Shown: positions 1-64,000 of the stretch, piece by piece
Layout of the letters: every line of letters begins with the position of its first letter
Numbering within the stretch: the stretch's first letter is position 1
NCBI GenBank assembly: GCA_016178595.1
Contig: JACOSY010000013.1
Coordinates: forward strand, 153,181-217,180
From: Ignavibacteria bacterium
GTDB lineage: Bacteria > Bacteroidota > Ignavibacteria > UBA10030 > SZUA-254
Length of the DNA stretch: 64,000 bases
Reading direction: 5' to 3'
Position numbers and translations under genes: made by a program
The notes under the pieces: model-generated
Database searches by the model: none
What the model saw: the letters and a program-made list of their open reading frames with translations, nothing else
What the model was told of the DNA's origin: nothing

Positions 1-346
1 AGTACCCGATATGTTTGCTGATATAGAAACTTGTAGTATCTCTGCGAAGGCTTGCATCGGCCTGGATCAACTTAGATCACGGATGTTATCCAAAGTAATG
101 AAGAACAAAACTTCTCTCACAGATGATGGTAGCATTGTAATCACAAATGCTCGCCAAAGAGAAGCAATAGTAAAGGCAAGGGAACATCTTGAAATAGCTT
201 TGCATGATCTGGAGAATAAACTAAGTGCCGAATATATTGCCATGAGCATTCGCTTGGCAATGGATTGTCTTGGAGATGTAATTGGATTGGTTACATCAGA
301 AGATGTGCTGGATAACATCTTTTCTAGATTCTGCGTTGGCAAATAG
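1..346 (+). CDS. mnmE: tRNA modification GTPase MnmE, C-terminal part (5' end outside window)
   Basis: ITNARQ...LGDVIG...EDVLDNIFSRFCVGK C-terminal signature; directly upstream of mnmG. Confidence 0.95.
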   Translation, partial: VPDMFADIETCSISAKACIGLDQLRSRMLSKVMKNKTSLTDDGSIVITNARQREAIVKAREHLEIALHDLENKLSAEYIAMSIRLAMDCLGDVIGLVTSEDVLDNIFSRFCVGK

Positions 347-360
347 TTTCACGTGAAACA
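345..360. promoter_or_regulatory. parS site
   Basis: AGTTTCACGTGAAACA, 15/16 match to TGTTTCACGTGAAACA, between mnmE and mnmG. Confidence 0.9.
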
Positions 361-364
361 AACA

Positions 365-2281
365 ATGAGTAATTATCCCAAGTACTATGATGTTGTGGTG
401 GTTGGTGGCGGGCATGCGGGAGTAGAAGCATCGCTTGGCGCGGCACGGATGGGTTGTAAGACTGCACTAATCACGACCTCGCAGGAGTCCATTGGCAGGA
501 TGTCCTGCAACCCGGCGATAGGAGGTATAGCAAAAGGGCACTTGGTAAGAGAAATTGATGCTTTGGGAGGAGAAATGGGCAAGATAGCTGATGCGACTGG
601 AATACATTTCCGCCTGTTAAATAAATCAAAAGGCCCTGCGGTATGGTCGCCACGTTCCCAAAATGATCGAAATTGGTATGCTAAAGAAGCACAACAAAGA
701 ATCGGCAGCATACCAGATATTGAGGTGTGTCAAGATTCTGTGATAGATATTTTGACAGTTCAAAATCGGAACATGAAAGTCCACTCGCTTTATGGAATAA
801 TAACCGCTTCTGGCCTACAAATTCGCTGCAAGACTCTCGTTTTATGTGCTGGAACCTTTATGCGAGGTGTTCTACATACTGGCCTTGAAAATCATCCGGG
901 TGGAAGACAGGATGAACATTCCGTAAGCGGTCTTACAGAGAGCTTGGGGAGAATTGGATTCGTGAGCGGACGTTTGAAGACAGGTACCCCTCCCAGAATA
1001 GACCTGCGTAGCATTGATCTAACAAAATTGGAAGAGCAAATAAGCGATTACCCACCACTGCCATTCTCATTCCAGAGTAAAGGTATAACCAACAAGCTTG
1101 TTCCAATGTACTTAACGTATACAACAGAGGAGACACATACAACCCTAGCGAAAGGCTTTGATCGCTCACCTATGTTTTCTGGGAGAATCAAAGGCACTGG
1201 GCCCCGGTATTGCCCATCAATAGAAGATAAGATAGTGAGGTTTTCTGACAAGGCAAGACACCAGATATTCCTTGAACCTGAGGGATATAATACACATATT
1301 GTGTATGTAAATGGCTTCTCAACTAGCCTTCCTGCTGAAATTCAGCTTAATGGACTTAGAAGTGTACCAGGTCTTGAAAGCGTTACGATGCTACGCCCAG
1401 GATATGCAGTCGAATACGACTTCTTCCCGCCGCATCAGTTGAAGCCAACTTTTGAAACAAAGCTCGTCGACGGGCTTTTCTTTGCAGGCCAAATATGCGG
1501 AACCTCCGGATATGAAGAAGCCGCAACACAAGGCATAATGGCTGGAATTAATGCCGCATTAAAGGTGAAGGGCGGTGATCCTTTTATCCTGAAACGTTCA
1601 GAGGCATACGTCGCGGTGCTCATGGACGACCTTATAAGCAAAAGCACAGATGAGCCGTATCGGATGTTCACATCTCGTGCAGAGTATCGCCTTTTACTGA
1701 GGCAAGATAATGCAGACAGAAGACTCATGCCTCATGGATACCGCATGGGACTAATTTCACCTACCATCTATGATCGTTTAAAACTTAAAGAGCGCCTTAT
1801 CAAACAAGGGTTGGAATTCATCAAAGACCAGTTGTTGACACCATCGGGAATAAATTCCTACCTAGAATCAAAAAGCACATCTACAATTATGCAACCGGAG
1901 AAATTCACACAAATTCTTCGCCGACCGGGTGTGAAGCTCCACGAGCTTATAGAACTCGAGGTATTACGAGCAGCAAATTTCATTCACCATTTTCTAAGTT
2001 GTTCCGATAAGAGACTGAGAGCCGAAGTGATCGAGCAGATAGAAATAGAAGTAAAGTATGGCGGGTATATCGAGAGACAAGAAGAGCAAATTGAAAAGTT
2101 TGAAAGATTTGAGAGTCTTGCCATTCCGGTAGATTACAACTTTGATCGAATCAAGGCACTATCAACTGAAGGCAAAGAAAAGCTAAATAAGTTTAGACCA
2201 GCGTCTATCGGACAAGCATCACGGATTAATGGCGTTACTCCTGCCGATATATCAGTGTTGATGGTCCACCTGAAACGGTAA
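365..2281 (+). CDS. mnmG: tRNA uridine-5-carboxymethylaminomethyl(34) synthesis enzyme MnmG (GidA)
   Basis: [49 protein letters not shown]; ATG 365 preferred over GTG 353, which lies inside parS. Confidence 0.98.
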
Positions 2282-2282
2282 G

Positions 2283-2298
2283 CGTTCCACGTGGAATT
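2283..2298. promoter_or_regulatory. parS-like site
   Basis: CGTTCCACGTGGAATT, 13/16 to TGTTCCACGTGGAACA with an intact palindromic core, just after the mnmG stop. Confidence 0.7.
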
Positions 2299-2330
2299 AG
2301 CGCAATTAAAAGCTTTATAATCATATATTT

Positions 2331-3074
2331 ATGAGATCAGCATCACCCAACTATATAGATGAGACTTTATGGTTTAGGAATATCTGTCGGATGAACAACT
2401 TCTCGGTTTCTGACGCACAGCTTGACCTCATCAAAGAGTATGTCAGCCACCTGATAGACTGGAATGCAAAACTTAATCTCATCTCACGCAAAGACGAACA
2501 TAACATTTGGAGTCGCCATATCCTTGGCTCGGTGGGCTTTCTTTTCAAATACCGGTTTGCGCAGAACGCATTAGTGGCAGATGTAGGAACGGGCGGAGGC
2601 CTTCCCGGCATTCCCATAGCAATTCTCTGTGCAGATCTTAACCTCGTGCTGATTGATTCCATCCATAAAAAGGTCCGCGCAGTATCAGATATTCTCCAGA
2701 AGCTTCAACTTAGAAATGCCCGAGCCGTAACGGGGCGCGCAGAGCAACTTGCAATACAGAAGGATTTTACACACACATTCGACTACGTGATAGCCCGCGC
2801 GGTAGCACCAGTAAAAGATATCCTCGGATGGACGAAGCACTTCCTTAATTGCCATGACCAAAAGACAATAGCACACACAGGGATTGATGAACAGCCGAGC
2901 ATTATTCCTTGTGCATCCGTGGTCATGTTGAAAGGCGGAGATCTCGTTCAGGAGATTGAAGAGGTGAAGGTGAAAAGCAAGCCTCGAGCTGTAACAATCC
3001 ATTCGATTATTGTTAACGGGCTTGAATCAACAGCGGATCTATCCGATAAAAAGCTTATCATTGTTCAGCCGTGA
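2331..3074 (+). CDS. rsmG: 16S rRNA m7G527 methyltransferase RsmG (GidB)
   Basis: WNAKLNLIS, DVGTGGGLPGIPIAI, RAE, ARAVA, LKG motifs; follows mnmG. Confidence 0.95.
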   Translation: MRSASPNYIDETLWFRNICRMNNFSVSDAQLDLIKEYVSHLIDWNAKLNLISRKDEHNIWSRHILGSVGFLFKYRFAQNALVADVGTGGGLPGIPIAILCADLNLVLIDSIHKKVRAVSDILQKLQLRNARAVTGRAEQLAIQKDFTHTFDYVIARAVAPVKDILGWTKHFLNCHDQKTIAHTGIDEQPSIIPCASVVMLKGGDLVQEIEEVKVKSKPRAVTIHSIIVNGLESTADLSDKKLIIVQP

Positions 3075-3083
3075 TTATATTTT

Positions 3084-4040
3084 ATGCATGACAACCAAGC
3101 TCTTTTCGATCAATTGAAGAATCTTACCACTGAGCAGCGAAATATTCGCAGCTCGAGCATAGATTCTTTGAGTGTGACTGCAATCTTGAAGATCATAAGT
3201 CGTGAAGATCGCATTGTTCCGATTGCGGTTGGATGGGAAATTTCCTCCATCGCGAAAGCAGTAGAACTCATTGTTGCCTCATTCAGAAATGGTGGAAGGT
3301 TACTTTACGTCGGTGCAGGAACAAGTGGTCGGCTTGGTATACTTGACGCAGCTGAATGCCCTCCCACGTATGGAACCGACCCTAAAATGATTCAAGGAAT
3401 CATTGCCGGCGGAAAGAAGGCTGTATTTCGCACACAGGAAGGAGCGGAGGACAAAGCAGGCGATGGCGCCCGACAGATACGAGCGAAGCACGTGTCAAGC
3501 AGGGATGTCGTTTGTGGGATTGCAGCGAGCTTGCGCACACCCTTTGTCGCCGCGGCAATTCGGGAAGCAAAGAGACGGGGCGCGAAGACACTCTACGTCA
3601 CGACGAATCCACGCGATGTTCTCCGAAGAACTTCATTCGCTGATTTGCGCAAAAGCATTGATGTTGCAATTTGCATCGATGTCCGACCAGAAGTCATTAT
3701 GGGATCAACACGCATGAAAGCTGGCACTGCTCAAAAACTCGTGTTAAACATGCTCACGACCGCATCTATGATCCGGCTGGGCAAAGTCTATGAAAATATG
3801 ATGATCGATCTCAAAATGACAAGCCGAAAACTCGAAGAACGTGCTAAACGAATCCTGATGATTGCAACAGGAGCTGACTACGATACCGCAGCTAGCACGC
3901 TTCGTGCCGCTCGCGGTCACGTGAAAACGGCAATTGTGATGATCAAAACAAATGTTTCAGCAGAAAAAGCACAGGCACGACTTGAGCGTGCGCAAGGATT
4001 TGTCAGGCTTGCAATCGCCAATAAGAAGAGATCTCGATGA
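3084..4040 (+). CDS. murQ: N-acetylmuramic acid 6-phosphate etherase
   Basis: TTEQRN, YVGAGTSGRLGILDAAECPPTYG, GSTRMKAGTAQKLVLNM. Confidence 0.95.
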   Translation: MHDNQALFDQLKNLTTEQRNIRSSSIDSLSVTAILKIISREDRIVPIAVGWEISSIAKAVELIVASFRNGGRLLYVGAGTSGRLGILDAAECPPTYGTDPKMIQGIIAGGKKAVFRTQEGAEDKAGDGARQIRAKHVSSRDVVCGIAASLRTPFVAAAIREAKRRGAKTLYVTTNPRDVLRRTSFADLRKSIDVAICIDVRPEVIMGSTRMKAGTAQKLVLNMLTTASMIRLGKVYENMMIDLKMTSRKLEERAKRILMIATGADYDTAASTLRAARGHVKTAIVMIKTNVSAEKAQARLERAQGFVRLAIANKKRSR

Positions 4041-4744
4041 GACCGGAATTGGTGCTTGATGCAGACATCTACCCACCCTTCAATGGTTTTTCAAAGGAGG
4101 GACTACAATTTCTTCGCCGACTGAAACGCAACAATAACAGAGACTGGTTTGCGAAACACAAGTCTGAATACGAGAATTTCGTCAAGTTGCCGATGCAGTG
4201 CTTCAGCGCTACACTCAAAGCACCGATGGCGAAACTTGCTCCTGAGATCGACGTCAATCCTAAGCGTGGGATATTCCGCATTTATCGCGACACACGATTC
4301 AGCAAGGACAAGACTCCCTACAAGACACATGTTGCGGCTGTTTTTCATCTGAGAGGTCACTGGGAAGCGAGTGCCGGTTACTACGTTCACATTGAACCGG
4401 GCAACGTCTACGTTGGTGGGGGCATCTACATGCCCGATGGACACCAACTGAAAAAGCTCCGGAGCGCAATAGCAGAACGCTCAGACGAATTCCTCTCGAT
4501 TGTGGAGAGGAAATCATTCGAGAAACTTTTCCGCGGTCTTGAAGGAGAAAAACTCCAGCGCGCACCGCTCGGATACCCAGCCGATCATCCAATGGTCGAG
4601 TGGCTGAAGCACAAGTCGTTCTACACGGGAGTTACATGGGAAGAAAAGACCTGCCATTCCCCGAAGTTTGTCGATCGAGTCGTCCGCATTTACTCGGACC
4701 TCCTTCCACTCATACGCTTCTTGAACAGTGCGCTTGGGAAGTAG
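4037..4744 (+). CDS. DUF2461 / TIGR02453 family protein
   Basis: NNNRDWF...FRIYRDTRFSKDKTPYKTH motif. Confidence 0.88.
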   Translation: MRPELVLDADIYPPFNGFSKEGLQFLRRLKRNNNRDWFAKHKSEYENFVKLPMQCFSATLKAPMAKLAPEIDVNPKRGIFRIYRDTRFSKDKTPYKTHVAAVFHLRGHWEASAGYYVHIEPGNVYVGGGIYMPDGHQLKKLRSAIAERSDEFLSIVERKSFEKLFRGLEGEKLQRAPLGYPADHPMVEWLKHKSFYTGVTWEEKTCHSPKFVDRVVRIYSDLLPLIRFLNSALGK

Positions 4745-4814
4745 CGGCAAGGAGTGCAGTATCACACATCCAATTTTGGGAGTGGAATTCAGTTCATCGT
4801 CAAAGCTGGATTAA

Positions 4815-5990
4815 TCAGAGAACACGCGACACATGCTCTACGAGCCGACTCACGCCACGCCGAAAGATTTCCTCCTCAACAAGTAAGCTCACGACCAGCA
4901 TTCCCTCCTCCAGATCGAAGAAGTAACCGGGGTAAACGTACACACCCGCCTCCTCAAGAAATTGTAACGCCCACTCTTCATCCGTATTCACTCTTGGAAG
5001 ACGAACGATTCCGTACCACCCACCTTCACAATCGAGCAACGAACAGGAAGGAACATTGCGAACCGCCAGTTGCAGGACGCGCCAATTTTTCCTTATCCGC
5101 GCAAGAATATTTTCACTAATACCTTTACCTGTGCGAAGAAATTTGGGCAGCGCAAATTGAACGGGAGTATTCACCGATAGGAATGTATCACAAAGAATAT
5201 CGAGTCTCTCGTTAGCTTCTCTTAGCAACCGCTGCTCACCACTGACGATCATCCACCCAAGTTTCATTTGTGGAAGCCCGGCCATTTTCGAAATACCGCT
5301 GAGCGTAAAAGTAAGCACATCGGGTGAAGCCGCAGTCGTTACGATCCGGCCGGCATCTTCGCTAAAGCCATACTCTGAAAACACTTCATCCACAATGAGC
5401 GCGAGATTGTGGTCTCGTGCGATTGCTTTCGCCTCAGCGTATTCGCTCTTCTTGAGAAACATTCCTGTAGGATTATGAGGATGGATGAGCATGATCGCTC
5501 TTGTCGATTCAGTAATACCCTCTCGAATGGAATTCTTGTCGATGTGCCAGCCGTGATCGTAGGAGAGCCGGTAATGCTGGAGCGCGACGTCATTTATTTG
5601 TGCCAGGTACTCAAAGAGAGGATAGGATGGACGAGGGACAAGAACATGCTCACCCGAATTGCAGAGAAGTTTGAAGATGTAGGAGTACGCTTCGCTTGTG
5701 CTTGCTGTCAGGAAGATATTGGATGAATCGAGTTCGACATTCTTCGTTTGGTAATATTTCACAACCGCTTCGCGAGCGGAGAGAAGTCCGCGCGGGTCAG
5801 GACTGTAGCGAAGTACCGCCGGATCCGATAGTGCTGAGAGGATTTCTTTTTGTGGATATGCCAGGCTGCATTCTGTGGGATTGGAGATCGTAAGATCGAA
5901 GATCGGCTTTCCCTGCCGCTGCCGTTCCTCGAGCAGTTTTGCGAGGCGGTTGCGTTGGCGCGGCCAGGATGTGCGAGAGGAGAAGCTCAA
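4815..5990 (-). CDS. PLP-dependent aminotransferase class I/II
   Basis: HPHNPTG, LIVDEVF, SGISKMAGLPQMKLGW (PLP lysine). Confidence 0.9.
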   Translation of the reverse strand: MSFSSRTSWPRQRNRLAKLLEERQRQGKPIFDLTISNPTECSLAYPQKEILSALSDPAVLRYSPDPRGLLSAREAVVKYYQTKNVELDSSNIFLTASTSEAYSYIFKLLCNSGEHVLVPRPSYPLFEYLAQINDVALQHYRLSYDHGWHIDKNSIREGITESTRAIMLIHPHNPTGMFLKKSEYAEAKAIARDHNLALIVDEVFSEYGFSEDAGRIVTTAASPDVLTFTLSGISKMAGLPQMKLGWMIVSGEQRLLREANERLDILCDTFLSVNTPVQFALPKFLRTGKGISENILARIRKNWRVLQLAVRNVPSCSLLDCEGGWYGIVRLPRVNTDEEWALQFLEEAGVYVYPGYFFDLEEGMLVVSLLVEEEIFRRGVSRLVEHVSRVL

Positions 5991-6066
5991 GGCAAAAGGA
6001 AAAATTCAAAAAATATAAAATAATGCCTCCGTTACAACAAGCATTTTTTTAATTTTGCATTTTTAA
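5989..6066. repeat. AT-rich inverted heptamer-type repeat element
   Basis: A-rich arm (AAGGCAAAAGGAAAAATTCAAAAAATATAAAA) and T-rich arm (TTTTTTTAATTTTGCATTTTTAATT) in an otherwise GC-richer region; overlaps the typA stop. Confidence 0.5.
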
Positions 6067-7916
6067 TTGATCTCCACGGCGTCTGCCTTCTTCTTCGACA
6101 TCCTCGTGCGCTCATTGTGGTCCAGGTACCGCTTGCGAAGGCGCAATGATTTCGGCGTGACTTCGATATACTCGTCGTCGCTGATCCACTCAATTGCCTG
6201 CTCGAGAGTGTGAAGCTTCGGCGGCTCAAGGCGGATCGCTTCATCGGCGCCGCTGGCGCGCATGTTGGTCAGCTGTTTTGTTTTGCAGACGTTGACGATG
6301 ATGTCTTCCTCACGCGAATTCTCACCAACCACCATTCCCTTATACACTCTCGTTGTCGGCTCGATAAAAAATGTCATCCGCTCCTGCAGTTTCCACATCG
6401 CGTATGCCGTTGCCTGGCCGTCTTCGAGCTGAATGACCGCGCCTTTGTTCCGCGTCGACAGATCTCCCTTGTATGGCTCGTAACCGTGGAAATTATGGTG
6501 GAGTATGCCGGTTCCTTTTGTTTCCGTCATGAATTCCGAACGGAAGCCAAGGAGTCCGCGTGCAGGTACGATGAACTCCAGCCGCGTATTGCCCTGCGAC
6601 TGGATCATGTTTTTCATAATGCCTTTCCGCGCACCGAGGTTCTGGATGACCGTCCCGGAAAATTCATCCGGCACGTCGACGATAACGTGTTCCATCGGCT
6701 CGGAGAGCACATCGGCAATCCGCTTGTAGATGACTTCCGGCGCGGAGACCTGGAACTCGTATCCTTCACGGCGCATTGTCTCGATGAGAATGCCAAGGTG
6801 TAATTCACCACGCCCGCTTACTTTGAAAACGTCGGGACTATCCGTCAGTTCAACGCGGAGACTCACATTCGAACGAAGCTCACGGGCAAGCCGCTCGCCC
6901 AGGTTGCGCGTCGTGACATATTTTCCTTCTTGCCCGGCGAACGGGGAATTGTTCACGACAAAGTTCATCGAGAGCGTTGGCTCTTCAATAGTAACGAAGT
7001 GAAGCGGTCTTGGATCTGCCGCATCGGCGATCGTTTCGCCGATATCGACATCTTCCATTCCCGCAATTGCAATTATATCACCGGCCGAGGCTTCCTGAAC
7101 TTCACGACGCTTCAAGCCTTCGAACGTATAAATTTTTGTCACGCGGGCATCTTCGACAACGCCATCCCGATGGATGATTTTCATCTGCGAACCCATGTGG
7201 ATATTGCCGCGCTCAATCCGACCGATTCCTAATCGACCGAGATAATCGTTGTAATCGATCGTCGTGACGAGCATCTGAAATGGCAGGATGGTATCTCCGG
7301 GCGGCCCCGGAACCTTGCCGATGATCGCGCGGAAGAGCGGCTCGAGGTTCTTTCCTTCTTGTTCCAGCTCGTCCTTCGCAATTCCCTGTTTTGCGATGCA
7401 GTAAATTGTGGGGAAGTCGAGCTGCTGGTTGTTTGCGCCAAGGGAGAGGAAAAGCTCGAAGACTTCATCGAGCACCTCGTGCGGTCGCGCATCCTTTCGA
7501 TCGATTTTATTGATGACAACAATTGGCTGGAGATTCAATTCGAGAGACTTTTTCAAAACGAATTTCGTTCCGGGAAGCGGCCCTTCCGCTGCATCCACCA
7601 GAAGCAATACGCCATCGACCATCTTGAGCGTCCGTTCAACTTCACCGGCGAAGTCGGAGTGACCAGGTGTATCGACGATGTTAATCTTGTATGTCTCATG
7701 GCTTGCCGCATCGGTATAGAACACGGCAGTGTTCTTGGCGAGGATAGTAATACCGCGCTCGCGTTCAAGCTCGTTCGAGTCCATTACACGTTTGACCATC
7801 TCCTGATTCTCGCGGAAGGTGCCTGTCTGGCGAAGCATATAGTCGACCAGCGTCGTCTTGCCGTGATCAACGTGTGCGATGATGGCGATATTGCGTATGT
7901 CGTTTCGTCGTTGCAT
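6063..7916 (-). CDS. typA: Translational GTPase TypA/BipA
   Basis: IRNIAIIAHVDHGKTTLVD, ERERGITILAK, GRGELHL, EVTPKSLRLRK; start at ATG 7916 because the upstream in-frame extension is REP-derived. Confidence 0.97.
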   Translation of the reverse strand: MQRRNDIRNIAIIAHVDHGKTTLVDYMLRQTGTFRENQEMVKRVMDSNELERERGITILAKNTAVFYTDAASHETYKINIVDTPGHSDFAGEVERTLKMVDGVLLLVDAAEGPLPGTKFVLKKSLELNLQPIVVINKIDRKDARPHEVLDEVFELFLSLGANNQQLDFPTIYCIAKQGIAKDELEQEGKNLEPLFRAIIGKVPGPPGDTILPFQMLVTTIDYNDYLGRLGIGRIERGNIHMGSQMKIIHRDGVVEDARVTKIYTFEGLKRREVQEASAGDIIAIAGMEDVDIGETIADAADPRPLHFVTIEEPTLSMNFVVNNSPFAGQEGKYVTTRNLGERLARELRSNVSLRVELTDSPDVFKVSGRGELHLGILIETMRREGYEFQVSAPEVIYKRIADVLSEPMEHVIVDVPDEFSGTVIQNLGARKGIMKNMIQSQGNTRLEFIVPARGLLGFRSEFMTETKGTGILHHNFHGYEPYKGDLSTRNKGAVIQLEDGQATAYAMWKLQERMTFFIEPTTRVYKGMVVGENSREEDIIVNVCKTKQLTNMRASGADEAIRLEPPKLHTLEQAIEWISDDEYIEVTPKSLRLRKRYLDHNERTRMSKKKADAVEIN

Positions 7917-7934
7917 TGGTTCCACATCCTTCCG

Positions 7935-8041
7935 GTTGTCACCCTGAGCGAAGCGAGGGGTCTCTCTCAATCAACAAAGTGCCACTCGATGAAAAAGGAG
8001 ATTCTTCTCCCGTCAAAGAGCGGCGGGATCAGAATGACAAC
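7935..8041. repeat. TGTCA-type REP-like element
   Basis: GTTGTCACCCTGAGCGAAGCGAGGGGTCTC ... GAGATTCTTC...CAGAATGACAAC with terminal inverted repeat GTTGTCA/TGACAAC. Confidence 0.75.
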
Positions 8042-8171
8042 GCTTCATGAGAACAAAAACGCCTCAAGCTTCGAAATTCGCAAGAGGCGTCTAACAATTA
8101 TTACTCTAAGATACGAAACCTATCTCAGAGTTCCAAACCGATGACAATGGCAGCAACAAGACGTGGGCTAA

Positions 8172-8597
8172 TTAGTCTTGCGGCACGTTGTTGCAGTACT
8201 TGTCGAATGCGTCGGTGAGCATTGCGGCAACTTCCTCGGGTCCGCGGATCTCGATATCGGATCGATGAATCATGTGAACGAGCTTGCCATCGCGCAAGAG
8301 CGCGAATGACGGCGATGACGGCGGCATGTTGGTAAAGTACGATCGTGCCTGCATCGTCGCTTCACGGTCGCCGCTGGCAAATACCGTTGCAATGACATTA
8401 GGTTTCACCGCATGTCTCATTGCCAGTCCGAGTGCCGGGCGGGCAACGCCGCCGGCGCACCCGCAAACAGAGTTCACAAAGACGAGGGTGGTACCTTTAT
8501 GTGTAAGCGTTGCGTCGACTTCTTCGGAGGTGTGCAACTCTTGCACACCGAGCTTTGTCACCTCATTCTTGATCTGCTGCATCAAAATGTCGTACAT
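8172..8597 (-). CDS. BrxA/BrxB family bacilliredoxin
   Basis: VNSVCGCAGGVARP (CGC motif), TVFASGDREAT, PPSSPSFAL. Confidence 0.92.
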   Translation of the reverse strand: MYDILMQQIKNEVTKLGVQELHTSEEVDATLTHKGTTLVFVNSVCGCAGGVARPALGLAMRHAVKPNVIATVFASGDREATMQARSYFTNMPPSSPSFALLRDGKLVHMIHRSDIEIRGPEEVAAMLTDAFDKYCNNVPQD

Positions 8598-8766
8598 AGC
8601 TTTCGCTCCATATCGTGGAAGGACAAATTCAGTATGATCTAAGTAAATATACGAAAATTTTTGGGAAGAGAAAAGACGCTTCAGAATATACGGCGATGAA
8701 CTACCGCAAGAGTTTTGTATATTTATGCCGATCAGGTCTTAATAATTCACAAGGAATAAGGAGAGA

Positions 8767-9438
8767 ATGCAGCCGACTCAAAAACCTCGCATCAAGATTT
8801 GCTGCATCGGCAGTATCGAAGAAGCCAACATGGCAATTCGCTATGGCGCATCCGCACTCGGACTTGTCTCTGCGATGCCGAGCGGGCCGGGACCAATTCC
8901 CGAAGAGCGTATCGTGGAAATCGCGGAAAAGATTCCCCCGGGCGTCGCATCCTTCCTTCTCACGTGTAAACAAGAAGCGGAATCCATCATCAATCAGCAG
9001 CGCAGTTGCCGGACAAGCACGCTGCAACTTGTCGATGCCGTTTCCATCGACACGTACAAGCGACTTCGCGATGCTCTTCCCGGCATTTCCATCGTGCAAG
9101 TCATTCACGTTCTTGGAGAGGAAGCAATGGACGAAGCAACGAGCGTTGCATCGTATGTCAATGCCATCCTTCTCGATTCCGGTAACCCGCGCATGGCGGT
9201 GAAAGAACTTGGCGGTACGGGTCGCAAGCACGACTGGTCGATCAGCCGAAGAATCCGCGAGGCGGTGAATGTGCCGATCTTCCTCGCCGGTGGTCTGAAG
9301 CCTGAGAATGTGCGAGAGGCGATCGAACGTGTCAGCCCGTTCGGTCTGGATGTGTGCAGCGGCGTTCGAACGGATGGCAAACTGGATGAAACAAAACTCG
9401 CGGAGTTCTTTCGGCAAGTTGAGATGTCTGGCCTTTGA
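8767..9438 (+). CDS. trpF: Phosphoribosylanthranilate isomerase
   Basis: IKICCI, LLDSG...GGTGRKHDW, LAGGLKPENV, LDVCSGV; not in a trp operon. Confidence 0.85.
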   Translation: MQPTQKPRIKICCIGSIEEANMAIRYGASALGLVSAMPSGPGPIPEERIVEIAEKIPPGVASFLLTCKQEAESIINQQRSCRTSTLQLVDAVSIDTYKRLRDALPGISIVQVIHVLGEEAMDEATSVASYVNAILLDSGNPRMAVKELGGTGRKHDWSISRRIREAVNVPIFLAGGLKPENVREAIERVSPFGLDVCSGVRTDGKLDETKLAEFFRQVEMSGL

Positions 9439-9485
9439 CCCACAGCAGACAATGTCGCGAGAGATCGCTTCTTTAGAATCACAAA

Positions 9486-9630
9486 CTCGCTCCCAAGCTC
9501 TGTGCCGCCACGTCCGAAGGACCCCTTCGGGGAAATGGTCCCTTCGGGAAAGGCATCCCTTTGGGACTTGGGAGCGGATCGCATGTAACCCCTAGTTCAC
9601 CAGCCTTCCCAACCAGAGGTTGGGAACGAG
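9486..9630. repeat. Composite REP-like element with nested hairpin insert
   Basis: CTCGCTCCCAAG...CTTGGGAGCG and TTCCCAACCAGAGGTTGGGAACGAG; interior carries CCGAAGGACCCCTTCGG, CCCTTCGGG and TCCCTTTGGGA hairpins. Confidence 0.7.
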
Positions 9631-9671
9631 CCTGCAATTTCAACTAACGGTAGTGCATCAGTTTGATCTCA

Positions 9672-9699
9672 GTAGGTCAGACAGGAATGTCTGACCTAC
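9672..9699. repeat. GTAG-type REP palindrome
   Basis: GTAGGTCAGACA-GGAA-TGTCTGACCTAC, perfect 12-bp stem starting with GTAG. Confidence 0.75.
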
Positions 9700-9818
9700 C
9701 GAAAGATTTTTACTAAATTGAGCCACTACCCAACTAACATATCTTTACGAAATTTCTTATATTATATTCACACATGCAGGCGACGATACGTATTGTCGCC
9801 TTCTTCTTATAGGAAGCC

Positions 9819-11444
9819 ATGGGTATCAAAGAAGAAATACTACGCCGGCGAACATTCGCGATCATCTCGCACCCGGACGCCGGTAAGACGACACTGACAG
9901 AGAAGTTTTTGCTCTATGGTGGAGCCGTGCAGCTTGCCGGCTCGGTCACGGCGCGCAAGAACCAGCGCCAGTCCACATCCGATTGGATGGAGCTTGAACG
10001 CAAGCGCGGCATTTCGATCAGCTCGACCGTACTCCAATTTGATTACAACGGTTACCGCGTCAACTTGCTCGACACGCCGGGTCACCAGGATTTTTCTGAA
10101 GACACGTACCGCGTCTTGACGGCAGTCGACGCCGTGGTGATGGTGATCGACGCTGCAAAAGGCATCGAGAAGCAGACGCGCAAGCTCTTCGAAGTCTGCC
10201 GGCGGCGCGGCATTCCCATTTTTACATTCATGAACAAGCTCGATCGTCCGACAAAAGATCCGCTCGAACTTCTCGACGAGCTTGAACACGTCCTGGGCAT
10301 TCAAGCACACGTCATGAATTTCCCGCTCGGCACCGGCTTCGAGTTCCGTGGCGTCTTTGATCGGCAGGAGAAGCGGGTTCACTTCTTTGAGCTGACGTCC
10401 GGCGGTGCATACAAAGCGCCGGTCACCATCTCCGATCTTTCCGATCCCGTCGTGAAGGATCGTCTGGACGACAAAACGTACGCGAAGCTTGTTGAAGAGT
10501 TGGAAATACTTGACCACGCAGGCTCTCTGTTCGATGTGAAAGCCGTGCGGGAAGGAAAACTTACGCCTGTCTTCTTCGGGAGCGCAAGAAATAATTTCGG
10601 CGTGCAGCTTCTCCTCGATCGATTCCTCAAATATGCCGGACCGCCGCAACCGCGGATGAGCAACCGCACCGCTGTTCCGCTCGAGCACGAGAAATTCTCC
10701 GGCTTCATTTTCAAAATACAGGCAAACATGGATCCGCGGCACCGCGATCGCATCGCGTTCGTGCGCGTCTGCTCGGGAAAATTCGAGCGTGATATGACCG
10801 TAACGCACCAGCGAACCGGAAAAAAGGTTCGGCTGTCGAATGCAAGCAAGCTCTTCGGCCAATCGCGCGAGACTATCAATGAAGCGTACCCCGGCGATAT
10901 CGTCGGATTTGTCGGCCAGCAGAACTTTGGCATCGGCGATACGGTAACGGAAGACGATGAGATCATCTACAATGAAATTCCTCACTTCCCCCCCGAAGTA
11001 TTTGCGATGTTGCAAAATCCGAATCCGGCAAACTTCAAGAAGTTCCGCGAAGGACTGGATCAGCTCTTGCAGGAAGGGGTCGTGCAGGGACTCCAGCGAA
11101 CGAACGCCGCGCAGCGAGTCCCGATCCTCGCTGCCGTTGGTCCATTGCAATTCGAAGTCGTGCAATACCGGCTCGAAAGTGAGTACGGAGCTGAATCGCG
11201 ACTTGAACAAACTGAATGGAAGCTGCTTCAGTGGATCGATCCTGCGATACATCGTGAACTCATCACGGAGAACATCCTCCCAACCGGTGCCGCGCTCGTA
11301 CAGAATGGAGACGATCAGTTGGGGATTCTTTTCACCGGCGACTGGGGGCTGAACTATTTCCAGGAAAAAAATCCATCAATCGGTCTTTCAGAGCTTCCGT
11401 TTACGAACGGACAATCGAATGGCGAATGGCCCGAAGTAACATAA
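9819..11444 (+). CDS. prfC: Peptide chain release factor 3
   Basis: RRRTFAIISHPDAGKTTLTEK, DFSEDTYR, FKIQANMDPRHRDR, GPLQFEV. Confidence 0.97.
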   Translation: MGIKEEILRRRTFAIISHPDAGKTTLTEKFLLYGGAVQLAGSVTARKNQRQSTSDWMELERKRGISISSTVLQFDYNGYRVNLLDTPGHQDFSEDTYRVLTAVDAVVMVIDAAKGIEKQTRKLFEVCRRRGIPIFTFMNKLDRPTKDPLELLDELEHVLGIQAHVMNFPLGTGFEFRGVFDRQEKRVHFFELTSGGAYKAPVTISDLSDPVVKDRLDDKTYAKLVEELEILDHAGSLFDVKAVREGKLTPVFFGSARNNFGVQLLLDRFLKYAGPPQPRMSNRTAVPLEHEKFSGFIFKIQANMDPRHRDRIAFVRVCSGKFERDMTVTHQRTGKKVRLSNASKLFGQSRETINEAYPGDIVGFVGQQNFGIGDTVTEDDEIIYNEIPHFPPEVFAMLQNPNPANFKKFREGLDQLLQEGVVQGLQRTNAAQRVPILAAVGPLQFEVVQYRLESEYGAESRLEQTEWKLLQWIDPAIHRELITENILPTGAALVQNGDDQLGILFTGDWGLNYFQEKNPSIGLSELPFTNGQSNGEWPEVT

Positions 11445-11550
11445 ACAGTGTAAGAGTTTTTTGGAAAGAGCGCCGCTCACACCCGGGCGCCTTGACGTTT
11501 CAGGATGTACGCGCAATGACGAAGCAATTGGCAAGGTCAACGATACTGCT

Positions 11551-13770
11551 ATGAAGACGCTGACACTTCCCGTTGAGGGAATGACCTGCGCAAGCTGCGT
11601 CGCACGGGTTGAGAGAGCGCTTACGAAAGTAGAAGGTGTGAAGGAAGCGAACGTGAACCTCGCGATGGAGAACGTTGCGCTCACGTTCGATGAATCGAAG
11701 ACGAATGTGAATGCCCTTGCTTCCGCCGTGGAGGGTGCAGGATACAAACTCACGCTTCCAACATTGGAAAGAGAAATTGCTCAACATGAAATTTCGCCTC
11801 AACAACGATCCTACCGAAAGCTGAAAAAGGAATTCCTCTTCAGTCTCATCCTTGCAATTCCCATCATCGCGATCAGCATGATGAGCATGATGGGCTGGTT
11901 TATGCGGTGGTCGCCGCTCGAAATGGATGAAGTGAACACAGTATTGCTGATTCTCGCTACACCCGTAGTGTTTGTTGCCGGAAAACGATTCTACATCGCG
12001 GCGTGGACAAACGCAAAACACTTTGCGGCCAACATGAACACGCTTGTTGCCATTGGGACCGGTGTCGCCTATCTTTACAGTGCGCTTATCGTATTGTTCC
12101 CTGCATGGTTCTCCGGGCGTGCAACCGTGTATTTCGATACGGCGTCCACGATCATCGTGCTGATTTTAATGGGACGATTGCTGGAAGCGCGTGCCAAGAG
12201 CAAGACGACCGATGCAATCAAGAAACTCATGCAACTTCAGCCGAAAACGGCGATAATCGTTCGGGATGGGACTGAAGTGGAAATCGAAATCGACAACGCA
12301 GCCGTGAACGATATCATGCGGATTCGCCCGGGCGAACAGATCCCGGTCGATGGCATTATCACGAATGGGTACACGACCATTGATGAGTCGATGATAACGG
12401 GTGAGAGTATGCCTGTCGAGAAAAGCACCGGAGACAACGTCACCGGAGGCACAATCAATAAGAACGGCAGCATCGATTTCCGGGCGATTGCAGTCGGCAA
12501 AAATACTGTTCTCGCCCAGATCATTACGTTGGTGGAAAATGCCCAAGGCTCGAAAGCTCCTATCCAAAGATTGGCGGATCGAATTGCCGCGGTCTTTGTT
12601 CCTATCGTCATCGGGATTGCCATTGTTGCGTTCGTCGTATGGTACTACGTTGTCGGAGCTGCTTTCACGGATGCGATGATAAACTTCATTGCCGTCCTCA
12701 TCATAGCGTGTCCGTGTGCGCTGGGGCTTGCGACTCCGACGGCGATCATGGTGGGAACCGGGCGCGGCGCCTCGATGGGTGTGCTCATCAAGAATGCGGA
12801 AAGCCTCGAGCGTGCCCACCGGATCGATACTATGGTTTTCGATAAGACGGGCACGATCACCGCGGGGAAACCATCTGTCACTGATATCGTCATCTACGAT
12901 GGATATGATGAAGAGACCGTTCTTTCTCGCGCCGCCGCCGTTGAGAAGAGATCTGAACATCCGCTTGCGAAGGCGATCGTTGAGTATGCAGGGCAGAAAA
13001 ATCTTTCTCTCGTTTCGGTTGAGTCGTTTAATTCGCGGACGGGATTCGGCGTCACCGGCGTAGTTGATGGTGATGCAGTTGCCGTTGGCAACTCTGCTAT
13101 GATGAAAGAGTACGCGATCCGCGATGAAAAAATTGAAACTGTCGCCAGTCAATTCACAGAACAAGGCAAAACAGCGGTCGTTGTGGCAATCAACGGCGGA
13201 GTTGCAGCAGTAATTGCTCTATCGGATACGATGAGCCCGTCGGTTAAAGAAACGATGCTGAAACTCCAGGAGATGGGGATTCATATCATCATGATGACAG
13301 GCGATAATGCACAAACAGCCAGGGTCATAGCAAAACAGGCAGGCATCGAAGATGTGCTCTCGGAAGTCCTGCCGCATGAGAAAGCGCGGAAGGTGAAAGA
13401 GACACAGTCGTTGGGAAAAATTGTGGGAATGGTTGGCGATGGTATCAACGATGCACCCGCACTTGCGCAGGCTGATGTCGGTATCGCCATGGGAAGAGGG
13501 ACCGCCATTTCGCTCGAGACTGCCGATATCGCTCTTATGAAATCGGATCTTGGCGGCGTCATCAACGTAATCAATCTCTCGCGACAGACGATTCGGACGA
13601 TCAAGCAGAATCTGTTTTGGGCATTCATTTACAATGTGATCGGCATTCCGCTGGCCGCATTCGGTTTTTTGAATCCGGTTATTGCCGCCGGAGCAATGGC
13701 GCTGAGCTCTGTGAGTGTTGTGTCGAATTCCCTCCGCCTAAAGAACATGCGGCTGCCGTTTGCAAAGTAA
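11551..13770 (+). CDS. copA: Cu(I)-translocating P1B-1 ATPase
   Basis: GMTCASC HMA domain, TGES, CPC, DKTGT, SEHP, GDGINDAPAL, YN and MALSS TM motifs. Confidence 0.93.
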   Translation: MKTLTLPVEGMTCASCVARVERALTKVEGVKEANVNLAMENVALTFDESKTNVNALASAVEGAGYKLTLPTLEREIAQHEISPQQRSYRKLKKEFLFSLILAIPIIAISMMSMMGWFMRWSPLEMDEVNTVLLILATPVVFVAGKRFYIAAWTNAKHFAANMNTLVAIGTGVAYLYSALIVLFPAWFSGRATVYFDTASTIIVLILMGRLLEARAKSKTTDAIKKLMQLQPKTAIIVRDGTEVEIEIDNAAVNDIMRIRPGEQIPVDGIITNGYTTIDESMITGESMPVEKSTGDNVTGGTINKNGSIDFRAIAVGKNTVLAQIITLVENAQGSKAPIQRLADRIAAVFVPIVIGIAIVAFVVWYYVVGAAFTDAMINFIAVLIIACPCALGLATPTAIMVGTGRGASMGVLIKNAESLERAHRIDTMVFDKTGTITAGKPSVTDIVIYDGYDEETVLSRAAAVEKRSEHPLAKAIVEYAGQKNLSLVSVESFNSRTGFGVTGVVDGDAVAVGNSAMMKEYAIRDEKIETVASQFTEQGKTAVVVAINGGVAAVIALSDTMSPSVKETMLKLQEMGIHIIMMTGDNAQTARVIAKQAGIEDVLSEVLPHEKARKVKETQSLGKIVGMVGDGINDAPALAQADVGIAMGRGTAISLETADIALMKSDLGGVINVINLSRQTIRTIKQNLFWAFIYNVIGIPLAAFGFLNPVIAAGAMALSSVSVVSNSLRLKNMRLPFAK

Positions 13771-13786
13771 CGAATGCAAGAAGATG

Positions 13787-14392
13787 CTATTTCAAAGCGA
13801 ACTCCAACCCAACGCCAAAGTTTATCCAGCTCAGGGTGGATCCTTCTGTAAAGATCGCCGTGTAGTTGGTGTGCGCGTTGAGATCAAGCTTCTCGCCCAG
13901 TCTGAACAATGCGCCGAGGGTTGGGGAGACGCCGAACTTTGATTCGGTACTGCTGCCACTTCCGGAAATCGTTGACCCACCGTCACTAAAGCTGACATCG
14001 ACATTTACCGTTGAGATGTAAAGCCCGGCCTCGGCCGCGAGGTAAACGTGAGACTCACCTTGGTTGAGGAATATCCTTGCGGCGCCCGTAATTGGCATGA
14101 TGTTGAACGAGGACTTGACATTCAAGGCTTGACCGTTGAACTGAATCAAATACTCCTTGCCGCTAAAGTGCATGTAGCTGAATTTTCCCATGAGCGTAAC
14201 CGTGGGACTGACCATGCAGCCAACCCAGCCGCCACCACCAAAGCCAAAATCGCTTCCGGTCTTAAAGTCTCCCGTAGGAATACCGCCGCTTCCGGTGAAT
14301 CCAACGACCCACTGACCGGTTCCCACATCCTGTGCAAGAATCGGAAGCGCGCAGAAAAGTGACAGCGTACATACGGTAAGAAGTGTCTTCAT
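13787..14392 (-). CDS. Outer-membrane beta-barrel protein
   Basis: Signal peptide, amphipathic strands, C-terminal NFGVGLEF. Confidence 0.75.
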   Translation of the reverse strand: MKTLLTVCTLSLFCALPILAQDVGTGQWVVGFTGSGGIPTGDFKTGSDFGFGGGGWVGCMVSPTVTLMGKFSYMHFSGKEYLIQFNGQALNVKSSFNIMPITGAARIFLNQGESHVYLAAEAGLYISTVNVDVSFSDGGSTISGSGSSTESKFGVSPTLGALFRLGEKLDLNAHTNYTAIFTEGSTLSWINFGVGLEFALK

Positions 14393-14672
14393 GACAACCT
14401 CGTTAGGATGTTTGTGAATGGATCATTTGTCCCCCGGTTTTGAACAGTGCATGGTAGTGAACTTTTGCACGATTGTCAAACGACTGGAGAGATCGCTTGT
14501 TCAGCCATTCTATCGGATGCGCTGCTGAACAGAGAGAACCCCGGGTGCATTGACGACAATCGATGCACAGAGAAGGAATCAATCATCTGGATATTTTTTT
14601 GCTATTCGGATTGCTTTTTTGTTAAGAAAAAACGGTTCGGGACGACGAACAAAAAGCGGCGAAAGATTTTCC

Positions 14673-14726
14673 TTGACAAAAAGGGCGGCGATGATTATCT
14701 TAAATTTAAACTATTTAAGTTTAAAT
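14673..14726 (+). promoter_or_regulatory. Sigma70 promoter with overlapping MarR-type operator
   Basis: TTGACA(14673)-N17-TATCTT(14696); perfect inverted repeat ATTTAAACT-N5-AGTTTAAAT at 14704-14726. Confidence 0.8.
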
Positions 14727-14734
14727 GGTAAGCG

Positions 14735-15196
14735 ATGAAAACGACCAAAAAATACGGTAAAAAGGTCGATGCGGCACTGAGCCTCTGGGTAAAGCTTGCC
14801 AGGGCAAGTGCAACGTGCTGGAAACTGGCGGACGAGAATATCCGATCCTTCGGTCTTACGGAACCACAGTTCGGTGTTCTGGAGTGTCTCGGCCATTTGG
14901 GTCCGCTGACGCTGGGAGAACTTTCCAAGAAGCAGCTTGTCAGCGGCGGCAACATTACGTGCGTCATCGATAATCTTGAACGCGATGGATTGGTCGAACG
15001 TGTTGCGAGCAAGGAAGATCGCCGGGCCGTTGTCGCGCAATTGACGCCGAAAGGAAAAAAGCGTTTCGACGACATTTTTGTTGAGCATGCGCAATTCATT
15101 ACAAAGATCGCTTCGGTACTGACCGAGCATGAGCAGGAAGAGCTGTCTAAACTCTTAAGGAAATTAGGTCTTTCATTAGGCGAACAGCTTTCATAA
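14735..15196 (+). CDS. MarR family regulator (MhqR-like)
   Basis: GLTEPQFGVLE...GNITCVIDNLERDGLVER...EDRR. Confidence 0.9.
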   Translation: MKTTKKYGKKVDAALSLWVKLARASATCWKLADENIRSFGLTEPQFGVLECLGHLGPLTLGELSKKQLVSGGNITCVIDNLERDGLVERVASKEDRRAVVAQLTPKGKKRFDDIFVEHAQFITKIASVLTEHEQEELSKLLRKLGLSLGEQLS

Positions 15197-15239
15197 ATTC
15201 CACCATTCACAACCATCGCTATAGAAAGGACACACACAG

Positions 15240-15842
15240 ATGAAAACACTCACCGTACTCTTATTCGCTCTCCTTGTCGCCGTTGGATCGTTGACGGCGC
15301 AGACGACATGGAAGGGAGACAAGGCACACAGCCGCGTCGAATTCACCGTGACGCACTTACTCATCTCCGAAGTCACCGGTCGTTTTACCGATTTTGATGC
15401 AACGCTTGAGCAGGGCGCTGACGATTTCAGCGGCAGCAAAGTGCAGGCAACGATCCGCACTGCGAGCGTGAACACGGATAACGAATTTCGCGACAAAGAT
15501 CTTCGCTCCGACAACTTCTTCAACGCCGATTCATTTCCAACGATCACGTTCAAGAGCACGAAATTCGAGAAGACAGGGAAAGACACATATCTCATCACCG
15601 GCGACCTCACCATCCGCAACATCACGAAGTCCGTTGTGCTGAACGCGGTTCTCAAAGGTCAGTACTCTGACTCCAAGGGACATGCAAAGGCTGGATTTAA
15701 GGCAACGACCACGATCGATCGGTTTGAGTTCGGGATAAAGTGGAATAGAACGATCGAAACGGGGGGACTCGTTGCGAGCAAGGAAGTCGGCATTACACTT
15801 CTCTTTGAGCTTAACAAGCAGATGCCGGGGGCGTCGAAGTAA
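15240..15842 (+). CDS. YceI family polyisoprenoid-binding protein
   Basis: Signal peptide, HSRVEF, RDKDLRSDNFF, GDLTIR, IDRFEFGI. Confidence 0.92.
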   Translation: MKTLTVLLFALLVAVGSLTAQTTWKGDKAHSRVEFTVTHLLISEVTGRFTDFDATLEQGADDFSGSKVQATIRTASVNTDNEFRDKDLRSDNFFNADSFPTITFKSTKFEKTGKDTYLITGDLTIRNITKSVVLNAVLKGQYSDSKGHAKAGFKATTTIDRFEFGIKWNRTIETGGLVASKEVGITLLFELNKQMPGASK

Positions 15843-15983
15843 GCATGGAGCAACCTGTTGGTGCCGTCTATGTAGTGTGTGATGGTGGTGGATTCGATGG
15901 CGGCGGCACCGACGGGCATATTTCACACAAGGCAGTCACGACGCGATGACGAATAGATCGACTGAAGAACTGAGAGGACAAAC

Positions 15984-16280
15984 ATGAACCAGTACATGGT
16001 GATCATAACACTGCCGGAAGAGATGAGCGATGAGTTCCTCTCTTTCATTCCACAACAGCGCGCACACATTAACAGGTTACTCGAAGAAGGTGTTGTGTGG
16101 AGTTATTCTCTTGCGCTCGATCGCTCGAAGCTGTGGGCTGTCATCCAGGGACAGTCTAAGCAAGAAGTGAGTCGGATCCTCGATGAGTTTCCGCTGAGAA
16201 AGTTCATGACTGCCGAAGTCGTTGAGCTTGCGTTCCACAAGACAAGAATCAGTCCGCTGTTAGCAGTCTCGATGAACTGA
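15984..16280 (+). CDS. Muconolactone isomerase/YciI-like small protein
   Basis: IPQQRAHINRLLEEG...YSLALDRSKLW pattern; RBS GAGGA. Confidence 0.6.
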   Translation: MNQYMVIITLPEEMSDEFLSFIPQQRAHINRLLEEGVVWSYSLALDRSKLWAVIQGQSKQEVSRILDEFPLRKFMTAEVVELAFHKTRISPLLAVSMN

Positions 16281-16364
16281 CGTCTGTCGGTAAAAGTGTG
16301 TACAGTCTTGCCATGAGCGATCGGGTAATCGAAAGTTCTATCCTGTGCCACTCGAGCACCTGCC

Positions 16365-17033
16365 TTAGTGCGCTTCCTTCAGTTTGGTCTTGAATACCGC
16401 TTTGAATTTTTCCACTTTCGGCTGGATAACGAACTTGCAATAGGGCTGGTTGCCGTTTTCATTGAAGTAGTTCTGGTGGTAATCTTCTGCTTTGAAGAAG
16501 TTTGTGAAAGGGACAATCTCCGTTACGATCGGTGCGTTGAATGCACCTGAAGCATCGAGTTCTTTCTTGTAGTGCTCGGCAAGCGTACGCTGCTCATCGT
16601 TGTGGTAGAAGATGGCCGAGCGGTACTGCGTTCCTTCATCGTTTCCCTGCCGGTTGAGTGTCGTTGGGTCGTGCACCTTCCAGAAGACCTCGAGAAGTTC
16701 CGCGTACGATATCTCTTTTGGATCAAAGGCAATCTGGCAAGCCTCGGCGTGCCCTGTGGTGTCGGTACAGACTTGTTTGTAGTTGGGATTCGGAACGTGT
16801 CCGCCGGAGTAGCCCGAGACGATCGAGCGTACACCTTTGAGATTTTGGAAGATGGCTTCCACACACCAGAAACATCCTGCAGCGAATGTTGCCGTATCAA
16901 CCGTTGTCGAGTTCATAGCTCCCCTCCGTTTGTGTTGTGCCTTTGTATTGTCTCCAAACAATGTGCCGTGCGATTCCGTCGTTCCAACAAGAACAAGCAG
17001 CATCGCGACGATTCCACCGATATGTCTCATCAT
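16365..17033 (-). CDS. msrA: Peptide-methionine (S)-S-oxide reductase MsrA, probably exported
   Basis: GCFWC, GHAEA, GTQYRSAIF, AEDYHQNY; hydrophobic N-terminus from ATG 17033. Confidence 0.95.
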   Translation of the reverse strand: MMRHIGGIVAMLLVLVGTTESHGTLFGDNTKAQHKRRGAMNSTTVDTATFAAGCFWCVEAIFQNLKGVRSIVSGYSGGHVPNPNYKQVCTDTTGHAEACQIAFDPKEISYAELLEVFWKVHDPTTLNRQGNDEGTQYRSAIFYHNDEQRTLAEHYKKELDASGAFNAPIVTEIVPFTNFFKAEDYHQNYFNENGNQPYCKFVIQPKVEKFKAVFKTKLKEAH

Positions 17034-17230
17034 TTTTCCTTTCGTATAACTGCGATCATGATCGGATCGGCGAGCCCGCATGCCATTCCGTTTGACAAAC
17101 ACCTTTTCATGATCGGCAATATTAATGTAGAGAAAGCCCGGCTAATTATCAAACATGAACATGACGGTGTGCGAACATTCGAGCGACCCCAGCCTTTCTT
17201 TCGTACGGAACATTTTCTACATTAGATCAG

Positions 17231-18001
17231 ATGAAGGCTAAAGGCTTCAAAGATTATTTCTCCCAACGGGCGGCAGACTATGCGCGATACAGGCCGCAGT
17301 ATCCCGAAGAACTTTTTCGCTATCTCGCGTCTCTTGTGGCGCGCCATGATCTCGCCTGGGATTGCGCGACAGGCAACGGACAGGCTGCGCAGGGCCTCGT
17401 GCCGTTCTTCAAGCGTGTCGTTGCAACAGATGCGAGCATCCGGCAGATCGAGCACGCCTACCCACATGACCGCATCGACTATATCGTCGCGTCGGCAGAA
17501 CGGTCGCCGCTCGAATCGTCCTCGGTCGATCTCATCGCGGTAGCGACTGCAGTTCACTGGTTCGATTTCGACAGGTTCTATGCCGAGGTCGATCGCGTCC
17601 TTCGTCCCGATGGCGTCATTGCCGTCTGGTGTTACGGATGGACAAGCATTTCACCCGGGATCGATGCGGTCACTGCAACGTATGGCCGGGATGTGGTTGG
17701 GCCATACTGGCCGCCGGAAAGACGATTCGTCGATGAAGGTTACCGGACAATTCCATTTCCCTTCATGGAGATTCCTTCACCGCCATTCACTCTTGAGCGG
17801 GAATGGACGATGGAGGAGCTGATCGGCTATTGGGAGACATGGTCGGCGACGAGGATGTACAGCGAACAACACCATGCCCATCCTGCTGATGAAGTCCGGG
17901 AGAAATTGGAAATGGCCTGGGGCGATCCGGCAGCGAAAAGACTCGTTCGGTGGCCGCTGCATTTGAGAGCAGGGCGGAAGAAAGATTTGAGTTTCGTTTG
18001 A
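17231..18001 (+). CDS. Class I SAM-dependent methyltransferase
   Basis: YARYRPQYP, WDCATGNGQAA, AVHWFD. Confidence 0.9.
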   Translation: MKAKGFKDYFSQRAADYARYRPQYPEELFRYLASLVARHDLAWDCATGNGQAAQGLVPFFKRVVATDASIRQIEHAYPHDRIDYIVASAERSPLESSSVDLIAVATAVHWFDFDRFYAEVDRVLRPDGVIAVWCYGWTSISPGIDAVTATYGRDVVGPYWPPERRFVDEGYRTIPFPFMEIPSPPFTLEREWTMEELIGYWETWSATRMYSEQHHAHPADEVREKLEMAWGDPAAKRLVRWPLHLRAGRKKDLSFV

Positions 18002-18138
18002 ATTCTAAGGACATTACAGACTCCGCACGGTTAGGATTGATACTGAGCCGCTGTGAGAGTCGGTTGACTGACATACAACTGATTTCACACGCATAGAATA
18101 TGATAAATGAATTTCATCACTGAAGCGTTACAACAACC

Positions 18139-19494
18139 ATGAAACTACATCGTCTCTTCTGTTTGCCGGTGATCGTCGCAGCGACAATCTCGGTGGGCGC
18201 GATTGCCCGGCAAAAAATGTCTCTGACGGTGGAACAGGCCATCGCAACGGGGCTGGAGAAAAGCAAGTCGCTTCATGCATCGTTGATGAGGGTGGAAGCG
18301 GCGGATGCGAAAGCGAGCGAGGTGAACGCTGCACGCCTTCCGAGCCTTCGATTGGGCGGTTCGTACGCACGATTGAGCGATGTGCCGGGGTTTGAGATCG
18401 GGCCGTTCCCACCGCTTCTTAACGATCGCGTGACCATATCGCCTGCGGTTTTCAATAACTATAACGTGAAGTTGTCATTGCAACAGCCCCTCTTCACAGG
18501 CATGCGACTCAACTCAAGCGCGGATATTGCCGACTACACATCGCAAGCAACGTCGCAGGACTACCACCGCGACCGCTCAGAGCTCGTCTATACCATCAAG
18601 GCATCATACTGGAATTTGTACAAGGCCATCGAATTCAAGAAAGTCATCGATGAAAACGTCGAGCAGATGAAGGCGCACCTCAGGGATGTTCAAAATATGG
18701 CGGCACAGGGACTCGTTACGAAAAATGAAGTCCTCAAGGTTGAAGTGCAGCTCTCGAACGTGCAGCTGCAGCAGATCGATGCACGCAACAATGTCCAGCT
18801 TGCGGCCATAGGTCTCAACAATGTCATCGATATCCCGCTCAATACGGAAATCGATCTCGCCTCGACTGTACAGCCGGAGTCGCAGAAGACGTATGGCAAT
18901 GTGAATGAACTCGTGCAGCAAGCTATTGACCGCCGGTACGAGGTAAAGTCGACGGAGCTGCATGTGAAGGCAAGCGAATCGGCAGTGACGCTTGCGCGAT
19001 CGGGCTGGTTCCCGCAAGTATTTCTCACCGGCAACTATTACTATGCGCGCCCGAACCAACGACTCTTCCCGACACAGGACAAGTTCAGCGATACATGGGA
19101 TGTCACACTGTCGGTCTCGCTCGATATTTGGAATTGGGGATCAACAATCCACCAAACCAATCAGGCACAGGCACAACTTGCGCAAGTGCAGGATGCGCTC
19201 GGGCAATTGAAGGACGGCATTGCGCTCGAAGTGACACAAAGTTATCTCAATTTCAACCAATCGAGGGAACGAATCGGTGTTGCAGAAAAAGGCGTGAGCC
19301 AGGCGGAAGAAAATCGCCGCATCACGAACGAGAAATTCAAGGCGGGCATTGCATTAAACTCCGATCTACTCGATGCAGAAGCGGCGCTCTTACAGGCGAA
19401 GTGGAATTACATCCAGTCGCTTGTCGATCATGAGCTTGCGGACGCGAAGCTGCAACAGGCCGCTGCACTCGACGAAGCTCCGGATAAACGTTAA
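18139..19494 (+). CDS. TolC family outer-membrane efflux protein
   Basis: Signal peptide, duplicated OEP helical repeats; no adjacent MFP or transporter. Confidence 0.9.
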   Translation: MKLHRLFCLPVIVAATISVGAIARQKMSLTVEQAIATGLEKSKSLHASLMRVEAADAKASEVNAARLPSLRLGGSYARLSDVPGFEIGPFPPLLNDRVTISPAVFNNYNVKLSLQQPLFTGMRLNSSADIADYTSQATSQDYHRDRSELVYTIKASYWNLYKAIEFKKVIDENVEQMKAHLRDVQNMAAQGLVTKNEVLKVEVQLSNVQLQQIDARNNVQLAAIGLNNVIDIPLNTEIDLASTVQPESQKTYGNVNELVQQAIDRRYEVKSTELHVKASESAVTLARSGWFPQVFLTGNYYYARPNQRLFPTQDKFSDTWDVTLSVSLDIWNWGSTIHQTNQAQAQLAQVQDALGQLKDGIALEVTQSYLNFNQSRERIGVAEKGVSQAEENRRITNEKFKAGIALNSDLLDAEAALLQAKWNYIQSLVDHELADAKLQQAAALDEAPDKR

Positions 19495-19542
19495 CGCGTC
19501 ATCGGATTTAAAAGTGAATAGAAATTTGCTGGAGAATAAGCG

Positions 19543-20508
19543 GTGACGACACGACGAAGGTTTCTCGCGAAGGTGGGAGTCGGAATTCTTGCTCCGAAGG
19601 TTCTGCTTGCTCAACAAGGTGAGCGAAGGCGGCGATCGGTTCTCGATATGCTCTTCGCAAACGATGTCACGGAACCGGCGCCCGTTCGTCCCGATCCGAA
19701 ACAGTGGGATAATTCTACGATTACGGCAGCGTGGATCGGACACGCGACCGTCCTCATCAATTTCTTCGGCACGAAGATCATTACCGATCCCGTCTTCTCG
19801 CAGAAGATCGGCATCAATCTGCTCGGGCTGGCGACGCTCGGTCCACAACGACTCGTTGAACCGGCGCTCCGTATAGACGAGCTGCCGCCGGTTGATCTGA
19901 TTCTCCTATCTCATGCACACATGGATCATCTTGATTTTCCCTCGCTCCGCAAATTCAACAAGAACATTTCCGTCGTTATGGCGAAGAACACTTCCGATCT
20001 TCTCTTCGGGCGCGGGTGGAAGGACGTGCGCGAGCTTGATTGGGGGGAAACAGTAACATTGAAGGGCGTAACAATCGAAGCGCTGAAAGTCCGTCACTTC
20101 GGTTGGAGATTTCCGTGGGAGAAGGATCGCTCGCGCGGCGAGTGGAATGGGAGAAGTTTCAACGCGTATCTTCTCTCGAAGAATGGAAAGCATATCGTCT
20201 TCGGCGGAGACACGGCGTACCAGGAATTCTTCACAAGTCTCGCAGACCGAAACATTCCCATCGATCTCGCCATCCTGCCCATCGGGGCGTACGATCCGTG
20301 GATTCACGTGCACGCAAATCCCGAGCAAGCCGTGGCAATGGCGAACCACATGAAGGCGAAGGCCATCCTCCCGATTCACTGGAACACATTCACGCTCAGC
20401 TTCGAGCCGCAGCGGGAGCCGATTGAGCGGTTAAAGCGGGCGCTCGCACAGCATTCACCCACTCTTGCCCTTGACGACGTCGGGCAAACGTGGAGGCTTA
20501 CTTCGTAA
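19543..20508 (+). CDS. MBL-fold metallo-hydrolase with Tat-like signal
   Basis: TRRRFL, SHAHMDH, GGDT, PIGAY, PIHW. Confidence 0.9.
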   Translation: MTTRRRFLAKVGVGILAPKVLLAQQGERRRRSVLDMLFANDVTEPAPVRPDPKQWDNSTITAAWIGHATVLINFFGTKIITDPVFSQKIGINLLGLATLGPQRLVEPALRIDELPPVDLILLSHAHMDHLDFPSLRKFNKNISVVMAKNTSDLLFGRGWKDVRELDWGETVTLKGVTIEALKVRHFGWRFPWEKDRSRGEWNGRSFNAYLLSKNGKHIVFGGDTAYQEFFTSLADRNIPIDLAILPIGAYDPWIHVHANPEQAVAMANHMKAKAILPIHWNTFTLSFEPQREPIERLKRALAQHSPTLALDDVGQTWRLTS

Positions 20509-20893
20509 CGAACAGTCGTGCGACGTACGATCGAGGATCGATCCTTCCCCCGATCTTCGGGTACGGAGTGAGTCGCTTGAGATCAATCCGGTAACCCGCA
20601 AAGGAGATTGATCGCGGGTCAAGCGTTGTGTTAAGCACCGCGTCCATTGCGATAGCGTTTGGTCTCTCGAGTCGCAGCCGTATTCGTGCGTTTCCCTCCC
20701 ACAAGCATTCGACGCCTTCCGGACAGCGCGAATCTTCGTCGACACGCGTGAAAATGATGTTAAGCGATTCGCCCTGAATGGCGGCGCGCTCTTCTACCGT
20801 AAGGTCGAACTCTTGACTCAATGGAACCGTCTCAACAGGGCCGGGTGCGCAAGTGATTGCTGCGAAGCAAAAAAGGAACAGGAAAGATTTCAT
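20498..20893 (-). CDS. Exported or lipoprotein hypothetical protein
   Basis: MKSFLFLFCFAAITC signal; EDSRCPEGVECLWEG motif; RBS AGGAG. Confidence 0.7.
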   Translation of the reverse strand: MKSFLFLFCFAAITCAPGPVETVPLSQEFDLTVEERAAIQGESLNIIFTRVDEDSRCPEGVECLWEGNARIRLRLERPNAIAMDAVLNTTLDPRSISFAGYRIDLKRLTPYPKIGGRIDPRSYVARLFVTK

Positions 20894-21005
20894 AGAGTAC
20901 TCCTGAATGATCATATTCAGGCGGGCGTTGATGATCCGTAAATGTATACCACGAACTGATGTCAATTGTTCCAACATGATGGAACATCCAAGCAAACGCC
21001 TCGAA

Positions 21006-21347
21006 TTAGAATGGAATTTCAGATTCCCAGCCGTCAAACTCTGCGTAGTACGAAGCCGAGAGATCTACTAACCAGTCGCAAAGTGTCTCAAACGTATCGT
21101 CGATCGGGATTAACTCTTTGCGTGCAAGACAGAGCCAATGATCGGTGCCCGACTCTTCCACGGTCACCTCGAACTCTTTTCGCTGAAGTTCTGCGGCGAG
21201 CAGGTATGCTTGGCGCTCATCATCCAGATAAAAATAAAAGTCGATCGGATGCTTGTGGCTGACGTCCGAGCCAAATCGTTCGAGTTGCGCTCGAATATGC
21301 TTGCCCTGATGCTGAGAATCCATATGACCTCCACGTTTGCGATTCAT
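21006..21347 (-). CDS. RraB-like (ribonuclease E inhibitor) domain protein
   Basis: HPIDFYFY...AEFDGWE pattern; start may be ATG 21323. Confidence 0.7.
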   Translation of the reverse strand: MNRKRGGHMDSQHQGKHIRAQLERFGSDVSHKHPIDFYFYLDDERQAYLLAAELQRKEFEVTVEESGTDHWLCLARKELIPIDDTFETLCDWLVDLSASYYAEFDGWESEIPF

Positions 21348-21407
21348 GATTGGACAGAAGAAAAGTAGGAAGGTCTCAGATCAATAGCAAGGGCAAGACG
21401 GGTGTTG

Positions 21408-22547
21408 TTAGTTCGATGAAGCTTCGGCGGCACCGGCAACTTTCTGCGCCGAGCCGAGACTTTCCGAAGCGAAATCAAAACTTTTCTCCCCTCGTTCCAG
21501 GCTGAGCAATGCCTCCTTTCTGCGAAGCCCGCCGCCGTAACCGCCAAGCTCGCCATTCTTGTTGACGACGCGGTGACAGGGGATGACGATTGCAATGCGG
21601 TTCATCCCGTTTGCCGTACCTACTGCCCTGACTGCATTCGGCGAGCCGATCCTCTTCGCGATGTCTTCGTACGATGTCGTCATGCCGTAGGGAATCTTCA
21701 GCAGCTCATTCCAGACTTGCTGCTGGAACGGACTTCCCGGATAGATGAGTTGTATCGAAAATTTCCTTCGATTACCTTCGAAGTACTCGTGCAATTCATC
21801 GTTCAATTGCTGGATGTGTTTGTTGCTTCCCGGAACGATCGCACACTTGAAATGCCGGCGTAGTGTCGTCACTTGTGCCTCCAGCATACGCCGGTCGGTA
21901 AATTCGAGAAAACAAATTCCACGGGAATTTGCGCCTGCAATCAACGGTCCGAGCGGACTCTCGATCCACGCGGCGACGATGCATTCCGTATCGCGGCTCT
22001 TTCCCGGCGGCGTGCCGAAGGTTTTCACGAACGCATCGCGGAAGCCGCTGTGAGAATTGTATCCGAAACCAAGCGCAACGTCGTCGAGATCTTCACCGAG
22101 CCGGATCTGTTCCAGCGATTTGCCGAGTCGTCTGCCGCGGCAGTACGCCTGAAACGTCATGCCGTAATTCTTGAGGAAATATCGCCGTGCCCGTGCGGGA
22201 TCGATCTCCATCGCACGAACATCGGCATCGGTGAGTCTCACCGTGGGATCGTTGTCAATTGTTGCAAGAAGTTTCGCGACCCACTCCGGTGGCGTGCCGT
22301 TTGGCTGAAGAGGCCGGCAGCGCTTGCACGGGCGGTAGCCGGCGAAGATCGCTTCACGCGGCGAGGCGTAGTACTCGACGTTCTTCGGCTCCGGTTTCCG
22401 CGCCTGACACGATGGCTTGCAAAAGATCCCGGTCGTGCGGACGGCGAGAATGAAGATGCCATCGTACGACGAATCGCTCTGTCTGTATGCGCGCTGCATT
22501 TCGGAAATGGGCGGAAGAGTTTGTGTTTGCATTGATCGGTCTTTCAT
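21408..22547 (-). CDS. ada: Bifunctional transcriptional activator / O6-methylguanine methyltransferase Ada
   Basis: GIFCKPSC...RPCKRC Zn site, AraC-type HTH, IPCHRV active site. Confidence 0.95.
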   Translation of the reverse strand: MKDRSMQTQTLPPISEMQRAYRQSDSSYDGIFILAVRTTGIFCKPSCQARKPEPKNVEYYASPREAIFAGYRPCKRCRPLQPNGTPPEWVAKLLATIDNDPTVRLTDADVRAMEIDPARARRYFLKNYGMTFQAYCRGRRLGKSLEQIRLGEDLDDVALGFGYNSHSGFRDAFVKTFGTPPGKSRDTECIVAAWIESPLGPLIAGANSRGICFLEFTDRRMLEAQVTTLRRHFKCAIVPGSNKHIQQLNDELHEYFEGNRRKFSIQLIYPGSPFQQQVWNELLKIPYGMTTSYEDIAKRIGSPNAVRAVGTANGMNRIAIVIPCHRVVNKNGELGGYGGGLRRKEALLSLERGEKSFDFASESLGSAQKVAGAAEASSN

Positions 22548-22715
22548 TGTATGATACCATCAATATAATGGATTGACGAGAAAGACTCCACCGAAAAATG
22601 GACGGGGAAGTTGGTGGTCGGGACTGGAGAATGTAAGTAGTCTAATGCTAAACCAGCCTCTTCACAGAAGGGCGTTACGAAAAAGAGTCAAACATACCTG
22701 CGCTTGTTAACGAAG

Positions 22716-22814
22716 TCATCCGCCTGAAGAGCTTGGAGGATTCTGTGTGGATGTTGGCTTAGGACGAGGCGGAGGTTTCGGCGGAGGATTTGGAGCACCA
22801 GTCTTTACACCCAT
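22716..22814 (-). CDS. Unannotated 32-aa proline-rich peptide
   Basis: MGVKTGAPNPPPKPPPRPKPTSTQNPPSSSGG*; AGGAG RBS; 22 nt after the SLATT-like stop. Confidence 0.55.
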   Translation of the reverse strand: MGVKTGAPNPPPKPPPRPKPTSTQNPPSSSGG

Positions 22815-22836
22815 TTTCGTGTTCTCCTATATTAGT

Positions 22837-23277
22837 CTAAGTGTTCTGCAATCGCTTGTTCAATGTCTCTTGAACTAGACGATAGACCCGCTTCGTAAGA
22901 AATGGGTCTACCTTTGTGACCTGATAAGCATCTGCGAATCGTTTGCGTAGAATACCCAGCGACTTACTGTATTCGTCTATGGAAAAGTCAGGAAAAAATC
23001 TCATTTGATTAAGAAAACTTTCTATCTCGATTCGAAGAGAACTAAACTGACTCCGGGCTGATCCCTCATCGGTTAGCTTCCGGGAGACGTCGAGAGCCTT
23101 GTGAACGATCGCCAAAAGCGCTCCAACGCTTGCCAGAAGGACCCATACAAGTTTGTAATCAGGGTTATTCCAAAGTGTCCATCCAGAGATCGCAGACCCC
23201 GAGGTTGTAAGAGCTAGCATTACCTTTGAGATCTCGTCGAACCGTTGCCACCGCAACACTATCCTTTCCGCCAGTAA
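22837..23277 (-). pseudogene. 3' part of an interrupted SLATT-like two-TM gene
   Basis: LLAERIVLRWQRFDEISK, two hydrophobic segments and a helical tail; begins exactly at the TT of the attC crossover. Confidence 0.8.
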
Positions 23278-23401
23278 CGTTTAGCAAAACACCGCAGCAC
23301 TTTTGCGAGCTATAAACGATCCATTTTCCGCGAGCAAAAGTGTTGAGCGCCAACAATAATTCATATCAAAAGATGGAGCGTCGGTGTTTTGCTTGTTATG
23401 C
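23272..23401 (-). mobile_element. Integron attC site
   Basis: R'' GCATAAC overlapping the HNH stop; arms AGCAAAACACCG/CGGTGTTTTGCT; inner CACTTTTGC/GCAAAAGTG; R' GTT at 23278. Confidence 0.85.
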
Positions 23402-23979
23402 GCCGCTGCCGCCGTGTGATTTGTAGCTTGCCAGAAACCTTTCAATCTCAGTTCGTAGTGCCCGAACTTTACCGAGAAGAATCTCGTACTGTTGATTCTC
23501 TTCCTTGGAGAGGCGAGATGTGAGAGGTCTTGGTTGATATCCAAAGGACTTCACGTAACTTTTGAGTTTGTTTATCCGCTCATCCAAGTCTTGGACGCCA
23601 CGAGACCGTGGAGACTTCGGAGCGTTTCCTAACATCCACTTTTCAAAATGCGTGTGCTGTTTGGAGTCGTCGCACGGCTGGCAAGCTGGAACAATATTGC
23701 CGATGACGGTTTCTCCACCTTCTTTGAGTGGAGTAAGGTGATCCCATCTCTCTGGTTCGGCACTACCACAGAAGACACATTCCTCTTTACCGTCATTGAA
23801 AAAGAATCGCTTGACCTTCTCGGCTTCTTCTTTAGCCAAATCGGCTCGTGGAGAGTCCGTCGGCAAGGGAACGCTCGATCATTGAGAAGGCAATGCTAAG
23901 CCCACCGTCTGGTGGAAAGTTCGGGTCACGCATACAGTCTCCTCAATCATTTAGAAATGAAGGCGGCAGTGGCGTATAA
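23278..23979 (-). mobile_element. Integron gene cassette (702 bp) inserted inside a gene
   Basis: Cassette start GTTATACGCCACTGCCGCC is 17/19 complementary to GGCGGCAGCGGCGCATAAC at R''; excision at G|TT restores the host ORF. Confidence 0.85.
23396..23933 (-). pseudogene. HNH endonuclease with apparent one-base frameshift
   Basis: CVFC..WDH..GNIVPACQPC; GAGGAG-ATG at 23933 opens a 33-aa ORF that stops at 23832, one base out of frame with the HNH body. Confidence 0.7.
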
Positions 23980-24051
23980 CTCCTGGAAGTACGTGTCGTA
24001 ATAGGTCTTCCATGTTGCTTCCCATAATTCGTCACGCGGATCAAAATCCAA
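23980..24051 (-). pseudogene. 5' part of the interrupted SLATT-like gene
   Basis: TTG start after GGAGGACGAGG; MDFDPRDELWEATWKTYYDTYFQE joins in frame to 23277. Confidence 0.8.
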
Positions 24052-24100
24052 GGTTCCTCGTCCTCCGGAGTTAAAATCGCTTTGATTGACTTACCTAAGT

Positions 24101-24129
24101 AATGTACAACTAGTTTCAATTACAGTCAA
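24101..24129 (-). promoter_or_regulatory. Sigma70 promoter of the SLATT-like locus
   Basis: TTGACT-N17-TACATT, same hexamers as the rplU promoter in this window. Confidence 0.65.
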
Positions 24130-24172
24130 GATAAGATCAAAATCTCGACTACCGCGGAATCAATTCTTCTCG

Positions 24173-24328
24173 TCAACATTCATTCTTCACCCACACCGTC
24201 TTTACATTCACGAACTCACGGATGCCGGCGACGCTCAGCTCGCGCCCGTAATCGGAATTCTTCACGCTGCCGAATGGAAGCCGTGGATCGGAGGCAACCA
24301 TTCCGTTGATGAACGCCTGTCCCGCTTC
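24173..24328 (-). pseudogene. C-terminal remnant of an aldehyde (succinate-semialdehyde-type) dehydrogenase
   Basis: [47 protein letters not shown]; rest of the gene absent. Confidence 0.85.
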
Positions 24329-24345
24329 TCACCCTCATCGCTTAT

Positions 24346-25086
24346 TCATTCGTTCCTGCAAATTGCCAGCAGGTCGATTGCGTCGCGTGCTATATCGGTC
24401 GTCATCACGCGAAAGTTAGTCATGTCTAAAGCCGCGCCTGCAATTTTCTTGATGGAGCTTGTTCTCTTGAATAATCTCCCGACGTGCCGGTAGAATGGGA
24501 GACTCTGCATGACGACGCGCAGTCGATTGGGAGCAGCGTAGCCGACGCCGTGCAAATTGAATGATCGAAACTTCGTTGAGAGAAGATGTTCGAACTGTTG
24601 ATAGTTCATCTCACTGTAGTGAAATGGATTCGCGTTGGATGCCTTGGTGGGCGTGCGGACGTTGGGCGTTGAGATGATAATTGTTCCACCCGGCTCCACG
24701 ATATTTTTGATTTGATCGATGAATGTGCCCGGAGCGGAGAGATGTTCGATGACCTGAAACGATACTGCAACATCAAACCGACGATCGAGTGAAAGGCTCG
24801 CCGCATCCATTTGTGCATAGCGGATATTTGACGCGGGGTAATTCTTCCGGCAAAAGTCAATTGCCCGTGCGTCGTGATCGATGCCCTGAACGAATGCCGC
24901 GCTTTCGGCAAGCATCTTACAGCCGTAGCCGGTACCGCAGCCGAGGTCGATAACGGATTTCCCTTCGACGAATTGCCGGGCATACTGGTAGGCAAACCGG
25001 TGACGTGCAAAGACAAAGCTGACTTCTCCGTCGCCTGTCGGAATCATCCGCTCGCCGGTATCGTTCAGCAAGTGTTCGTTGTTCAT
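24346..25086 (-). CDS. Class I SAM-dependent methyltransferase
   Basis: TGERMIP, DLGCGTGYG, SFQVIEH, ISTPN, NPFH. Confidence 0.9.
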   Translation of the reverse strand: MNNEHLLNDTGERMIPTGDGEVSFVFARHRFAYQYARQFVEGKSVIDLGCGTGYGCKMLAESAAFVQGIDHDARAIDFCRKNYPASNIRYAQMDAASLSLDRRFDVAVSFQVIEHLSAPGTFIDQIKNIVEPGGTIIISTPNVRTPTKASNANPFHYSEMNYQQFEHLLSTKFRSFNLHGVGYAAPNRLRVVMQSLPFYRHVGRLFKRTSSIKKIAGAALDMTNFRVMTTDIARDAIDLLAICRNE

Positions 25087-25152
25087 ACGAAAGAAATGTA
25101 GGAAGATGATAAGTCATTTCCAACGGAGCAATAAATTTCCTATCTTTCTTCC

Positions 25153-25710
25153 ATGCAGACGCTATCCTATCCTCCAGCGATCGCGAAACTGATCGAGCAA
25201 CGACCAAGGATGCCGCTTGTCGCCGGTACGCCGGATCCATCGGTCAGCGAACAACTTGATAGCGCAATGATTGAGAGGCTTTTCGGGAAGGAAGTGATTC
25301 ACGACCGAACCGCAGCGCGGCTGTGCCTTGCCGGCCTCTGGCTATTGTACGATCATCTCGACGAATGCCATTCGATCGCGCAATCCATCGAGACTTCGGA
25401 TGGAAGCTACTGGCACGCCATCATGCATAGACGGGAGGGAGATTTTTCGAACAGCAAATACTGGTATCACCGTGTGGGCGATCACCCTATCTTCCCGGCG
25501 CTCCTCGAGGAAACAACAAGGCTTGTGGGAGGAGTTGGTGTCCTACCGTTGTTCCTCGAGACACACTGGGATCCGTTCGCATTCGTCGATCTTGTTGGAA
25601 GAACCTTTCGGGGACAATCAAACTCTGAGAAGCTCTGCCGGGATATCCAACAAACAGAGTGGCAGTTACTGTTCGATCATTGTTATCGAAAAGCAATCGA
25701 GAGCAGATAG
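25153..25710 (+). CDS. Conserved hypothetical helical protein
   Basis: HSIAQ...YWHAIMHRREGDFSNSKYW; host-like codon usage. Confidence 0.75.
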   Translation: MQTLSYPPAIAKLIEQRPRMPLVAGTPDPSVSEQLDSAMIERLFGKEVIHDRTAARLCLAGLWLLYDHLDECHSIAQSIETSDGSYWHAIMHRREGDFSNSKYWYHRVGDHPIFPALLEETTRLVGGVGVLPLFLETHWDPFAFVDLVGRTFRGQSNSEKLCRDIQQTEWQLLFDHCYRKAIESR

Positions 25711-25812
25711 AAAAACTAATCCAAAAGAAGTCATTGCAATTCATTGTTGAAATCGCGACGATCGCGACGATTGCGATTGATAAAAAATCCATCATGACAA
25801 AAGGACGACGAG

Positions 25813-26406
25813 GTGGATAAACCTGCGACCAGGATTCAAGTACAGGGCCGGTGTTCCTGGGGGAACAGCGATCCGCTCTACACACTCTATCACGATCGCG
25901 AATGGGGCGTGCCCGTACACGATGATCGAAAGTTATTCGAGATGCTCTGTCTCGAAGGAGCGCAGGCAGGCTTGAGCTGGATTACCATTCTCCGGAAGCG
26001 CGAGAATTACCGGAAAGCGTTCGACAATTTTGATACGAAGAAGATCGTGAAGTACGACCGTAAGAAGATCACTCAACTGTTGAAGAATGACGGCATCGTG
26101 CGAAACAAGTTGAAGATCGAATCGGTCGTGCTCAACGCGAAAGCGTTTCAAGTCGCGCAAAAGGAGTTCGGCAGCTTCGATGCGTACATCTGGCAGTTTG
26201 TGGGAGGAACAACAAAACAGAATTCACGGAAGACAATGAAAGACGTTCTACCGACGACGGACGAATCGGATACGATGAGCAAGGATTTAAAAAAGCGCGG
26301 GTTCAAGTTCGTCGGCTCGACGATCTGTTACGCGTTTATGCAGGCAACTGGGATGGTGAACGATCACGTAACCGACTGCTTTCGTTATAAGGGATTGAAA
26401 AAGTAG
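25813..26406 (+). CDS. tag: DNA-3-methyladenine glycosylase I
   Basis: YHDREWG, LEGAQAGLSW, GFKFVGSTICYAFMQATGMVNDH. Confidence 0.96.
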   Translation: MDKPATRIQVQGRCSWGNSDPLYTLYHDREWGVPVHDDRKLFEMLCLEGAQAGLSWITILRKRENYRKAFDNFDTKKIVKYDRKKITQLLKNDGIVRNKLKIESVVLNAKAFQVAQKEFGSFDAYIWQFVGGTTKQNSRKTMKDVLPTTDESDTMSKDLKKRGFKFVGSTICYAFMQATGMVNDHVTDCFRYKGLKK

Positions 26407-26439
26407 TTGGACGTTTTAAGCATTCTCGCCATCACGAAA

Positions 26440-26535
26440 GAATTCGAAATCCGAATATCTAAATGCTAAACAATAGCTAAATTCAAATTATCAATGTAAA
26501 AACAACACAATGCTTTTTTTTGCTTTTAGCATTTA
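26440..26535. repeat. AT-rich degenerate heptamer repeat with inverted arm
   Basis: GAATTCGAAATCCGAATATCTAAATGCTAAAC...; CTAAATGCTAAA pairs with TTTAGCATTTAG. Confidence 0.55.
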
Positions 26536-26583
26536 GTGCTTCATTATCTCAACGACAATTTCCAACCCAATTGCATTAAACTC

Positions 26584-27420
26584 ATGACAGAAAAAATCAT
26601 CCGCGTCGGCCACAGCCCCGATCCCGACGACGCGTTCATGTTCTACGGACTTGCAAGCGGCAAAGTAAAACTCGATGGCATCACGATCGAGCATCGGTTG
26701 GAAGATATTCAATCGCTTAACGAGCGCGCGATGAGGACGGAGTTGGAGGTTACTGCAATCTCCGCCCACACATTTCCGTACGTTGCCGATAACTATTGGA
26801 TCATGCGGACCGGCGCAAGCATGGGCGAGGGATACGGGCCCGTCATCATCTCACGCAAATACAAATCGCTTGATGAGTTGAAAGGAAAAGTCGTTGGAAC
26901 ACCGGGACCGCTGACGACGGCGACGCTGCTGTTCAAGATTTTCACTGATGGCATCATGAATGTCGATCTGCCGTTCGACAAAATCATGCAGGCCGTCGAT
27001 GATGGAAAAGTAGATGCCGGATTGCTGATCCACGAAGGGCAGATTACGTATCAATCGCTCGGCTATAATAAGGTTTTGGATTTCGGAGAATTATGGGAGG
27101 AACGAACGAACGGTCTTCCTCTTCCCCTCGGTCTTGACGTTGTGCGGAAAGATTTGGGCGAAGAGCTTGCGCGAAAACTTTCTCGCGGACTCAAAGAGAG
27201 TATCGCCTATGGTTACGCACATCAGGATGAATCCATTCCCTATGCCATGCAGTGGGGACGCGGGATCGATTACACGCTGGGCGAAAAATTCGTGAAGATG
27301 TATGTGACCGAGTTAACGATTGACATGGGGGAGCGAGGAAAGCGGGCACTGGAGTTGTTGTTTAAGACTGGGAGTGACAGAAAGCTGATTCCTAGGGTTC
27401 CAGAGATTCAGTTGTTGTAA
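26584..27420 (+). CDS. mqnD: 1,4-dihydroxy-6-naphthoate synthase (MqnA/MqnD family)
   Basis: GHSPDPDDAFMFY, SMGEGYGP, LIHEGQ, LPLPLG; futalosine genes nearby. Confidence 0.85.
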   Translation: MTEKIIRVGHSPDPDDAFMFYGLASGKVKLDGITIEHRLEDIQSLNERAMRTELEVTAISAHTFPYVADNYWIMRTGASMGEGYGPVIISRKYKSLDELKGKVVGTPGPLTTATLLFKIFTDGIMNVDLPFDKIMQAVDDGKVDAGLLIHEGQITYQSLGYNKVLDFGELWEERTNGLPLPLGLDVVRKDLGEELARKLSRGLKESIAYGYAHQDESIPYAMQWGRGIDYTLGEKFVKMYVTELTIDMGERGKRALELLFKTGSDRKLIPRVPEIQLL

Positions 27421-27496
27421 AGGCACCCTTTTGAAACTCTAAACATCTGGAATCTGCTAAATCTACTTAATCTTAGATATTGTTACCAGAGAGGAT

Positions 27497-27525
27497 TTGC
27501 TTGTGTATTTCACAATGCGTAAGAT
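27497..27525 (+). promoter_or_regulatory. Candidate sigma70 promoter upstream of the cassette pair
   Basis: TTGCTT-N17-TAAGAT. Confidence 0.45.
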
Positions 27526-27649
27526 ATAAGAGATCAAACTGTCAGTATCATTGTCACTTGGACGTGAAAGATTACTCTCATCGATGGTAATACGCTGTTG
27601 CCCGTGGTTATCCCAATCTAAAGTAGTGCTATTAGAACGTTGAGTAACA

Positions 27650-28768
27650 ATGGAACAAAAGGAAGATTCTGAAAACCTCAAGTTTTGGGAGTGGGTTAGA
27701 AAACGAGTTTACCCCAGGCCCTTGCTCGCGGGAATTGCGCTGATTCTTTCCCTGCTTTTTGCAGCATGGCAGCTTCGTCCGCATGACATATCATTAAATC
27801 TTCACCTCATTCACCAGTGGGAACTCCAACTTCAACTCAGCGATACATTGATATACACTAAACACACCGTTCATGCTCAAGATACTGTATATACTCCGAA
27901 GGACACGATATGCATGATGTGGTGGCAGAAGTACAAAAAGGCGTATAATCAGCAAGAGAGACAAGATATTCAAGACAGCTATTACCAGAAGATCGCAGGA
28001 GTCCATCTGATCCAAATTGCAGTATGTTTTCTTCTCATTGCACTCACACCTCGGCCAACCGAAAGTAAATCCGCTACATCATTCCGGAACAAACCGATCA
28101 CCCTTAAAGCCTGCCTTCGAGTGCGTTGGAGTGTTCGAGTAGTATTCAGCATCTGGATCTTGTACTACCTTGGTGCGTGTATTGCGGACTTACAGTACGA
28201 AAGTTCTGACAATCTGCGATACGCGCTTTCAACAATGTTTGATATTTGGTCAGGAACGGCATTAATATGGCTTTACTTAGAGCTATCGTGCATCACTGTA
28301 AATCCTTATACGACATCAATTGAATACCAATCTCACTTTGACGGCGAATGGCATCGCATGTTGTCCATTATTATCGCCATTTGTGTGACTGCAGCAGCTT
28401 GGATTATTGCGTATGCCTCCTCGGATACTCTTCCGCTCTGGAATAACGAATCAGCAAGACAAATCCTTACTTTTCTTACTTCAAGCCTTGCGGGGATTGC
28501 ATTCGCCTTGGTTGTGAGTTGCCTAAGTCGCCTGATGCTAGACCCTGGTCCAGCCTTCCTCGGTATCATGTACTTCTACGCGATGATTCAACTGACGGCG
28601 GTTATGTTTGGCACTCAAAAATGGGTTTACGTAGCTGCCACAACGGTAGCGTTGCCCCTAAAAGTAATATTCTGGCTTATTTTCGTCTGGCAGTTTGAGA
28701 CTGGACGAATGTGGAACTACTTGCGTGATTACCGTAGTTTTTTGCTGAAGAATTCGATCACCTCATAG
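27650..28768 (+). CDS. Hypothetical multi-pass membrane protein (putative cassette gene)
   Basis: 372 aa, about eight hydrophobic segments, AT-rich; flanked by GTTGAGT (27639) and GCTTAAC (28783). Confidence 0.75.
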   Translation: MEQKEDSENLKFWEWVRKRVYPRPLLAGIALILSLLFAAWQLRPHDISLNLHLIHQWELQLQLSDTLIYTKHTVHAQDTVYTPKDTICMMWWQKYKKAYNQQERQDIQDSYYQKIAGVHLIQIAVCFLLIALTPRPTESKSATSFRNKPITLKACLRVRWSVRVVFSIWILYYLGACIADLQYESSDNLRYALSTMFDIWSGTALIWLYLELSCITVNPYTTSIEYQSHFDGEWHRMLSIIIAICVTAAAWIIAYASSDTLPLWNNESARQILTFLTSSLAGIAFALVVSCLSRLMLDPGPAFLGIMYFYAMIQLTAVMFGTQKWVYVAATTVALPLKVIFWLIFVWQFETGRMWNYLRDYRSFLLKNSITS

Positions 28769-28782
28769 ACAGATGGGATTTT

Positions 28783-28908
28783 GCTTAACAACTGCGTGAA
28801 GACGCAAAGCACGATGCGCCTTGCGCCGCCTCCACCTACTTGTAACGTTAGGAGTTTCGTTAAGCGCAATCGGCCGCCGCGGCCCGCAGTTGATGCGCGG
28901 CATTCGCC
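28783..28908 (+). mobile_element. Degenerate attC-like site
   Basis: GCTTAACAACTGCG ... CGCAGTTGATGCGCGGCATTCGCC; R' not canonical; alternative GTTAAGC at 28859. Confidence 0.5.
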
Positions 28909-28923
28909 TTAAAAGGAAAACAG

Positions 28924-29730
28924 ATGAACAACGATAAACCGATTTGCTTCGTCATCCAAGAGTATGACGATGGCGGCACATTCGACAGGCGCTATCACGA
29001 AACTATCGCGCCAGCCCTGTCAAAGGCGGGAGTTGAGCCAAAGCGTGCCGACCAAATTCTCGGGCTCCAACCGGTCGTTGAAAAAATCGAGGTTGCGATA
29101 CAATCTGCCGGTATTTGCGTTGCCGAAGTCAGCACAGACAATCCAAATGTATGGCTGGAACTGGGCTACGCACTTGCATTGGATAGACCCACTGTCATTC
29201 TCTGTGACAAGAGTAAGCGATCTCGACTCCCGTTTGATATCCAGCATCGTCCCGTCATTTTCTATCGTACTGATTCGCGAAGCGGATTTGACGAGCTGGA
29301 ATCCAAACTGATTGTCAATGTTCAGTCTGAGATAGATCGAGCGAATCGAATCACTCGCGCGCCGGTGCTTAAAGGCGGCGCTACTCAGTTGGAAGATCTG
29401 AAGGATTTTGAAGTCGCGCTCTTGAGCACGCTGTTGGCTCTCTGGCCCACGCCGCGTAGTGGTGCATCGCATGACGAGCTTCGGCAAAAACTGTCTTCGC
29501 TAGAGTACAATGATGTGGCGCTAGGCCTCGGAATTTCGCGACTTCTCGAAAAGGGATATGTCACACAAAAAATACTACACGAGACAGACAGCTGGAATAA
29601 TGATTATTCAATTCATGTATACCAAATTACCCTTGATGGCATCTCGTGGATTCAGGCACATGAAGACAAGATTCAAATTCGAGAAGTAGTAAAGGATTCG
29701 GCGACAACAAAGGATGATTTACCATTCTAG
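28924..29730 (+). CDS. Nucleoside 2-deoxyribosyltransferase-like domain protein with probable C-terminal winged helix
   Basis: CFVIQ...RAD...VAEVSTDNPNVWLELGYALAL...LPFDI. Confidence 0.8.
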   Translation: MNNDKPICFVIQEYDDGGTFDRRYHETIAPALSKAGVEPKRADQILGLQPVVEKIEVAIQSAGICVAEVSTDNPNVWLELGYALALDRPTVILCDKSKRSRLPFDIQHRPVIFYRTDSRSGFDELESKLIVNVQSEIDRANRITRAPVLKGGATQLEDLKDFEVALLSTLLALWPTPRSGASHDELRQKLSSLEYNDVALGLGISRLLEKGYVTQKILHETDSWNNDYSIHVYQITLDGISWIQAHEDKIQIREVVKDSATTKDDLPF

Positions 29731-29830
29731 GCCAACAATTGTATCCAGTTTACGACAAGAATATGTCACGCTTCTTGCTGGTGCAAGAAGGCGCGCCACG
29801 TTGTGCCGAAGCTGACGCTGGCCGTTACGC
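29730..29830 (+). mobile_element. Integron attC site
   Basis: R'' GGCCAAC at the stop codon; central hairpin CTTCTTGC-TGGT-GCAAGAAG; imperfect L boxes; R' GTTACGC. Confidence 0.7.
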
Positions 29831-29904
29831 AGCTTCCGCTGTCTCGTACACTCGGGGCTTTGGTTCCAGCAATTCCATCCATCGAACTATACTGATGAAG
29901 AGTT

Positions 29905-30768
29905 ATGAAGCAAATCGTTTGCAGGTTGAAGCTCGTCCGGCATTGTTTTCTTGAAGTGTTGGGCGGTCTCGCGCTAGCCACAATTTCTCAGTTCGCGTTT
30001 GGGCAAAGCGCAAACTCAGCAGCGCTTATCCCGCTCTTCCACGATCGTGTCCACCAACATATAGGCGATGAAAGGCTGCAGTTGATGTCGCAGAGAGTCG
30101 TTGTGTTCGTGTACCACAACGCGGCTGCAGTCTATCTGGATGCACACTTTGTCAACACCGAGTCCGACTCGCTCACGCACGAGCTTGCACTTCCGTCGAA
30201 GGGACATACCAGCGCCCAGTCGGGCACGATCTCCAATGGCATACTCGGCGTCAAGTTGTGGATCGCGGGCGAAAGGGTGGAACCGTCGGTCGATGAAGGA
30301 AAGGAGACGTGGTATACGATTGCTCCGGCATTCGGCTCACACGAGGAGAAACATATCCGCGCGCTCTTCTGGGTGCAGACGTCTTTGGCAGATGTCGATT
30401 CGGTTCCCAGCGTGGATTCGGCGACGATCCATGCGGGAAAGCGGGTGCTTGTCGTCGATCTGCAGCATGCCGCAGCGTGGAAGGATGTCGTCCAATCACT
30501 GGATGTCTCGATGGTGTTGAGGGAGGGCCTGACGAAAAGAAACTCCCGGATGGATCTTGAACCGAAAAACTATCTTGATGATCACTCCACGTTCTTCTGG
30601 TCGTTGCAGAACGTGGAGCCATCGTTCAGTGACGACATTTCTATTGTCTATACGCCGCCTACCGCGATGGCATCGCACTGGAATACGATGGCAAAACTCT
30701 CCGACTACATTACCGGCACAGTGTATGATGAACTGCTGGGGTACGTTCAGCAGTTGGATGAGGAATGA
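29905..30768 (+). CDS. Hypothetical exported protein
   Basis: 287 aa, signal-like N-terminus, beta-rich, host-like GC. Confidence 0.7.
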   Translation: MKQIVCRLKLVRHCFLEVLGGLALATISQFAFGQSANSAALIPLFHDRVHQHIGDERLQLMSQRVVVFVYHNAAAVYLDAHFVNTESDSLTHELALPSKGHTSAQSGTISNGILGVKLWIAGERVEPSVDEGKETWYTIAPAFGSHEEKHIRALFWVQTSLADVDSVPSVDSATIHAGKRVLVVDLQHAAAWKDVVQSLDVSMVLREGLTKRNSRMDLEPKNYLDDHSTFFWSLQNVEPSFSDDISIVYTPPTAMASHWNTMAKLSDYITGTVYDELLGYVQQLDEE

Positions 30769-30776
30769 GTCTGGAC

Positions 30777-30805
30777 CCTTGCGAAGGTTATGAACCTTCG
30801 CAAGG
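30777..30805. terminator. Perfect hairpin between convergent genes (terminator or REP)
   Basis: CCTTGCGAAGGTT-ATG-AACCTTCGCAAGG, 13-bp stem. Confidence 0.65.
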
Positions 30806-30809
30806 ATTA

Positions 30810-31061
30810 TTATGTATTCTTCGTTTTCAGCCCGATCAAGTATTTCGTTGTCGCCTCTGAGACACGGTTCCTGCCGACAGTGAACTCAACGGCAATCGTT
30901 GTCACTTCGCAGATCCTTTGAAGGACGATTTGCGAAGGATACGCTTTGCCTCGTTCGATCTGCGCGTAGTGCTTCAAGGATATTCCGATCTTTGCGGCAA
31001 GTTCTTTCTGGACGAGTTTGTGTTTCTTCCGATACTTTTTGAGCGCCTGCCCCAGCGTCAT
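30810..31061 (-). CDS. XRE family HTH regulator
   Basis: LKKYRKK..LVQKELAAKIGIS...IERGK..PS; RBS GGAGG. Confidence 0.9.
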   Translation of the reverse strand: MTLGQALKKYRKKHKLVQKELAAKIGISLKHYAQIERGKAYPSQIVLQRICEVTTIAVEFTVGRNRVSEATTKYLIGLKTKNT

Positions 31062-31546
31062 TGTGCACCTCCCTTTCTGTGATAGTACCTATAAGGTAAT
31101 AATATTTCTCTTGCTTTTGCAAGCCGAGGTATCTATATTTGCTCCACCTCCCGGTCGGCAGATTTCATTGTACTATTTCTTGTCAGCAATCCTTGTACAA
31201 TATACGACGAAAGAAGTCTGATGTCAACAAGTTTTTCTGTTCGAAACCTCAACAACATTTGGCAGCCGAGATCTCTTGAGAACAAACTCTTGCAGTTACT
31301 GCACAGTGCGTCACTCAAGATCAGAGATCGAGTCCCGCGGCATAAGGAATCTTATATGTTCAATAATCCAGGCGTTGGGATTTGTGGTTTAGTTCTTCCG
31401 ACGGAGAGATTTCTATAGGACGAAAGAATCGTGATGAAATAATCGGATCAAAAAAATATGTATTTCGCCTGTGGAGAATAATATTGGGAGGATATGATTA
31501 TGATCCGCAGGTGGATGGGGGGCACAAGGGAGGCTGCAGATGAGGT

Positions 31547-32653
31547 TTATGCAGCCTCTTTTTTTTCGTAGACTTTCAGAACATCGTACAACGTCGTCCG
31601 CTGCGCAGGAATGAATCCTGAATCCTGAATCAGTTGAATCACCTCTTCCGTGTTCGTCTTGTTCACGAAGTTTGCGGCGGCATGAACGTTTTCTTCGAAC
31701 AGCGTTCCGCCGAAATCATCGGCACCGAAGTGCAGCGCGATCTGTCCTGTCTTTTTTCCTTCCGAGAACCACGATGCCTGGATGTGATCGAAGTTGTCGA
31801 GATAGATGCGGGAGATGGCAAGCATCTGCAAATAGCGCATCGGTGTGGCGTAGTGCGGGATAATTTTTTCCAACGGTGTGTTGCCCGGCTTGAAGCTCCA
31901 TGGGATGAACGCGGTGAAGCCATGGTACTCATCCTGCAACTGCCGGATCGATTCCAGGTGCTCGACGACGTCTTCGTTGGTCTCAAGATGACCGTACATC
32001 ATCGTTGCCGTAGTCTTGTAGCCGATCTTGTGCGCCTCTCGCATGACGTTGAGCCAGTCGGCACTCGTACCTTTGAGGCTTGAGATTTTTTTCTTAACGC
32101 GGTCGGATAAAATCTCCGCGCCGCCGCCGGGGATCGTTCGTTGCCCTGCATCCCACAATCTTTTCAAGACTTCTCGAACCTCCAACCCCGAAACGCTTGC
32201 CATCCCGATGATCTCCGATGTCGACCAGAAGTGTGGCATCACTTCCGGCACCTCCTTCACTGTCCTCTCGACCATCTCGACGTAATATTCGAACGGAATT
32301 TTCGGATTCACACCGCCCTGCAGGAGTACCGTCGTGACGCCATTGGCTACCGAGCGCTTGAAGTTCTCGATCATTGCATCGACCGAGTACGTGTACTCGC
32401 CCGCTTCGCCTTCGTGCCGGTAGAATGCGCAAAAGATACAATCGACGTTGCAGATGTTCGTATAGTTCGGGTTCGTATCGACGACGAACGTTACGCGAGA
32501 CTCGGGATTCTTCCGGTAGCGAATTTGGTTCGCGAGGTCGCCGAGGTCCAAAAGTTCGGCGTTCTTCAGGAGGAAGAGACATTCTTCAGGAGTGAGGCGT
32601 TCCTGGTTCTGGATTTTGGTGGAGATGGTTGAGAGGTGCATGGGGGCGATCAA
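31547..32653 (-). CDS. mqnC: Cyclic dehypoxanthinyl futalosine synthase (radical SAM)
   Basis: NYTNICNVDCIFCAFYR, LLQGG, PGGGAEIL, FTAFIPWSF, HIQASW, EENV; start may be 32641. Confidence 0.92.
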   Translation of the reverse strand: MIAPMHLSTISTKIQNQERLTPEECLFLLKNAELLDLGDLANQIRYRKNPESRVTFVVDTNPNYTNICNVDCIFCAFYRHEGEAGEYTYSVDAMIENFKRSVANGVTTVLLQGGVNPKIPFEYYVEMVERTVKEVPEVMPHFWSTSEIIGMASVSGLEVREVLKRLWDAGQRTIPGGGAEILSDRVKKKISSLKGTSADWLNVMREAHKIGYKTTATMMYGHLETNEDVVEHLESIRQLQDEYHGFTAFIPWSFKPGNTPLEKIIPHYATPMRYLQMLAISRIYLDNFDHIQASWFSEGKKTGQIALHFGADDFGGTLFEENVHAAANFVNKTNTEEVIQLIQDSGFIPAQRTTLYDVLKVYEKKEAA

Positions 32654-32660
32654 GGGATAT

Positions 32661-33089
32661 TTACCCGGGTACTCTTTGATTAACCGGCTCGGGGTTTGGA
32701 TGATAAGAAGCCTCTCTTGCTAATTCGAGCGCGATGCTTTTTCGCCTATCTTTATCTGGGGGCCAGCCTGTGATGTTTGCATGGTTTTCATTTCCCGGTA
32801 TTGGTTCAGAATCTACTAGTAAAGATTGTTTGCGTACTAATAGAGCTAAGATGTCTGCTCGTCCATAAAGGGTCAGGCTGCGTGCTGTTGCAACATTCTT
32901 TCCATGACGCCATAGTTCAATTTCGGACAAACCAACATGACGAGTAACTGAAAGCTTTAAATCACTAGGAGGAAGGAATGCATTCTGTGATGGGGTATTA
33001 TCCTTCTTATGGATCCAATTGCTGCGGAGGATAAATCGTGCTATTAATTCATTATCAACTACTACCGTAACAGGGAAGTCGGCGTTCAT
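32661..33089 (-). CDS. Hypothetical protein, possible ADP-ribosyltransferase/RES-like fold
   Basis: ELIARFI...AFLP..KLSVTR...HANI; ATGA overlap with the upstream gene; fold is inference. Confidence 0.65.
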   Translation of the reverse strand: MNADFPVTVVVDNELIARFILRSNWIHKKDNTPSQNAFLPPSDLKLSVTRHVGLSEIELWRHGKNVATARSLTLYGRADILALLVRKQSLLVDSEPIPGNENHANITGWPPDKDRRKSIALELAREASYHPNPEPVNQRVPG

Positions 33090-33550
33090 GTGGCATTTAT
33101 ACGTCGAATCAAATCAAGAATTATTCTTGGCGTTTCTCCCAAGAAAATCTCAGTGCCGTATGCTTTATTGGGTCCGATGAGTGCAGCATAGTGTAAATCT
33201 CCTTCTGGGCTTATACTGACCGATAGGACACGGTTGGGAGATTGATACCACTCGAATGTAATATGCCCATCCGGTTCAGCGCCAACAGTTGGAGCCGGGA
33301 TGATAGTAGGAAGAACTTCGAGAAAAGCATACGCTCTTGCAAAAGTTTCAGCTTGAATCGCGTCGGCCCCGTACCCATCCCACCCTTTTTCTATCGCCAT
33401 ATCTCGTACCTCAATGAGTTCAGGAAGTACTTTCTTCAGAACTGAAAAATAATAACTATTTTTCAGCTGCTCTTGTATAATAAATGCGGCGCTCGAACTA
33501 TATCCGGTTGTGCTTGTCCCATCAAGGCTAAGAGCAATAGAAGCAATCAT
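33086..33550 (-). CDS. Hypothetical protein with WDGYGA...PDGHITFEW motif
   Basis: 154 aa, ATGA overlaps on both sides, Ser/Thr-rich N-terminus. Confidence 0.75.
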   Translation of the reverse strand: MIASIALSLDGTSTTGYSSSAAFIIQEQLKNSYYFSVLKKVLPELIEVRDMAIEKGWDGYGADAIQAETFARAYAFLEVLPTIIPAPTVGAEPDGHITFEWYQSPNRVLSVSISPEGDLHYAALIGPNKAYGTEIFLGETPRIILDLIRRINAT

Positions 33551-34332
33551 ATGAATGTTTTAAGAAGGTCTTCTGTAATAATACCAAAAAAAGCTTTATT
33601 TTTCAACACGTCGATTTCAACCAACCGCTGTTTTAATAATTCGCTTTTTGGGCCAAAAGGTTGCTGTGTATAGACATCAATATCAAGAATCAGGGCAAAT
33701 TCATTTCCTTGACCCTCAGGAGGTTGCACAGTTTTTATCAAATTCATTGCATATATACTGCCAGGTACGGCAAATATATCGTGGTGTAAGAAGCCAACAC
33801 GCGTGAGATTCATTTCACGTAAATCATCAGGAAATCCCCTAAAGTAATCTTCAAGTTGTACACGTTTCTCTCCTATTATTGGAAAGCGATTAATAAACCT
33901 GACACCTAATCGTTGAATCTCAGATGGCTGTGCCAACTCAAAATGGATCTCCCATAATCGGAGTGCTTCGGCACTGAACAGTTGCCAGTTTTCATAGGGT
34001 TTGAGTCGACTGAAGGAAAAGAGATCAAGTTGAAATTTAGTAATGTGGCTTTTGTCTGCTGAAGTGAATTGCCATCCTTGCCAACCTAGATTTTGGCTAT
34101 CAACTTTAGGTTCTTGACCAGGAGTCCATTGGAGTTGGCTGGAGAATCCTTGCACAGAGCGATGTTCAGGATATCCAGTTAATAGTTGCTTTAGCTTTGT
34201 GAGAATATCGGTTTCGTTCCACGGTAGACTTGCTCGCCCTCGTATCTCAATCACCGCTTCGGTGATTGGCGCACGCGAAAGGTGTGGAAATTTTTCTGAT
34301 GTATCAATGTATGATTGAGGTGCTTGGTCCAT
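33547..34332 (-). CDS. TIGR04255-like protein
   Basis: LSRAPITEAVIEIR, PYENW, RLGVRFINR, ILDIDV, KNKAFF. Confidence 0.8.
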   Translation of the reverse strand: MDQAPQSYIDTSEKFPHLSRAPITEAVIEIRGRASLPWNETDILTKLKQLLTGYPEHRSVQGFSSQLQWTPGQEPKVDSQNLGWQGWQFTSADKSHITKFQLDLFSFSRLKPYENWQLFSAEALRLWEIHFELAQPSEIQRLGVRFINRFPIIGEKRVQLEDYFRGFPDDLREMNLTRVGFLHHDIFAVPGSIYAMNLIKTVQPPEGQGNEFALILDIDVYTQQPFGPKSELLKQRLVEIDVLKNKAFFGIITEDLLKTFI

Positions 34333-34344
34333 AAATGTGTTGCC

Positions 34345-34372
34345 AATATACAGAATAGCTACACTATCTCAA
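34345..34372 (-). promoter_or_regulatory. Candidate promoter for the three-gene island
   Basis: TTGAGA-N16-TATATT in the gap after the mqnE stop. Confidence 0.4.
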
Positions 34373-36237
34373 AGACAGTGCACGTTGATCATATTAATCT
34401 CTTCCACCAACCTCCGAAACTCCCGCATCGCCTCTCGTTCTCTTTCGCCAAGCCGGTAGCTGAAGCCTTCGAGATATTCTTCCACATCTTTTCGCTCAAG
34501 GCCTATGCGCTTGCCGTGAAGTTCGCCGATCTCGCCGAAGTGTTCTTCACTCATATCCAGCGAGCGTTCGATGAGCGACGAGAGTTCTTGTTTGGTTTTT
34601 TCCGGCAAGGGTTTTTTCATTGCCCAGACGGCAAAGACGAACGGCAGCTTCTTCCAGTCGTACCACTCTTTGGCGAGATCGAAGACCAGCTCGAAGCCGG
34701 CAAGTCCGTGTTTGTTACGATGCAGAGCTTCGTCACCGATGAGGAGCACCGCATCGAACTTCGAGCAATCGTTTACGCCGGCGTGCATCCGTTCGAGCGT
34801 TGCTTTTACGCCATATTTCTTTTCCAGCAAGACTTGCAGCAGGCGGACAGAGGTGGCAGTATCGTCGGTGATGCCGATGATTTTTCCATTGAGATCGAGC
34901 CATCCTTCTTTGGAAAAAAGCATCACGCTCTTGACCTGATCGCGCGTGGCGATGCAGAAGGGAAGAAGTTCTAGCGATTCTTCCTGCCGGAAGTAATCCA
35001 TCAAAGAAAAGGGACCCGCGATGATCTGCGCTTTGTCTTCCAACAACCCCATCCGCCGCGGCACGATGGGGAGAATCTTAAACTGCCGCTTCTCAAAATG
35101 ATGATAGAACGGAACCGAGTTGAGGTACGGAATCTTGCCGACGACATTGTCGGCGTAGACGTTGAGCGCATTATAATAGACGTCGCGCTCGACCGGAATT
35201 TTCCCGGCGTCACGGATGATCTTGATGATTTGGTTTTTGGCGAGCTTCATCGGACTGATGGCGCCGGCGTCGTGGGCGATCTTCTCGCCGCCGACGGTTC
35301 CGTCCATGTCGTCCGCTCCGAAGTTGAGGGCAACGGATGCAACTTCTTCCGTCAGCATCACCCAGTACGCCTTGATGTGCGGGAAGTTATCGAGCATTAG
35401 TCGTGAAATAGCAATCGTCTTCAGGTCATCAATGGCGGAGGTGAACTGATTCGTCGGCTTGATGCCCGTGTCGCCCGGCTGGAATGCGAGCGGAATAAAA
35501 GTTAAGAATCCACCCGTCTCATCTTGAGCCTCGCGGAGCTTGATCATGTGAATCAACCGCTCTTCGAGCGTTTCAACATGCCCGTACAACATCGTGCTGT
35601 TGGTGGGAATGCCAAGCTTGTGTGCGGTCTTGTGCACTTCGAACCAACCCTTGGCGCCGATCTTCTGATTGAAGAGAAGTTTTCTGACTCTTTCAGAAAA
35701 GACTTCGGCGCCGCCGCCGGGCATCGTCTTGAGTCCTGCCGCCTGCAATTGGCGTAGCACTTCTTCGATCGGCATCCGGAACTTCTTGTGGAAGAAGTCG
35801 ATTTCGACGGCAGTATACGCCTTCACGTCGGCGTGAGGGAATTTTTCGTGGATCGAGCGGACGATATCGACGTACCGCTCCCACGGCCAGTCGGCCGGCA
35901 TGCCGCCGGTGATGTGGACTTCGGCGATCTCCGGCGAGAGCTTGCCGAGAATCTCTTCGGTCGTCATCTCGTAGGCATTCGCATCGCCCTTCTTCACGGC
36001 GAAATCGCAGAACTTGCACGAGAGGATACAGATGTTCGTGTGCTCGATTTTTTGATTGAGGACGAAGTAGACCGCGTCGCCGCTCTTTTGCTGCTGGACG
36101 AAGTGCGCCATCTTGCCGAGTGCGATGACGTCGTTCGTATTATAGAGCGCGAGGCCGTCTTCGAGGGAAAGGCGTTTACCGCGCTGGACTTTGGACCAGA
36201 TGGGGATGAGATTTTGATCTCTGAAGTTGATACTCAT
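34369..36237 (-). CDS. mqnE: Aminofutalosine synthase MqnE fused to an MqnA-type chorismate dehydratase domain
   Basis: N-terminal CILSCKFC radical SAM, EVHITGG, FIPLAFQP, HIKAYWVM; C-terminal GKIPYLNSVPF, VKSVMLF, TSVRLL, LLIGDEAL, LPFVFAVW. Confidence 0.9.
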   Translation of the reverse strand: MSINFRDQNLIPIWSKVQRGKRLSLEDGLALYNTNDVIALGKMAHFVQQQKSGDAVYFVLNQKIEHTNICILSCKFCDFAVKKGDANAYEMTTEEILGKLSPEIAEVHITGGMPADWPWERYVDIVRSIHEKFPHADVKAYTAVEIDFFHKKFRMPIEEVLRQLQAAGLKTMPGGGAEVFSERVRKLLFNQKIGAKGWFEVHKTAHKLGIPTNSTMLYGHVETLEERLIHMIKLREAQDETGGFLTFIPLAFQPGDTGIKPTNQFTSAIDDLKTIAISRLMLDNFPHIKAYWVMLTEEVASVALNFGADDMDGTVGGEKIAHDAGAISPMKLAKNQIIKIIRDAGKIPVERDVYYNALNVYADNVVGKIPYLNSVPFYHHFEKRQFKILPIVPRRMGLLEDKAQIIAGPFSLMDYFRQEESLELLPFCIATRDQVKSVMLFSKEGWLDLNGKIIGITDDTATSVRLLQVLLEKKYGVKATLERMHAGVNDCSKFDAVLLIGDEALHRNKHGLAGFELVFDLAKEWYDWKKLPFVFAVWAMKKPLPEKTKQELSSLIERSLDMSEEHFGEIGELHGKRIGLERKDVEEYLEGFSYRLGEREREAMREFRRLVEEINMINVHCL

Positions 36238-37292
36238 TTTATTTCGGCAGCGTAGAGATTATTGTTGTACACGTATGCCACCCTTCTCGAATCCGGCGAC
36301 CAACTGCCGGGAGTCCGCGTGGAAGCGATGAATCGCTTCGAATTTCCATCTGAATCTATAACATAAAGACTGGAGGCGGTCGTATTGTATTCCAGGAATT
36401 CAATGGAAGAACCATCCGGCGAATAGCTGAACGAGTATGGCTGGCTATCATCAGTGTTGGCAGTGAGAACTCTCGTTGTCCCTCCATCGAAAGGAATCTC
36501 AAACAGCTGAAAGGACGACGTAGATTCTGCCCGATCCGAAAAGAGAATCTTCCTTCCATCCGGCGACCAGCGGAGTTCGTTAGTCCCAGCTCGGAATTCG
36601 TAGATGCGTCGAAAGACGTTTTCATACGGGCTCAGCACGGCAAGATATGATTTTGTCACTGCGCCCCCCGGCCACGAAGAGTCCTTAAAACATTGTGCAG
36701 CAATCCGCCCATCGGGCGACCACGAAACATGTCCCGGTACTATTGTATCCGACCACTGGCTGAGCGTTCCGTGTAAGGTGTACACGAAGAGGTGAGATTG
36801 GGAAGCGCCGAACTTTCGTCCGGCGATCAGGATTTCTCCGCCACCAGGCGACCAGTCGAGATCGAATGTGTTTGCAAGCGAATCGATGATGGTGACGTTG
36901 CCCATCGTATCGATAATTCTCATCGGTGGATCGTACTCGGTCCATACGACAAATTTATCTCCTTTCGGAGACCACGCAAACTTATGCTGAAACAATCGTA
37001 GATTCGAAGTGAGCTGTTTGGTGATGGCTGCTGACGTGTCTGCGATGAACAGTTCGTAGTCGGGAAGCGATGGTTCCGATGCCGTCTCCACGTCTGTCCC
37101 GCAGCCCGACCGTTTGCCGACGACGAAATCGTATTCAGTCTTCGAGATCAGAATCGCATTCATCGTCGTAGGAGACCATGCAGCATTACCAATAGCCTTG
37201 AAATGCCGCCGCTCACCTTCGTCCCCGCATTGGAAAGTGAGCAACGAGAGAATCGTAACGCTCATGACTTTATGAATCCTCACATGGTTCAT
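36234..37292 (-). CDS. TolB-like (PD40) beta-propeller lipoprotein
   Basis: Repeated WSP(D/K/G)G; lipobox-like TFQC; start uncertain. Confidence 0.8.
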   Translation of the reverse strand: MNHVRIHKVMSVTILSLLTFQCGDEGERRHFKAIGNAAWSPTTMNAILISKTEYDFVVGKRSGCGTDVETASEPSLPDYELFIADTSAAITKQLTSNLRLFQHKFAWSPKGDKFVVWTEYDPPMRIIDTMGNVTIIDSLANTFDLDWSPGGGEILIAGRKFGASQSHLFVYTLHGTLSQWSDTIVPGHVSWSPDGRIAAQCFKDSSWPGGAVTKSYLAVLSPYENVFRRIYEFRAGTNELRWSPDGRKILFSDRAESTSSFQLFEIPFDGGTTRVLTANTDDSQPYSFSYSPDGSSIEFLEYNTTASSLYVIDSDGNSKRFIASTRTPGSWSPDSRRVAYVYNNNLYAAEIK

Positions 37293-37367
37293 TTCCAAAT
37301 CCTTCCCACGTCTCATCCACTCATATTCGTAATCTTATCTCTATAGGGATAAATTTCCAATACAATC

Positions 37368-37430
37368 CTTTGCGTTCTTTGCGCCTTGGCGTAAAGTAAT
37401 TTCTCGCAAGGGCGCTAAGGCCGCAAAGAA
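37368..37430. repeat. Inverted 9-mer REP-like element
   Basis: CTTTGCGTTCTTTGCGCCTTGGCG ... CGCAAGGGCGCTAAGGCCGCAAAG. Confidence 0.7.
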
Positions 37431-37431
37431 A

Positions 37432-39258
37432 TTACGTTCTCCAAATCTTCCCCCACTTTTGATCGATACGTTTCACGATGTCGTCGCTCATCACGAGCGG
37501 TTTGGGATAACCGGGTTTCCACGTGGCGTCGATGCCCAGAACACCACTATATATAGGGCTGATGCCATGGAGCCTGGTTTCCGTGAAAACCACATCCCGT
37601 TCGCAATCGAAGCGGGTAAAGACTCCCCAAATATAACTCTCTTTATTCTGAATATCCACGTCGGGAGAGACGAGAGCGATCAGTTTCAGACTGGAGAGTT
37701 CCGCCAACGATATAAGCTTTTGTAAAACCTTTGTGCTGGTTTGAGTTTCGGGGTTTGAGGATTGGGGAGGAACATTTGTTAGCGGCGGTTCTACTTTGAC
37801 AAGAAGCAACGTGTTCTCGATAAGATTGGTTTCAATGATTCGGCGGTCGTGCTGACTTAATTGTAAACAATATTCCTTGAGTTTCTCTTCTTGTCTCGAA
37901 CCTCGAACCTCGAACCCCAAACCTCTTCCCGGTTTTCTCGTCGCGTCAAGAATCATCTTGCTGCCAAGGTTCATCGTGTAGCTCGTGAAGTCAAGCGTAT
38001 CGAGAGGGACTTTGGGAATCATGATGAAGTCGTAATGGGGATCGAAGTTCGCTTTGACTTCCTTCATCACGGCATGGAAGTCGCGCACATTTACTCCCGA
38101 GGAGACGGTGATCATGCACTTTGTGAGCGACAACTGATCGGTGCCCATCAACCCGAGGGCGGCTTTCATCGCTTCTTTCTGGTAACGCTGTTCGATCGCA
38201 ACGACGAGCAAGTTGTGGAAGCCCGCTTCGTAGTATGCCCAGAGGTCAGTGACTTCTTTGTGGATGAGCTTTGCGAGTGGTCCGAGTATCTGCTGCGTCG
38301 CGTCGCCGAGGAATTTATCTTCCATAGGCGGTTTGCCGACGACGATTGCAGGATAGATTGGATTTTTCCGATGCGTTATTGCTTTGAGATGAAAGACAGG
38401 AAATTCACTCGCAGCAGAGTAATGACCGAAGTGATCGCCGAACGGTCCTTCCATCCTTCGTTCTTTCTGCGGCACAACACCTTCGAGAATGAACTCGGCA
38501 GAGGCAGGAACGTCAATAGAAATTGTCCTTGCGCGCGTAAATGTAACACGGCGATTCTGGAGGAAGCCGGCAAACATCGCTTCATCGATTCCTTCCGGAA
38601 GCGGAGCAACTGTTGCGAGCAGCAGCGCAGGATCGGTGCCAAGTGCAACGGCAAGCTCCAAGTTTCCTCCCAGCTTTTCTGACTGAAAATAATGGAAGCC
38701 GCCCCCTTTCTGTATCTGCCAGTGCATGCCGGTGGTTTTCGCATCAAACACGTGCATGCGATAGATACCGATGTTCCGCTTCGCGTCGCGTGGATCGTAC
38801 GTGATGATTTGTCCGTACGTGATAAAACGCCCGCCGTCTTCCGGCCAGCAAACCTGGATTGGCAGCGCGTCAAAATTCGGTGCGGCTACTACTTCCTGTG
38901 AGATTCCCGATGAAACAAGTTTCGATCGAGCTTTGAAGAATCGTTTGACAGTCTGCTTGTTATCGAGCATCGCCCTGAGTGTTGGAGGAAATGCCCGTTC
39001 AAGAAAGTGAATCAGTTCTTCGCCGATCTGATCGGGATGCCGTTCGAGCGCAAGTTCGATCCGCTTGTTGCTTGCAAAATGGTTCACGACGAGAGGAAAC
39101 TGCGAGCCTGTGGCGTGTTCGATGAAGAGAGCGGGCTTTCCTTCCCGCAATGCTCTGATAGAAAGTTCTGTCAGCTCTAAGGCAGGATCAATTTCAACGG
39201 AGGTGCGGTGAAGTTCGCCGTTGCGTTCAAGGATGTGGAGAAATTCTCGGAGGGCCAC
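37432..39258 (-). CDS. UbiD family decarboxylase (menaquinone biosynthesis)
   Basis: WPEDGGRF, NIGIYRM, EGPFGDHFGHYS, GKPPMED, GIDATWK. Confidence 0.92.
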   Translation of the reverse strand: MALREFLHILERNGELHRTSVEIDPALELTELSIRALREGKPALFIEHATGSQFPLVVNHFASNKRIELALERHPDQIGEELIHFLERAFPPTLRAMLDNKQTVKRFFKARSKLVSSGISQEVVAAPNFDALPIQVCWPEDGGRFITYGQIITYDPRDAKRNIGIYRMHVFDAKTTGMHWQIQKGGGFHYFQSEKLGGNLELAVALGTDPALLLATVAPLPEGIDEAMFAGFLQNRRVTFTRARTISIDVPASAEFILEGVVPQKERRMEGPFGDHFGHYSAASEFPVFHLKAITHRKNPIYPAIVVGKPPMEDKFLGDATQQILGPLAKLIHKEVTDLWAYYEAGFHNLLVVAIEQRYQKEAMKAALGLMGTDQLSLTKCMITVSSGVNVRDFHAVMKEVKANFDPHYDFIMIPKVPLDTLDFTSYTMNLGSKMILDATRKPGRGLGFEVRGSRQEEKLKEYCLQLSQHDRRIIETNLIENTLLLVKVEPPLTNVPPQSSNPETQTSTKVLQKLISLAELSSLKLIALVSPDVDIQNKESYIWGVFTRFDCERDVVFTETRLHGISPIYSGVLGIDATWKPGYPKPLVMSDDIVKRIDQKWGKIWRT

Positions 39259-39264
39259 AAGTCG

Positions 39265-39816
39265 CTACTCCAGTTCCTCTGCCCGCCAGCCGCGCACATC
39301 GCGCACGCCGATGATGCCAAGGACCTTGTCGACAAATCCCGCTACATATTCTTCAACGGTCTTCGGAACAAAGTACAATGGCGGACTGATCGGCATGATG
39401 ATTGCGCCATCACGAGAAAGTTTCGCACACTGTTCCAGCGCAGTCGTGGACAGCGGCGTCTCGCGCACACAAAGGATAAGCTTGTAACGCTCCTTCAATG
39501 CAACTTGAGCTGCTCGTGTAATGAGAGTGTCGCCAATCCCTGAAGCAATCTTTCCGAGAGTGGAAGTCGAGCAGGGAAGAATGACGTATGCATCGAACTT
39601 GTTCGAGCCGGATGCGAGAGGTGCCGTGAGATCATCATTCGGAAACTGTCGCTTGATGAATTGTCGAAGATCTTTCTCCGTCATGTTCACTTCGTCTTTC
39701 AGCAGCGCTTTCCCCCATTTGCTGACGATAAGGAACTTGTCGCCAGGGCAGCGTTTCAAGAAATCGACCGCATATACTGCGCCAGACGAGCCTGTAATAC
39801 CCACGACGATTCTCAC
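39265..39816 (-). CDS. ubiX: UbiX family flavin prenyltransferase
   Basis: VGITGSSG, ASGS, PCS, RAAQVALKE, RETPL. Confidence 0.93.
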   Translation of the reverse strand: MRIVVGITGSSGAVYAVDFLKRCPGDKFLIVSKWGKALLKDEVNMTEKDLRQFIKRQFPNDDLTAPLASGSNKFDAYVILPCSTSTLGKIASGIGDTLITRAAQVALKERYKLILCVRETPLSTTALEQCAKLSRDGAIIMPISPPLYFVPKTVEEYVAGFVDKVLGIIGVRDVRGWRAEELE

Positions 39817-40646
39817 CGGACTACCGCCCCGGTAACAATCATGGCGAAGACGACAAAGCCCAATCCGGCATTAATCCTGAAGAAGGCAAGCTCGACGTTG
39901 GATGCTTTCCGCTGCTCGATCCACAGCATGCCGCCGGTGAGGAGCAAGAATGGTGTCGCGTACCACGTGCGGATTGTCGTGAAGAAGAGGAACGCAAGGC
40001 ATGCAAACGCGACAAGGTGGAAAAATGACGACCATACGAGCGCTTTCTTTCTGCCGAAGCGGGAGACAAAAGAGTAGAGCCGCTCTTTGCGATCGAAATC
40101 TTCATCGAGTGTTGCATAAATGATATCGAACCCGGCACCCCAGAAAACGGTGAAGAGACACAGAAGAACTGCCGGCACGATATTATCGAATGACGGAGAT
40201 GCAGCAAAATACCCGCCAAGCGGCGCCATCGACATTCCAAGACCAACACCGAAGTGTGCAAGTGCTGTGAAGCGCTTCATGTAGGGATACACGGTGAAGA
40301 TCACAAGTGGAATCGGTGAGAGCATCAAACAGAATGACGAGATGAGCGCTGCCGATCCAAAGTAGATTGCGCTGCCGGCAATGAGAACACCGAGCGCCTC
40401 TTTCAATGTCATGTTCCCGCTTGGAAGCTCGCGCATTGCAGTTCGTGGATTGCGCTTATCGATATCGCGATCGATGATACGGTTGAGTGCAAAAGCAATT
40501 GTTCGCGCACCAACAGCGCTTACAAGGACGAAGAGCAAAAGTCTTACGGATGGAAGTTCCTGCATTCCCAGAAGAACACCGCTATAGATGAGTGGAAGCG
40601 TGAAGAGCGTATGCTCGATCTTGACAAAATCGAAGAATTTTTTCAA
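39813..40646 (-). CDS. UbiA-like polyprenyltransferase (MqnP type)
   Basis: KIEHTLFTLP, NRIIDRDIDKRNPRTAMRELP, YPYMKRF, GFDIIYA; TTG start 40646 preferred. Confidence 0.92.
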   Translation of the reverse strand: MKKFFDFVKIEHTLFTLPLIYSGVLLGMQELPSVRLLLFVLVSAVGARTIAFALNRIIDRDIDKRNPRTAMRELPSGNMTLKEALGVLIAGSAIYFGSAALISSFCLMLSPIPLVIFTVYPYMKRFTALAHFGVGLGMSMAPLGGYFAASPSFDNIVPAVLLCLFTVFWGAGFDIIYATLDEDFDRKERLYSFVSRFGRKKALVWSSFFHLVAFACLAFLFFTTIRTWYATPFLLLTGGMLWIEQRKASNVELAFFRINAGLGFVVFAMIVTGAVVR

Positions 40647-40806
40647 GGCGGTGTGTTGATTGATAGTACAATTTGAAAAAATATAGACAAAATTCAATTT
40701 CGAATCAAGAACGTCACGACCTGAAGAGAAACGAATCATCGCCATCCGGAGGAGGGAGCGGTTGCTACAGTGTCTTGATGAAATCAAACGTAGCCATGTG
40801 CATTTC

Positions 40807-40835
40807 TTGAATCTTTCAATGGATTTGTGTATACT
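40807..40835 (+). promoter_or_regulatory. Sigma70 promoter of the PPIase operon
   Basis: TTGAAT-N17-TATACT. Confidence 0.6.
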
Positions 40836-40897
40836 ATCAGTTCGAAAACCGCAAAAATCCACCCTATTTGCACTTGCAAACGAAAGGAAGTAAAAGG

Positions 40898-42916
40898 ATG
40901 ACCGTCGTTCGTGGGCTCATGGCAGCCCTTCTCGTTACCATTATATTTGCCGTCATGCCCGGATGTTCTCCGAAGGCCAGTGACGTTGTCGTGCTCGAAG
41001 TTGGCACATCAAAAGTGAGTCTTGTCGAGTACGAAGATTTCTACACGCGCAACAGCGGAAGCCGTGACGCTGCAAAGCGCAGCTCGACGGAAGAGCGCGA
41101 GCACTTCCTCGATCTCCTGACCAATTACAAATTGAAATTGCAGGATGCCTATGACAACAGCCTTCTCGACGACCCTGAGATTCGGAAGGAGTTGGCGGAA
41201 TACCGGTCGAGCCTCGCATCAACCTTTATGCTTGAACGCGAGATCACAGAGCCCGGTATCAAACAACTCTACGAGCGACGAAAAGTCAACATCCATGCTG
41301 GCCATATTTTGCTTTCGGTGAAACCAGATGCGTCACCCGAGGACACACTGAAAGCCTACACGAAGGCGCGAGATCTCATTCAAAGAGCAAAATCGGGCGA
41401 GTCATTCGATTCGTTGGCAATCCAATATTCGGAAGATCCCTCGGTGAAATCGAACCACGGCGATCTCTATTATTTTTCCAGCGGTGTGTGGGTGAAGCCA
41501 TTCGAAGATGGCGCGTATGCCTTGAAAAAAGGCGAGATTTCTCCTTTGCCGGTTCGGTCGGTATTCGGCTATCATATCATCAAGGTACTCGACATCGAGC
41601 CATCCAGATCGCTTAGAGTTCGCCACATTATGGCACGTTTCCAATCGATGAATCCTGATTCTGCCGACAGTGCTGGGGCACTTATGCGAATTCATGGCAT
41701 GCAAGATAGCTTGAAGAAGGGATGGGATTTCGAAAAACTCACAGTGAAGCTCTCTGAAGATGCAGGAAGTGCAAACGACGGCGGGTTGCTTCCATGGTTT
41801 GAACGGCGACGATTTGTCGAACCGTTTGAGCGCGCCGCATTTGCACTTAAACCTAATCAGCTTTCCGATATCGTACGCACGCCATTTGGCTTCCACCTGA
41901 TCCGACTTGATAGCGTGACCGAACTAGCATCCTATACTCAATTGCATGATCAGCTCAAGAGTGTATACCAAAAAGCGCGGTACAACGACGACTTTTCAAC
42001 ATACCTTGTCGAACTCAAAAAGGAATTTAACTACTCGTTCAACGAACAAACATTAGCCGCATTGCTTTCGCAACTCGATTCTACGAAAACCACTGACGAT
42101 AGCGCATGGGATGGCACAGTGAGCAAAGATGTGCGAGCGATGACGCTTCTGACCGTAGGTACACGATCATTTTCCGTTGACGAAATTCTTTCGGTCTTTG
42201 CAAGAAAGACTGAATATCGCGCAACCTCACTGCGTCGACCCGAGCTTACCCCAAAGTTTGAACGGATTGCAGAGACGGTTCTGCTGGATGCGAAATCGGC
42301 TGGGCTGGAATCACGCTATCCCGAGTTCGCAGCATTGATGAAGGAGTATACGGATGGCGTCGTGCTCTATAAGGCTGAACAACTCGAGGTCTGGAACAAA
42401 ACCTCAGTCACAGATTCAGCATTGAAAGCGTACTTTGAGCGGAACCGGGACAAGTTTATATTCCCTGAACGTGTCAACATTAACGAAATTAATCTTGAAT
42501 CGGATACACTTGCCGTTTTGGTGTATGATTCACTCGTTCACGGCGCTGATTTTAGCAGCCTTGCTTCGCGATGGAATGACGATCAAAGCCTAAAGCTGCA
42601 AAAAGGCGCGCGTGGACTTGTGAACGTCGAGACTGACGAAGCTTCCAAGCATGCAGCCTCATTGAACGTCGGTGAATTTTCGGAGCCGATCGATCTTGAA
42701 CAAGGAGGCTCTGTCATTGTTCAGCTTGTCGGCCGGGAGCCTGCTCGCCAAAAGACGTACGAGGAAGCAGGCGCCGAAGTCTCAAACGCCTATCAGGAGT
42801 ATGCCTCCAAGCAGCTCGAGCAGAACTGGATCGAACGGATCAAACAGCGGCATCCGATCAAGCAGTACAAGGAAAATTTGAAGAAGGCATTCGAATCGCA
42901 GCACCCATCCCGTTAA
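40898..42916 (+). CDS. Multi-domain PpiC-type peptidylprolyl isomerase, lipoprotein
   Basis: HAGHIL..YSEDP..GDL..PFE..FGYHII repeated; VMPGC lipobox. Confidence 0.9.
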   Translation: MTVVRGLMAALLVTIIFAVMPGCSPKASDVVVLEVGTSKVSLVEYEDFYTRNSGSRDAAKRSSTEEREHFLDLLTNYKLKLQDAYDNSLLDDPEIRKELAEYRSSLASTFMLEREITEPGIKQLYERRKVNIHAGHILLSVKPDASPEDTLKAYTKARDLIQRAKSGESFDSLAIQYSEDPSVKSNHGDLYYFSSGVWVKPFEDGAYALKKGEISPLPVRSVFGYHIIKVLDIEPSRSLRVRHIMARFQSMNPDSADSAGALMRIHGMQDSLKKGWDFEKLTVKLSEDAGSANDGGLLPWFERRRFVEPFERAAFALKPNQLSDIVRTPFGFHLIRLDSVTELASYTQLHDQLKSVYQKARYNDDFSTYLVELKKEFNYSFNEQTLAALLSQLDSTKTTDDSAWDGTVSKDVRAMTLLTVGTRSFSVDEILSVFARKTEYRATSLRRPELTPKFERIAETVLLDAKSAGLESRYPEFAALMKEYTDGVVLYKAEQLEVWNKTSVTDSALKAYFERNRDKFIFPERVNINEINLESDTLAVLVYDSLVHGADFSSLASRWNDDQSLKLQKGARGLVNVETDEASKHAASLNVGEFSEPIDLEQGGSVIVQLVGREPARQKTYEEAGAEVSNAYQEYASKQLEQNWIERIKQRHPIKQYKENLKKAFESQHPSR

Positions 42917-42966
42917 GTAGATCTCGTCTAAACACGTGGCTCGTAGTCAGTACGACGGTATTCTCG

Positions 42967-43797
42967 TTGTGGGTCGTCGGCTGCCAATCGCAACCGGGGA
43001 CGAACAGGAAACAAGTCATTGCCCGCGTTGGCGATGTCGAACTCACAATCGACGAGGCAAAGCTTTATATCGATACGACAAGAGGTGAAGTTGATGCGCA
43101 ACTTCGGAATTACGTTTCGTACTGGGTGAATACCGAGCTTGTCTATCATGAGGCAAAACGTTTGGGGATTGACCGGTCGGAAGAGTTTACCCGCCAGCTC
43201 GCAGGCGTTGAGCAACACCTCGCAGGCCAACTTTTCCTCGATCGCAAGGTGTATACCGACAGCGAGAATGTACGCGACGAAGCACTGCAGGAATACTTCA
43301 CAGTCCACGCCTCGGAATTCATCATCCACGACGATATGGTGAAACTGAATGTTGCCGCCTTCAACAACCGCGAGCGGGCAAGTGCGTTTGCCGCGCATGT
43401 TTCGCAGGGCACATCGTGGAGCGATGCCATCACACATCTACAGAAAGATACCGTAACGGCTTCCGGTATTCTCTCCTCCACCGTTGGTGAGTACTTCACC
43501 CCGCAAACACTTTTCCCACGAGAACTCTGGAAGGTAGCGCAGGCCCTCGACGTGAACGAAGTCTCATTCCCGATAAAGACACTTGCAGGCTACGTGATCA
43601 TCCAGGTACTTGGAAGCCTTAAGCAGGGTAGTCCGGCAACGTATGAGCTTGCCCGGGACGAGGCACGACAACGCTTCCTTCTCGATCGCCGGCGGCGGCA
43701 ATACGATGAATTGCTCGAAACCCTGCGAAAGCGATACACAGTTCAAGTATTATTAGATTCACGCATTGCATCGGATTCAACCCATGCTCATGAATAA
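42967..43797 (+). CDS. PPIase-like lipoprotein (true start upstream, unclear)
   Basis: VVGC lipobox, VIARVGD, degenerate rotamase domain; lies between two PPIase genes. Confidence 0.8.
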   Translation: MWVVGCQSQPGTNRKQVIARVGDVELTIDEAKLYIDTTRGEVDAQLRNYVSYWVNTELVYHEAKRLGIDRSEEFTRQLAGVEQHLAGQLFLDRKVYTDSENVRDEALQEYFTVHASEFIIHDDMVKLNVAAFNNRERASAFAAHVSQGTSWSDAITHLQKDTVTASGILSSTVGEYFTPQTLFPRELWKVAQALDVNEVSFPIKTLAGYVIIQVLGSLKQGSPATYELARDEARQRFLLDRRRRQYDELLETLRKRYTVQVLLDSRIASDSTHAHE

Positions 43798-45082
43798 GTT
43801 TCTGTTCACTCTCATATTGCTTTGTCTCTCGATTCTCGGTGAAGTGTCTGTGGTTGCCCAGCTGACAGTCGTCGATCGGATTGTTGCCGTTGTCGGGAAG
43901 GAACCCATCCTGCTATCAGACCTCAACGCACAGGTGGAATTCTATACATTGAATAACCGCGTCGATTCTTCCACGCCGGGGCTCAAACAACAGGTGCTTG
44001 ATGCAATGGTCAACGAGAAGCTGATGTTAGCAAGCGCGCAGGAGGATACGAACATCGCCGTGAGGGAAGAAGACATCACCAATCAGCTTGAAGCACTCAT
44101 CGCCCAGCGCATTCAGCAGGTCGGCTCGGAGCAGCGGCTGGCAGAACTCTACGGTATGCCTATTAGCCGCATCAAGCGCGAATTCCGCGACGAGACACGC
44201 AAGCAACTGATGGTGCAAATGCTGCAGCAATCGAAGTTTGGCAATATCCAGGTCTCGCGACGCGAAGTAGAGGAATTTTTTTCACAGTACAAGGATAGTC
44301 TGCCGGCAGTGCCGGAAGAAGTAGAAGTCTATCATATCTTCAAAGTTCCGTCAGTGAGTATTACGGCGAAGAATGCCATCCGTACAAAGGCCCAGCACAT
44401 CCTTGATTCCATCCGCGCAGGCGGAGACTTTGCCGATTTTGCCCGGCGCTACTCTGAAGATCGCGCAACTGCGACATCCGGCGGCGATTTAGGGTCGTGG
44501 CACAGAGGGCAGTTCGTCGCCGAGTTCGAAGAGGCAGTATTCTCTTTGAAGGAAGGAGACTTATCCAACGTCGTTGAGACGTCTCGCGGATTTCATATCG
44601 TTCAACTCCTCGAACGCCGCGGCGACCTGGTGCATGCACGTCAGATCCTTTTCAAAGTAGGTCTCGATACGGCCGGCGTTCAGGAAACAAAAGCGCTCTT
44701 GCGGTCATTGAAAGATAGCGTTCTCAATAGACAGGCGATGTTCGCGGATATTGCGAAGAGGCATTCCGACGACAAGGAAACCGCGCCGCTCGGCGGATAT
44801 CTCGGTGAATACCCGCTTACACAACTTGATAAATCTCTCCAGGACGTTGTCAAGGATTTGAAGGAAGGCGAGATCAGCGAGCCGATGGAAGTTTCTGCCG
44901 GAACAACATCCACCGGTTACCAGGTCGTTTATGTAAAGAAGCGCGTGCCGGAACATGCCATGAACATACAGAATGACTGGAAGCGCATCGAGCAACTTGC
45001 CATGCAGTTCAAACGTACGAATGAGTACCAGAAGTGGATCAAGGAACTTCGATCTGAAATCTACTGGGACATTCGATTATAA
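43790..45082 (+). CDS. surA: SurA-like chaperone / peptidylprolyl isomerase
   Basis: VDRIVAVVG..ILLSD N-domain plus two parvulin domains. Confidence 0.85.
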   Translation: MNKFLFTLILLCLSILGEVSVVAQLTVVDRIVAVVGKEPILLSDLNAQVEFYTLNNRVDSSTPGLKQQVLDAMVNEKLMLASAQEDTNIAVREEDITNQLEALIAQRIQQVGSEQRLAELYGMPISRIKREFRDETRKQLMVQMLQQSKFGNIQVSRREVEEFFSQYKDSLPAVPEEVEVYHIFKVPSVSITAKNAIRTKAQHILDSIRAGGDFADFARRYSEDRATATSGGDLGSWHRGQFVAEFEEAVFSLKEGDLSNVVETSRGFHIVQLLERRGDLVHARQILFKVGLDTAGVQETKALLRSLKDSVLNRQAMFADIAKRHSDDKETAPLGGYLGEYPLTQLDKSLQDVVKDLKEGEISEPMEVSAGTTSTGYQVVYVKKRVPEHAMNIQNDWKRIEQLAMQFKRTNEYQKWIKELRSEIYWDIRL

Positions 45083-45096
45083 TAGAGAGGGAACTT

Positions 45097-46101
45097 GTGA
45101 GCGTACGACCGAATGTGAAACAACTGAATGATGTCGAAGCAGTCCAATCGCTGCAACAGAGTTTCAATGCCATCAGGTCCGAGATCGGAAAGGCAATCAT
45201 CGGGCAGGAGAAGATCGTCGAGCAACTGCTCATCTCGCTCCTGGCGCGTGGTCATTGTTTGCTGGTGGGTGTGCCGGGATTAGCGAAGACACTCCTCATC
45301 AAGACGCTGGCCGAAGTGCTGGACCTGAGGTTCAGCCGCATCCAGTTCACGCCCGATTTGATGCCGAGCGATATCACAGGAACGGAAATCATTGAAGACG
45401 ACCGTGCAACGGGGCGAAAGTCGTTCAAGTTCGTCAAAGGTCCTGTCTTTGCAAATATTCTCCTTGCCGATGAAATCAATCGCACACCTCCAAAGACGCA
45501 AGCGGCGCTTCTCGAGGCGATGCAAGAGCACCACGTGACAGCGGCAGGTCAGAAGTACGTTCTCGAAGAGCCGTTCTTCGTTCTGGCAACCCAGAATCCG
45601 ATCGAACAGGAAGGAACGTATCCGCTTCCCGAAGCGCAGCTCGATCGTTTCATGTTCAATCTCTGGCTCGACTATCCGTCGGAAAAAGAAGAGCAGGAGA
45701 TCGTCAAATCAACAACAAGTATGTACGTCCCAAAGCTCGATCATATCCTCGGGACGGAAGAAATACTCTTCTACCAAGATCTCGTGCGTCGCGTACCCGT
45801 CGCTGATAACGTCATTGCGTACGCCGTTGGACTTGTAACGCGCACTCGGCCGAAAATGGCGAATGCTCCACAGTTTATCCGGGATTGGCTTAGCTGGGGT
45901 GCCGGTCCACGTGCATCGCAGTACCTTATCCTTGGCGCGAAAACCCGTGCAATCCTGGACGGTCGTCACTCCCCCGATATCGATGACGTGCGGAGCGTAG
46001 TCGGGCCGGTGTTGCGGCATCGCATCGTGCCGAACTTCAATGCCGAAGCCGACGGCGTCACTTCCATCCAGATTATCGAGAAGCTTCTCGAAAACGACTG
46101 A
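45097..46101 (+). CDS. MoxR family AAA+ ATPase
   Basis: GVPGLAKT, RIQFTPDLMPSD, LADEINR, ATQNPIEQEGTYPLPEAQLDRF. Confidence 0.95.
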   Translation: MSVRPNVKQLNDVEAVQSLQQSFNAIRSEIGKAIIGQEKIVEQLLISLLARGHCLLVGVPGLAKTLLIKTLAEVLDLRFSRIQFTPDLMPSDITGTEIIEDDRATGRKSFKFVKGPVFANILLADEINRTPPKTQAALLEAMQEHHVTAAGQKYVLEEPFFVLATQNPIEQEGTYPLPEAQLDRFMFNLWLDYPSEKEEQEIVKSTTSMYVPKLDHILGTEEILFYQDLVRRVPVADNVIAYAVGLVTRTRPKMANAPQFIRDWLSWGAGPRASQYLILGAKTRAILDGRHSPDIDDVRSVVGPVLRHRIVPNFNAEADGVTSIQIIEKLLEND

Positions 46102-46110
46102 GGTAAACGA

Positions 46111-48213
46111 GTGGGCACGTGTGGACTTCGAATGTCGCTTCACCTGCGGGCGGGCGTACGGTTCACCGTCTTTCTCTCGCTGGGTCTTTCCAATGTTTGT
46201 TCTACACGATCACAGACGAAGTATTGGGTGTACTTCATCGACAAGGGACCGGTTGCTACCGAAGGTAACACTGCATTCATGAAAGGCTCTCCCGCATACG
46301 AGCACGCTCGAGTGATTGTTCAGCCGCGGGCACTTGTTCGCCGGTCGAAGGTTCTGCCGAATGAATCACTTCTTGATGCTGCCGACCTCCCGGTGTACCG
46401 ACCGTATATTGATGAAGTACGCGGTACAGGTGGAGTTCCAGCGCGGGAAAGCAGGTGGTTGAATGCGGCAAGTTTCTGGCTCTCGCGAGAACAGATCGAG
46501 CGTGCGAGAACACTTCCATGTGTGCAAAAGGTCGAACCTGTCGTTGTCTTCCACGGTCGAAAGTTGGAATTTCGGGAAGAGGATATCCGGTCGTTTGGAA
46601 AGGCTACTGCCATTGATTACGGCGCATCGTTTGCACAAGAACAGATGATCAACGTGCCGGCGCTTCATACTGCGGGCATTACAGGACATGGTGTATTGAT
46701 TGGAATGCTCGATACAGGATTTCGTTGGCGCACGCATGAAGCGCTTCGTGGACTGAAGGTCGTTGCCGAACACGATTTCATCTTCAACGATGACGTGACG
46801 GCGAATCAAGTAAGTGACCGGTCAGACCAGGATTTTCACGGGACATTAACATTGTCGCTTGTGAGTGGGTATGTACCCGGCATCCTGGTAAGTCCTGCCT
46901 TCAATGCATCGTTTATCTTGGGGAAGACAGAAGACGTGCGAAGTGAAACTCGCGTCGAGGAAGACAACTGGGAGGCAGCAATCGAGTGGATGGAAGCGAG
47001 TGGTGTGGATGTCGTCAGCAGCTCGCTGGGCTATGATATTTTCGATGATGGGACAGGGTACACATGGGCTCACGGCGATTTCAACGGCCGCACGTCGGTA
47101 ACAGCAAAAGCAGCAGCACGCGCAGCCCTGCTTGGCGTCGTTGTCTGCAATGCGATGGGGAATGAGGGAAATGGTGATGGAATCACTGGAACGCTTATTA
47201 CTCCTGCCGATGCCGATAGCATTATTTCTGTCGGCGCAGTGTCATTCACACGAGAGCTTGCCGGTTTTAGCTCAACCGGCCCGACGAGCGATGGCAGGAT
47301 CAAACCGGACGTGGTTGCCCCCGGCGTTCGCGGCATGATATGCGCGGTGCCGCCCAATTCGTACACGACGACAATTGACGGAACATCACTTGCAACACCA
47401 ATGGTTGCTGGTGCAGCAGCGCTTCTCCTTGCCGCGAGGCCGGAGCTTACGCCTGTTCAGGTACGAGACATCCTTCGTTCGACTGCCGATACAATCGATA
47501 TCGTACATTTTCCTATACGCCCAAATAATTTTACAGGGTGGGGACTGGTAAATGCCTTCAATGCCGCGCTCTCCTTCGGACCGATCTTCAGCGATACCGT
47601 TGCGGCTCGTGTAGTAAACTCACAGAGCGTCGTGTCCACGATCATCGTCTCGAGGTTTGGTTTGAAGACGAGCACGGTTATGCTGCATTACGCCGTCGGA
47701 CCCGATACGAATTTTTTAGCACTCTCGATGTCTCTTGACTCGTCGATGTTCTTCCTGACGTCGGGTCAATACTCAGCAACGATTCCGCAAGTTCCACAAG
47801 GCACGCCTGTTCGGTTCATCATCGAGGCAAGCGACAGTGGTGGCCACGCTTACCAGAGCCCAGCACAAATCACCGAGAGTGTATGGCAACTACAATACGG
47901 CATGGAAGGAGCGCGGCGTATTTCGACCACCCTGCAAAATATCCCGGAAGGCTACGCGCTGTACCAGAATTATCCCAATCCATTCAATACGCAGACGATA
48001 ATCGAGTATGATGTACCTGCGCGGGAATACGTGAGCTTAAAGGTTTATAACGTCGTTGGCCAGGAAATTGCCACGCTCGTGAGCGGAATCCACGATGCCG
48101 GAACAAAGTTTCATAAACCATTCGACGCGAAGAACTTACCCAGTGGTGTCTTTTTCTATCGTTTGGCGACACCGTCCTTCACTATCACCAAGAAGATGGT
48201 GCTTATCCGGTAA
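46111..48213 (+). CDS. S8 serine peptidase with T9SS type A sorting domain
   Basis: LDTG, HGT, GTSLATP triad; C-terminal LYQNYPNPFN...LPSGVFFYRL...KKMVLIR. Confidence 0.93.
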   Translation: MGTCGLRMSLHLRAGVRFTVFLSLGLSNVCSTRSQTKYWVYFIDKGPVATEGNTAFMKGSPAYEHARVIVQPRALVRRSKVLPNESLLDAADLPVYRPYIDEVRGTGGVPARESRWLNAASFWLSREQIERARTLPCVQKVEPVVVFHGRKLEFREEDIRSFGKATAIDYGASFAQEQMINVPALHTAGITGHGVLIGMLDTGFRWRTHEALRGLKVVAEHDFIFNDDVTANQVSDRSDQDFHGTLTLSLVSGYVPGILVSPAFNASFILGKTEDVRSETRVEEDNWEAAIEWMEASGVDVVSSSLGYDIFDDGTGYTWAHGDFNGRTSVTAKAAARAALLGVVVCNAMGNEGNGDGITGTLITPADADSIISVGAVSFTRELAGFSSTGPTSDGRIKPDVVAPGVRGMICAVPPNSYTTTIDGTSLATPMVAGAAALLLAARPELTPVQVRDILRSTADTIDIVHFPIRPNNFTGWGLVNAFNAALSFGPIFSDTVAARVVNSQSVVSTIIVSRFGLKTSTVMLHYAVGPDTNFLALSMSLDSSMFFLTSGQYSATIPQVPQGTPVRFIIEASDSGGHAYQSPAQITESVWQLQYGMEGARRISTTLQNIPEGYALYQNYPNPFNTQTIIEYDVPAREYVSLKVYNVVGQEIATLVSGIHDAGTKFHKPFDAKNLPSGVFFYRLATPSFTITKKMVLIR

Positions 48214-48218
48214 TCACG

Positions 48219-50393
48219 ATGGCGCCTCTTGCCGCATTGTCCATATCGTTCGGTGGCAATTTAGTTTTTGCGATACTGCTTTGCATCGCGTTTACAATGC
48301 TGGCAATTCTTTTCTACCGGTACACGCTCCCGCCGATTCCGCGCAAACGTCGGATTGTACTTTTATTCCTGCGGGCACTTGCACTCGTGTTGCTGCTTCT
48401 GATTCTCTTCGAGCCGCTCCTCAGACTGATCAATCGCAACGAGCAAAAACCCGTTGTCGCAGTATTACTTGACGTGTCACAGAGCATGGGAATGGTCGAT
48501 GGGGCCGGAAATCGTGCCGATGCTATCAGGCGAATTCTCGTACAAAAGCCGTTGGAGAAACTCCCTGCAGCGGCTGCAACGGAATATTTCCTCTTCTCTT
48601 CACAGCTCTCGCCTCCTTTATCGAAGCCGCCGGATTCTATTGCATTCACCGGCGAGGTCACCAATCTCTCCGACGCACTTGATGGCATAAAAAGCCGCAT
48701 GACGACCGACAACATTCAGGCTGCCGTGCTTATCTCGGATGGGAACTACACGGCTGGCAAGAATCCTCTCTACAGCGCAGAAGCCCTGGGTGTTCCTCTC
48801 TTTACAGTCGGCGTCGGCGACACGATCGAGCAGAAGGATGTCCTCATCGAAAAAGTAACGACAAATGCCGTTGCGTACGCAGAGACCCGGGTACCTGTCG
48901 ATGTGACTGTGAAGAGTTCCGGTTATGCAGGAGAAAATGTTGAAGTAAGACTGCTCGAGGGCACGACCGTACTCGATCACAACGTCATCACGCTCCAGAG
49001 CGGAACGCACGAGTACTCTGTTCGGCTTGCCGTTGAACCGAAAGAGGAAGGAACAAAGCGCTACGCGGTCGATGTCTCACGATTACCGGGCGAGTTGACG
49101 GAGAAGAACAATGTACGCTCATTCTTCATGAAGGTGCTGAAAAGTAAGGTCCGGGTTGTGATGTTTACCGGAGCGCCAAGCCCCGACGTAGCGGCTGTCC
49201 AACAAGCACTCGCAGAAGAAGAGCAATTTTCGGTGCGCTCGTTTGTGCAGCGAGCGCCCGGCGAATTGTACGGCAATGCCGTGACGCGTTCCATCCTGGA
49301 TAGCGCCGACTGTTTCGTGTTCGTCGGATTTCCATCGGCGGCTACAAGCAGTTCGTCCTTCCGGCAAATTGCAGAAGTGATCGCTCAGCAGAAGAAACCG
49401 CTTCTCTACATCGATGGAAAGCTGGTGGATTTTACGAAGCTTCAACAGATCGAATCGATTCTACCGTTTGGCTGGTCTGCCGCAAGTCAGGCTGAGGTGG
49501 AAGTATTTCCCTCAGTCGGTGAGCGCCAGAAGAACCACCCGCTTGTAACGTTTGATGGAACGTTCTCGGCAGAATCGTGGCAAAAGCTTCCACCGATCTT
49601 CAAGACCCAAACATCTTTCCGTGCAAAGCCCGAATCGGATGTACTTGCCTTCGTAAAAATCCAAAATATCGTGCTCACAGAGCCGCTTGTACTCACCCGT
49701 TCTATCGCTCGACAAAAGTCGTTTGCCGTTACAGGTCACGGTGTCTGGCACTGGCGACTGATGGCACAAGGGAACAATCAAACGGAGCAGTTCTTCTCGC
49801 TTCTCATGACAAATGCCGTTCGATGGCTCACGACGAACGAGGATGAGAAACGCGTTCGGATTATTCCAGTGAAGGAAACATTCACAACAGCAGAGGCGGT
49901 AGAATTCACCGGCCAGGTATACGATGAGCAGTTCCGACCGACGGATAACGCCGAGGTCATTGTGACTCTCGAACATGGGAAGGAGAAAATCGAGATGGCG
50001 CTTACCGCAGTCGGTAACGGCAGGTATGAAGGATCTCTGAGCGGCGTAGCGGAAGGCGACTACACGTACTCGGGGAAGGCGGGCGTTAACGGCACTTCTC
50101 TCGGAGAAGATAAAGGACGCATCTCTGTCGGACAGGTGAACGTCGAATTTCTTCAGACGAAAATGGATAAGCAGCTTCTTGAACAGATTGCTTACCGGAC
50201 CGGTGGACGATACTTCAACCTCAATGAAGCAAAAGACCTCGCAAACGATATCGTTGCCACTGCCAAACTCATACCGAAGGAACTTGTGCAGGCAAGCGAG
50301 ATCGAGCTCTGGAACTGGCAGTATTTTGCCGCTTTCCTGATTGTGATATTCGCGCTTGAATGGTTTCTCCGAAAGCGCAGCGGTATGTTGTGA
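48219..50393 (+). CDS. Membrane-anchored vWA domain protein
   Basis: Two N-terminal TMs, DVSQSM MIDAS, ISDG, C-terminal EWFLRKR. Confidence 0.85.
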   Translation: MAPLAALSISFGGNLVFAILLCIAFTMLAILFYRYTLPPIPRKRRIVLLFLRALALVLLLLILFEPLLRLINRNEQKPVVAVLLDVSQSMGMVDGAGNRADAIRRILVQKPLEKLPAAAATEYFLFSSQLSPPLSKPPDSIAFTGEVTNLSDALDGIKSRMTTDNIQAAVLISDGNYTAGKNPLYSAEALGVPLFTVGVGDTIEQKDVLIEKVTTNAVAYAETRVPVDVTVKSSGYAGENVEVRLLEGTTVLDHNVITLQSGTHEYSVRLAVEPKEEGTKRYAVDVSRLPGELTEKNNVRSFFMKVLKSKVRVVMFTGAPSPDVAAVQQALAEEEQFSVRSFVQRAPGELYGNAVTRSILDSADCFVFVGFPSAATSSSSFRQIAEVIAQQKKPLLYIDGKLVDFTKLQQIESILPFGWSAASQAEVEVFPSVGERQKNHPLVTFDGTFSAESWQKLPPIFKTQTSFRAKPESDVLAFVKIQNIVLTEPLVLTRSIARQKSFAVTGHGVWHWRLMAQGNNQTEQFFSLLMTNAVRWLTTNEDEKRVRIIPVKETFTTAEAVEFTGQVYDEQFRPTDNAEVIVTLEHGKEKIEMALTAVGNGRYEGSLSGVAEGDYTYSGKAGVNGTSLGEDKGRISVGQVNVEFLQTKMDKQLLEQIAYRTGGRYFNLNEAKDLANDIVATAKLIPKELVQASEIELWNWQYFAAFLIVIFALEWFLRKRSGML

Positions 50394-50602
50394 GCATTCG
50401 AAAGAAAAAATGAGAAAGTGACGAACGCCCCTCTTGTATCGACTAGAGATACCCTTGCTTTTGCCTCTTGAAAAGACTATTTTCAACATCTGCGTAGACG
50501 AAGAGGTGGACGATCTCAATCTCGCCTGCCGGAATAGTCATCCACGAAAACCGTCCAACTGATATTCTTGAGCTTTTTGTCATCGCAGCCATACGGTTTA
50601 TT

Positions 50603-53600
50603 ATGAGGAGTAATGATATGCACACTTCCTTAAAGAGTCCTTGCCATATAGTGTACGTTGTTGTGCTGAACATACTCGTGTCGGCAACAATGCTCATCGG
50701 TCAGATAAGACCGGCTGTCGGCATTCGGCAGAATACGCCGTCAGTTCACGCGTTCACAAATACGCGCATCGTGATTGCACCCGGAAAAGTAATTGAGAGA
50801 GGCACGCTGGTTATCCGCGACGGAGTTATCACGGCGGTTGGAGTAAACATACCTGTTCCAGCCGACGCGCGTGTGTGGGACATGTCCGGGATGACGCTCT
50901 ATCCCGGTTTCATCGACAGCTATTCTGACATCGGAGTGCCAAAGAAACCGATAGCGGGAGGTCCGCCCGGGCAAGATCAGCCAAAACCCCAGGAGCAGCA
51001 AAGAGGCGGGCCAAAGCATTGGAACGATATGGTGCTTTCATCGTTGAACGCCGACGAACTTTTTTCTCCGGATACGAAAGCAGCAGAGAAACTGAGAGGA
51101 ATGGGTTTTACGGCTGCGCTCATAGTGCCACAGAAGGGAATTTTCCGCGGTACCGGTGCAGTAGTTTCTCTCGGTGATGGAGCGACGAACCAACTTCTTC
51201 TCAAGAGGCATGTCGCTCAGTGTATCGCATTTGAAACCTCGAGTGGTGATGATTACCCCGGATCGCTCATGGGCTCCATCGCACTTATCCGCCAGACATT
51301 CCTTGATGCACAATGGCACAAGCAGGCGATGCAAGCTGCGGCGAAATACCCTGATGAGCCGCGACCCGAATTCGTTGCAGACCTTGCTGCCCTGGATGAT
51401 GCGGTAACCGCCAAGCAGCCTGTCATCGTTGAAACCAGCGACGAGATGAGCCTGCTGCGCGCATCGCGTATTGCCAAAGAATTCTCGCTGAAGTTTTGGG
51501 CCCGCGGAAGCGGTTACGAATATCGCCAGATCGATGCCGTCAAGGCAACCGGTGTGCCGATCATTCTTCCGGTGAATTTTCCGGATCCGCCATCGGTGCA
51601 AACGCCGGAGGAGGCACTCGGCGTCAGCTTGCAGGAGTTACGCTACTGGGATGAAGCGCCCGAAAACCCCGGGAAGCTTCATGACGCAGGAATTCCATTC
51701 GTCTTCACAACGGCAACTCTGAAAGATGCCGGGAGCTTCCTCGGCAACGTGCGGAAAGCAATAGAGCGAGGTCTCCCGGCAGATGCTGCCCTTGCTGCAC
51801 TCACGACGATTCCGTCCCAGCTCCTCGGTCTCGAGAAGAAGCTTGGCACGCTCGATGCCGGGAAAATGGCGAACATTATCGTGGCGGACGGAGATATTTT
51901 TAACGAGAAGACAAAAATCCGTGAGACGTGGATTGATGGCAAGCGTTATGAAGTGAAATCCAAACCGGAATACGATCCGCGTGGCACGTGGAATGCGCTG
52001 CTTACAGGTGCACCGATCGATTCACTGAGTATTATTCTCAAAGGCGAAGTGGAAGGATTGCAGGGCAATGTGAAGGCGAAAGGGAAGGATGTGAAACTCA
52101 CCAGTGCATCGTCCTCCGATCTTCGCATAGCGTTATCCTTTCTTGGCGACTCAATCGGGCTTTCGGGGATTGTCCGCATGACGGCAACGTCGAGCGGCAA
52201 GAACTTCCTTGGCTCCGGAGAACTCGCCGACGGAAAAATCTTTAAGTGGAATGCCAATCGAACGGAGCCATTCAAACCGGAAGCCGATACCGCAAAACCG
52301 AAACTACCCGTGATGGCTTCCTTTAAACCTGTCTACCCGCCGGGTGCATTCGGTCGTTCGAAACTTCCTGCACAGCCCGACCACCTTCTCATTCGCGGTG
52401 CGACCATTTGGACGTGCGGTCCGCAAGGGAAACTGGAGAATGCCAACATATTGGTTGAGCATGGAAAAATTACCAAGGTTGGACAAAACCTCGCAACTCC
52501 CGTTGATGCAGTTATCATCGATGGGAAAGGAAAACATATCACGCCCGGGCTTATTGATTGTCACTCACATTCAGCCGCTGAAGGAAATGTGAACGAAGCC
52601 AATGAGGCGATCTCCGCGGAGGTGCGTATCGGCGACATCCTTGATCCGTATGATATCAGCATTTACCGCGAGCTTGCCGGCGGCCTGACCGCTGCCAATG
52701 TTCTTCACGGCTCGGCAAATGCAATCGGCGGACAGAATCAAGTTATCAAGCTTCGCTGGGGTGCGTTACCCGAGGAGATGAAGTTCGAAGGAGCAATGCC
52801 CGGTATTAAGTTCGCCCTTGGCGAGAACCCGAAGCAAAGCAACTGGGGCGACAAGTACACGACTCGCTATCCTCAGACGCGCCAGGGGGTTGAGCAAATT
52901 ATTCGCGATGAGTTCCGCGCGGCACTTGACTATGAGAAAACGTGGAAAGAATTCGAGAGCGGCAAACGGAAAATCCCGCCACGGCACGATCTGCGGGCGG
53001 AGACGATACTGGAAATACTGAAAGGAAAACGTCTTGTCCACTCGCACTCCTACCGTCAGGACGAAATTGAAATGCTGATGCGCGTGGCAGAAGATTTCGG
53101 CTTCCGCGTTGCAACTTTTCAGCACGTCCTGGAAGGATATAAAGTCGCCGACCAGATCGCGAAGCATGGGGCCGGCGCTTCTACGTTCAGCGACTGGTGG
53201 GGGTACAAGTTCGAAGTTTACGATGCGATCCCCTACAACGGAGCCATCATGCACGATGCAGGCGTTGTTGTTTCCTTTAACTCCGACAGCGATGAGCAAG
53301 CCCGCCGGTTGAATACGGAAGCGGCGAAGGCAGTCAAGTATGGAGGACTGAGTGAAGAAGAAGCTCTCAAGTTTGTCACAATCAACCCTGCACAGCAACT
53401 CCGAATCGATAAGCGTGTCGGCTCGATTGAAGTTGGAAAAGATGCCGATCTCGCCATCTGGAACGGTAATCCTCTCTCGACGTACTCCATCTGTGAGCAA
53501 ACATGGATCGACGGACGGAAGTATTTCGATCGTGATGAAGATCGTGCGATGAATGGCGAAGTACAGCACGAGCGAGCTGCGCTCATTCAAAAAGCGCTCG

Positions 53601-53704
53601 GCTCCAAGAAAGGATCCGGCAGCGAATCGAAATCACCGCCTTCCATGGGTGAGAAAGAACGATATTCCTGCCACGATGACGTTAGCGGAAAGGAGGAGCG
53701 GTGA
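50603..53704 (+). CDS. Two-domain amidohydrolase family protein
   Basis: Two amidohydrolase units; second has PGLIDCHSH and HSYR; start may be 50618. Confidence 0.9.
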   Translation: MRSNDMHTSLKSPCHIVYVVVLNILVSATMLIGQIRPAVGIRQNTPSVHAFTNTRIVIAPGKVIERGTLVIRDGVITAVGVNIPVPADARVWDMSGMTLYPGFIDSYSDIGVPKKPIAGGPPGQDQPKPQEQQRGGPKHWNDMVLSSLNADELFSPDTKAAEKLRGMGFTAALIVPQKGIFRGTGAVVSLGDGATNQLLLKRHVAQCIAFETSSGDDYPGSLMGSIALIRQTFLDAQWHKQAMQAAAKYPDEPRPEFVADLAALDDAVTAKQPVIVETSDEMSLLRASRIAKEFSLKFWARGSGYEYRQIDAVKATGVPIILPVNFPDPPSVQTPEEALGVSLQELRYWDEAPENPGKLHDAGIPFVFTTATLKDAGSFLGNVRKAIERGLPADAALAALTTIPSQLLGLEKKLGTLDAGKMANIIVADGDIFNEKTKIRETWIDGKRYEVKSKPEYDPRGTWNALLTGAPIDSLSIILKGEVEGLQGNVKAKGKDVKLTSASSSDLRIALSFLGDSIGLSGIVRMTATSSGKNFLGSGELADGKIFKWNANRTEPFKPEADTAKPKLPVMASFKPVYPPGAFGRSKLPAQPDHLLIRGATIWTCGPQGKLENANILVEHGKITKVGQNLATPVDAVIIDGKGKHITPGLIDCHSHSAAEGNVNEANEAISAEVRIGDILDPYDISIYRELAGGLTAANVLHGSANAIGGQNQVIKLRWGALPEEMKFEGAMPGIKFALGENPKQSNWGDKYTTRYPQTRQGVEQIIRDEFRAALDYEKTWKEFESGKRKIPPRHDLRAETILEILKGKRLVHSHSYRQDEIEMLMRVAEDFGFRVATFQHVLEGYKVADQIAKHGAGASTFSDWWGYKFEVYDAIPYNGAIMHDAGVVVSFNSDSDEQARRLNTEAAKAVKYGGLSEEEALKFVTINPAQQLRIDKRVGSIEVGKDADLAIWNGNPLSTYSICEQTWIDGRKYFDRDEDRAMNGEVQHERAALIQKALGSKKGSGSESKSPPSMGEKERYSCHDDVSGKEER

Positions 53705-53705
53705 G

Positions 53706-55031
53706 ATGAAAACGCTCAACAACATATTCGTTCTTTTTGCACTTATCCTTCCTTCGTTCGGTGCGCTTGTTGCTTCGGAAATTCCCGGCAAGCCGCAGGA
53801 TCACCCGATCGCACTCGTAGGTGGCACAGTTCATACTGTGAGTGGTGCAGTCGTGGAGAGTGGAACGATTCTTTTCGAGAAAGGAAAGATCACTTCAATC
53901 GGCACGGATGTTACCTTGCCGCAAGGAACAGAATCGATCGATATGACCGGCAAGCACGTGTATCCCGGCATGGTCGACGCCCGATCGGAAATCGGTCTCG
54001 TCGAAATTGACGCTGCCCGTGCAACACGCGATGTGTCGGAGGTGGGAACTATCAACCCTAACATCCGCGCTGAAGTAGCGATGAATCCGGAAAGTGAAAT
54101 CATACCCGTCACGCGCGCAAATGGTATTACGACAGCACTCACGATGCCGAGCGGCGGCACGATCAGCGGAACAGCCGCCGCCATCATGCTCGATGGGTGG
54201 ACATGGGAGGAAATGACGCTCAAAGCGCCGGCGGGTCTCGTTGTCAATTGGCCATCAATGACGATTACCAAGGCGTGGTGGGAACGCCGTACCGAAGATG
54301 AGCAGAAGAAAGCGCGCGATAAAGCTCTTGACGAGCTGCGGGACGCTTTCCGCGATGCCCGTGCGTACATGAAAGCAAAGCAAGCCGAATTGCAGAAGAA
54401 TATCCCGTATCATAAAACGGATCTCCGCTGGGAAGCGATGATTCCCATGCTTGAAGGAAAAGTTCCGGTTCTTGTCAACGCAGAAGAGATTCAACAGATC
54501 GAGGCTGCGATAGCGTGGGCAGAGCAAGAGGGGTTGAAGCTTGTCATCCTCGGCGGCTATGACTCATGGCGTGTAGCCGATCTCTTGAAAGCAAAAGACG
54601 TTTCTGTCATCGTCAATCCCATTCATCGAACGCCATGGCGCCGATGGGAACCGTATGATGTGCAATTCACCATCCCGAAGAAGCTACACGACGCCGGGGT
54701 TCGATTCTGCATCGCGTCCGGCGGCGCTTCGAATGAACGCAATCTTCCGTACCAGGCGGCAACAGCAGCTTCGTATGGTCTTCCGAAGGACGAAGCGTTG
54801 AAAGCCGTGACGCTCTATCCTGCGCAGATCCTTGGTGTTGGCGATCGTGTCGGATCGCTTGAAGTTGGAAAAGATGCAACCCTCATCGTCACCAATGGCG
54901 ATCCATTGGAAATCACGACAAACGTTCTGATGGAATTCATTCAAGGGAAAACGATCTCGCTGCAGAGCCGGCACACGCACTTCTACGAAAAGTACCAGGA
55001 GAAGTATCGGCGCATCGGATCTGTAAAATAA
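53706..55031 (+). CDS. Amidohydrolase family protein
   Basis: Signal peptide, VYPGMVD, GSLEVGKDATL, GDPL. Confidence 0.88.
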   Translation: MKTLNNIFVLFALILPSFGALVASEIPGKPQDHPIALVGGTVHTVSGAVVESGTILFEKGKITSIGTDVTLPQGTESIDMTGKHVYPGMVDARSEIGLVEIDAARATRDVSEVGTINPNIRAEVAMNPESEIIPVTRANGITTALTMPSGGTISGTAAAIMLDGWTWEEMTLKAPAGLVVNWPSMTITKAWWERRTEDEQKKARDKALDELRDAFRDARAYMKAKQAELQKNIPYHKTDLRWEAMIPMLEGKVPVLVNAEEIQQIEAAIAWAEQEGLKLVILGGYDSWRVADLLKAKDVSVIVNPIHRTPWRRWEPYDVQFTIPKKLHDAGVRFCIASGGASNERNLPYQAATAASYGLPKDEALKAVTLYPAQILGVGDRVGSLEVGKDATLIVTNGDPLEITTNVLMEFIQGKTISLQSRHTHFYEKYQEKYRRIGSVK

Positions 55032-55041
55032 GAATGACAAC

Positions 55042-55644
55042 ATGGACGTGACATTCAAAGAACAATCTATTCTTCATAGGCACAACCTGAAGCACATTCC
55101 TGAGCTTCGAGTACATGAGAACGTTTTCGCAGCACAGTTCACGCCTAACTGTGCCGTATCGAATTGCGATGCAGCCTGTTGTCGTTATGGTGTCTTCGCC
55201 GATATAGGTGAACGAGATGCTATCCTGGCTCATGTTGAAATGATCCAGTGGCACATGGAGCCGCATCAGGTGAAGGATTCATCCAAATGGTTTGAAGACC
55301 GCGAGCGTGAGGATACGGATTTTCCTTCCGGCAAAGCAATTGGTACGCAGGCGATGGACTACGGGTGCGTCTTCCTCGATAGTGTCGGTCGGTGTACGCT
55401 TCAGAAAGCTGCAATTGCCGAAGGGATGCATCCATTTGCACTGAAACCGTTCTACTGCGTTGCATATCCGGTCACTGTCGACCACGGAGAGCTCATGGTC
55501 GACGATGCAGAATTCGTCGATCGTCCGCAGTGTTGTCGTCCGACGGAGAGTGGCACCCTCGACATTCTCGATGTCTGTGCCGATGAGTTGGAACATGTCC
55601 TCGGGAAAGAAGGTGTCGAGGAATTGCGAACCATGTTTGAATGA
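55042..55644 (+). CDS. DUF3109-like cysteine-rich protein
   Basis: CDAACC, GCVFL, KPFYCVAYP. Confidence 0.7.
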   Translation: MDVTFKEQSILHRHNLKHIPELRVHENVFAAQFTPNCAVSNCDAACCRYGVFADIGERDAILAHVEMIQWHMEPHQVKDSSKWFEDREREDTDFPSGKAIGTQAMDYGCVFLDSVGRCTLQKAAIAEGMHPFALKPFYCVAYPVTVDHGELMVDDAEFVDRPQCCRPTESGTLDILDVCADELEHVLGKEGVEELRTMFE

Positions 55645-55680
55645 ATGAAGGATCGGAATTCGTACACATAGCGAGCCGGT

Positions 55681-56421
55681 ATGCTGCGTGATTTTTTTCG
55701 TCGACTCAAGGAAGGGACCGAGCATCTCAACTATGGGCGCGATGTTATCGCCGATTGGGCCGCTGAAAAACTCGCGCACCTCAACACGCCGCTTTCAATT
55801 CTTGATCTCGGGTGCGGGCATGGAGATGATCTTATCAATGTCAGAAATTCTCTTTCGAGCAAGAAGATCCGCCTGTTCGGCATTGAAGCCTACTCAGAAA
55901 ATGCCCGCGATGCCGGGCGGGCAGGAATCGAGGTTGTTAACATTGATCTCGAGCGTTCAGCATATCCGTATCCTGATAATACATTCGACCTGATCATCGC
56001 CAACCAAATCATCGAGCATACCAAGGAGATCTTTTGGATATTCTCAGAGTGTTCACGCATCCTCAAGCACAACGGGTACATGATTGTGGGAGTACCGAAT
56101 CTGGCTTCACTGCACAATCGTATTCTTCTTTTGTTCGGCGATCAGCCATCGTCGATCGAGCTGCTTGGTCCCCATGTTCGTGGCATGACGGTGAATGGAT
56201 TCAGACGCTTCGTGGAAGCAGATGCGATCTTTCATATTGACGACGTGAAGGGATCGAACTTCTATCCGTTTCCAGCATCGATCAGCAGACCCTTTTCCAA
56301 GTTCTTCTCACGACTTTCGGTATCGCTCTTCTTCCTGATCCGGAAAACCCATCCAACAAAGCGCTTCATTGAAGTCCTCGATACTCGCTTCTTCGAGACA
56401 AATTTTTATACCGGCCGCTGA
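55681..56421 (+). CDS. Class I SAM-dependent methyltransferase
   Basis: LDLGCGHG, NQIIEH, VPNLAS. Confidence 0.88.
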   Translation: MLRDFFRRLKEGTEHLNYGRDVIADWAAEKLAHLNTPLSILDLGCGHGDDLINVRNSLSSKKIRLFGIEAYSENARDAGRAGIEVVNIDLERSAYPYPDNTFDLIIANQIIEHTKEIFWIFSECSRILKHNGYMIVGVPNLASLHNRILLLFGDQPSSIELLGPHVRGMTVNGFRRFVEADAIFHIDDVKGSNFYPFPASISRPFSKFFSRLSVSLFFLIRKTHPTKRFIEVLDTRFFETNFYTGR

Positions 56422-56439
56422 GGAGACGTTCGCGCATTC

Positions 56440-56488
56440 TTGACAGGAAGTTACATTCTTTGTACATTACAGTTGAATGATTGCTCAA
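56440..56488 (+). promoter_or_regulatory. Sigma70 promoter and SmtB/CadC-type operator
   Basis: TTGACA-N17-TACATT; imperfect inverted repeat TTGAATGATTGCTCAA at 56473-56488. Confidence 0.7.
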
Positions 56489-56510
56489 TCGTTTCATTAT
56501 CTGATTTCAG

Positions 56511-56870
56511 ATGAAAAAATCAATCGGAAGGTGCGAGGTTCTTTTCGTTCATGAAGATCGTGTCAGGTCGGCGCGGAAAGCGCTTCGTGATGACCGGACG
56601 ACGCTCGAGCTGGCTGAAACATTCAAAGTATTAAGCGATCCCACGCGCTTGAAGGTCGTCCTTGCACTGACGAAAGAAGAATTATGCGTATGCGACATTG
56701 CTGCACTCCTTGGGATGACAGATTCGGCCATCTCGCATCAACTGCGTACACTCAAGCATCTTCGTCTCGTCAAACATCGCAAGATGGGAAAAATGGCATA
56801 CTACTCGCTGGATGATGAGCATATTAAAGACTTAATTCGTCTGGCAACGCGCCACGTCACGGAGTTGTAA
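56511..56870 (+). CDS. ArsR/SmtB family metalloregulator (CadC/SmtB-like)
   Basis: FKVLSDPTR, ELCVCDIA, SHQLR, DDEH...HVTE. Confidence 0.93.
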   Translation: MKKSIGRCEVLFVHEDRVRSARKALRDDRTTLELAETFKVLSDPTRLKVVLALTKEELCVCDIAALLGMTDSAISHQLRTLKHLRLVKHRKMGKMAYYSLDDEHIKDLIRLATRHVTEL

Positions 56871-56874
56871 GAAT

Positions 56875-58995
56875 ATGGCGACACGACAGACAACGACATA
56901 CTGCATCGATGGTCTTTGCTGTGCCGAGGAAGAAACACTCATAAGAAAAAAACTGGCGCGCCTCCGCGGCGTTGACGAGATAACATTCAATCTCATCTCC
57001 CGAAGGATCGTCATCGTGCATGCATGCTCATCCAAAGAGATAGTGTCCGCTCTACGCACGATTGGCTTTTCTGTACGTCGTGATTCCGGAGAACAAGTGC
57101 CTCAACCTTCGTGGTGGGAGAAGTACAATCATATACTATATGCGGCTGTTTCGGGCATATCGTTTCTCACCGGCGTTCTTATAGAATTCGCGAAGTTTTC
57201 GGGTGTGGCGGCAAATTCGTTTTTTATCATTGCAATTATTGCGGGTGGGTGGAAGATAGGCGTAAGGGGGTGGAGTGCAGCACGGCAGCCCACGCTCGAC
57301 ATGAATGTCTTGATGACGATAGCAACCATCGGTGCTGCAGCAATAGGAAAGTGGGAAGAAGGCGCTGCCGTTGTTTTTCTCTTCGCGCTGTCGCAGCTCT
57401 TGGAACGATTCAGCCTGGAGCGCTCGCGGAGAGCCATCCATTCACTTCTTGCGCTTGCACCGCCACTGGCAACGGTGGAGCGAAACGGGTGCGAGACGAC
57501 TGTGCGAGTCGAAGAGCTGCAGATTGGTGAACGTCTCATCATTCGTCCCGGTGAACGTATTCCACTGGATGGAACGGTGGTGGCAGGCGATTCAACGGTG
57601 AACCAGGCGCCGATTACCGGAGAATCTATTCCTCTTCGCAAACGCGTCGGCGACGATGTCTATGCGGGAACGCTGAATGAGCGTGGTACGCTGGAAATCA
57701 CAACGACCCGTCCGTACTTCGATACGACGCTTGCACGCGTCGTCCGCATGGTCGAGGAAGCGCAAGCGCGGCGTGCACCGATCCAGCAGTCCATCGATCG
57801 CTTCGCACGATATTATACGCCTGCGGTGATATCGCTTGCAGTGTTCGTGGCTGTTCTTCCACCGATTGCACTCCAACAACCGTTTGGACACTGGTTCTAC
57901 AGGGCACTTGTACTTTTGGTGATAGCCTGTCCCTGTGCACTGGTCATTTCTGTTCCGGTGACGATTCTCAGTGGGCTGGCGAATGCTGCTCGCAATGGTA
58001 TTCTCCTGAAAGGGGGCTGCTTCTTAGAAGAGATCGGCAGGGTAAACGCCATCGCATTCGACAAGACCGGGACGTTGACATATGGTCGTCCTCGTGTTAC
58101 CGATATTGTTCCACTGGACTCTCTCTCACAAACCGACATTCTCAGGCTTACCGCAGCCGTTGAAGCCAAGTCGGAACATCACATTGCAGGCGCAATTCTT
58201 CAAAGAGCCTATGAACAACACCTTCGTGTGGACAATGTCTCCTGCCAGAACTTCGAAACACTAACCGGCCGCGGCGTGAAAGCGACGGTGAACGGAGTTG
58301 CGTATTTCCTTGGGAGCCATGCGCTCATCGAAGAACAAGGCATCTGCTCGCCCCGTGTAGAGGAAGCGCTCTGCCGATTGGAGGATGAAGGAAAGACCAC
58401 TATTGTTCTTGGCAGCGACGAAGGACCGCTTGGAATCATTGCCATTGCTGACGAGGTGCGAAGCGAGAGCAAGGAGATTGTTGAGCAACTCCATGCAGAA
58501 GGCATTCAAAGAGTCATCATGCTCACGGGCGATAACAGGGGGACAGCCACAGCAATCGCGGCAAAAATTGGAATTGATGAATTCTACCCAGGCATGCTTC
58601 CCGAGGAGAAGGCGGTTCGTGTACGAGACATGAAAGATTCTTATGGAAGCGTGGCAATGGTCGGTGATGGAATGAACGATGCGCCTGCTCTTGTCGAATC
58701 AACGGTGGGGATTGCCATGGGTCACTCAGGAACAGACGTCGCGCTTGAGACAGCGGACATCGTCCTCATGTCGGACGATCTCTCGAAGCTGCCCTACCTG
58801 ATGCGGCTCGGCAAGCATGCGCTTGCCATTATCAAGCAGAATATTGCGCTCGCTCTCGTAATCAAGGTCTTGTTCATTGCTCTCGCCGTTCTCGGATCGT
58901 CGACGCTCTGGATGGCAGTACTCGCTGATGACGGAGTAACGCTTTTAGTAATTATAAACGGTCTGAGAGTCTTACGACTTCGGGAAGTACAATAG
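56875..58995 (+). CDS. cadA: Cd/Zn/Pb-translocating P1B ATPase
   Basis: GLCCAEE N-terminal domain, TGES, CPC, DKTGT, GDGMNDAP, IKQN, LADDG. Confidence 0.88.
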   Translation: MATRQTTTYCIDGLCCAEEETLIRKKLARLRGVDEITFNLISRRIVIVHACSSKEIVSALRTIGFSVRRDSGEQVPQPSWWEKYNHILYAAVSGISFLTGVLIEFAKFSGVAANSFFIIAIIAGGWKIGVRGWSAARQPTLDMNVLMTIATIGAAAIGKWEEGAAVVFLFALSQLLERFSLERSRRAIHSLLALAPPLATVERNGCETTVRVEELQIGERLIIRPGERIPLDGTVVAGDSTVNQAPITGESIPLRKRVGDDVYAGTLNERGTLEITTTRPYFDTTLARVVRMVEEAQARRAPIQQSIDRFARYYTPAVISLAVFVAVLPPIALQQPFGHWFYRALVLLVIACPCALVISVPVTILSGLANAARNGILLKGGCFLEEIGRVNAIAFDKTGTLTYGRPRVTDIVPLDSLSQTDILRLTAAVEAKSEHHIAGAILQRAYEQHLRVDNVSCQNFETLTGRGVKATVNGVAYFLGSHALIEEQGICSPRVEEALCRLEDEGKTTIVLGSDEGPLGIIAIADEVRSESKEIVEQLHAEGIQRVIMLTGDNRGTATAIAAKIGIDEFYPGMLPEEKAVRVRDMKDSYGSVAMVGDGMNDAPALVESTVGIAMGHSGTDVALETADIVLMSDDLSKLPYLMRLGKHALAIIKQNIALALVIKVLFIALAVLGSSTLWMAVLADDGVTLLVIINGLRVLRLREVQ

Positions 58996-59089
58996 GATGG
59001 TGATCGGTTAGGTCGGACTATACGATATTCGAAGAGAAGCAACCCGAACGTGTGTCGAGAGACAGATCGTCAGCAAAGGTTCAAGAGTT

Positions 59090-59206
59090 TTACTGCAGTA
59101 CAACCATGATGGTATTGACAACGCCGAGAAACAAATATGTAGTGATCCCCAGTGCAACAACCCACCACAGTGTCAGTGATAATCTTTCCTCAAGAGCAAA
59201 ATCCAT
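59090..59206 (-). CDS. Unannotated 38-aa single-TM small protein
   Basis: MDFALEERLSLTLWWVVALGITTYLFLGVVNTIMVVLQ*; GAGGAG RBS. Confidence 0.55.
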   Translation of the reverse strand: MDFALEERLSLTLWWVVALGITTYLFLGVVNTIMVVLQ

Positions 59207-59381
59207 AGCGAAAAACTCCTCTTCCTTGTTCTCCCCTTTGCTTCAATATACTTGTGTCAATGATGAATAGCAACAAGAAACTCGTGCCCGCGCGTATTGG
59301 GTAGATTTTAGAAACCTCGGAAGGAAAATAATTGCGTAAAGTGCACCGCGTTCGATGCTCACGAGGGCAAAATATCGAATG

Positions 59382-59798
59382 CTACTGTTCGGATTTCGAA
59401 ACCGTGTTGCGAATCGTCTGATGAATCTCGTGCATATCAACACGGCCTTTTCGAAGGTAGGGGATGCCGTGCATTTTTAGTTCCGTGATATCCTTGACAT
59501 CGAGGTCGCGGCCCGTAATAACAACAACGGGGATACTCTTATGGCGGGCATGATCTTTAAGCTCCCGGATCAGATCGAATCCGCTCAACCGGTTCAAGGC
59601 AAGGTCCATGATGATGGCGGAGGGCTTTTCTCTGTCCACCCATTGAAGAAAATTCTCTTCAAGCGGGAAGACAACGCCGTGAAAACCTTCGTCTTCGACT
59701 ACAAACTTCATAAGTTCGGAGAATCCCGGGCTATCTTCGACGATGAGCACCGTTTTTTTCTTCATGGAAGTAGATCGTTCCTGTGTTTCTTTTGCCAT
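59382..59798 (-). CDS. Single-domain response regulator
   Basis: VLIVED, IIMDL, IPVVVIT, LRK; start may be 59765. Confidence 0.88.
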   Translation of the reverse strand: MAKETQERSTSMKKKTVLIVEDSPGFSELMKFVVEDEGFHGVVFPLEENFLQWVDREKPSAIIMDLALNRLSGFDLIRELKDHARHKSIPVVVITGRDLDVKDITELKMHGIPYLRKGRVDMHEIHQTIRNTVSKSEQ

Positions 59799-59926
59799 TG
59801 GATTATCGGTTGCATGATGAGTATCGCAGGAGGCATTCGAAACATAGAGAAATTCACAGTAAAAGTCAAACAATGAGACAGAAGAACAGATCATCAATGC
59901 GATTGACTCACCAGTGTAATTCTACA

Positions 59927-59955
59927 TTGACTTTGTGGCGGAAGTTTCGTACATT
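59927..59955 (+). promoter_or_regulatory. Sigma70 promoter of rplU-rpmA
   Basis: TTGACT-N17-TACATT. Confidence 0.7.
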
Positions 59956-60002
59956 TAACCCATACTTTTTGTGAAACCGCATCAAATCAAGGTAGAATCA
60001 CC

Positions 60003-60311
60003 ATGTTTGCAGTTGTTGATGTTGCCGGGCAACAGCTAAAAGTGAGCCCATCAGAACGAATCTATGTCCCAAGACTCTCCAGTAATGTCGGAAGCGCCGT
60101 GAAGTTTGATCGTGTGCTACTTTTGGCTGACGATAAAATGGTGAAGGTCGGAAATCCCTTTGTACGCAATGCCGTCGTCGAAGCCAAAGTACTCGGGCAT
60201 GTGAAGGACGAGAAAGTAATCGTATTCAAGAAAAAGAAACGGAAGGGGTACCGGGTTCGCCGTGGGCATCGGCAACAGTACACCGAGGTTGAAATTACCA
60301 GCATTGGCTGA
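60003..60311 (+). CDS. rplU: 50S ribosomal protein L21
   Basis: MFAVV..AGQQLKV...FKKKKRKGY..RGHRQ. Confidence 0.98.
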   Translation: MFAVVDVAGQQLKVSPSERIYVPRLSSNVGSAVKFDRVLLLADDKMVKVGNPFVRNAVVEAKVLGHVKDEKVIVFKKKKRKGYRVRRGHRQQYTEVEITSIG

Positions 60312-60320
60312 GGAGAGAGT

Positions 60321-60578
60321 ATGGCACATAAAAAAGGTGGTGGGAGTTCACGAAATGGTCGTGATAGTAACGCTCAACGATTGGGCGTGAAGCGGTTTGG
60401 CGGTGAGCGCGTGACTGCCGGCAGTATTATCGTGCGGCAGCGCGGCACGAAGTTCACCCCCGGTACCAATGTCGCTTTAGGCAGTGATGACACACTCTTT
60501 GCGCTCAGTGATGGCGTGGTCAAGTTCCAGCGCTATGGCAAAACCCGTAGCGTTGTGAGTATCCTGCCGATGGCGTGA
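60321..60578 (+). CDS. rpmA: 50S ribosomal protein L27
   Basis: [29 protein letters not shown]. Confidence 0.98.
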
Positions 60579-60617
60579 TCACACCGTTCGGCATTCTTCG
60601 CGCTCCTTGAGAATTAA

Positions 60618-61631
<1,014 letters not shown>

Positions 61632-61695
61632 TGCAACGGCAGATACGTGCAGGAGAAACCATCCCGGTTCACCAGGCATGGCTTCCTTATGAAGA

Positions 61696-61929
61696 ATGGA
61701 ATCGCCGTTCATGAACGATGAGAACAGCGCCCTTATCACCGTCTATGCGACAAGGAACCCGGCCATCATTGCCATCATCAAATCACTCCTTGATGATGTA
61801 GGAATCGAATACGCCGTCGAAGGCGAAACGCTTCTTGGCCTTGTCCCCTTTCTGGACATGACCAGGTTTAAGGTGAGAGCAGAAGACGAGGAACTTGCGC
61901 GCGAAACCGTGAAGGATGTTCGTGGGTAA
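61696..61929 (+). CDS. DUF2007-like small protein
   Basis: IIKSLLDDVGI...VRAEDEELARE pattern. Confidence 0.7.
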   Translation: MESPFMNDENSALITVYATRNPAIIAIIKSLLDDVGIEYAVEGETLLGLVPFLDMTRFKVRAEDEELARETVKDVRG

Positions 61930-61940
61930 TGAAGCAGGGT

Positions 61941-62366
61941 TTACGTTACCAACAACATTTTCATGATGACTCTCGACCCGCCAGGGAATTTCTCAAAACT
62001 GATGCTGTCCATCAATGAGCGCATGAGGAAGACGCCGCGGCCGTTTTCGCGCATAAGATTCTCTTCGGCAAGCGGGTCGGCTATGTTGTCCGGATCGACT
62101 CCCGGTCCTTCATCCTGCACGGTCACGATGAGCGATGTGTGATTGGCTTGACACGTAAGCGTGACGTTCTTTTGTGGGTCGCGTTTGTTGCCGTGCAGGA
62201 TGCCGTTGTTGACTGCTTCCGTGGTTGCAATAAGAAGTTTGTTGAACTTCGTTTCGTCCAGTTGCAACGTCGTATTGATCTTCGCGAGGAATCCTTCCAC
62301 CTTCACAATTTCATTCGGCTTGCTGGACAGGACGAGTGAAAAGCTCACCGGTTCCGGGTGTGCCAT
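61941..62366 (-). CDS. RsbW-like anti-sigma factor / HATPase
   Basis: EAVNNGILHGN, DEGPG, GRGVFLM. Confidence 0.9.
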   Translation of the reverse strand: MAHPEPVSFSLVLSSKPNEIVKVEGFLAKINTTLQLDETKFNKLLIATTEAVNNGILHGNKRDPQKNVTLTCQANHTSLIVTVQDEGPGVDPDNIADPLAEENLMRENGRGVFLMRSLMDSISFEKFPGGSRVIMKMLLVT

Positions 62367-62378
62367 TGGGAGTTTATG

Positions 62379-64000
62379 CTAAATGTTGACAACAAACGTC
62401 ATGTTCATATTCGTAAAACTGCGCTTCGGTTGCCCGGTCTGCGTTTGCATTTCGTACCACCCTTTCACTATAACGCTCGTTCGTTGGCCGGCTACAAGCG
62501 AGATATCGGTGATCGGTCCAACACTTCGAAGGAAACGCTCCAGGTGCTTCTCAGACTCCTGGTAACCGTATCGCGATTGACTAAAGTAACGAATACCAAG
62601 TGAAAAATGCAACCCGCGTCCCAATGCGTACCGAATGATACCCATAAACAGCTTGTCCTCAAAATAACTGACCGGACGCTCGGTAAAATTGTCCCACAGC
62701 AGCTCCCCCTGCTCGTACAACTTCAGGTGGTTGAACCACGTCAGCGTTAACCTGCTTGTCAATGCAAAAGAGGAAGAGTCGATGAAAGAAAACTGCCGAT
62801 AGGCAAAACTTCGGATTGCAGACGAGGGAAATTCAAAGTCGTAGGCGGTATAATTGGCCAATACTTCAAAGGTATTTGTTGTCGAAAAATCTCTTGATGG
62901 CCTGTACTCGAGCTTCGGTGATAGACGGACAATACGATTCCACGTATTGTTTGCGCTCCGGCTTGCGCCTACATACACCACGTGCATCAAGCTGGCATCT
63001 GCGTCGAGGCGCAGAATCAGGTACTGGCCAAGGCGATGAAACGTACTGAGATTCAGAATATACCACAGCTCATCCCGATCATCGTCATTCTCAAGGCTCG
63101 GCGTATCGTAGCGGAGAAGATTAGCAGATCCTGAAACAGCGATTCTATGTGACGCCGATAATCCGAACTCAAGATTGGAAGTAAGTAACGTGCGGCGCGA
63201 GTGATTGTTTTTCCGTTCTTCGGTGTGCGCTGATGCATTGATCGACTGCACGGCGTTTTGATCGTCAAGATCAAGAGTGTGCCGTTCGTCGCGTTCGCTG
63301 TATTCGAAGCGCAGCGCGGTAGAACTGCTGTCCCACGGCCTGTAGCGGAGTTGCGCAGAACTCTCAAGCCGCAATTCATCGATAGTTGTTCCCGGCGCAG
63401 ATTTCTGAGGATCGGCGGTGTTCTTCAATTGTATGGTGCGGCCAATTTCTCGCGTCAGAACGGCTCCTTGCAGAGAGAGCACAGCTCGATTGCTCACTGC
63501 ATAGTCAAGGACATCCGCGACGCCAAAGCTATTTTCCGTTCGCGATTCGATGTTGTGCGTAATGTTATATTGTTCCTGAATAGCGGCATCGGCGGGAATG
63601 TAAATGTCGCGTCGCGTTTGGTCGTACAGGAATTGAAAAGAATTCTGTGTCTGTTCGATAAACGTCTTATCGACGAAAAGACCGGCATGGCGCGTCTCGA
63701 GCCTGCGCGGTGTCAATTGATCGTATTGCCATTTCCCGCCAAGCCGCATTACATAGCCATAATAGTCGATACTATCGGCAGCGACGGAAAGGAGATACGA
63801 AATGCCGCGGTCCGGCGTATTCACCTGCTTGTCGAAATTCAGACCGAGAAGAGGTTCAACGGTGAAACGAGGGATCGGTTGGTACTCGATACCACCGTAG
63901 AATATTTGTTGAGATGTGCTGCTGAGGTTGATGCTGCGGTCGTCTGAGAGAACGAATGAAGATAGCTTCATCGCACCGCGGATTGTTGGCGATATGCGGT
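62379..64000 (-). CDS. Hypothetical outer-membrane beta-barrel-like protein (5' end probably outside window)
   Basis: Long ORF of at least 530 aa reaching the window edge; amphipathic strands. Confidence 0.7.
   Translation of the reverse strand, partial: RISPTIRGAMKLSSFVLSDDRSINLSSTSQQIFYGGIEYQPIPRFTVEPLLGLNFDKQVNTPDRGISYLLSVAADSIDYYGYVMRLGGKWQYDQLTPRRLETRHAGLFVDKTFIEQTQNSFQFLYDQTRRDIYIPADAAIQEQYNITHNIESRTENSFGVADVLDYAVSNRAVLSLQGAVLTREIGRTIQLKNTADPQKSAPGTTIDELRLESSAQLRYRPWDSSSTALRFEYSERDERHTLDLDDQNAVQSINASAHTEERKNNHSRRTLLTSNLEFGLSASHRIAVSGSANLLRYDTPSLENDDDRDELWYILNLSTFHRLGQYLILRLDADASLMHVVYVGASRSANNTWNRIVRLSPKLEYRPSRDFSTTNTFEVLANYTAYDFEFPSSAIRSFAYRQFSFIDSSSFALTSRLTLTWFNHLKLYEQGELLWDNFTERPVSYFEDKLFMGIIRYALGRGLHFSLGIRYFSQSRYGYQESEKHLERFLRSVGPITDISLVAGQRTSVIVKGWYEMQTQTGQPKRSFTNMNMTFVVNI

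Follow-up and report, generated by a model that had tools for sequence, protein, structure and literature searches.

Experiments and a few resistance plasmids have shown that cassettes can insert outside integrons. Loot et al. (10.1101/2022.09.11.507474) describe insertion at genome sites with a GWT crossover and report that RefSeq genomes contain single attC sites by the thousands, and small plasmids are on record in which a dfrA14 cassette occupies a secondary site in strA (PMC4500777). The integrases of integrons are held to owe their single-strand recombination to the I2 helix (PMC4792948, PMC7790495), and complete integrons have been reported in Ignavibacteriae with IntegronFinder (PMC9024848). 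Here we analyze a stretch of 64,000 nucleotides (the window) from an uncultured groundwater bacterium of the Ignavibacteria, in whose chromosome a short insert splits a gene. We consider it about 85% probable that a circular integron-type cassette, consisting of an HNH endonuclease gene and a 134-nt attC, was inserted at a secondary site in a SLATT-like gene. The type of event is already known. What the locus adds is an array of the same attC family in the same genome, beside a recombinase without the IntI-specific domain, together with a target that resembles attI and a cargo gene in decay. It is a clean natural case on an environmental chromosome, with both junctions, uninterrupted orthologues and a likely source array.

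The closest parallels are the attC × attG/SALIN events as Loot et al. present them: there as here, a lone cassette lies far from an integrase, the crossover is G-W-T, the cassette is co-oriented with the host promoter, and the host locus is altered. As in SALINs, the 223-kb contig with the insert (C15) has one attC and no recombinase match, the NCBIfam integron-integrase model TIGR02249 having found nothing on it. The attG targets described in that work are unlike att sites, whereas the target here resembles the attI core of its own family. The system used there was E. coli with IntI1, whereas ours is an environmental member of the Ignavibacteria with a recombinase that lacks the IntI-specific domain. 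Finally, the CRGM motif given in the attG paper for positions 6-9 is absent here, where GGCG is found instead. The dfrA14 cassette in strA, as its report describes it, is likewise a natural single cassette that splits a gene away from integrons; it is of class 1 type and carries an intact, selected resistance gene on enterobacterial plasmids, whereas the present cassette has a frameshifted HNH gene and lies on a chromosome.

The insert occupies positions 23278..23979 on the minus strand (702 bp, GC content 0.48) and is single copy by a genome-wide sequence search. Read on that strand, the left junction is ...TTC CAG GAG|TTATACGCCACTGCCGCC (G at 23980, T at 23979) and the right junction ...GCTAAACG|TTA CTG GCG GAA (G at 23278, T at 23277), the bar marking the crossover. 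The insertion is exact. Joining 24051-23980 to 23277-22837 by script gave 513 nt, i.e., 170 codons plus a stop, with TTG as the start codon. An earlier sequence-only reading had proposed these junctions and coordinates, the restored 170-aa ORF upon deletion of 23278-23979, and an integron-type cassette within a gene. All of the junction letters are present as it gave them, the ORF was reproduced, and the cassette was borne out; overall, what it observed was confirmed and how it interpreted the observation was supported in part. The placement of the crossover at G|TT is taken from integron chemistry. The junction is ambiguous over four bases, GTTA (left copy at 23977..23980, minus strand, in which 23980 is the G of the host and 23979-23977 the TTA of the cassette), since insert and left flank both close with a G, and insert and right flank both open with TTA. 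Placing the crossover at G|TT is accordingly the canonical choice and not a unique one.

As the genome is a metagenome-assembled draft, the interruption might be an assembly chimera or, alternatively, a self-splicing intron, and the gene would then really be intact. We give these possibilities practically no credence. Contigs of 31-40 kb from the assemblies of three runs span 22700-24300 with 0 differences and 0 gaps from the genome, although the three runs may be the source samples and hence not independent of it. Regarding introns, Rfam matched no family in the window at gathering thresholds, group I and group II included, and an intron of either group was also rejected on account of the gene and attC that the insert carries. 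An element of the IS200/IS605 kind was rejected too; we found neither TnpA/TnpB nor end hairpins of that type.

The host gene is split after codon 24 and is knocked out by the insertion. Its 5' fragment (23980..24051, minus strand) has the TTG start and codons 1-24, and at present this frame reads 10 codons into the cassette before a stop at 23946-23948; the 3' fragment (22837..23277, minus strand) holds codons 25-170 and the stop. That both pieces belonged to one gene is indicated by their homologues, which are full length and colinear across the junction, as a check suggested in the sequence-only reading had anticipated. The N terminus matches those of the proteins P0002 and P0003 and of genes in two relatives (G058 and G052). 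With the 3' fragment as the query, a word-indexed search returned four proteins from 97 candidates, and that of the window itself was among the four; P0002, of 171 aa, and P0003, a partial record of 130 aa, are colinear across the junction, and P0004 matches at the start and from residue 45 onward and differs around the junction, probably by a frame error in that record. An exhaustive search gave 319 representative proteins at E <= 0.001, mostly of 170-185 aa and aligned from their first residues. Within the order, full-length copies (residues 1-170, no stops) were found in 2 of 276 other genomes, and the copy of this genome (G000) is in two pieces. The codons at the site are CAA GAG GTT CTT and CAA GAA GTG CTA in those two genomes and CAG GAG | TTA CTG in ours. 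The empty-site form is thus known through orthologues only, i.e., uninterrupted homologous genes. Empty-site DNA of the same strain was not found in the DNA of 60 relatives or in the run contigs; the search in the relatives matched attC copies and a conserved aldehyde dehydrogenase end, and left the host gene unmatched. The joint across the insert appeared in no contig of four runs, which is uninformative either way because contigs drop rare variants.

Judged from its sequence, the host gene appears to be a small gene of ca. 170 codons for a SLATT-like membrane protein, with a weak and sub-threshold likeness to SLATT_4. The 3' fragment scores 13.1 bits against the Pfam model (cut-off, 27) and P0002 18.1 bits against the NCBIfam one (cut-off, 55). 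A SLATT_4 match at E <= 0.01 was present in 6 of the 52 members of the host family and in 16-33% of the members of its nearest Atlas clusters; a profile search of solved structures with the family gave nothing below E = 0.1. The gene had been called a candidate defence gene knocked out by the cassette. The knock-out stands; the defence status, with a sub-threshold SLATT_4 likeness behind it, is a lead and no finding. At one locus of a relative (L100, G058:C85:5438-8947), the intact homologue lies between a protein whose HPD motif is J-domain-like and a P-loop ATPase, a neighborhood that would fit a conflict-system setting; at a locus of another relative (L101), the neighbors are different. In the window, a 32-codon proline-rich ORF (22716-22814, minus strand) is found directly downstream of the split gene. 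On the upstream side, an aldehyde dehydrogenase gene survives just as its final 42 codons (24173-24301, minus strand), with DNA 70-84% identical to that of relatives, one of which (G007) has the full gene of 499 codons. By this comparison, the chromosome upstream of the split gene has undergone rearrangement.

The cargo is a single gene, coding for an HNH endonuclease, and it is broken. The gene start (23832..23933, minus strand), with an RBS-like GAGGAG 6 nt before the ATG, runs for 33 codons to a premature stop, and the remainder (23396..23866, minus strand) is a 156-codon ORF from a TTG in the +1 frame, with its TAA stop within the R'' box of the attC. Pfam matched this remainder with HNH_5 (28.6 bits; cut-off, 27.5) and HNH (27.9 bits; cut-off, 21.4). 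Its closest homologues, P0006 (73% identical) and P0007 (67%), both begin with MRDPNFP, and an N terminus of this type is encoded from the ATG at 23933, in the other frame, up to the stop after codon 33. Compared with these two proteins, the +1 frameshift comes right after codon 33, near 23832-23837, and its letters are identical in the three run-level assemblies. Programmed +1 frameshifting was considered and rejected for lack of a slippery site able to re-pair. The frameshift makes a functional product, or useful expression, doubtful, and the event was therefore probably neutral or a loss, and no gain. It had also been proposed that the insertion placed the incoming gene under the promoter of the host. 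The orientation fits this idea, and upstream of the host gene there is a sigma-70-like match (24101..24129, minus strand; TTGACT, 17 nt, TACATT), which is at chance level, with two such consensus matches found in the region versus 1.6 expected; it is the frameshift that speaks against a functional product.

Relatives of the HNH gene in 277 genomes of the order were limited to motif-level matches. At 80 metagenome loci with HNH genes 35-54% identical, we found no attC of the family described below, nor was an HNH homologue found in other cassettes with that attC family. Separately, a 228-nt contig (X5) from a freshwater sediment run of another study matches the HNH gene at window positions 23559-23786 with three differences, so that a near relative of the cargo gene is present in a second habitat.

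The attC lies at 23272..23413 on the minus strand. It comprises an extended R'' flank (23413-23395) that contains the R'' box GCATAAC (23401-23395), the L''/L' stem, a branched inner stem, and the R' box G|TTACTG (23278-23272). The R' box is a hybrid, with the G from the cassette and TTACTG from the target, and the original R' tail now opens the cassette. The predicted fold has a z of -2.9; of 200 shuffles, none equals it on the coding strand and three do so or better on the other. Searches with BLAST and nhmmer first brought up relatives of this site on C55, another contig of the genome, and elsewhere. In an alignment of the 12 full genomic copies, there is no variation at the C of AAC or at the TT of GTT, and the L stem measures 12 bp. 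Compensatory changes affect 19 of the 27 predicted pairs, in support of the attC identity that the sequence-only reading had proposed. The textbook R'' consensus is RYYYAAC, and that of this family, RCATAAC over the 12 copies, differs at the third position. With RNA parameters as a proxy, the bottom strand folds better in 11 of the 12 sites; the spacers are asymmetric (1 nt versus 4 nt).

A covariance model made from the 12 copies found 14 full sites in the genome: six on C55, one on C15, and seven dispersed (C4, C18, C20, C44 with two, C10, and C27). The C15 site is the best match, at 137.7 bits, and is itself among the training sequences; it is the single attC that the model detects on that contig. 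Eight partial matches at E <= 0.1 were reported by nhmmer, two of them, on C55, being halves of one long site that the model counts as full, and the others lying on C55 (near 33.8 and 34.8 kb), C53, C40, C2, C23, and C4. The attC therefore belongs to the family that fills the C55 array. Its closest relatives, 84-87% identical, are in genomes of other families, and the array of its own genome is at 82%, so that the interrupted allele or the cassette may come from elsewhere.

The left boundary of the insert agrees with a circular precursor. The 5' end of the cassette (23962..23979, minus strand) is complementary to its own R'' flank: the G plus the first 18 bases of the insert pair at 17 of 19 positions with the 19 nt that end in the AAC of R''. 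The next best complementarity in 4 kb upstream is 12/19, followed by 11/19, and the 17/19 figure of the sequence-only reading can thus be upheld against a background of at most 12/19. In a circular form built by script, the attC gains an outer stem of 19-20 bp in which G-T pairing on the bottom strand takes the place of the two mismatches, and its hairpin is ca. 22-33 kcal/mol more stable than that of the inserted site (again with RNA parameters as a proxy). Two cassettes of the C55 array obey the same boundary rule (18/19 and 16/19); for the seven dispersed sites and four of the six full array sites, complementarity reached at most 13/19. The coincidence of the boundaries with the R' crossover of the attC and with this complementary 5' end, in the manner of array cassettes, also bears on an insertion without any tyrosine recombinase, by homing of the HNH endonuclease or by illegitimate recombination at the GTTA microhomology. 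The GTTA repeat at the junction and a nuclease as cargo would both suit such a route. However, apart from the boundaries, the HNH gene is broken and the insert has no terminal inverted repeats, transposase or intron-model match, and we regard this route as highly improbable.

A likely source of a cassette of this family is an integron-like platform on C55 (C55:27478-38466, loci L009 and L002), with a recombinase gene and six full and two truncated attC sites on the same strand. The six full sites are 0.7-2.1 kb apart. The recombinase is a 393-codon ORF directly upstream of the array and in the same orientation. The sequence-only reading had found no intI or attI; this remains true for the window and fails for the genome, in which the IntI-like recombinase of C55 stands beside an array of the same attC family. 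The recombinase is the best TIGR02249 match of the genome (244.9 bits), below the cut-off of 265, and it lacks the IntI-specific domain, so that by either mark it falls outside canonical integrons. Among solved structures, the closest to it is IntI4 of Vibrio (2a3v); the match falls into two pieces, and a stretch of 65 residues in IntI4 is represented by 25 in the C55 enzyme. Aligned with three canonical IntI of the order, four short recombinases (that of C55 and three others, all from Ignavibacteria) are without three segments (ca. 39 residues, including ALxRKYPNA) and keep the catalytic residues. C55-type arrays are like integrons in their homogeneous attC of ca. 125-150 nt, in cassettes of a single ORF, and, in relatives, in a tyrosine recombinase beside an attI. 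They differ in the orientation of the recombinase gene, which is that of the cassettes, and in ca. 39 missing residues, among them the ALxRKYPNA that the canonical IntI of the order has. By the IntI criterion, such arrays would be filed as CALINs. The HNH locus has the same organization as their cassettes, one ORF followed by an attC, and its site family is the one arrayed beside the recombinase.

The pairing of this recombinase with this attC family extends to relatives. We collected 36 loci encoding relatives of the C55 recombinase, 16 of the Ignavibacteria type and 20 distant. All 49 attC matches at these loci are downstream of the recombinase and co-oriented with it. Of the 16 Ignavibacteria-type loci, 10 contain these matches and the remaining six end within 190 nt of the gene, i.e., the pairing is present in 10 out of 10 that have downstream DNA; the 20 distant loci had no attC of the family. 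The same arrangement was seen in five relatives that were scanned whole (G045, G052, G016, G060, and G009), and in G045 all 13 attC matches form one array behind the recombinase.

A canonical IntI could have catalyzed the same event, encoded in an unassembled part of the genome, in an ancestor, or in the donor of the allele. Genes for such enzymes, scoring 411-485 bits, occur in 11 of 61 sampled genomes of the order; this genome is 96.9% complete in 61 contigs, with three dispersed attC sites within ca. 5 kb of contig ends (C18, C20, and C10); and in model systems, IntI is reported to insert cassettes at GWT genome sites (10.1101/2022.09.11.507474). Against this, none of the 11 canonical IntI loci of relatives (100,943 bases) has this attC family around it, although most of these loci are contig ends and three are covered on both sides. 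The attC family is always behind the short recombinase, and the target mimics the attI core found behind that same enzyme. We regard a canonical IntI as the less likely catalyst.

The target had been described as a bare GTT. This did not hold up, for it resembles the attI core of relatives. In eight relatives, the first cassette begins 53-285 nt past the recombinase gene, with an R'' complementarity of 16-18/19 at its start in six of them and an indel that breaks the match in the other two. Their attI consists of a conserved palindrome followed by a core that ends in ...TTACAGATG|TTA, and five more loci have the same site by likeness. From these sites, a position weight matrix (PWM; 16 nt plus TTA) was derived with either the 8 validated sites or all 13. 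The rebuilt target (the 16 nt before the crossover, 23980..23995, minus strand, plus the TTA at 23277-23275) ranks 19th with 8 sites and 100th with 13 among the 97,153 GTT sites of the genome, ranks that are supportive and not decisive since the likeness was noticed before the PWM test. The genome's own recombinase-proximal site has a negative PWM score, and it shares a 9-mer with the target (P = 0.0044). An inverted repeat of 4 bp that surrounds the crossover point of the target was dropped as too short to carry weight.

We also took 23 attC sites that are off-array or first of a cluster in four relatives. Nine left junctions were resolved at >= 15/19. Five of these nine are in the top 0.2% of GTT sites and one is in the top 1.3%; the other three, which score at 0.19, are not attI-like and adjoin an attC-like element of another kind. 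In our genome, the top PWM site among all GTT is C4:38646, and it is itself a cassette left junction, where the start of the insert is 19/20 complementary to the next R'' flank (counted by hand). It belongs to a second off-array insert (C4:38646-41887, locus L011) of 3,241 bp with two cassettes, one of whose attC sites is truncated. This insert was rejected as another gene interruption; its joined flanks restore no ORF, so that it looks intergenic, and it sits upstream of a nitroreductase-like gene.

The event could have proceeded as follows. The folded attC of the circular HNH cassette would recombine with a double-stranded secondary site inside the host gene, chosen because it mimics the attI core of the C55-type integron family. 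The crossover would occur at G|TT with the exchange of one strand, and the product would be resolved by replication, as in integrons. The catalyst would be the family's own IntI-like recombinase, without the IntI-specific domain. We see an even chance that the IntI-like recombinase of Ignavibacteria, devoid of I2/ALxRKYPNA, is a working integrase that acts on attC at G|TT and on an attI core of roughly GCGTnnTTACAGnnG|TTA, and that it inserts cassettes into chance copies of this core in genes. If so, the locus is an in vivo footprint of such activity, and the IntI domain held to be essential is unneeded for attC recombination. Our literature search, confined to journals outside subscription, found no account of attC arrays beside integrases without the IntI-specific domain. 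The locus offers a defined substrate pair for such enzymes, one attC and one 19-nt target, and it also bears on whether attI likeness steers off-array insertion. Should both the domain-less integron chemistry and the steering by attI be true, many CALINs have an overlooked integrase and integron-type gene capture is broader than the IntI family.

The C55 platform itself has some unusual features. A canonical palindromic attI core is absent from this contig, with no site of >= 12 bits, and an attC-like element follows the recombinase instead. The recombinase ORF overruns its usual end by 69 codons and enters a hairpin-rich element of ca. 130 nt ending in ...CGCGCGACG|TTA. The copy of the recombinase may be impaired, and the platform may have been rearranged. 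The element is found three times on C55 (minus strand; near 37450-37312, 34790-34650, and 31620-31514), with one copy at the end of the recombinase ORF, to which it is fused, and two within the array. One of the copies closes an ORF-less unit of ca. 240 nt that starts with TTCCGCAGCC..., a start that is likewise seen after the attI of a relative (L042). In G016, cassettes at three dispersed places are preceded by a similar ending, and at a fourth place by a looser variant. The element may be a second type of attC, carried by an ORF-less cassette. In addition, a different tyrosine recombinase was detected on C23 (C23:19714-22804), in a region that also has an attI-like site at 22231. The sequence following this site is matched by the R'' flank of a truncated attC at 22770-22804. 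This locus is possibly a decayed second platform.

Follow-up and report, generated by a model that had tools for sequence, protein, structure and literature searches.

CmdTAC employs an ADP-ribosyltransferase (ART) toxin and defends against T-even phages (PMC11618068), and the SecB-like chaperone of toxin–antitoxin–chaperone (TAC) systems recognises an element of the antitoxin (10.1101/2024.02.24.581848). PrrC is described as latent through the restriction enzyme EcoprrI and as activated by a T4 inhibitor of EcoprrI (PMC1484252). For Ronin, the proposal is that HsdMS suppresses a small effector, on which cell death in response to anti-restriction proteins depends (10.1101/2023.04.06.535777). 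The nearest catalogued system to the locus analysed here, the PADLOC candidate PDC-M32, is listed as a hypothetical phage defence candidate in PMC12429752; a full-text search of the literature returned this catalogue mention only.

Here, we describe a three-gene cassette (g1, g2, and g3) from an uncultured Ignavibacteria bacterium of groundwater, located in a window—the whole stretch of DNA that was analysed—of 64,000 nucleotides. We consider it probable that the trio is a mobile, translationally coupled tripartite toxin–antitoxin or abortive-infection cassette with the ART-fold protein g3 as its effector. Literature searches on R-M-embedded (restriction–modification-embedded) toxin–antitoxin systems and on tripartite toxin–antitoxin systems with MazF, which extended neither to subscription journals nor to supplements on bioRxiv, found no published account of the trio.

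Layout, conservation, and relation to described systems

The cassette is flanked by genes for menaquinone biosynthesis, all on the same strand, with the following features:

33547–34332, minus strand: g1, first gene of the cassette, 261 aa, TIGR04255-family protein
33086–33550, minus strand: g2, middle gene, 154 aa, unnamed family with WDGYGA ... PDGHITFEW, candidate cognate antitoxin
32661–33089, minus strand: g3, last gene, 142 aa, ADP-ribosyltransferase-fold protein, candidate toxin/effector
33547–33550, minus strand: g1/g2 junction, ATGA shared by stop and start codon, 4 nt, translational coupling
33086–33089, minus strand: g2/g3 junction, ATGA shared by stop and start codon, 4 nt
34345–34372, minus strand: sigma-70-like consensus match, possible promoter, upstream of g1 and overlapping the mqnE stop
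34369–36237, minus strand: MqnE–MqnA/D fusion gene, upstream boundary of the insertion
31547–32653, minus strand: mqnC, downstream boundary of the insertion

A first-pass annotation of this DNA had pointed to three AT-rich genes joined by ATGA at both junctions, and this was confirmed throughout, down to the exact count of 24 G+C among the 60 nucleotides at 33601–33660. The trio has a GC content of 0.426, with a GC3 of 0.32–0.35 in its genes, compared with GC contents of 0.53 for mqnC and 0.54 for mqnE and a GC3 of 0.70 in both. Its placement between mqnE and mqnC held on the mqnC side, where the product of 31547–32653 is MqnC (TIGR03699, 461.3 bits versus a cut-off of 428.1; NCBIfam scan), whereas the mqnE side had to be amended: the product of 34369–36237 matches TIGR03700 (467 bits versus a cut-off of 434.55; NCBIfam scan), and its residues 366–613 match PF02621 (VitK2_biosynth; E 8.4e-50, Pfam scan), i.e., MqnE is fused here with an MqnA/MqnD-type VitK2_biosynth domain. 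The mqnE stop and the g1 start are only 36 nt apart, the g3 stop and the mqnC start only 7–19 nt; given these short gaps, the trio is probably co-read from the mqn operon, whose transcription would run through it. The promoter of its own that had been suggested for the cassette corresponds to a real consensus match (TTGAGA-16-TATATT, 10 of 12 consensus positions), but the number of sigma-70-like sites in the region does not exceed that in shuffled sequence (4 observed versus 3.4 ± 1.4), and we therefore do not take the match as evidence for a separate promoter.

A lack of co-occurrence elsewhere had been named at the outset among the observations that would refute the proposed system. Of 52 related loci, which come from many phyla, 43 have the three genes together, in the same order and orientation; the 4-nt overlap between g1 and g2 is kept in 29 of these 43 loci and that between g2 and g3 in 33. 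The trio is one unit, beyond what chance would produce.

Like TAC systems and CmdTAC, the trio consists of three coupled genes and combines a conserved accessory protein with exchangeable toxin–antitoxin pairs. Unlike in TAC, however, the order here is accessory–antitoxin–toxin, g1 carries no SecB-like sequence signature and has a TBP-like model, and g3 lacks detectable sequence similarity to any PADLOC or Pfam family. The resemblance to CmdTAC drawn in the first-pass annotation thus holds for the logic of the system, whereas gene order and protein families differ and speak against shared descent. Its interpretation as a whole—an NAD-using toxin, its antitoxin, and a chaperone or sensor—is partly supported: co-occurrence and the fold of g3 agree with it, but nothing found here favours the role assigned to g1.

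Judged by profile matches, the window's trio is a distant relative of PDC-M32 and no member of it. Two diverged cassettes (L089 and L090), unlike the window's trio, match both PADLOC models, the middle gene PDC-M32A (E 2e-5, profile positions 234–344 of 375) and the last gene PDC-M32B (E 4.7e-6 and 4.8e-7). The window's g2 matches the same part of PDC-M32A, weakly and partially (E 6e-4, profile positions 267–332 of 375), but g3 has no PDC-M32B match at E ≤ 1 and g1 no PADLOC match; moreover, the PDC-M32 entry comprises two proteins, A and B, whereas the trio has three genes.

Fold and conserved residues of the last gene product

We found 99 homologues of g3, none of them named. No Pfam, PADLOC, NCBIfam, or PHROGs toxin family accounts for the protein, its sole Pfam match (Pec_lyase_N, E 0.11) being chance, and the RES family profile did not match either. 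Foldseek returned nothing at E ≤ 0.001 from the PDB and no match from the viral BFVD, and phmmer and profile searches of g1, g2, and g3 against PDB sequences gave nothing usable. In the ESM Atlas, g3 fell into unnamed clusters only, the nearest named one being DUF6098 (0.92, 165 shared features).

The AF2 model of g3 (pLDDT 93.6) was used in a wide fold search, and nearly all of the best 50 rows are, in our own classification by entry title and background knowledge, ART-fold proteins. The best matches were 12 Tpt1/KptA entries (rmsd 2.6–3.3 Å over 91–101 residues) at Z 7.8–8.6, which is the upper edge of the common range of the fold search, the argument resting on the near-pure ART-fold list; DarT (Z 4.3–4.8), RES (3.8–4.3), ParT (3.7), and MbcT (3.6) were matched as well. 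The ART/RES-type fold expected for g3 was thereby recovered, at the level of a model, and g3 models with confidence as an ART, NAD+-binding split beta-sheet fold.

Tpt1/KptA proteins have two lobes, and the N-terminal substrate lobe has most of the Arg-His-Arg-Arg tetrad. The part that aligns with g3 is the C-terminal NAD+-binding lobe (chain residues ~84–186; 6–10% identity); g3 differs in consisting of one lobe, without the N-terminal nucleic-acid-binding lobe, and in having no Pfam or NCBIfam match to the family at E ≤ 1. In DarTG, Xre-RES, MbcTA, and ParST, a small ART-fold toxin likewise sits beside a neutralising partner, and their toxins are among the fold matches of g3; yet g3 lies outside their sequence families, and the locus here has an extra gene, that for the TIGR04255 protein.

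Across 38 sequences, g3 has twelve invariant residues (R18, F38, P40, S47, V48, R50, G76, D79, H103, P110, K113, and A120), and when diverged cassette members were added, F38, S47, and H103 remained invariant and R18 nearly so. The motifs LIARFI, LSV, and HANI, noticed in the first-pass annotation, are all present in the translation: its early Arg strand and its Ser strand are, going by secondary-structure order, strands 1 and 2, which bear the conserved R18 and S47, respectively, and its late His is the invariant H103. ADP-ribosyltransferases use strands 1, 2, and 5 for their catalytic triad, H-Y-[EDQ] or R-S-E, Arg on strand 1 with Ser on strand 2 being the NAD-site signature of the R-S-E clade. 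On strand 5 of g3, no conserved acidic residue occupies the position of the catalytic Glu, and H103 lies at the start of the strand.

It is this strand that lends itself to an alternative in which the cassette logic is the same but g3 is no NAD-consuming ADP-ribosyltransferase, its ART-like scaffold serving instead another nucleic-acid chemistry (phosphotransfer, a cyclic-phosphodiesterase-like reaction, or nuclease activity) or the binding of an NAD/ADP-ribose signal. Besides the unconserved Glu position and the invariant H103, this would agree with the best matches, Tpt1/KptA, acting on RNA/DNA phosphates and not on proteins, and with the presence among the fold rows of Tse2 and AvrPphF ORF2, ART-fold proteins for which we know of no demonstrated ART activity. 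We nevertheless regard it as unlikely: it is the NAD+-binding lobe of Tpt1/KptA that is matched, the pattern of Arg on strand 1 and Ser on strand 2 is present, and nuclease folds are absent among the top fold rows listed. If the trio is indeed a cassette with an ART-fold effector, g3 would be that effector—a small stand-alone protein with a conserved Arg-Ser-His set—and may act with NAD+ on a target in the cell, modifying or depleting it; by analogy with KptA, this could be a phosphate or an end of a nucleic acid.

Partner proteins and related cassettes

The Ser/Thr-rich N-terminus of g2 and its WDGYGA and PDGHITFEW motifs, noted in the first pass, are all found in the translation. g2 has 393 homologues, and a profile of diverged members widened the superfamily to 3774 cluster representatives (50% identity) at E ≤ 1e-3. 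It belongs to no Pfam (E ≤ 1), NCBIfam, or PHROGs family, and scans with Pfam and NCBIfam revealed no macrodomain, Xre, other known antitoxin family, or recognisable DNA-binding domain. The ESM Atlas holds unnamed clusters only for g2, with AF2212-like (0.79) and Atu0565 (0.77) as the nearest named ones.

A complex of g2 with g3 was predicted with a median score of 0.89, the best of three controls scoring 0.00; the three runs share 100% of contacts, and the partner pLDDT is at least 86. Among complexes of solved structure, 116 of 157 attain the mark set for such scores, as against 2 of 215 mismatched pairs, rates that apply only roughly to g2–g3 since own alignments were used for this pair. 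Neither protein has a sequence relative with a solved structure, and the score is therefore unlikely to stem from a memorised one. The predicted interface includes the WDGYGA residues 56–63 of g2; on the side of g3, it would be the face that bears S47 and the helix to which K113 and K117 belong. The modelled complex makes g2 a candidate cognate antitoxin of g3, presumably acting by direct binding; the antitoxin role given to it at the outset fits both this prediction and the paired change of middle and last genes across TIGR04255 cassettes described below.

For g1, what had been read as TIGR04255-like motifs proved to be a whole-protein match to the family HMM above its curated cut-off (E 2.7e-33, 115.8 bits versus 30, profile positions 2–251 of 252), while no Pfam (E ≤ 1), PHROGs, or PADLOC family was matched. 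That this family is functionally uncharacterised agrees with our full-text search, in which no paper names TIGR04255. Residues E25, A26, F100, P112, Y113, W116, R145, N148, D217, D219, K244, and F248 are invariant in 32 sequences. The AF2 model (pLDDT 92.1) shows a TBP-like double beta-alpha unit, for which Foldseek found nothing in the PDB at E ≤ 0.001. The best rows of the fold search were AdoMetDC (Z 8.2), McsB (Z 7.6, 171 residues), and TBP chains (Z 6.0–6.5, aligned over 153–163 residues), and arginine kinase and RepDE also occurred; with all Z ≤ 8.2, these scores are at background level, and we draw no function from them. No SecB entry was among the best 50 rows listed, an absence that is no exclusion. 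The proposal that g1 is a chaperone or sensor thus found no backing in a SecB-like signature, nor in a functional match of the TBP-like model above background.

Beyond the trio loci, two same-strand open reading frames follow the TIGR04255 gene in 22 of 24 other TIGR04255 loci. There, the last gene encodes PemK/MazF in four cases (E 8.5e-15 to 2.6e-12 in the three that were scanned, the fourth being identified as the same protein by eye), a HEPN-like protein in one (PADLOC HEPN_IX, E 4.9e-6), DUF7689 in one, and a g3-like protein with the same S...H motif in six. Since the three-gene layout is kept while the last gene is swapped, for instance for PemK/MazF, the third slot can be read as the toxin slot. 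Middle and last genes are exchanged as pairs across these cassettes, and the alignments of g2 and of the diverged cassettes' middle genes are homologous (hhalign, 97% probability). g1 would count as the conserved third partner, common to cassettes in which the middle and last genes are exchanged pairwise. Its most probable function would be to control or stabilise the antitoxin or to tie toxin release to a trigger such as phage infection, comparable to what the SecB-like chaperone does in TAC systems or the regulator does in paaR-paaA-parE.

Type I R-M genes lie at most two genes away in 12 of the 43 trio loci, with the trio placed between hsdS and hsdR in 6 of these 12; four further loci have McrBC, DUF499, AbiEii, or Cas3-HD neighbours, and one HsdS protein (P0350) carries a C-terminal g2-like domain. 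The remaining 27 loci have only housekeeping or unassigned neighbours, as does the window. This placement of relatives inside or beside type I R-M operons is shared with PrrC and Ronin, but PrrC and RonA have no sequence or fold relation to the trio proteins, and most trio loci as well as the window's genome lack an R-M partner, making the linkage facultative. In the host genome (completeness 96.9%), no match to HsdS was found, so the tie to type I R-M cannot apply in this host.

A wider reading, which we offer tentatively and judge as possible but doubtful, would place TIGR04255 at the centre of a large class of three-part anti-phage abortive-infection systems that has so far gone undescribed, many of them serving as a back-up by which type I R-M complexes are protected from phage anti-restriction, as with PrrC. 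In this joint picture, the TBP-like protein would be combined with swapped pairs (a new Arg-Ser-His ART-fold clade, MazF, HEPN, DUF7689, and others), g2-type domains would dock on HsdS, and g3 would ADP-ribosylate nucleic-acid ends, of which KptA is capable.

Spread of the cassette and its probable insertion between mqnE and mqnC

Within the phylum, the distribution is sporadic, with the g3 family present in 6 and TIGR04255 in 25 of the 401 genomes; in the host genome, g1 is the single copy of its family. Together with a GC3 half that of the mqn genes, this sporadic occurrence suggests that the trio was acquired horizontally, which we hold to be probable as part of the mobile-cassette explanation. 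YO139_2, a P2-like phage of Ralstonia, also carries a trio, located close to an end of its record, where custom HMMs matched g1 at 1e-51, g2 at 3e-9, and g3 at 3e-8. A plasmid search gave no match to g3, 17 pattern matches in IMG/VR viral contigs yielded no confirmed g3, and no longer polymorphic-toxin form of g3 was found among 743 candidates at E ≤ 0.001, the last being weak evidence.

Among 17 relatives with mqnE and mqnC on one contig, the two genes are 11–210 nt apart in nine and further apart in eight, seven of which were examined. Four of these seven junctions contain ParE with a small partner—one of them also PIN with a DUF6290-like gene—while two contain a CAP12/Pycsar-TIR protein and one a Cys-rich open reading frame without an assigned family. 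The mqnE–mqnC junction would thus be a hotspot for cargo, which the cassette probably entered by insertion.

The classical ParE and PIN pairs at this junction would suit a purely selfish addiction module without a part in immunity, with g2 and g3 as type II partners and g1 as a transcriptional regulator like PaaR whose TBP-like saddle binds the operator. A separate regulator is plausible given that g2 has no recognisable DNA-binding domain. TBP chains are among the matches of g1 (Z 6.0–6.5), and 27 of the 43 trio loci have no defence neighbour. Against this, the placement in type I R-M loci, the fusion of HsdS with a g2-like domain, and the phage-borne copy point to defence; the TBP matches of g1 are no better than those to AdoMetDC or McsB, and, among the invariant residues of g1, E, R, N, D, D, and K would suggest a ligand or catalytic site over a DNA-binding saddle. 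We thus rate a pure addiction module as rather improbable. Finally, we reject a role of the trio as an accessory of menaquinone (futalosine-pathway) biosynthesis, which is highly implausible: position is all that favours it (same strand, 36 nt after mqnE and 7–19 nt before mqnC), and it is contradicted by the relatives' junctions (at most 210 nt in 9 of 17, other cargo in 7 of the 8 larger ones), by the halved GC3, by trios of other phyla adjoining unrelated genes, often R-M, by the lack of any g3-family match in the 11 genomes that were searched within the host's order, two of which belong to its family, and by the MazF toxins of other TIGR04255 cassettes.

As the head of three-gene cassettes, TIGR04255—a curated but functionless family—gains a testable context, and in one family of such cassettes the last gene is a textbook toxin, MazF; relatives of these cassettes occur in R-M operons and in a temperate phage. 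The system is not rare, since the g2 superfamily comprises ~3,800 cluster representatives at 50% identity. If the trio is indeed a defence or addiction system, it would provide a new conserved third component of tripartite toxin–antitoxin systems, a new ART-fold clade in which His replaces the catalytic Glu, and possibly one more case of immunity layered on type I restriction.

A GC-poor cassette at a turnover hotspot

The three genes, g1, g2, and g3, lie on the minus strand between mqnE and mqnC and are arranged as follows:

31547–32653, MqnC gene (TIGR03699, 461 bits), downstream of the trio
32661–33089, minus strand, g3, 142-aa ORF
33086–33550, minus strand, g2, 154-aa ORF
33547–34332, minus strand, g1, 261-aa ORF
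34372–34345, sigma-70-like site TTGAGA-16-TATATT, preceding g1
34369–36237, MqnE (TIGR03700, 467 bits) fused to a VitK2_biosynth (MqnA/MqnD-type) domain, 622 aa, upstream of the trio

Both the g1/g2 and the g2/g3 junction read ATGA, as claimed in the first-pass annotation, whose count of 24 G+C among the 60 nt at 33601–33660 was likewise exact. The trio has a GC content of 0.426 and a GC3 of 0.32–0.35, compared with 0.53–0.54 and 0.70 in the flanking genes, from which it is separated by spacers of 36 nt (upstream of g1) and 7–19 nt (downstream of g3). The suggestion that the genes have a promoter of their own held in part: the consensus match does precede g1, but sigma-70-like sites were not more common in the region than in shuffled sequences (4 vs 3.4). 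A further lower-GC region of the window, 28924–31061, contains two ORFs without a Pfam family (28924–29730, 268 aa; 29905–30768, 287 aa), adjoined by an 83-aa XRE-type HTH gene (30810–31061; HTH_3, E 4e-13).

Of the 401 genomes searched from this phylum, six contained the g3 family and 25 contained TIGR04255, the family of g1 (see below). In relatives, mqnE–mqnA adjoins mqnC; nine of the 17 with both on one contig had match-to-match gaps of 11–210 nt, as derived from the coordinates of the listed matches, and the gap in the window's own genome is 1733 nt. We read seven of the eight larger gaps, leaving out that of G413, and found ParE plus a RelB-like gene together with PIN plus a DUF6290-like gene (G089), ParE plus a RelB-like gene (G411), ParE with a small upstream ORF (G403, G408), a 275–294-aa protein with a CAP12/Pycsar TIR domain (G061, G014), and a Cys-rich 120-aa ORF with no family assigned (G414). 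Given this varied cargo, the junction (window 32654–34368; L067–L073) is a turnover hotspot for toxin-antitoxin and defense cargo in this bacterial family and order. The MqnE–MqnA/D fusion itself was retained in 18 of 20 relatives searched, as full-length matches of 68–87% identity; it lies in two pieces in G413, whereas G401 (78% complete) gave no match and G407 a weak partial one.

Conservation and genomic neighborhood of the trio

A scan with one genome per species recovered 47 loci with g3 relatives, from Proteobacteria, Bacteroidota, Acidobacteriota, Nitrospirota, Verrucomicrobiota, Planctomycetota, Ignavibacteriota, Cyanobacteria, and others, and the window's phylum contributed five more. 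When these 52 loci were searched with HMMs built from our own g1, g2, and g3 alignments, 43 carried g1-g2-g3 in this order on one strand, so the three genes do co-occur elsewhere. Four had g2 and g3 without g1: L008 ends at a contig end; upstream of the pair, L047 and L050 carry an ORF (99 or 144 aa) unrelated to g1, and L007 lacks any ORF on the same strand. Three had g1 and g2 (L041 is cut; the other two have a degraded g3), one (L006) had a diverged g3 after two size-matched ORFs, and one had no trio gene. The 4-nt overlap was retained at 29 of 43 g1/g2 and 33 of 43 g2/g3 junctions. From these counts, g2 and g3 make up the core pair, usually accompanied by g1. The trio is a real, conserved, and horizontally mobile three-gene cassette. 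It also occurs near one record end of the P2-like Ralstonia phage YO139_2 (ON170239.1, flagged UNVERIFIED_ORG; L104 194–2061), with E-values of 1e-51 (g1), 3e-9 (g2), and 3e-8 (g3) by our own HMMs; the phage record is unannotated.

We then scanned the trio's neighbors, taking the two closest called ORFs to either side (150 of 161 ORFs; 43 loci in full, leaving out all ORFs from L053 and L054 and three from L052). Type I restriction-modification (R-M) domains were found at 12 of the 43 loci (L011, L014, L022, L024, L025, L026, L029, L034, L035, L040, L041, and L043, of which L034 and L035 are near-identical), and six of these have the trio flanked by hsdS and hsdR. A further four loci had McrBC (L033), DUF499 (L036), AbiEii (L030), or a Cas3 HD domain (L046), and the other 27 had housekeeping or unassigned neighbors. 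A profile of diverged g2-like proteins matched 3774 cluster representatives at E ≤ 1e-3; among the 150 of these listed, one, the 508-aa HsdS specificity subunit P0350 (NF007278, E 9.7e-11), carries a g2-like domain at its C-terminus (residues 400–506), which may represent a genuine fusion or an artefact of read-through or gene calling. In the window's genome (96.9% completeness) HsdS had no match, which counts against a general R-M dependence of the cassette; an HSDR_N domain (E 1.7e-11) does occur in a 1148-aa ORF about 650 nt past the window end (G000:C15:217831–218289).

A candidate ADP-ribosyltransferase-fold toxin and its predicted antitoxin

Searches for g2 and g3 retrieved 393 and 99 homologs, respectively, all of the latter without a name, and neither protein matched a Pfam, NCBIfam, or PHROGs family. 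None of the three proteins had a sequence relative among solved structures in single-sequence and profile searches. Across 38 g3 sequences, R18, F38, P40, S47, V48, R50, G76, D79, H103, P110, K113, and A120 are invariant. An AlphaFold2 model from this alignment (pLDDT 93.6, pTM 0.86) gave no Foldseek match at E ≤ 0.001, the best plausible rows being KptA/Tpt1, and a fold search independent of Foldseek ranked KptA first (Z 7.8), followed by a near-pure ADP-ribosyltransferase (ART)-fold list. Judging by entry titles and what is known of these proteins, we take its 50 rows to be almost purely ART-fold: Tpt1, AvrPphF ORF2, Tse2, Tne2, scabin, TreX, TreTu, DarT, the diphtheria, pertussis, and cholera-like toxins, Arr, SidE mART, RES, ParT, and MbcT; two only, an mRNA capping enzyme and a DNA ligase, were clearly non-ART. 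Twelve Tpt1/KptA entries compared further gave Z 7.8–8.6 (rmsd 2.6–3.3 Å over 91–101 residues), although the tool warns that Z near 8 may reflect a common arrangement, and all 12 alignments fall on the C-terminal NAD+-binding lobe (chain residues ~84–186). Our confidence in the modeled ART/RES-type fold, anticipated in the first-pass annotation, thus comes from the uniformity of the match list and not from the Z score.

The early Arg strand and the Ser strand proposed for g3 were also recovered: by secondary-structure order, strand 1 carries R18 and strand 2 carries S47, the arrangement seen in the R-S-E ART clade, and when the g3-like last genes of diverged cassettes (see below) are included, F38, S47, and H103 are still invariant and R18 nearly so. 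The strand expected to carry the catalytic Glu starts with the invariant H103 instead, and NAD chemistry is hypothesized for g3.

Structure prediction supports binding of g3 by g2. The predicted complex had a median score of 0.89 over three runs, whereas the best of three controls scored 0.00; all runs share 100% of contacts, with a partner pLDDT of at least 86. In calibration, 116 of 157 solved complexes attained the score mark, as did 2 of 215 mismatched pairs, counts that are only roughly valid for g2-g3 because we supplied our own alignments. A sequence search of solved structures returned no comparable complex. The predicted interface involves residues 56–63 (the WDGYGA motif) and 88–133 of g2 and residues 21–47 (including S47), 66–72, and 112–125 (including K113 and K117) of g3, and would fit an antitoxin covering the conserved face of g3. 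The assignment of g3 as toxin and g2 as antitoxin agrees with every computational test run.

TIGR04255 proteins and an exchangeable toxin slot

The TIGR04255-like motifs noticed in g1 reflect clear family membership (E 2.7e-33; 115.8 bits, cut-off 30), and g1 is the only copy in the window's genome. The term 'TIGR04255' appeared in 0 of 8.4 million searchable texts. The g1 model (pLDDT 92.1) is TBP-like, with a duplicated beta-alpha unit. Its fold matches—AdoMetDC (best, Z 8.2), the McsB kinase domain (Z 7.6, 171 residues), arginine and taurocyamine kinases (Z 6.4–7.3, 186 residues), and TBP (Z 6.0–6.5)—are at background level and contradict one another, and we dropped them as a guide to function. 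The family keeps E25, R145, N148, D217, D219, and K244 in the alignment, a pattern suggestive of a ligand or catalytic site. A role of g1 as chaperone or sensor, as first proposed, is hypothetical.

We compared 24 other TIGR04255 loci, leaving out three trio loci already counted, the window's own, and a gene fragment (L101). In 22, the TIGR04255 gene is followed by two co-directional ORFs; in L080 the middle gene bears an HTH and a third ORF is lacking, and L081 is cut at a contig end. The last gene encodes PemK/MazF in L075, L078, and L082 (E 8.5e-15 to 2.6e-12) and, by eye, the same protein in L083 (the profile scan covered the other three), a HEPN-like protein in L074 (Pfam E 0.004; PADLOC HEPN_IX E 4.9e-6), DUF7689 in L079 (E 4e-36), and g3-like proteins in L084, L089, L090, L093, L097, and L100, three of these six by HMM (E 0.0015–0.004) and three by the R..F..S..H motif they share in alignment A5. 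The remaining cassettes end in a gene without an assigned family. Third genes of L077, L091, L098, and L099 form a ~200-aa group (182–215 aa) that shares an S-x-x-C-D-like motif and to which neither Pfam nor PADLOC assigns a family, and the last genes of L088 and L094–L096 form another unassigned family with a Y-S-H-C/T motif. The middle gene covaries with the last: beside g3-like toxins it is g2-like (NWDxYGA...PxGEI), and beside MazF it encodes ~100 aa with an acidic tail. The third slot of TIGR04255 cassettes is a toxin slot.

Another cassette variant with this layout is found on the Crinalium RefSeq plasmid NC_019754.1 (L102 4004–5834), where a 'TIGR04255 family protein' gene is followed, with a 4-nt overlap, by two 'hypothetical protein' genes that matched neither the g2 nor the g3 profile. 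It adjoins an HNH endonuclease and a DNA methyltransferase; a copy on a Thermus plasmid adjoins VapBC, a methylase, and cas6.

The closest entry in existing catalogues is PDC-M32, a hypothetical PADLOC candidate. In L089 and L090, the middle gene matches its A model and the last gene its B model, and the window's g2 is homologous to these middle genes (hhalign 97%) and itself matches PDC-M32A weakly (E 6e-4), whereas g3 and g1 fall below the PDC-M32 models. In its logic, the cassette resembles toxin-antitoxin-chaperone systems such as CmdTAC and the R-M-linked abortive systems PrrC and Ronin; its components are unrelated to those of either group. We file it as a module of the tripartite toxin-antitoxin or abortive-infection kind.
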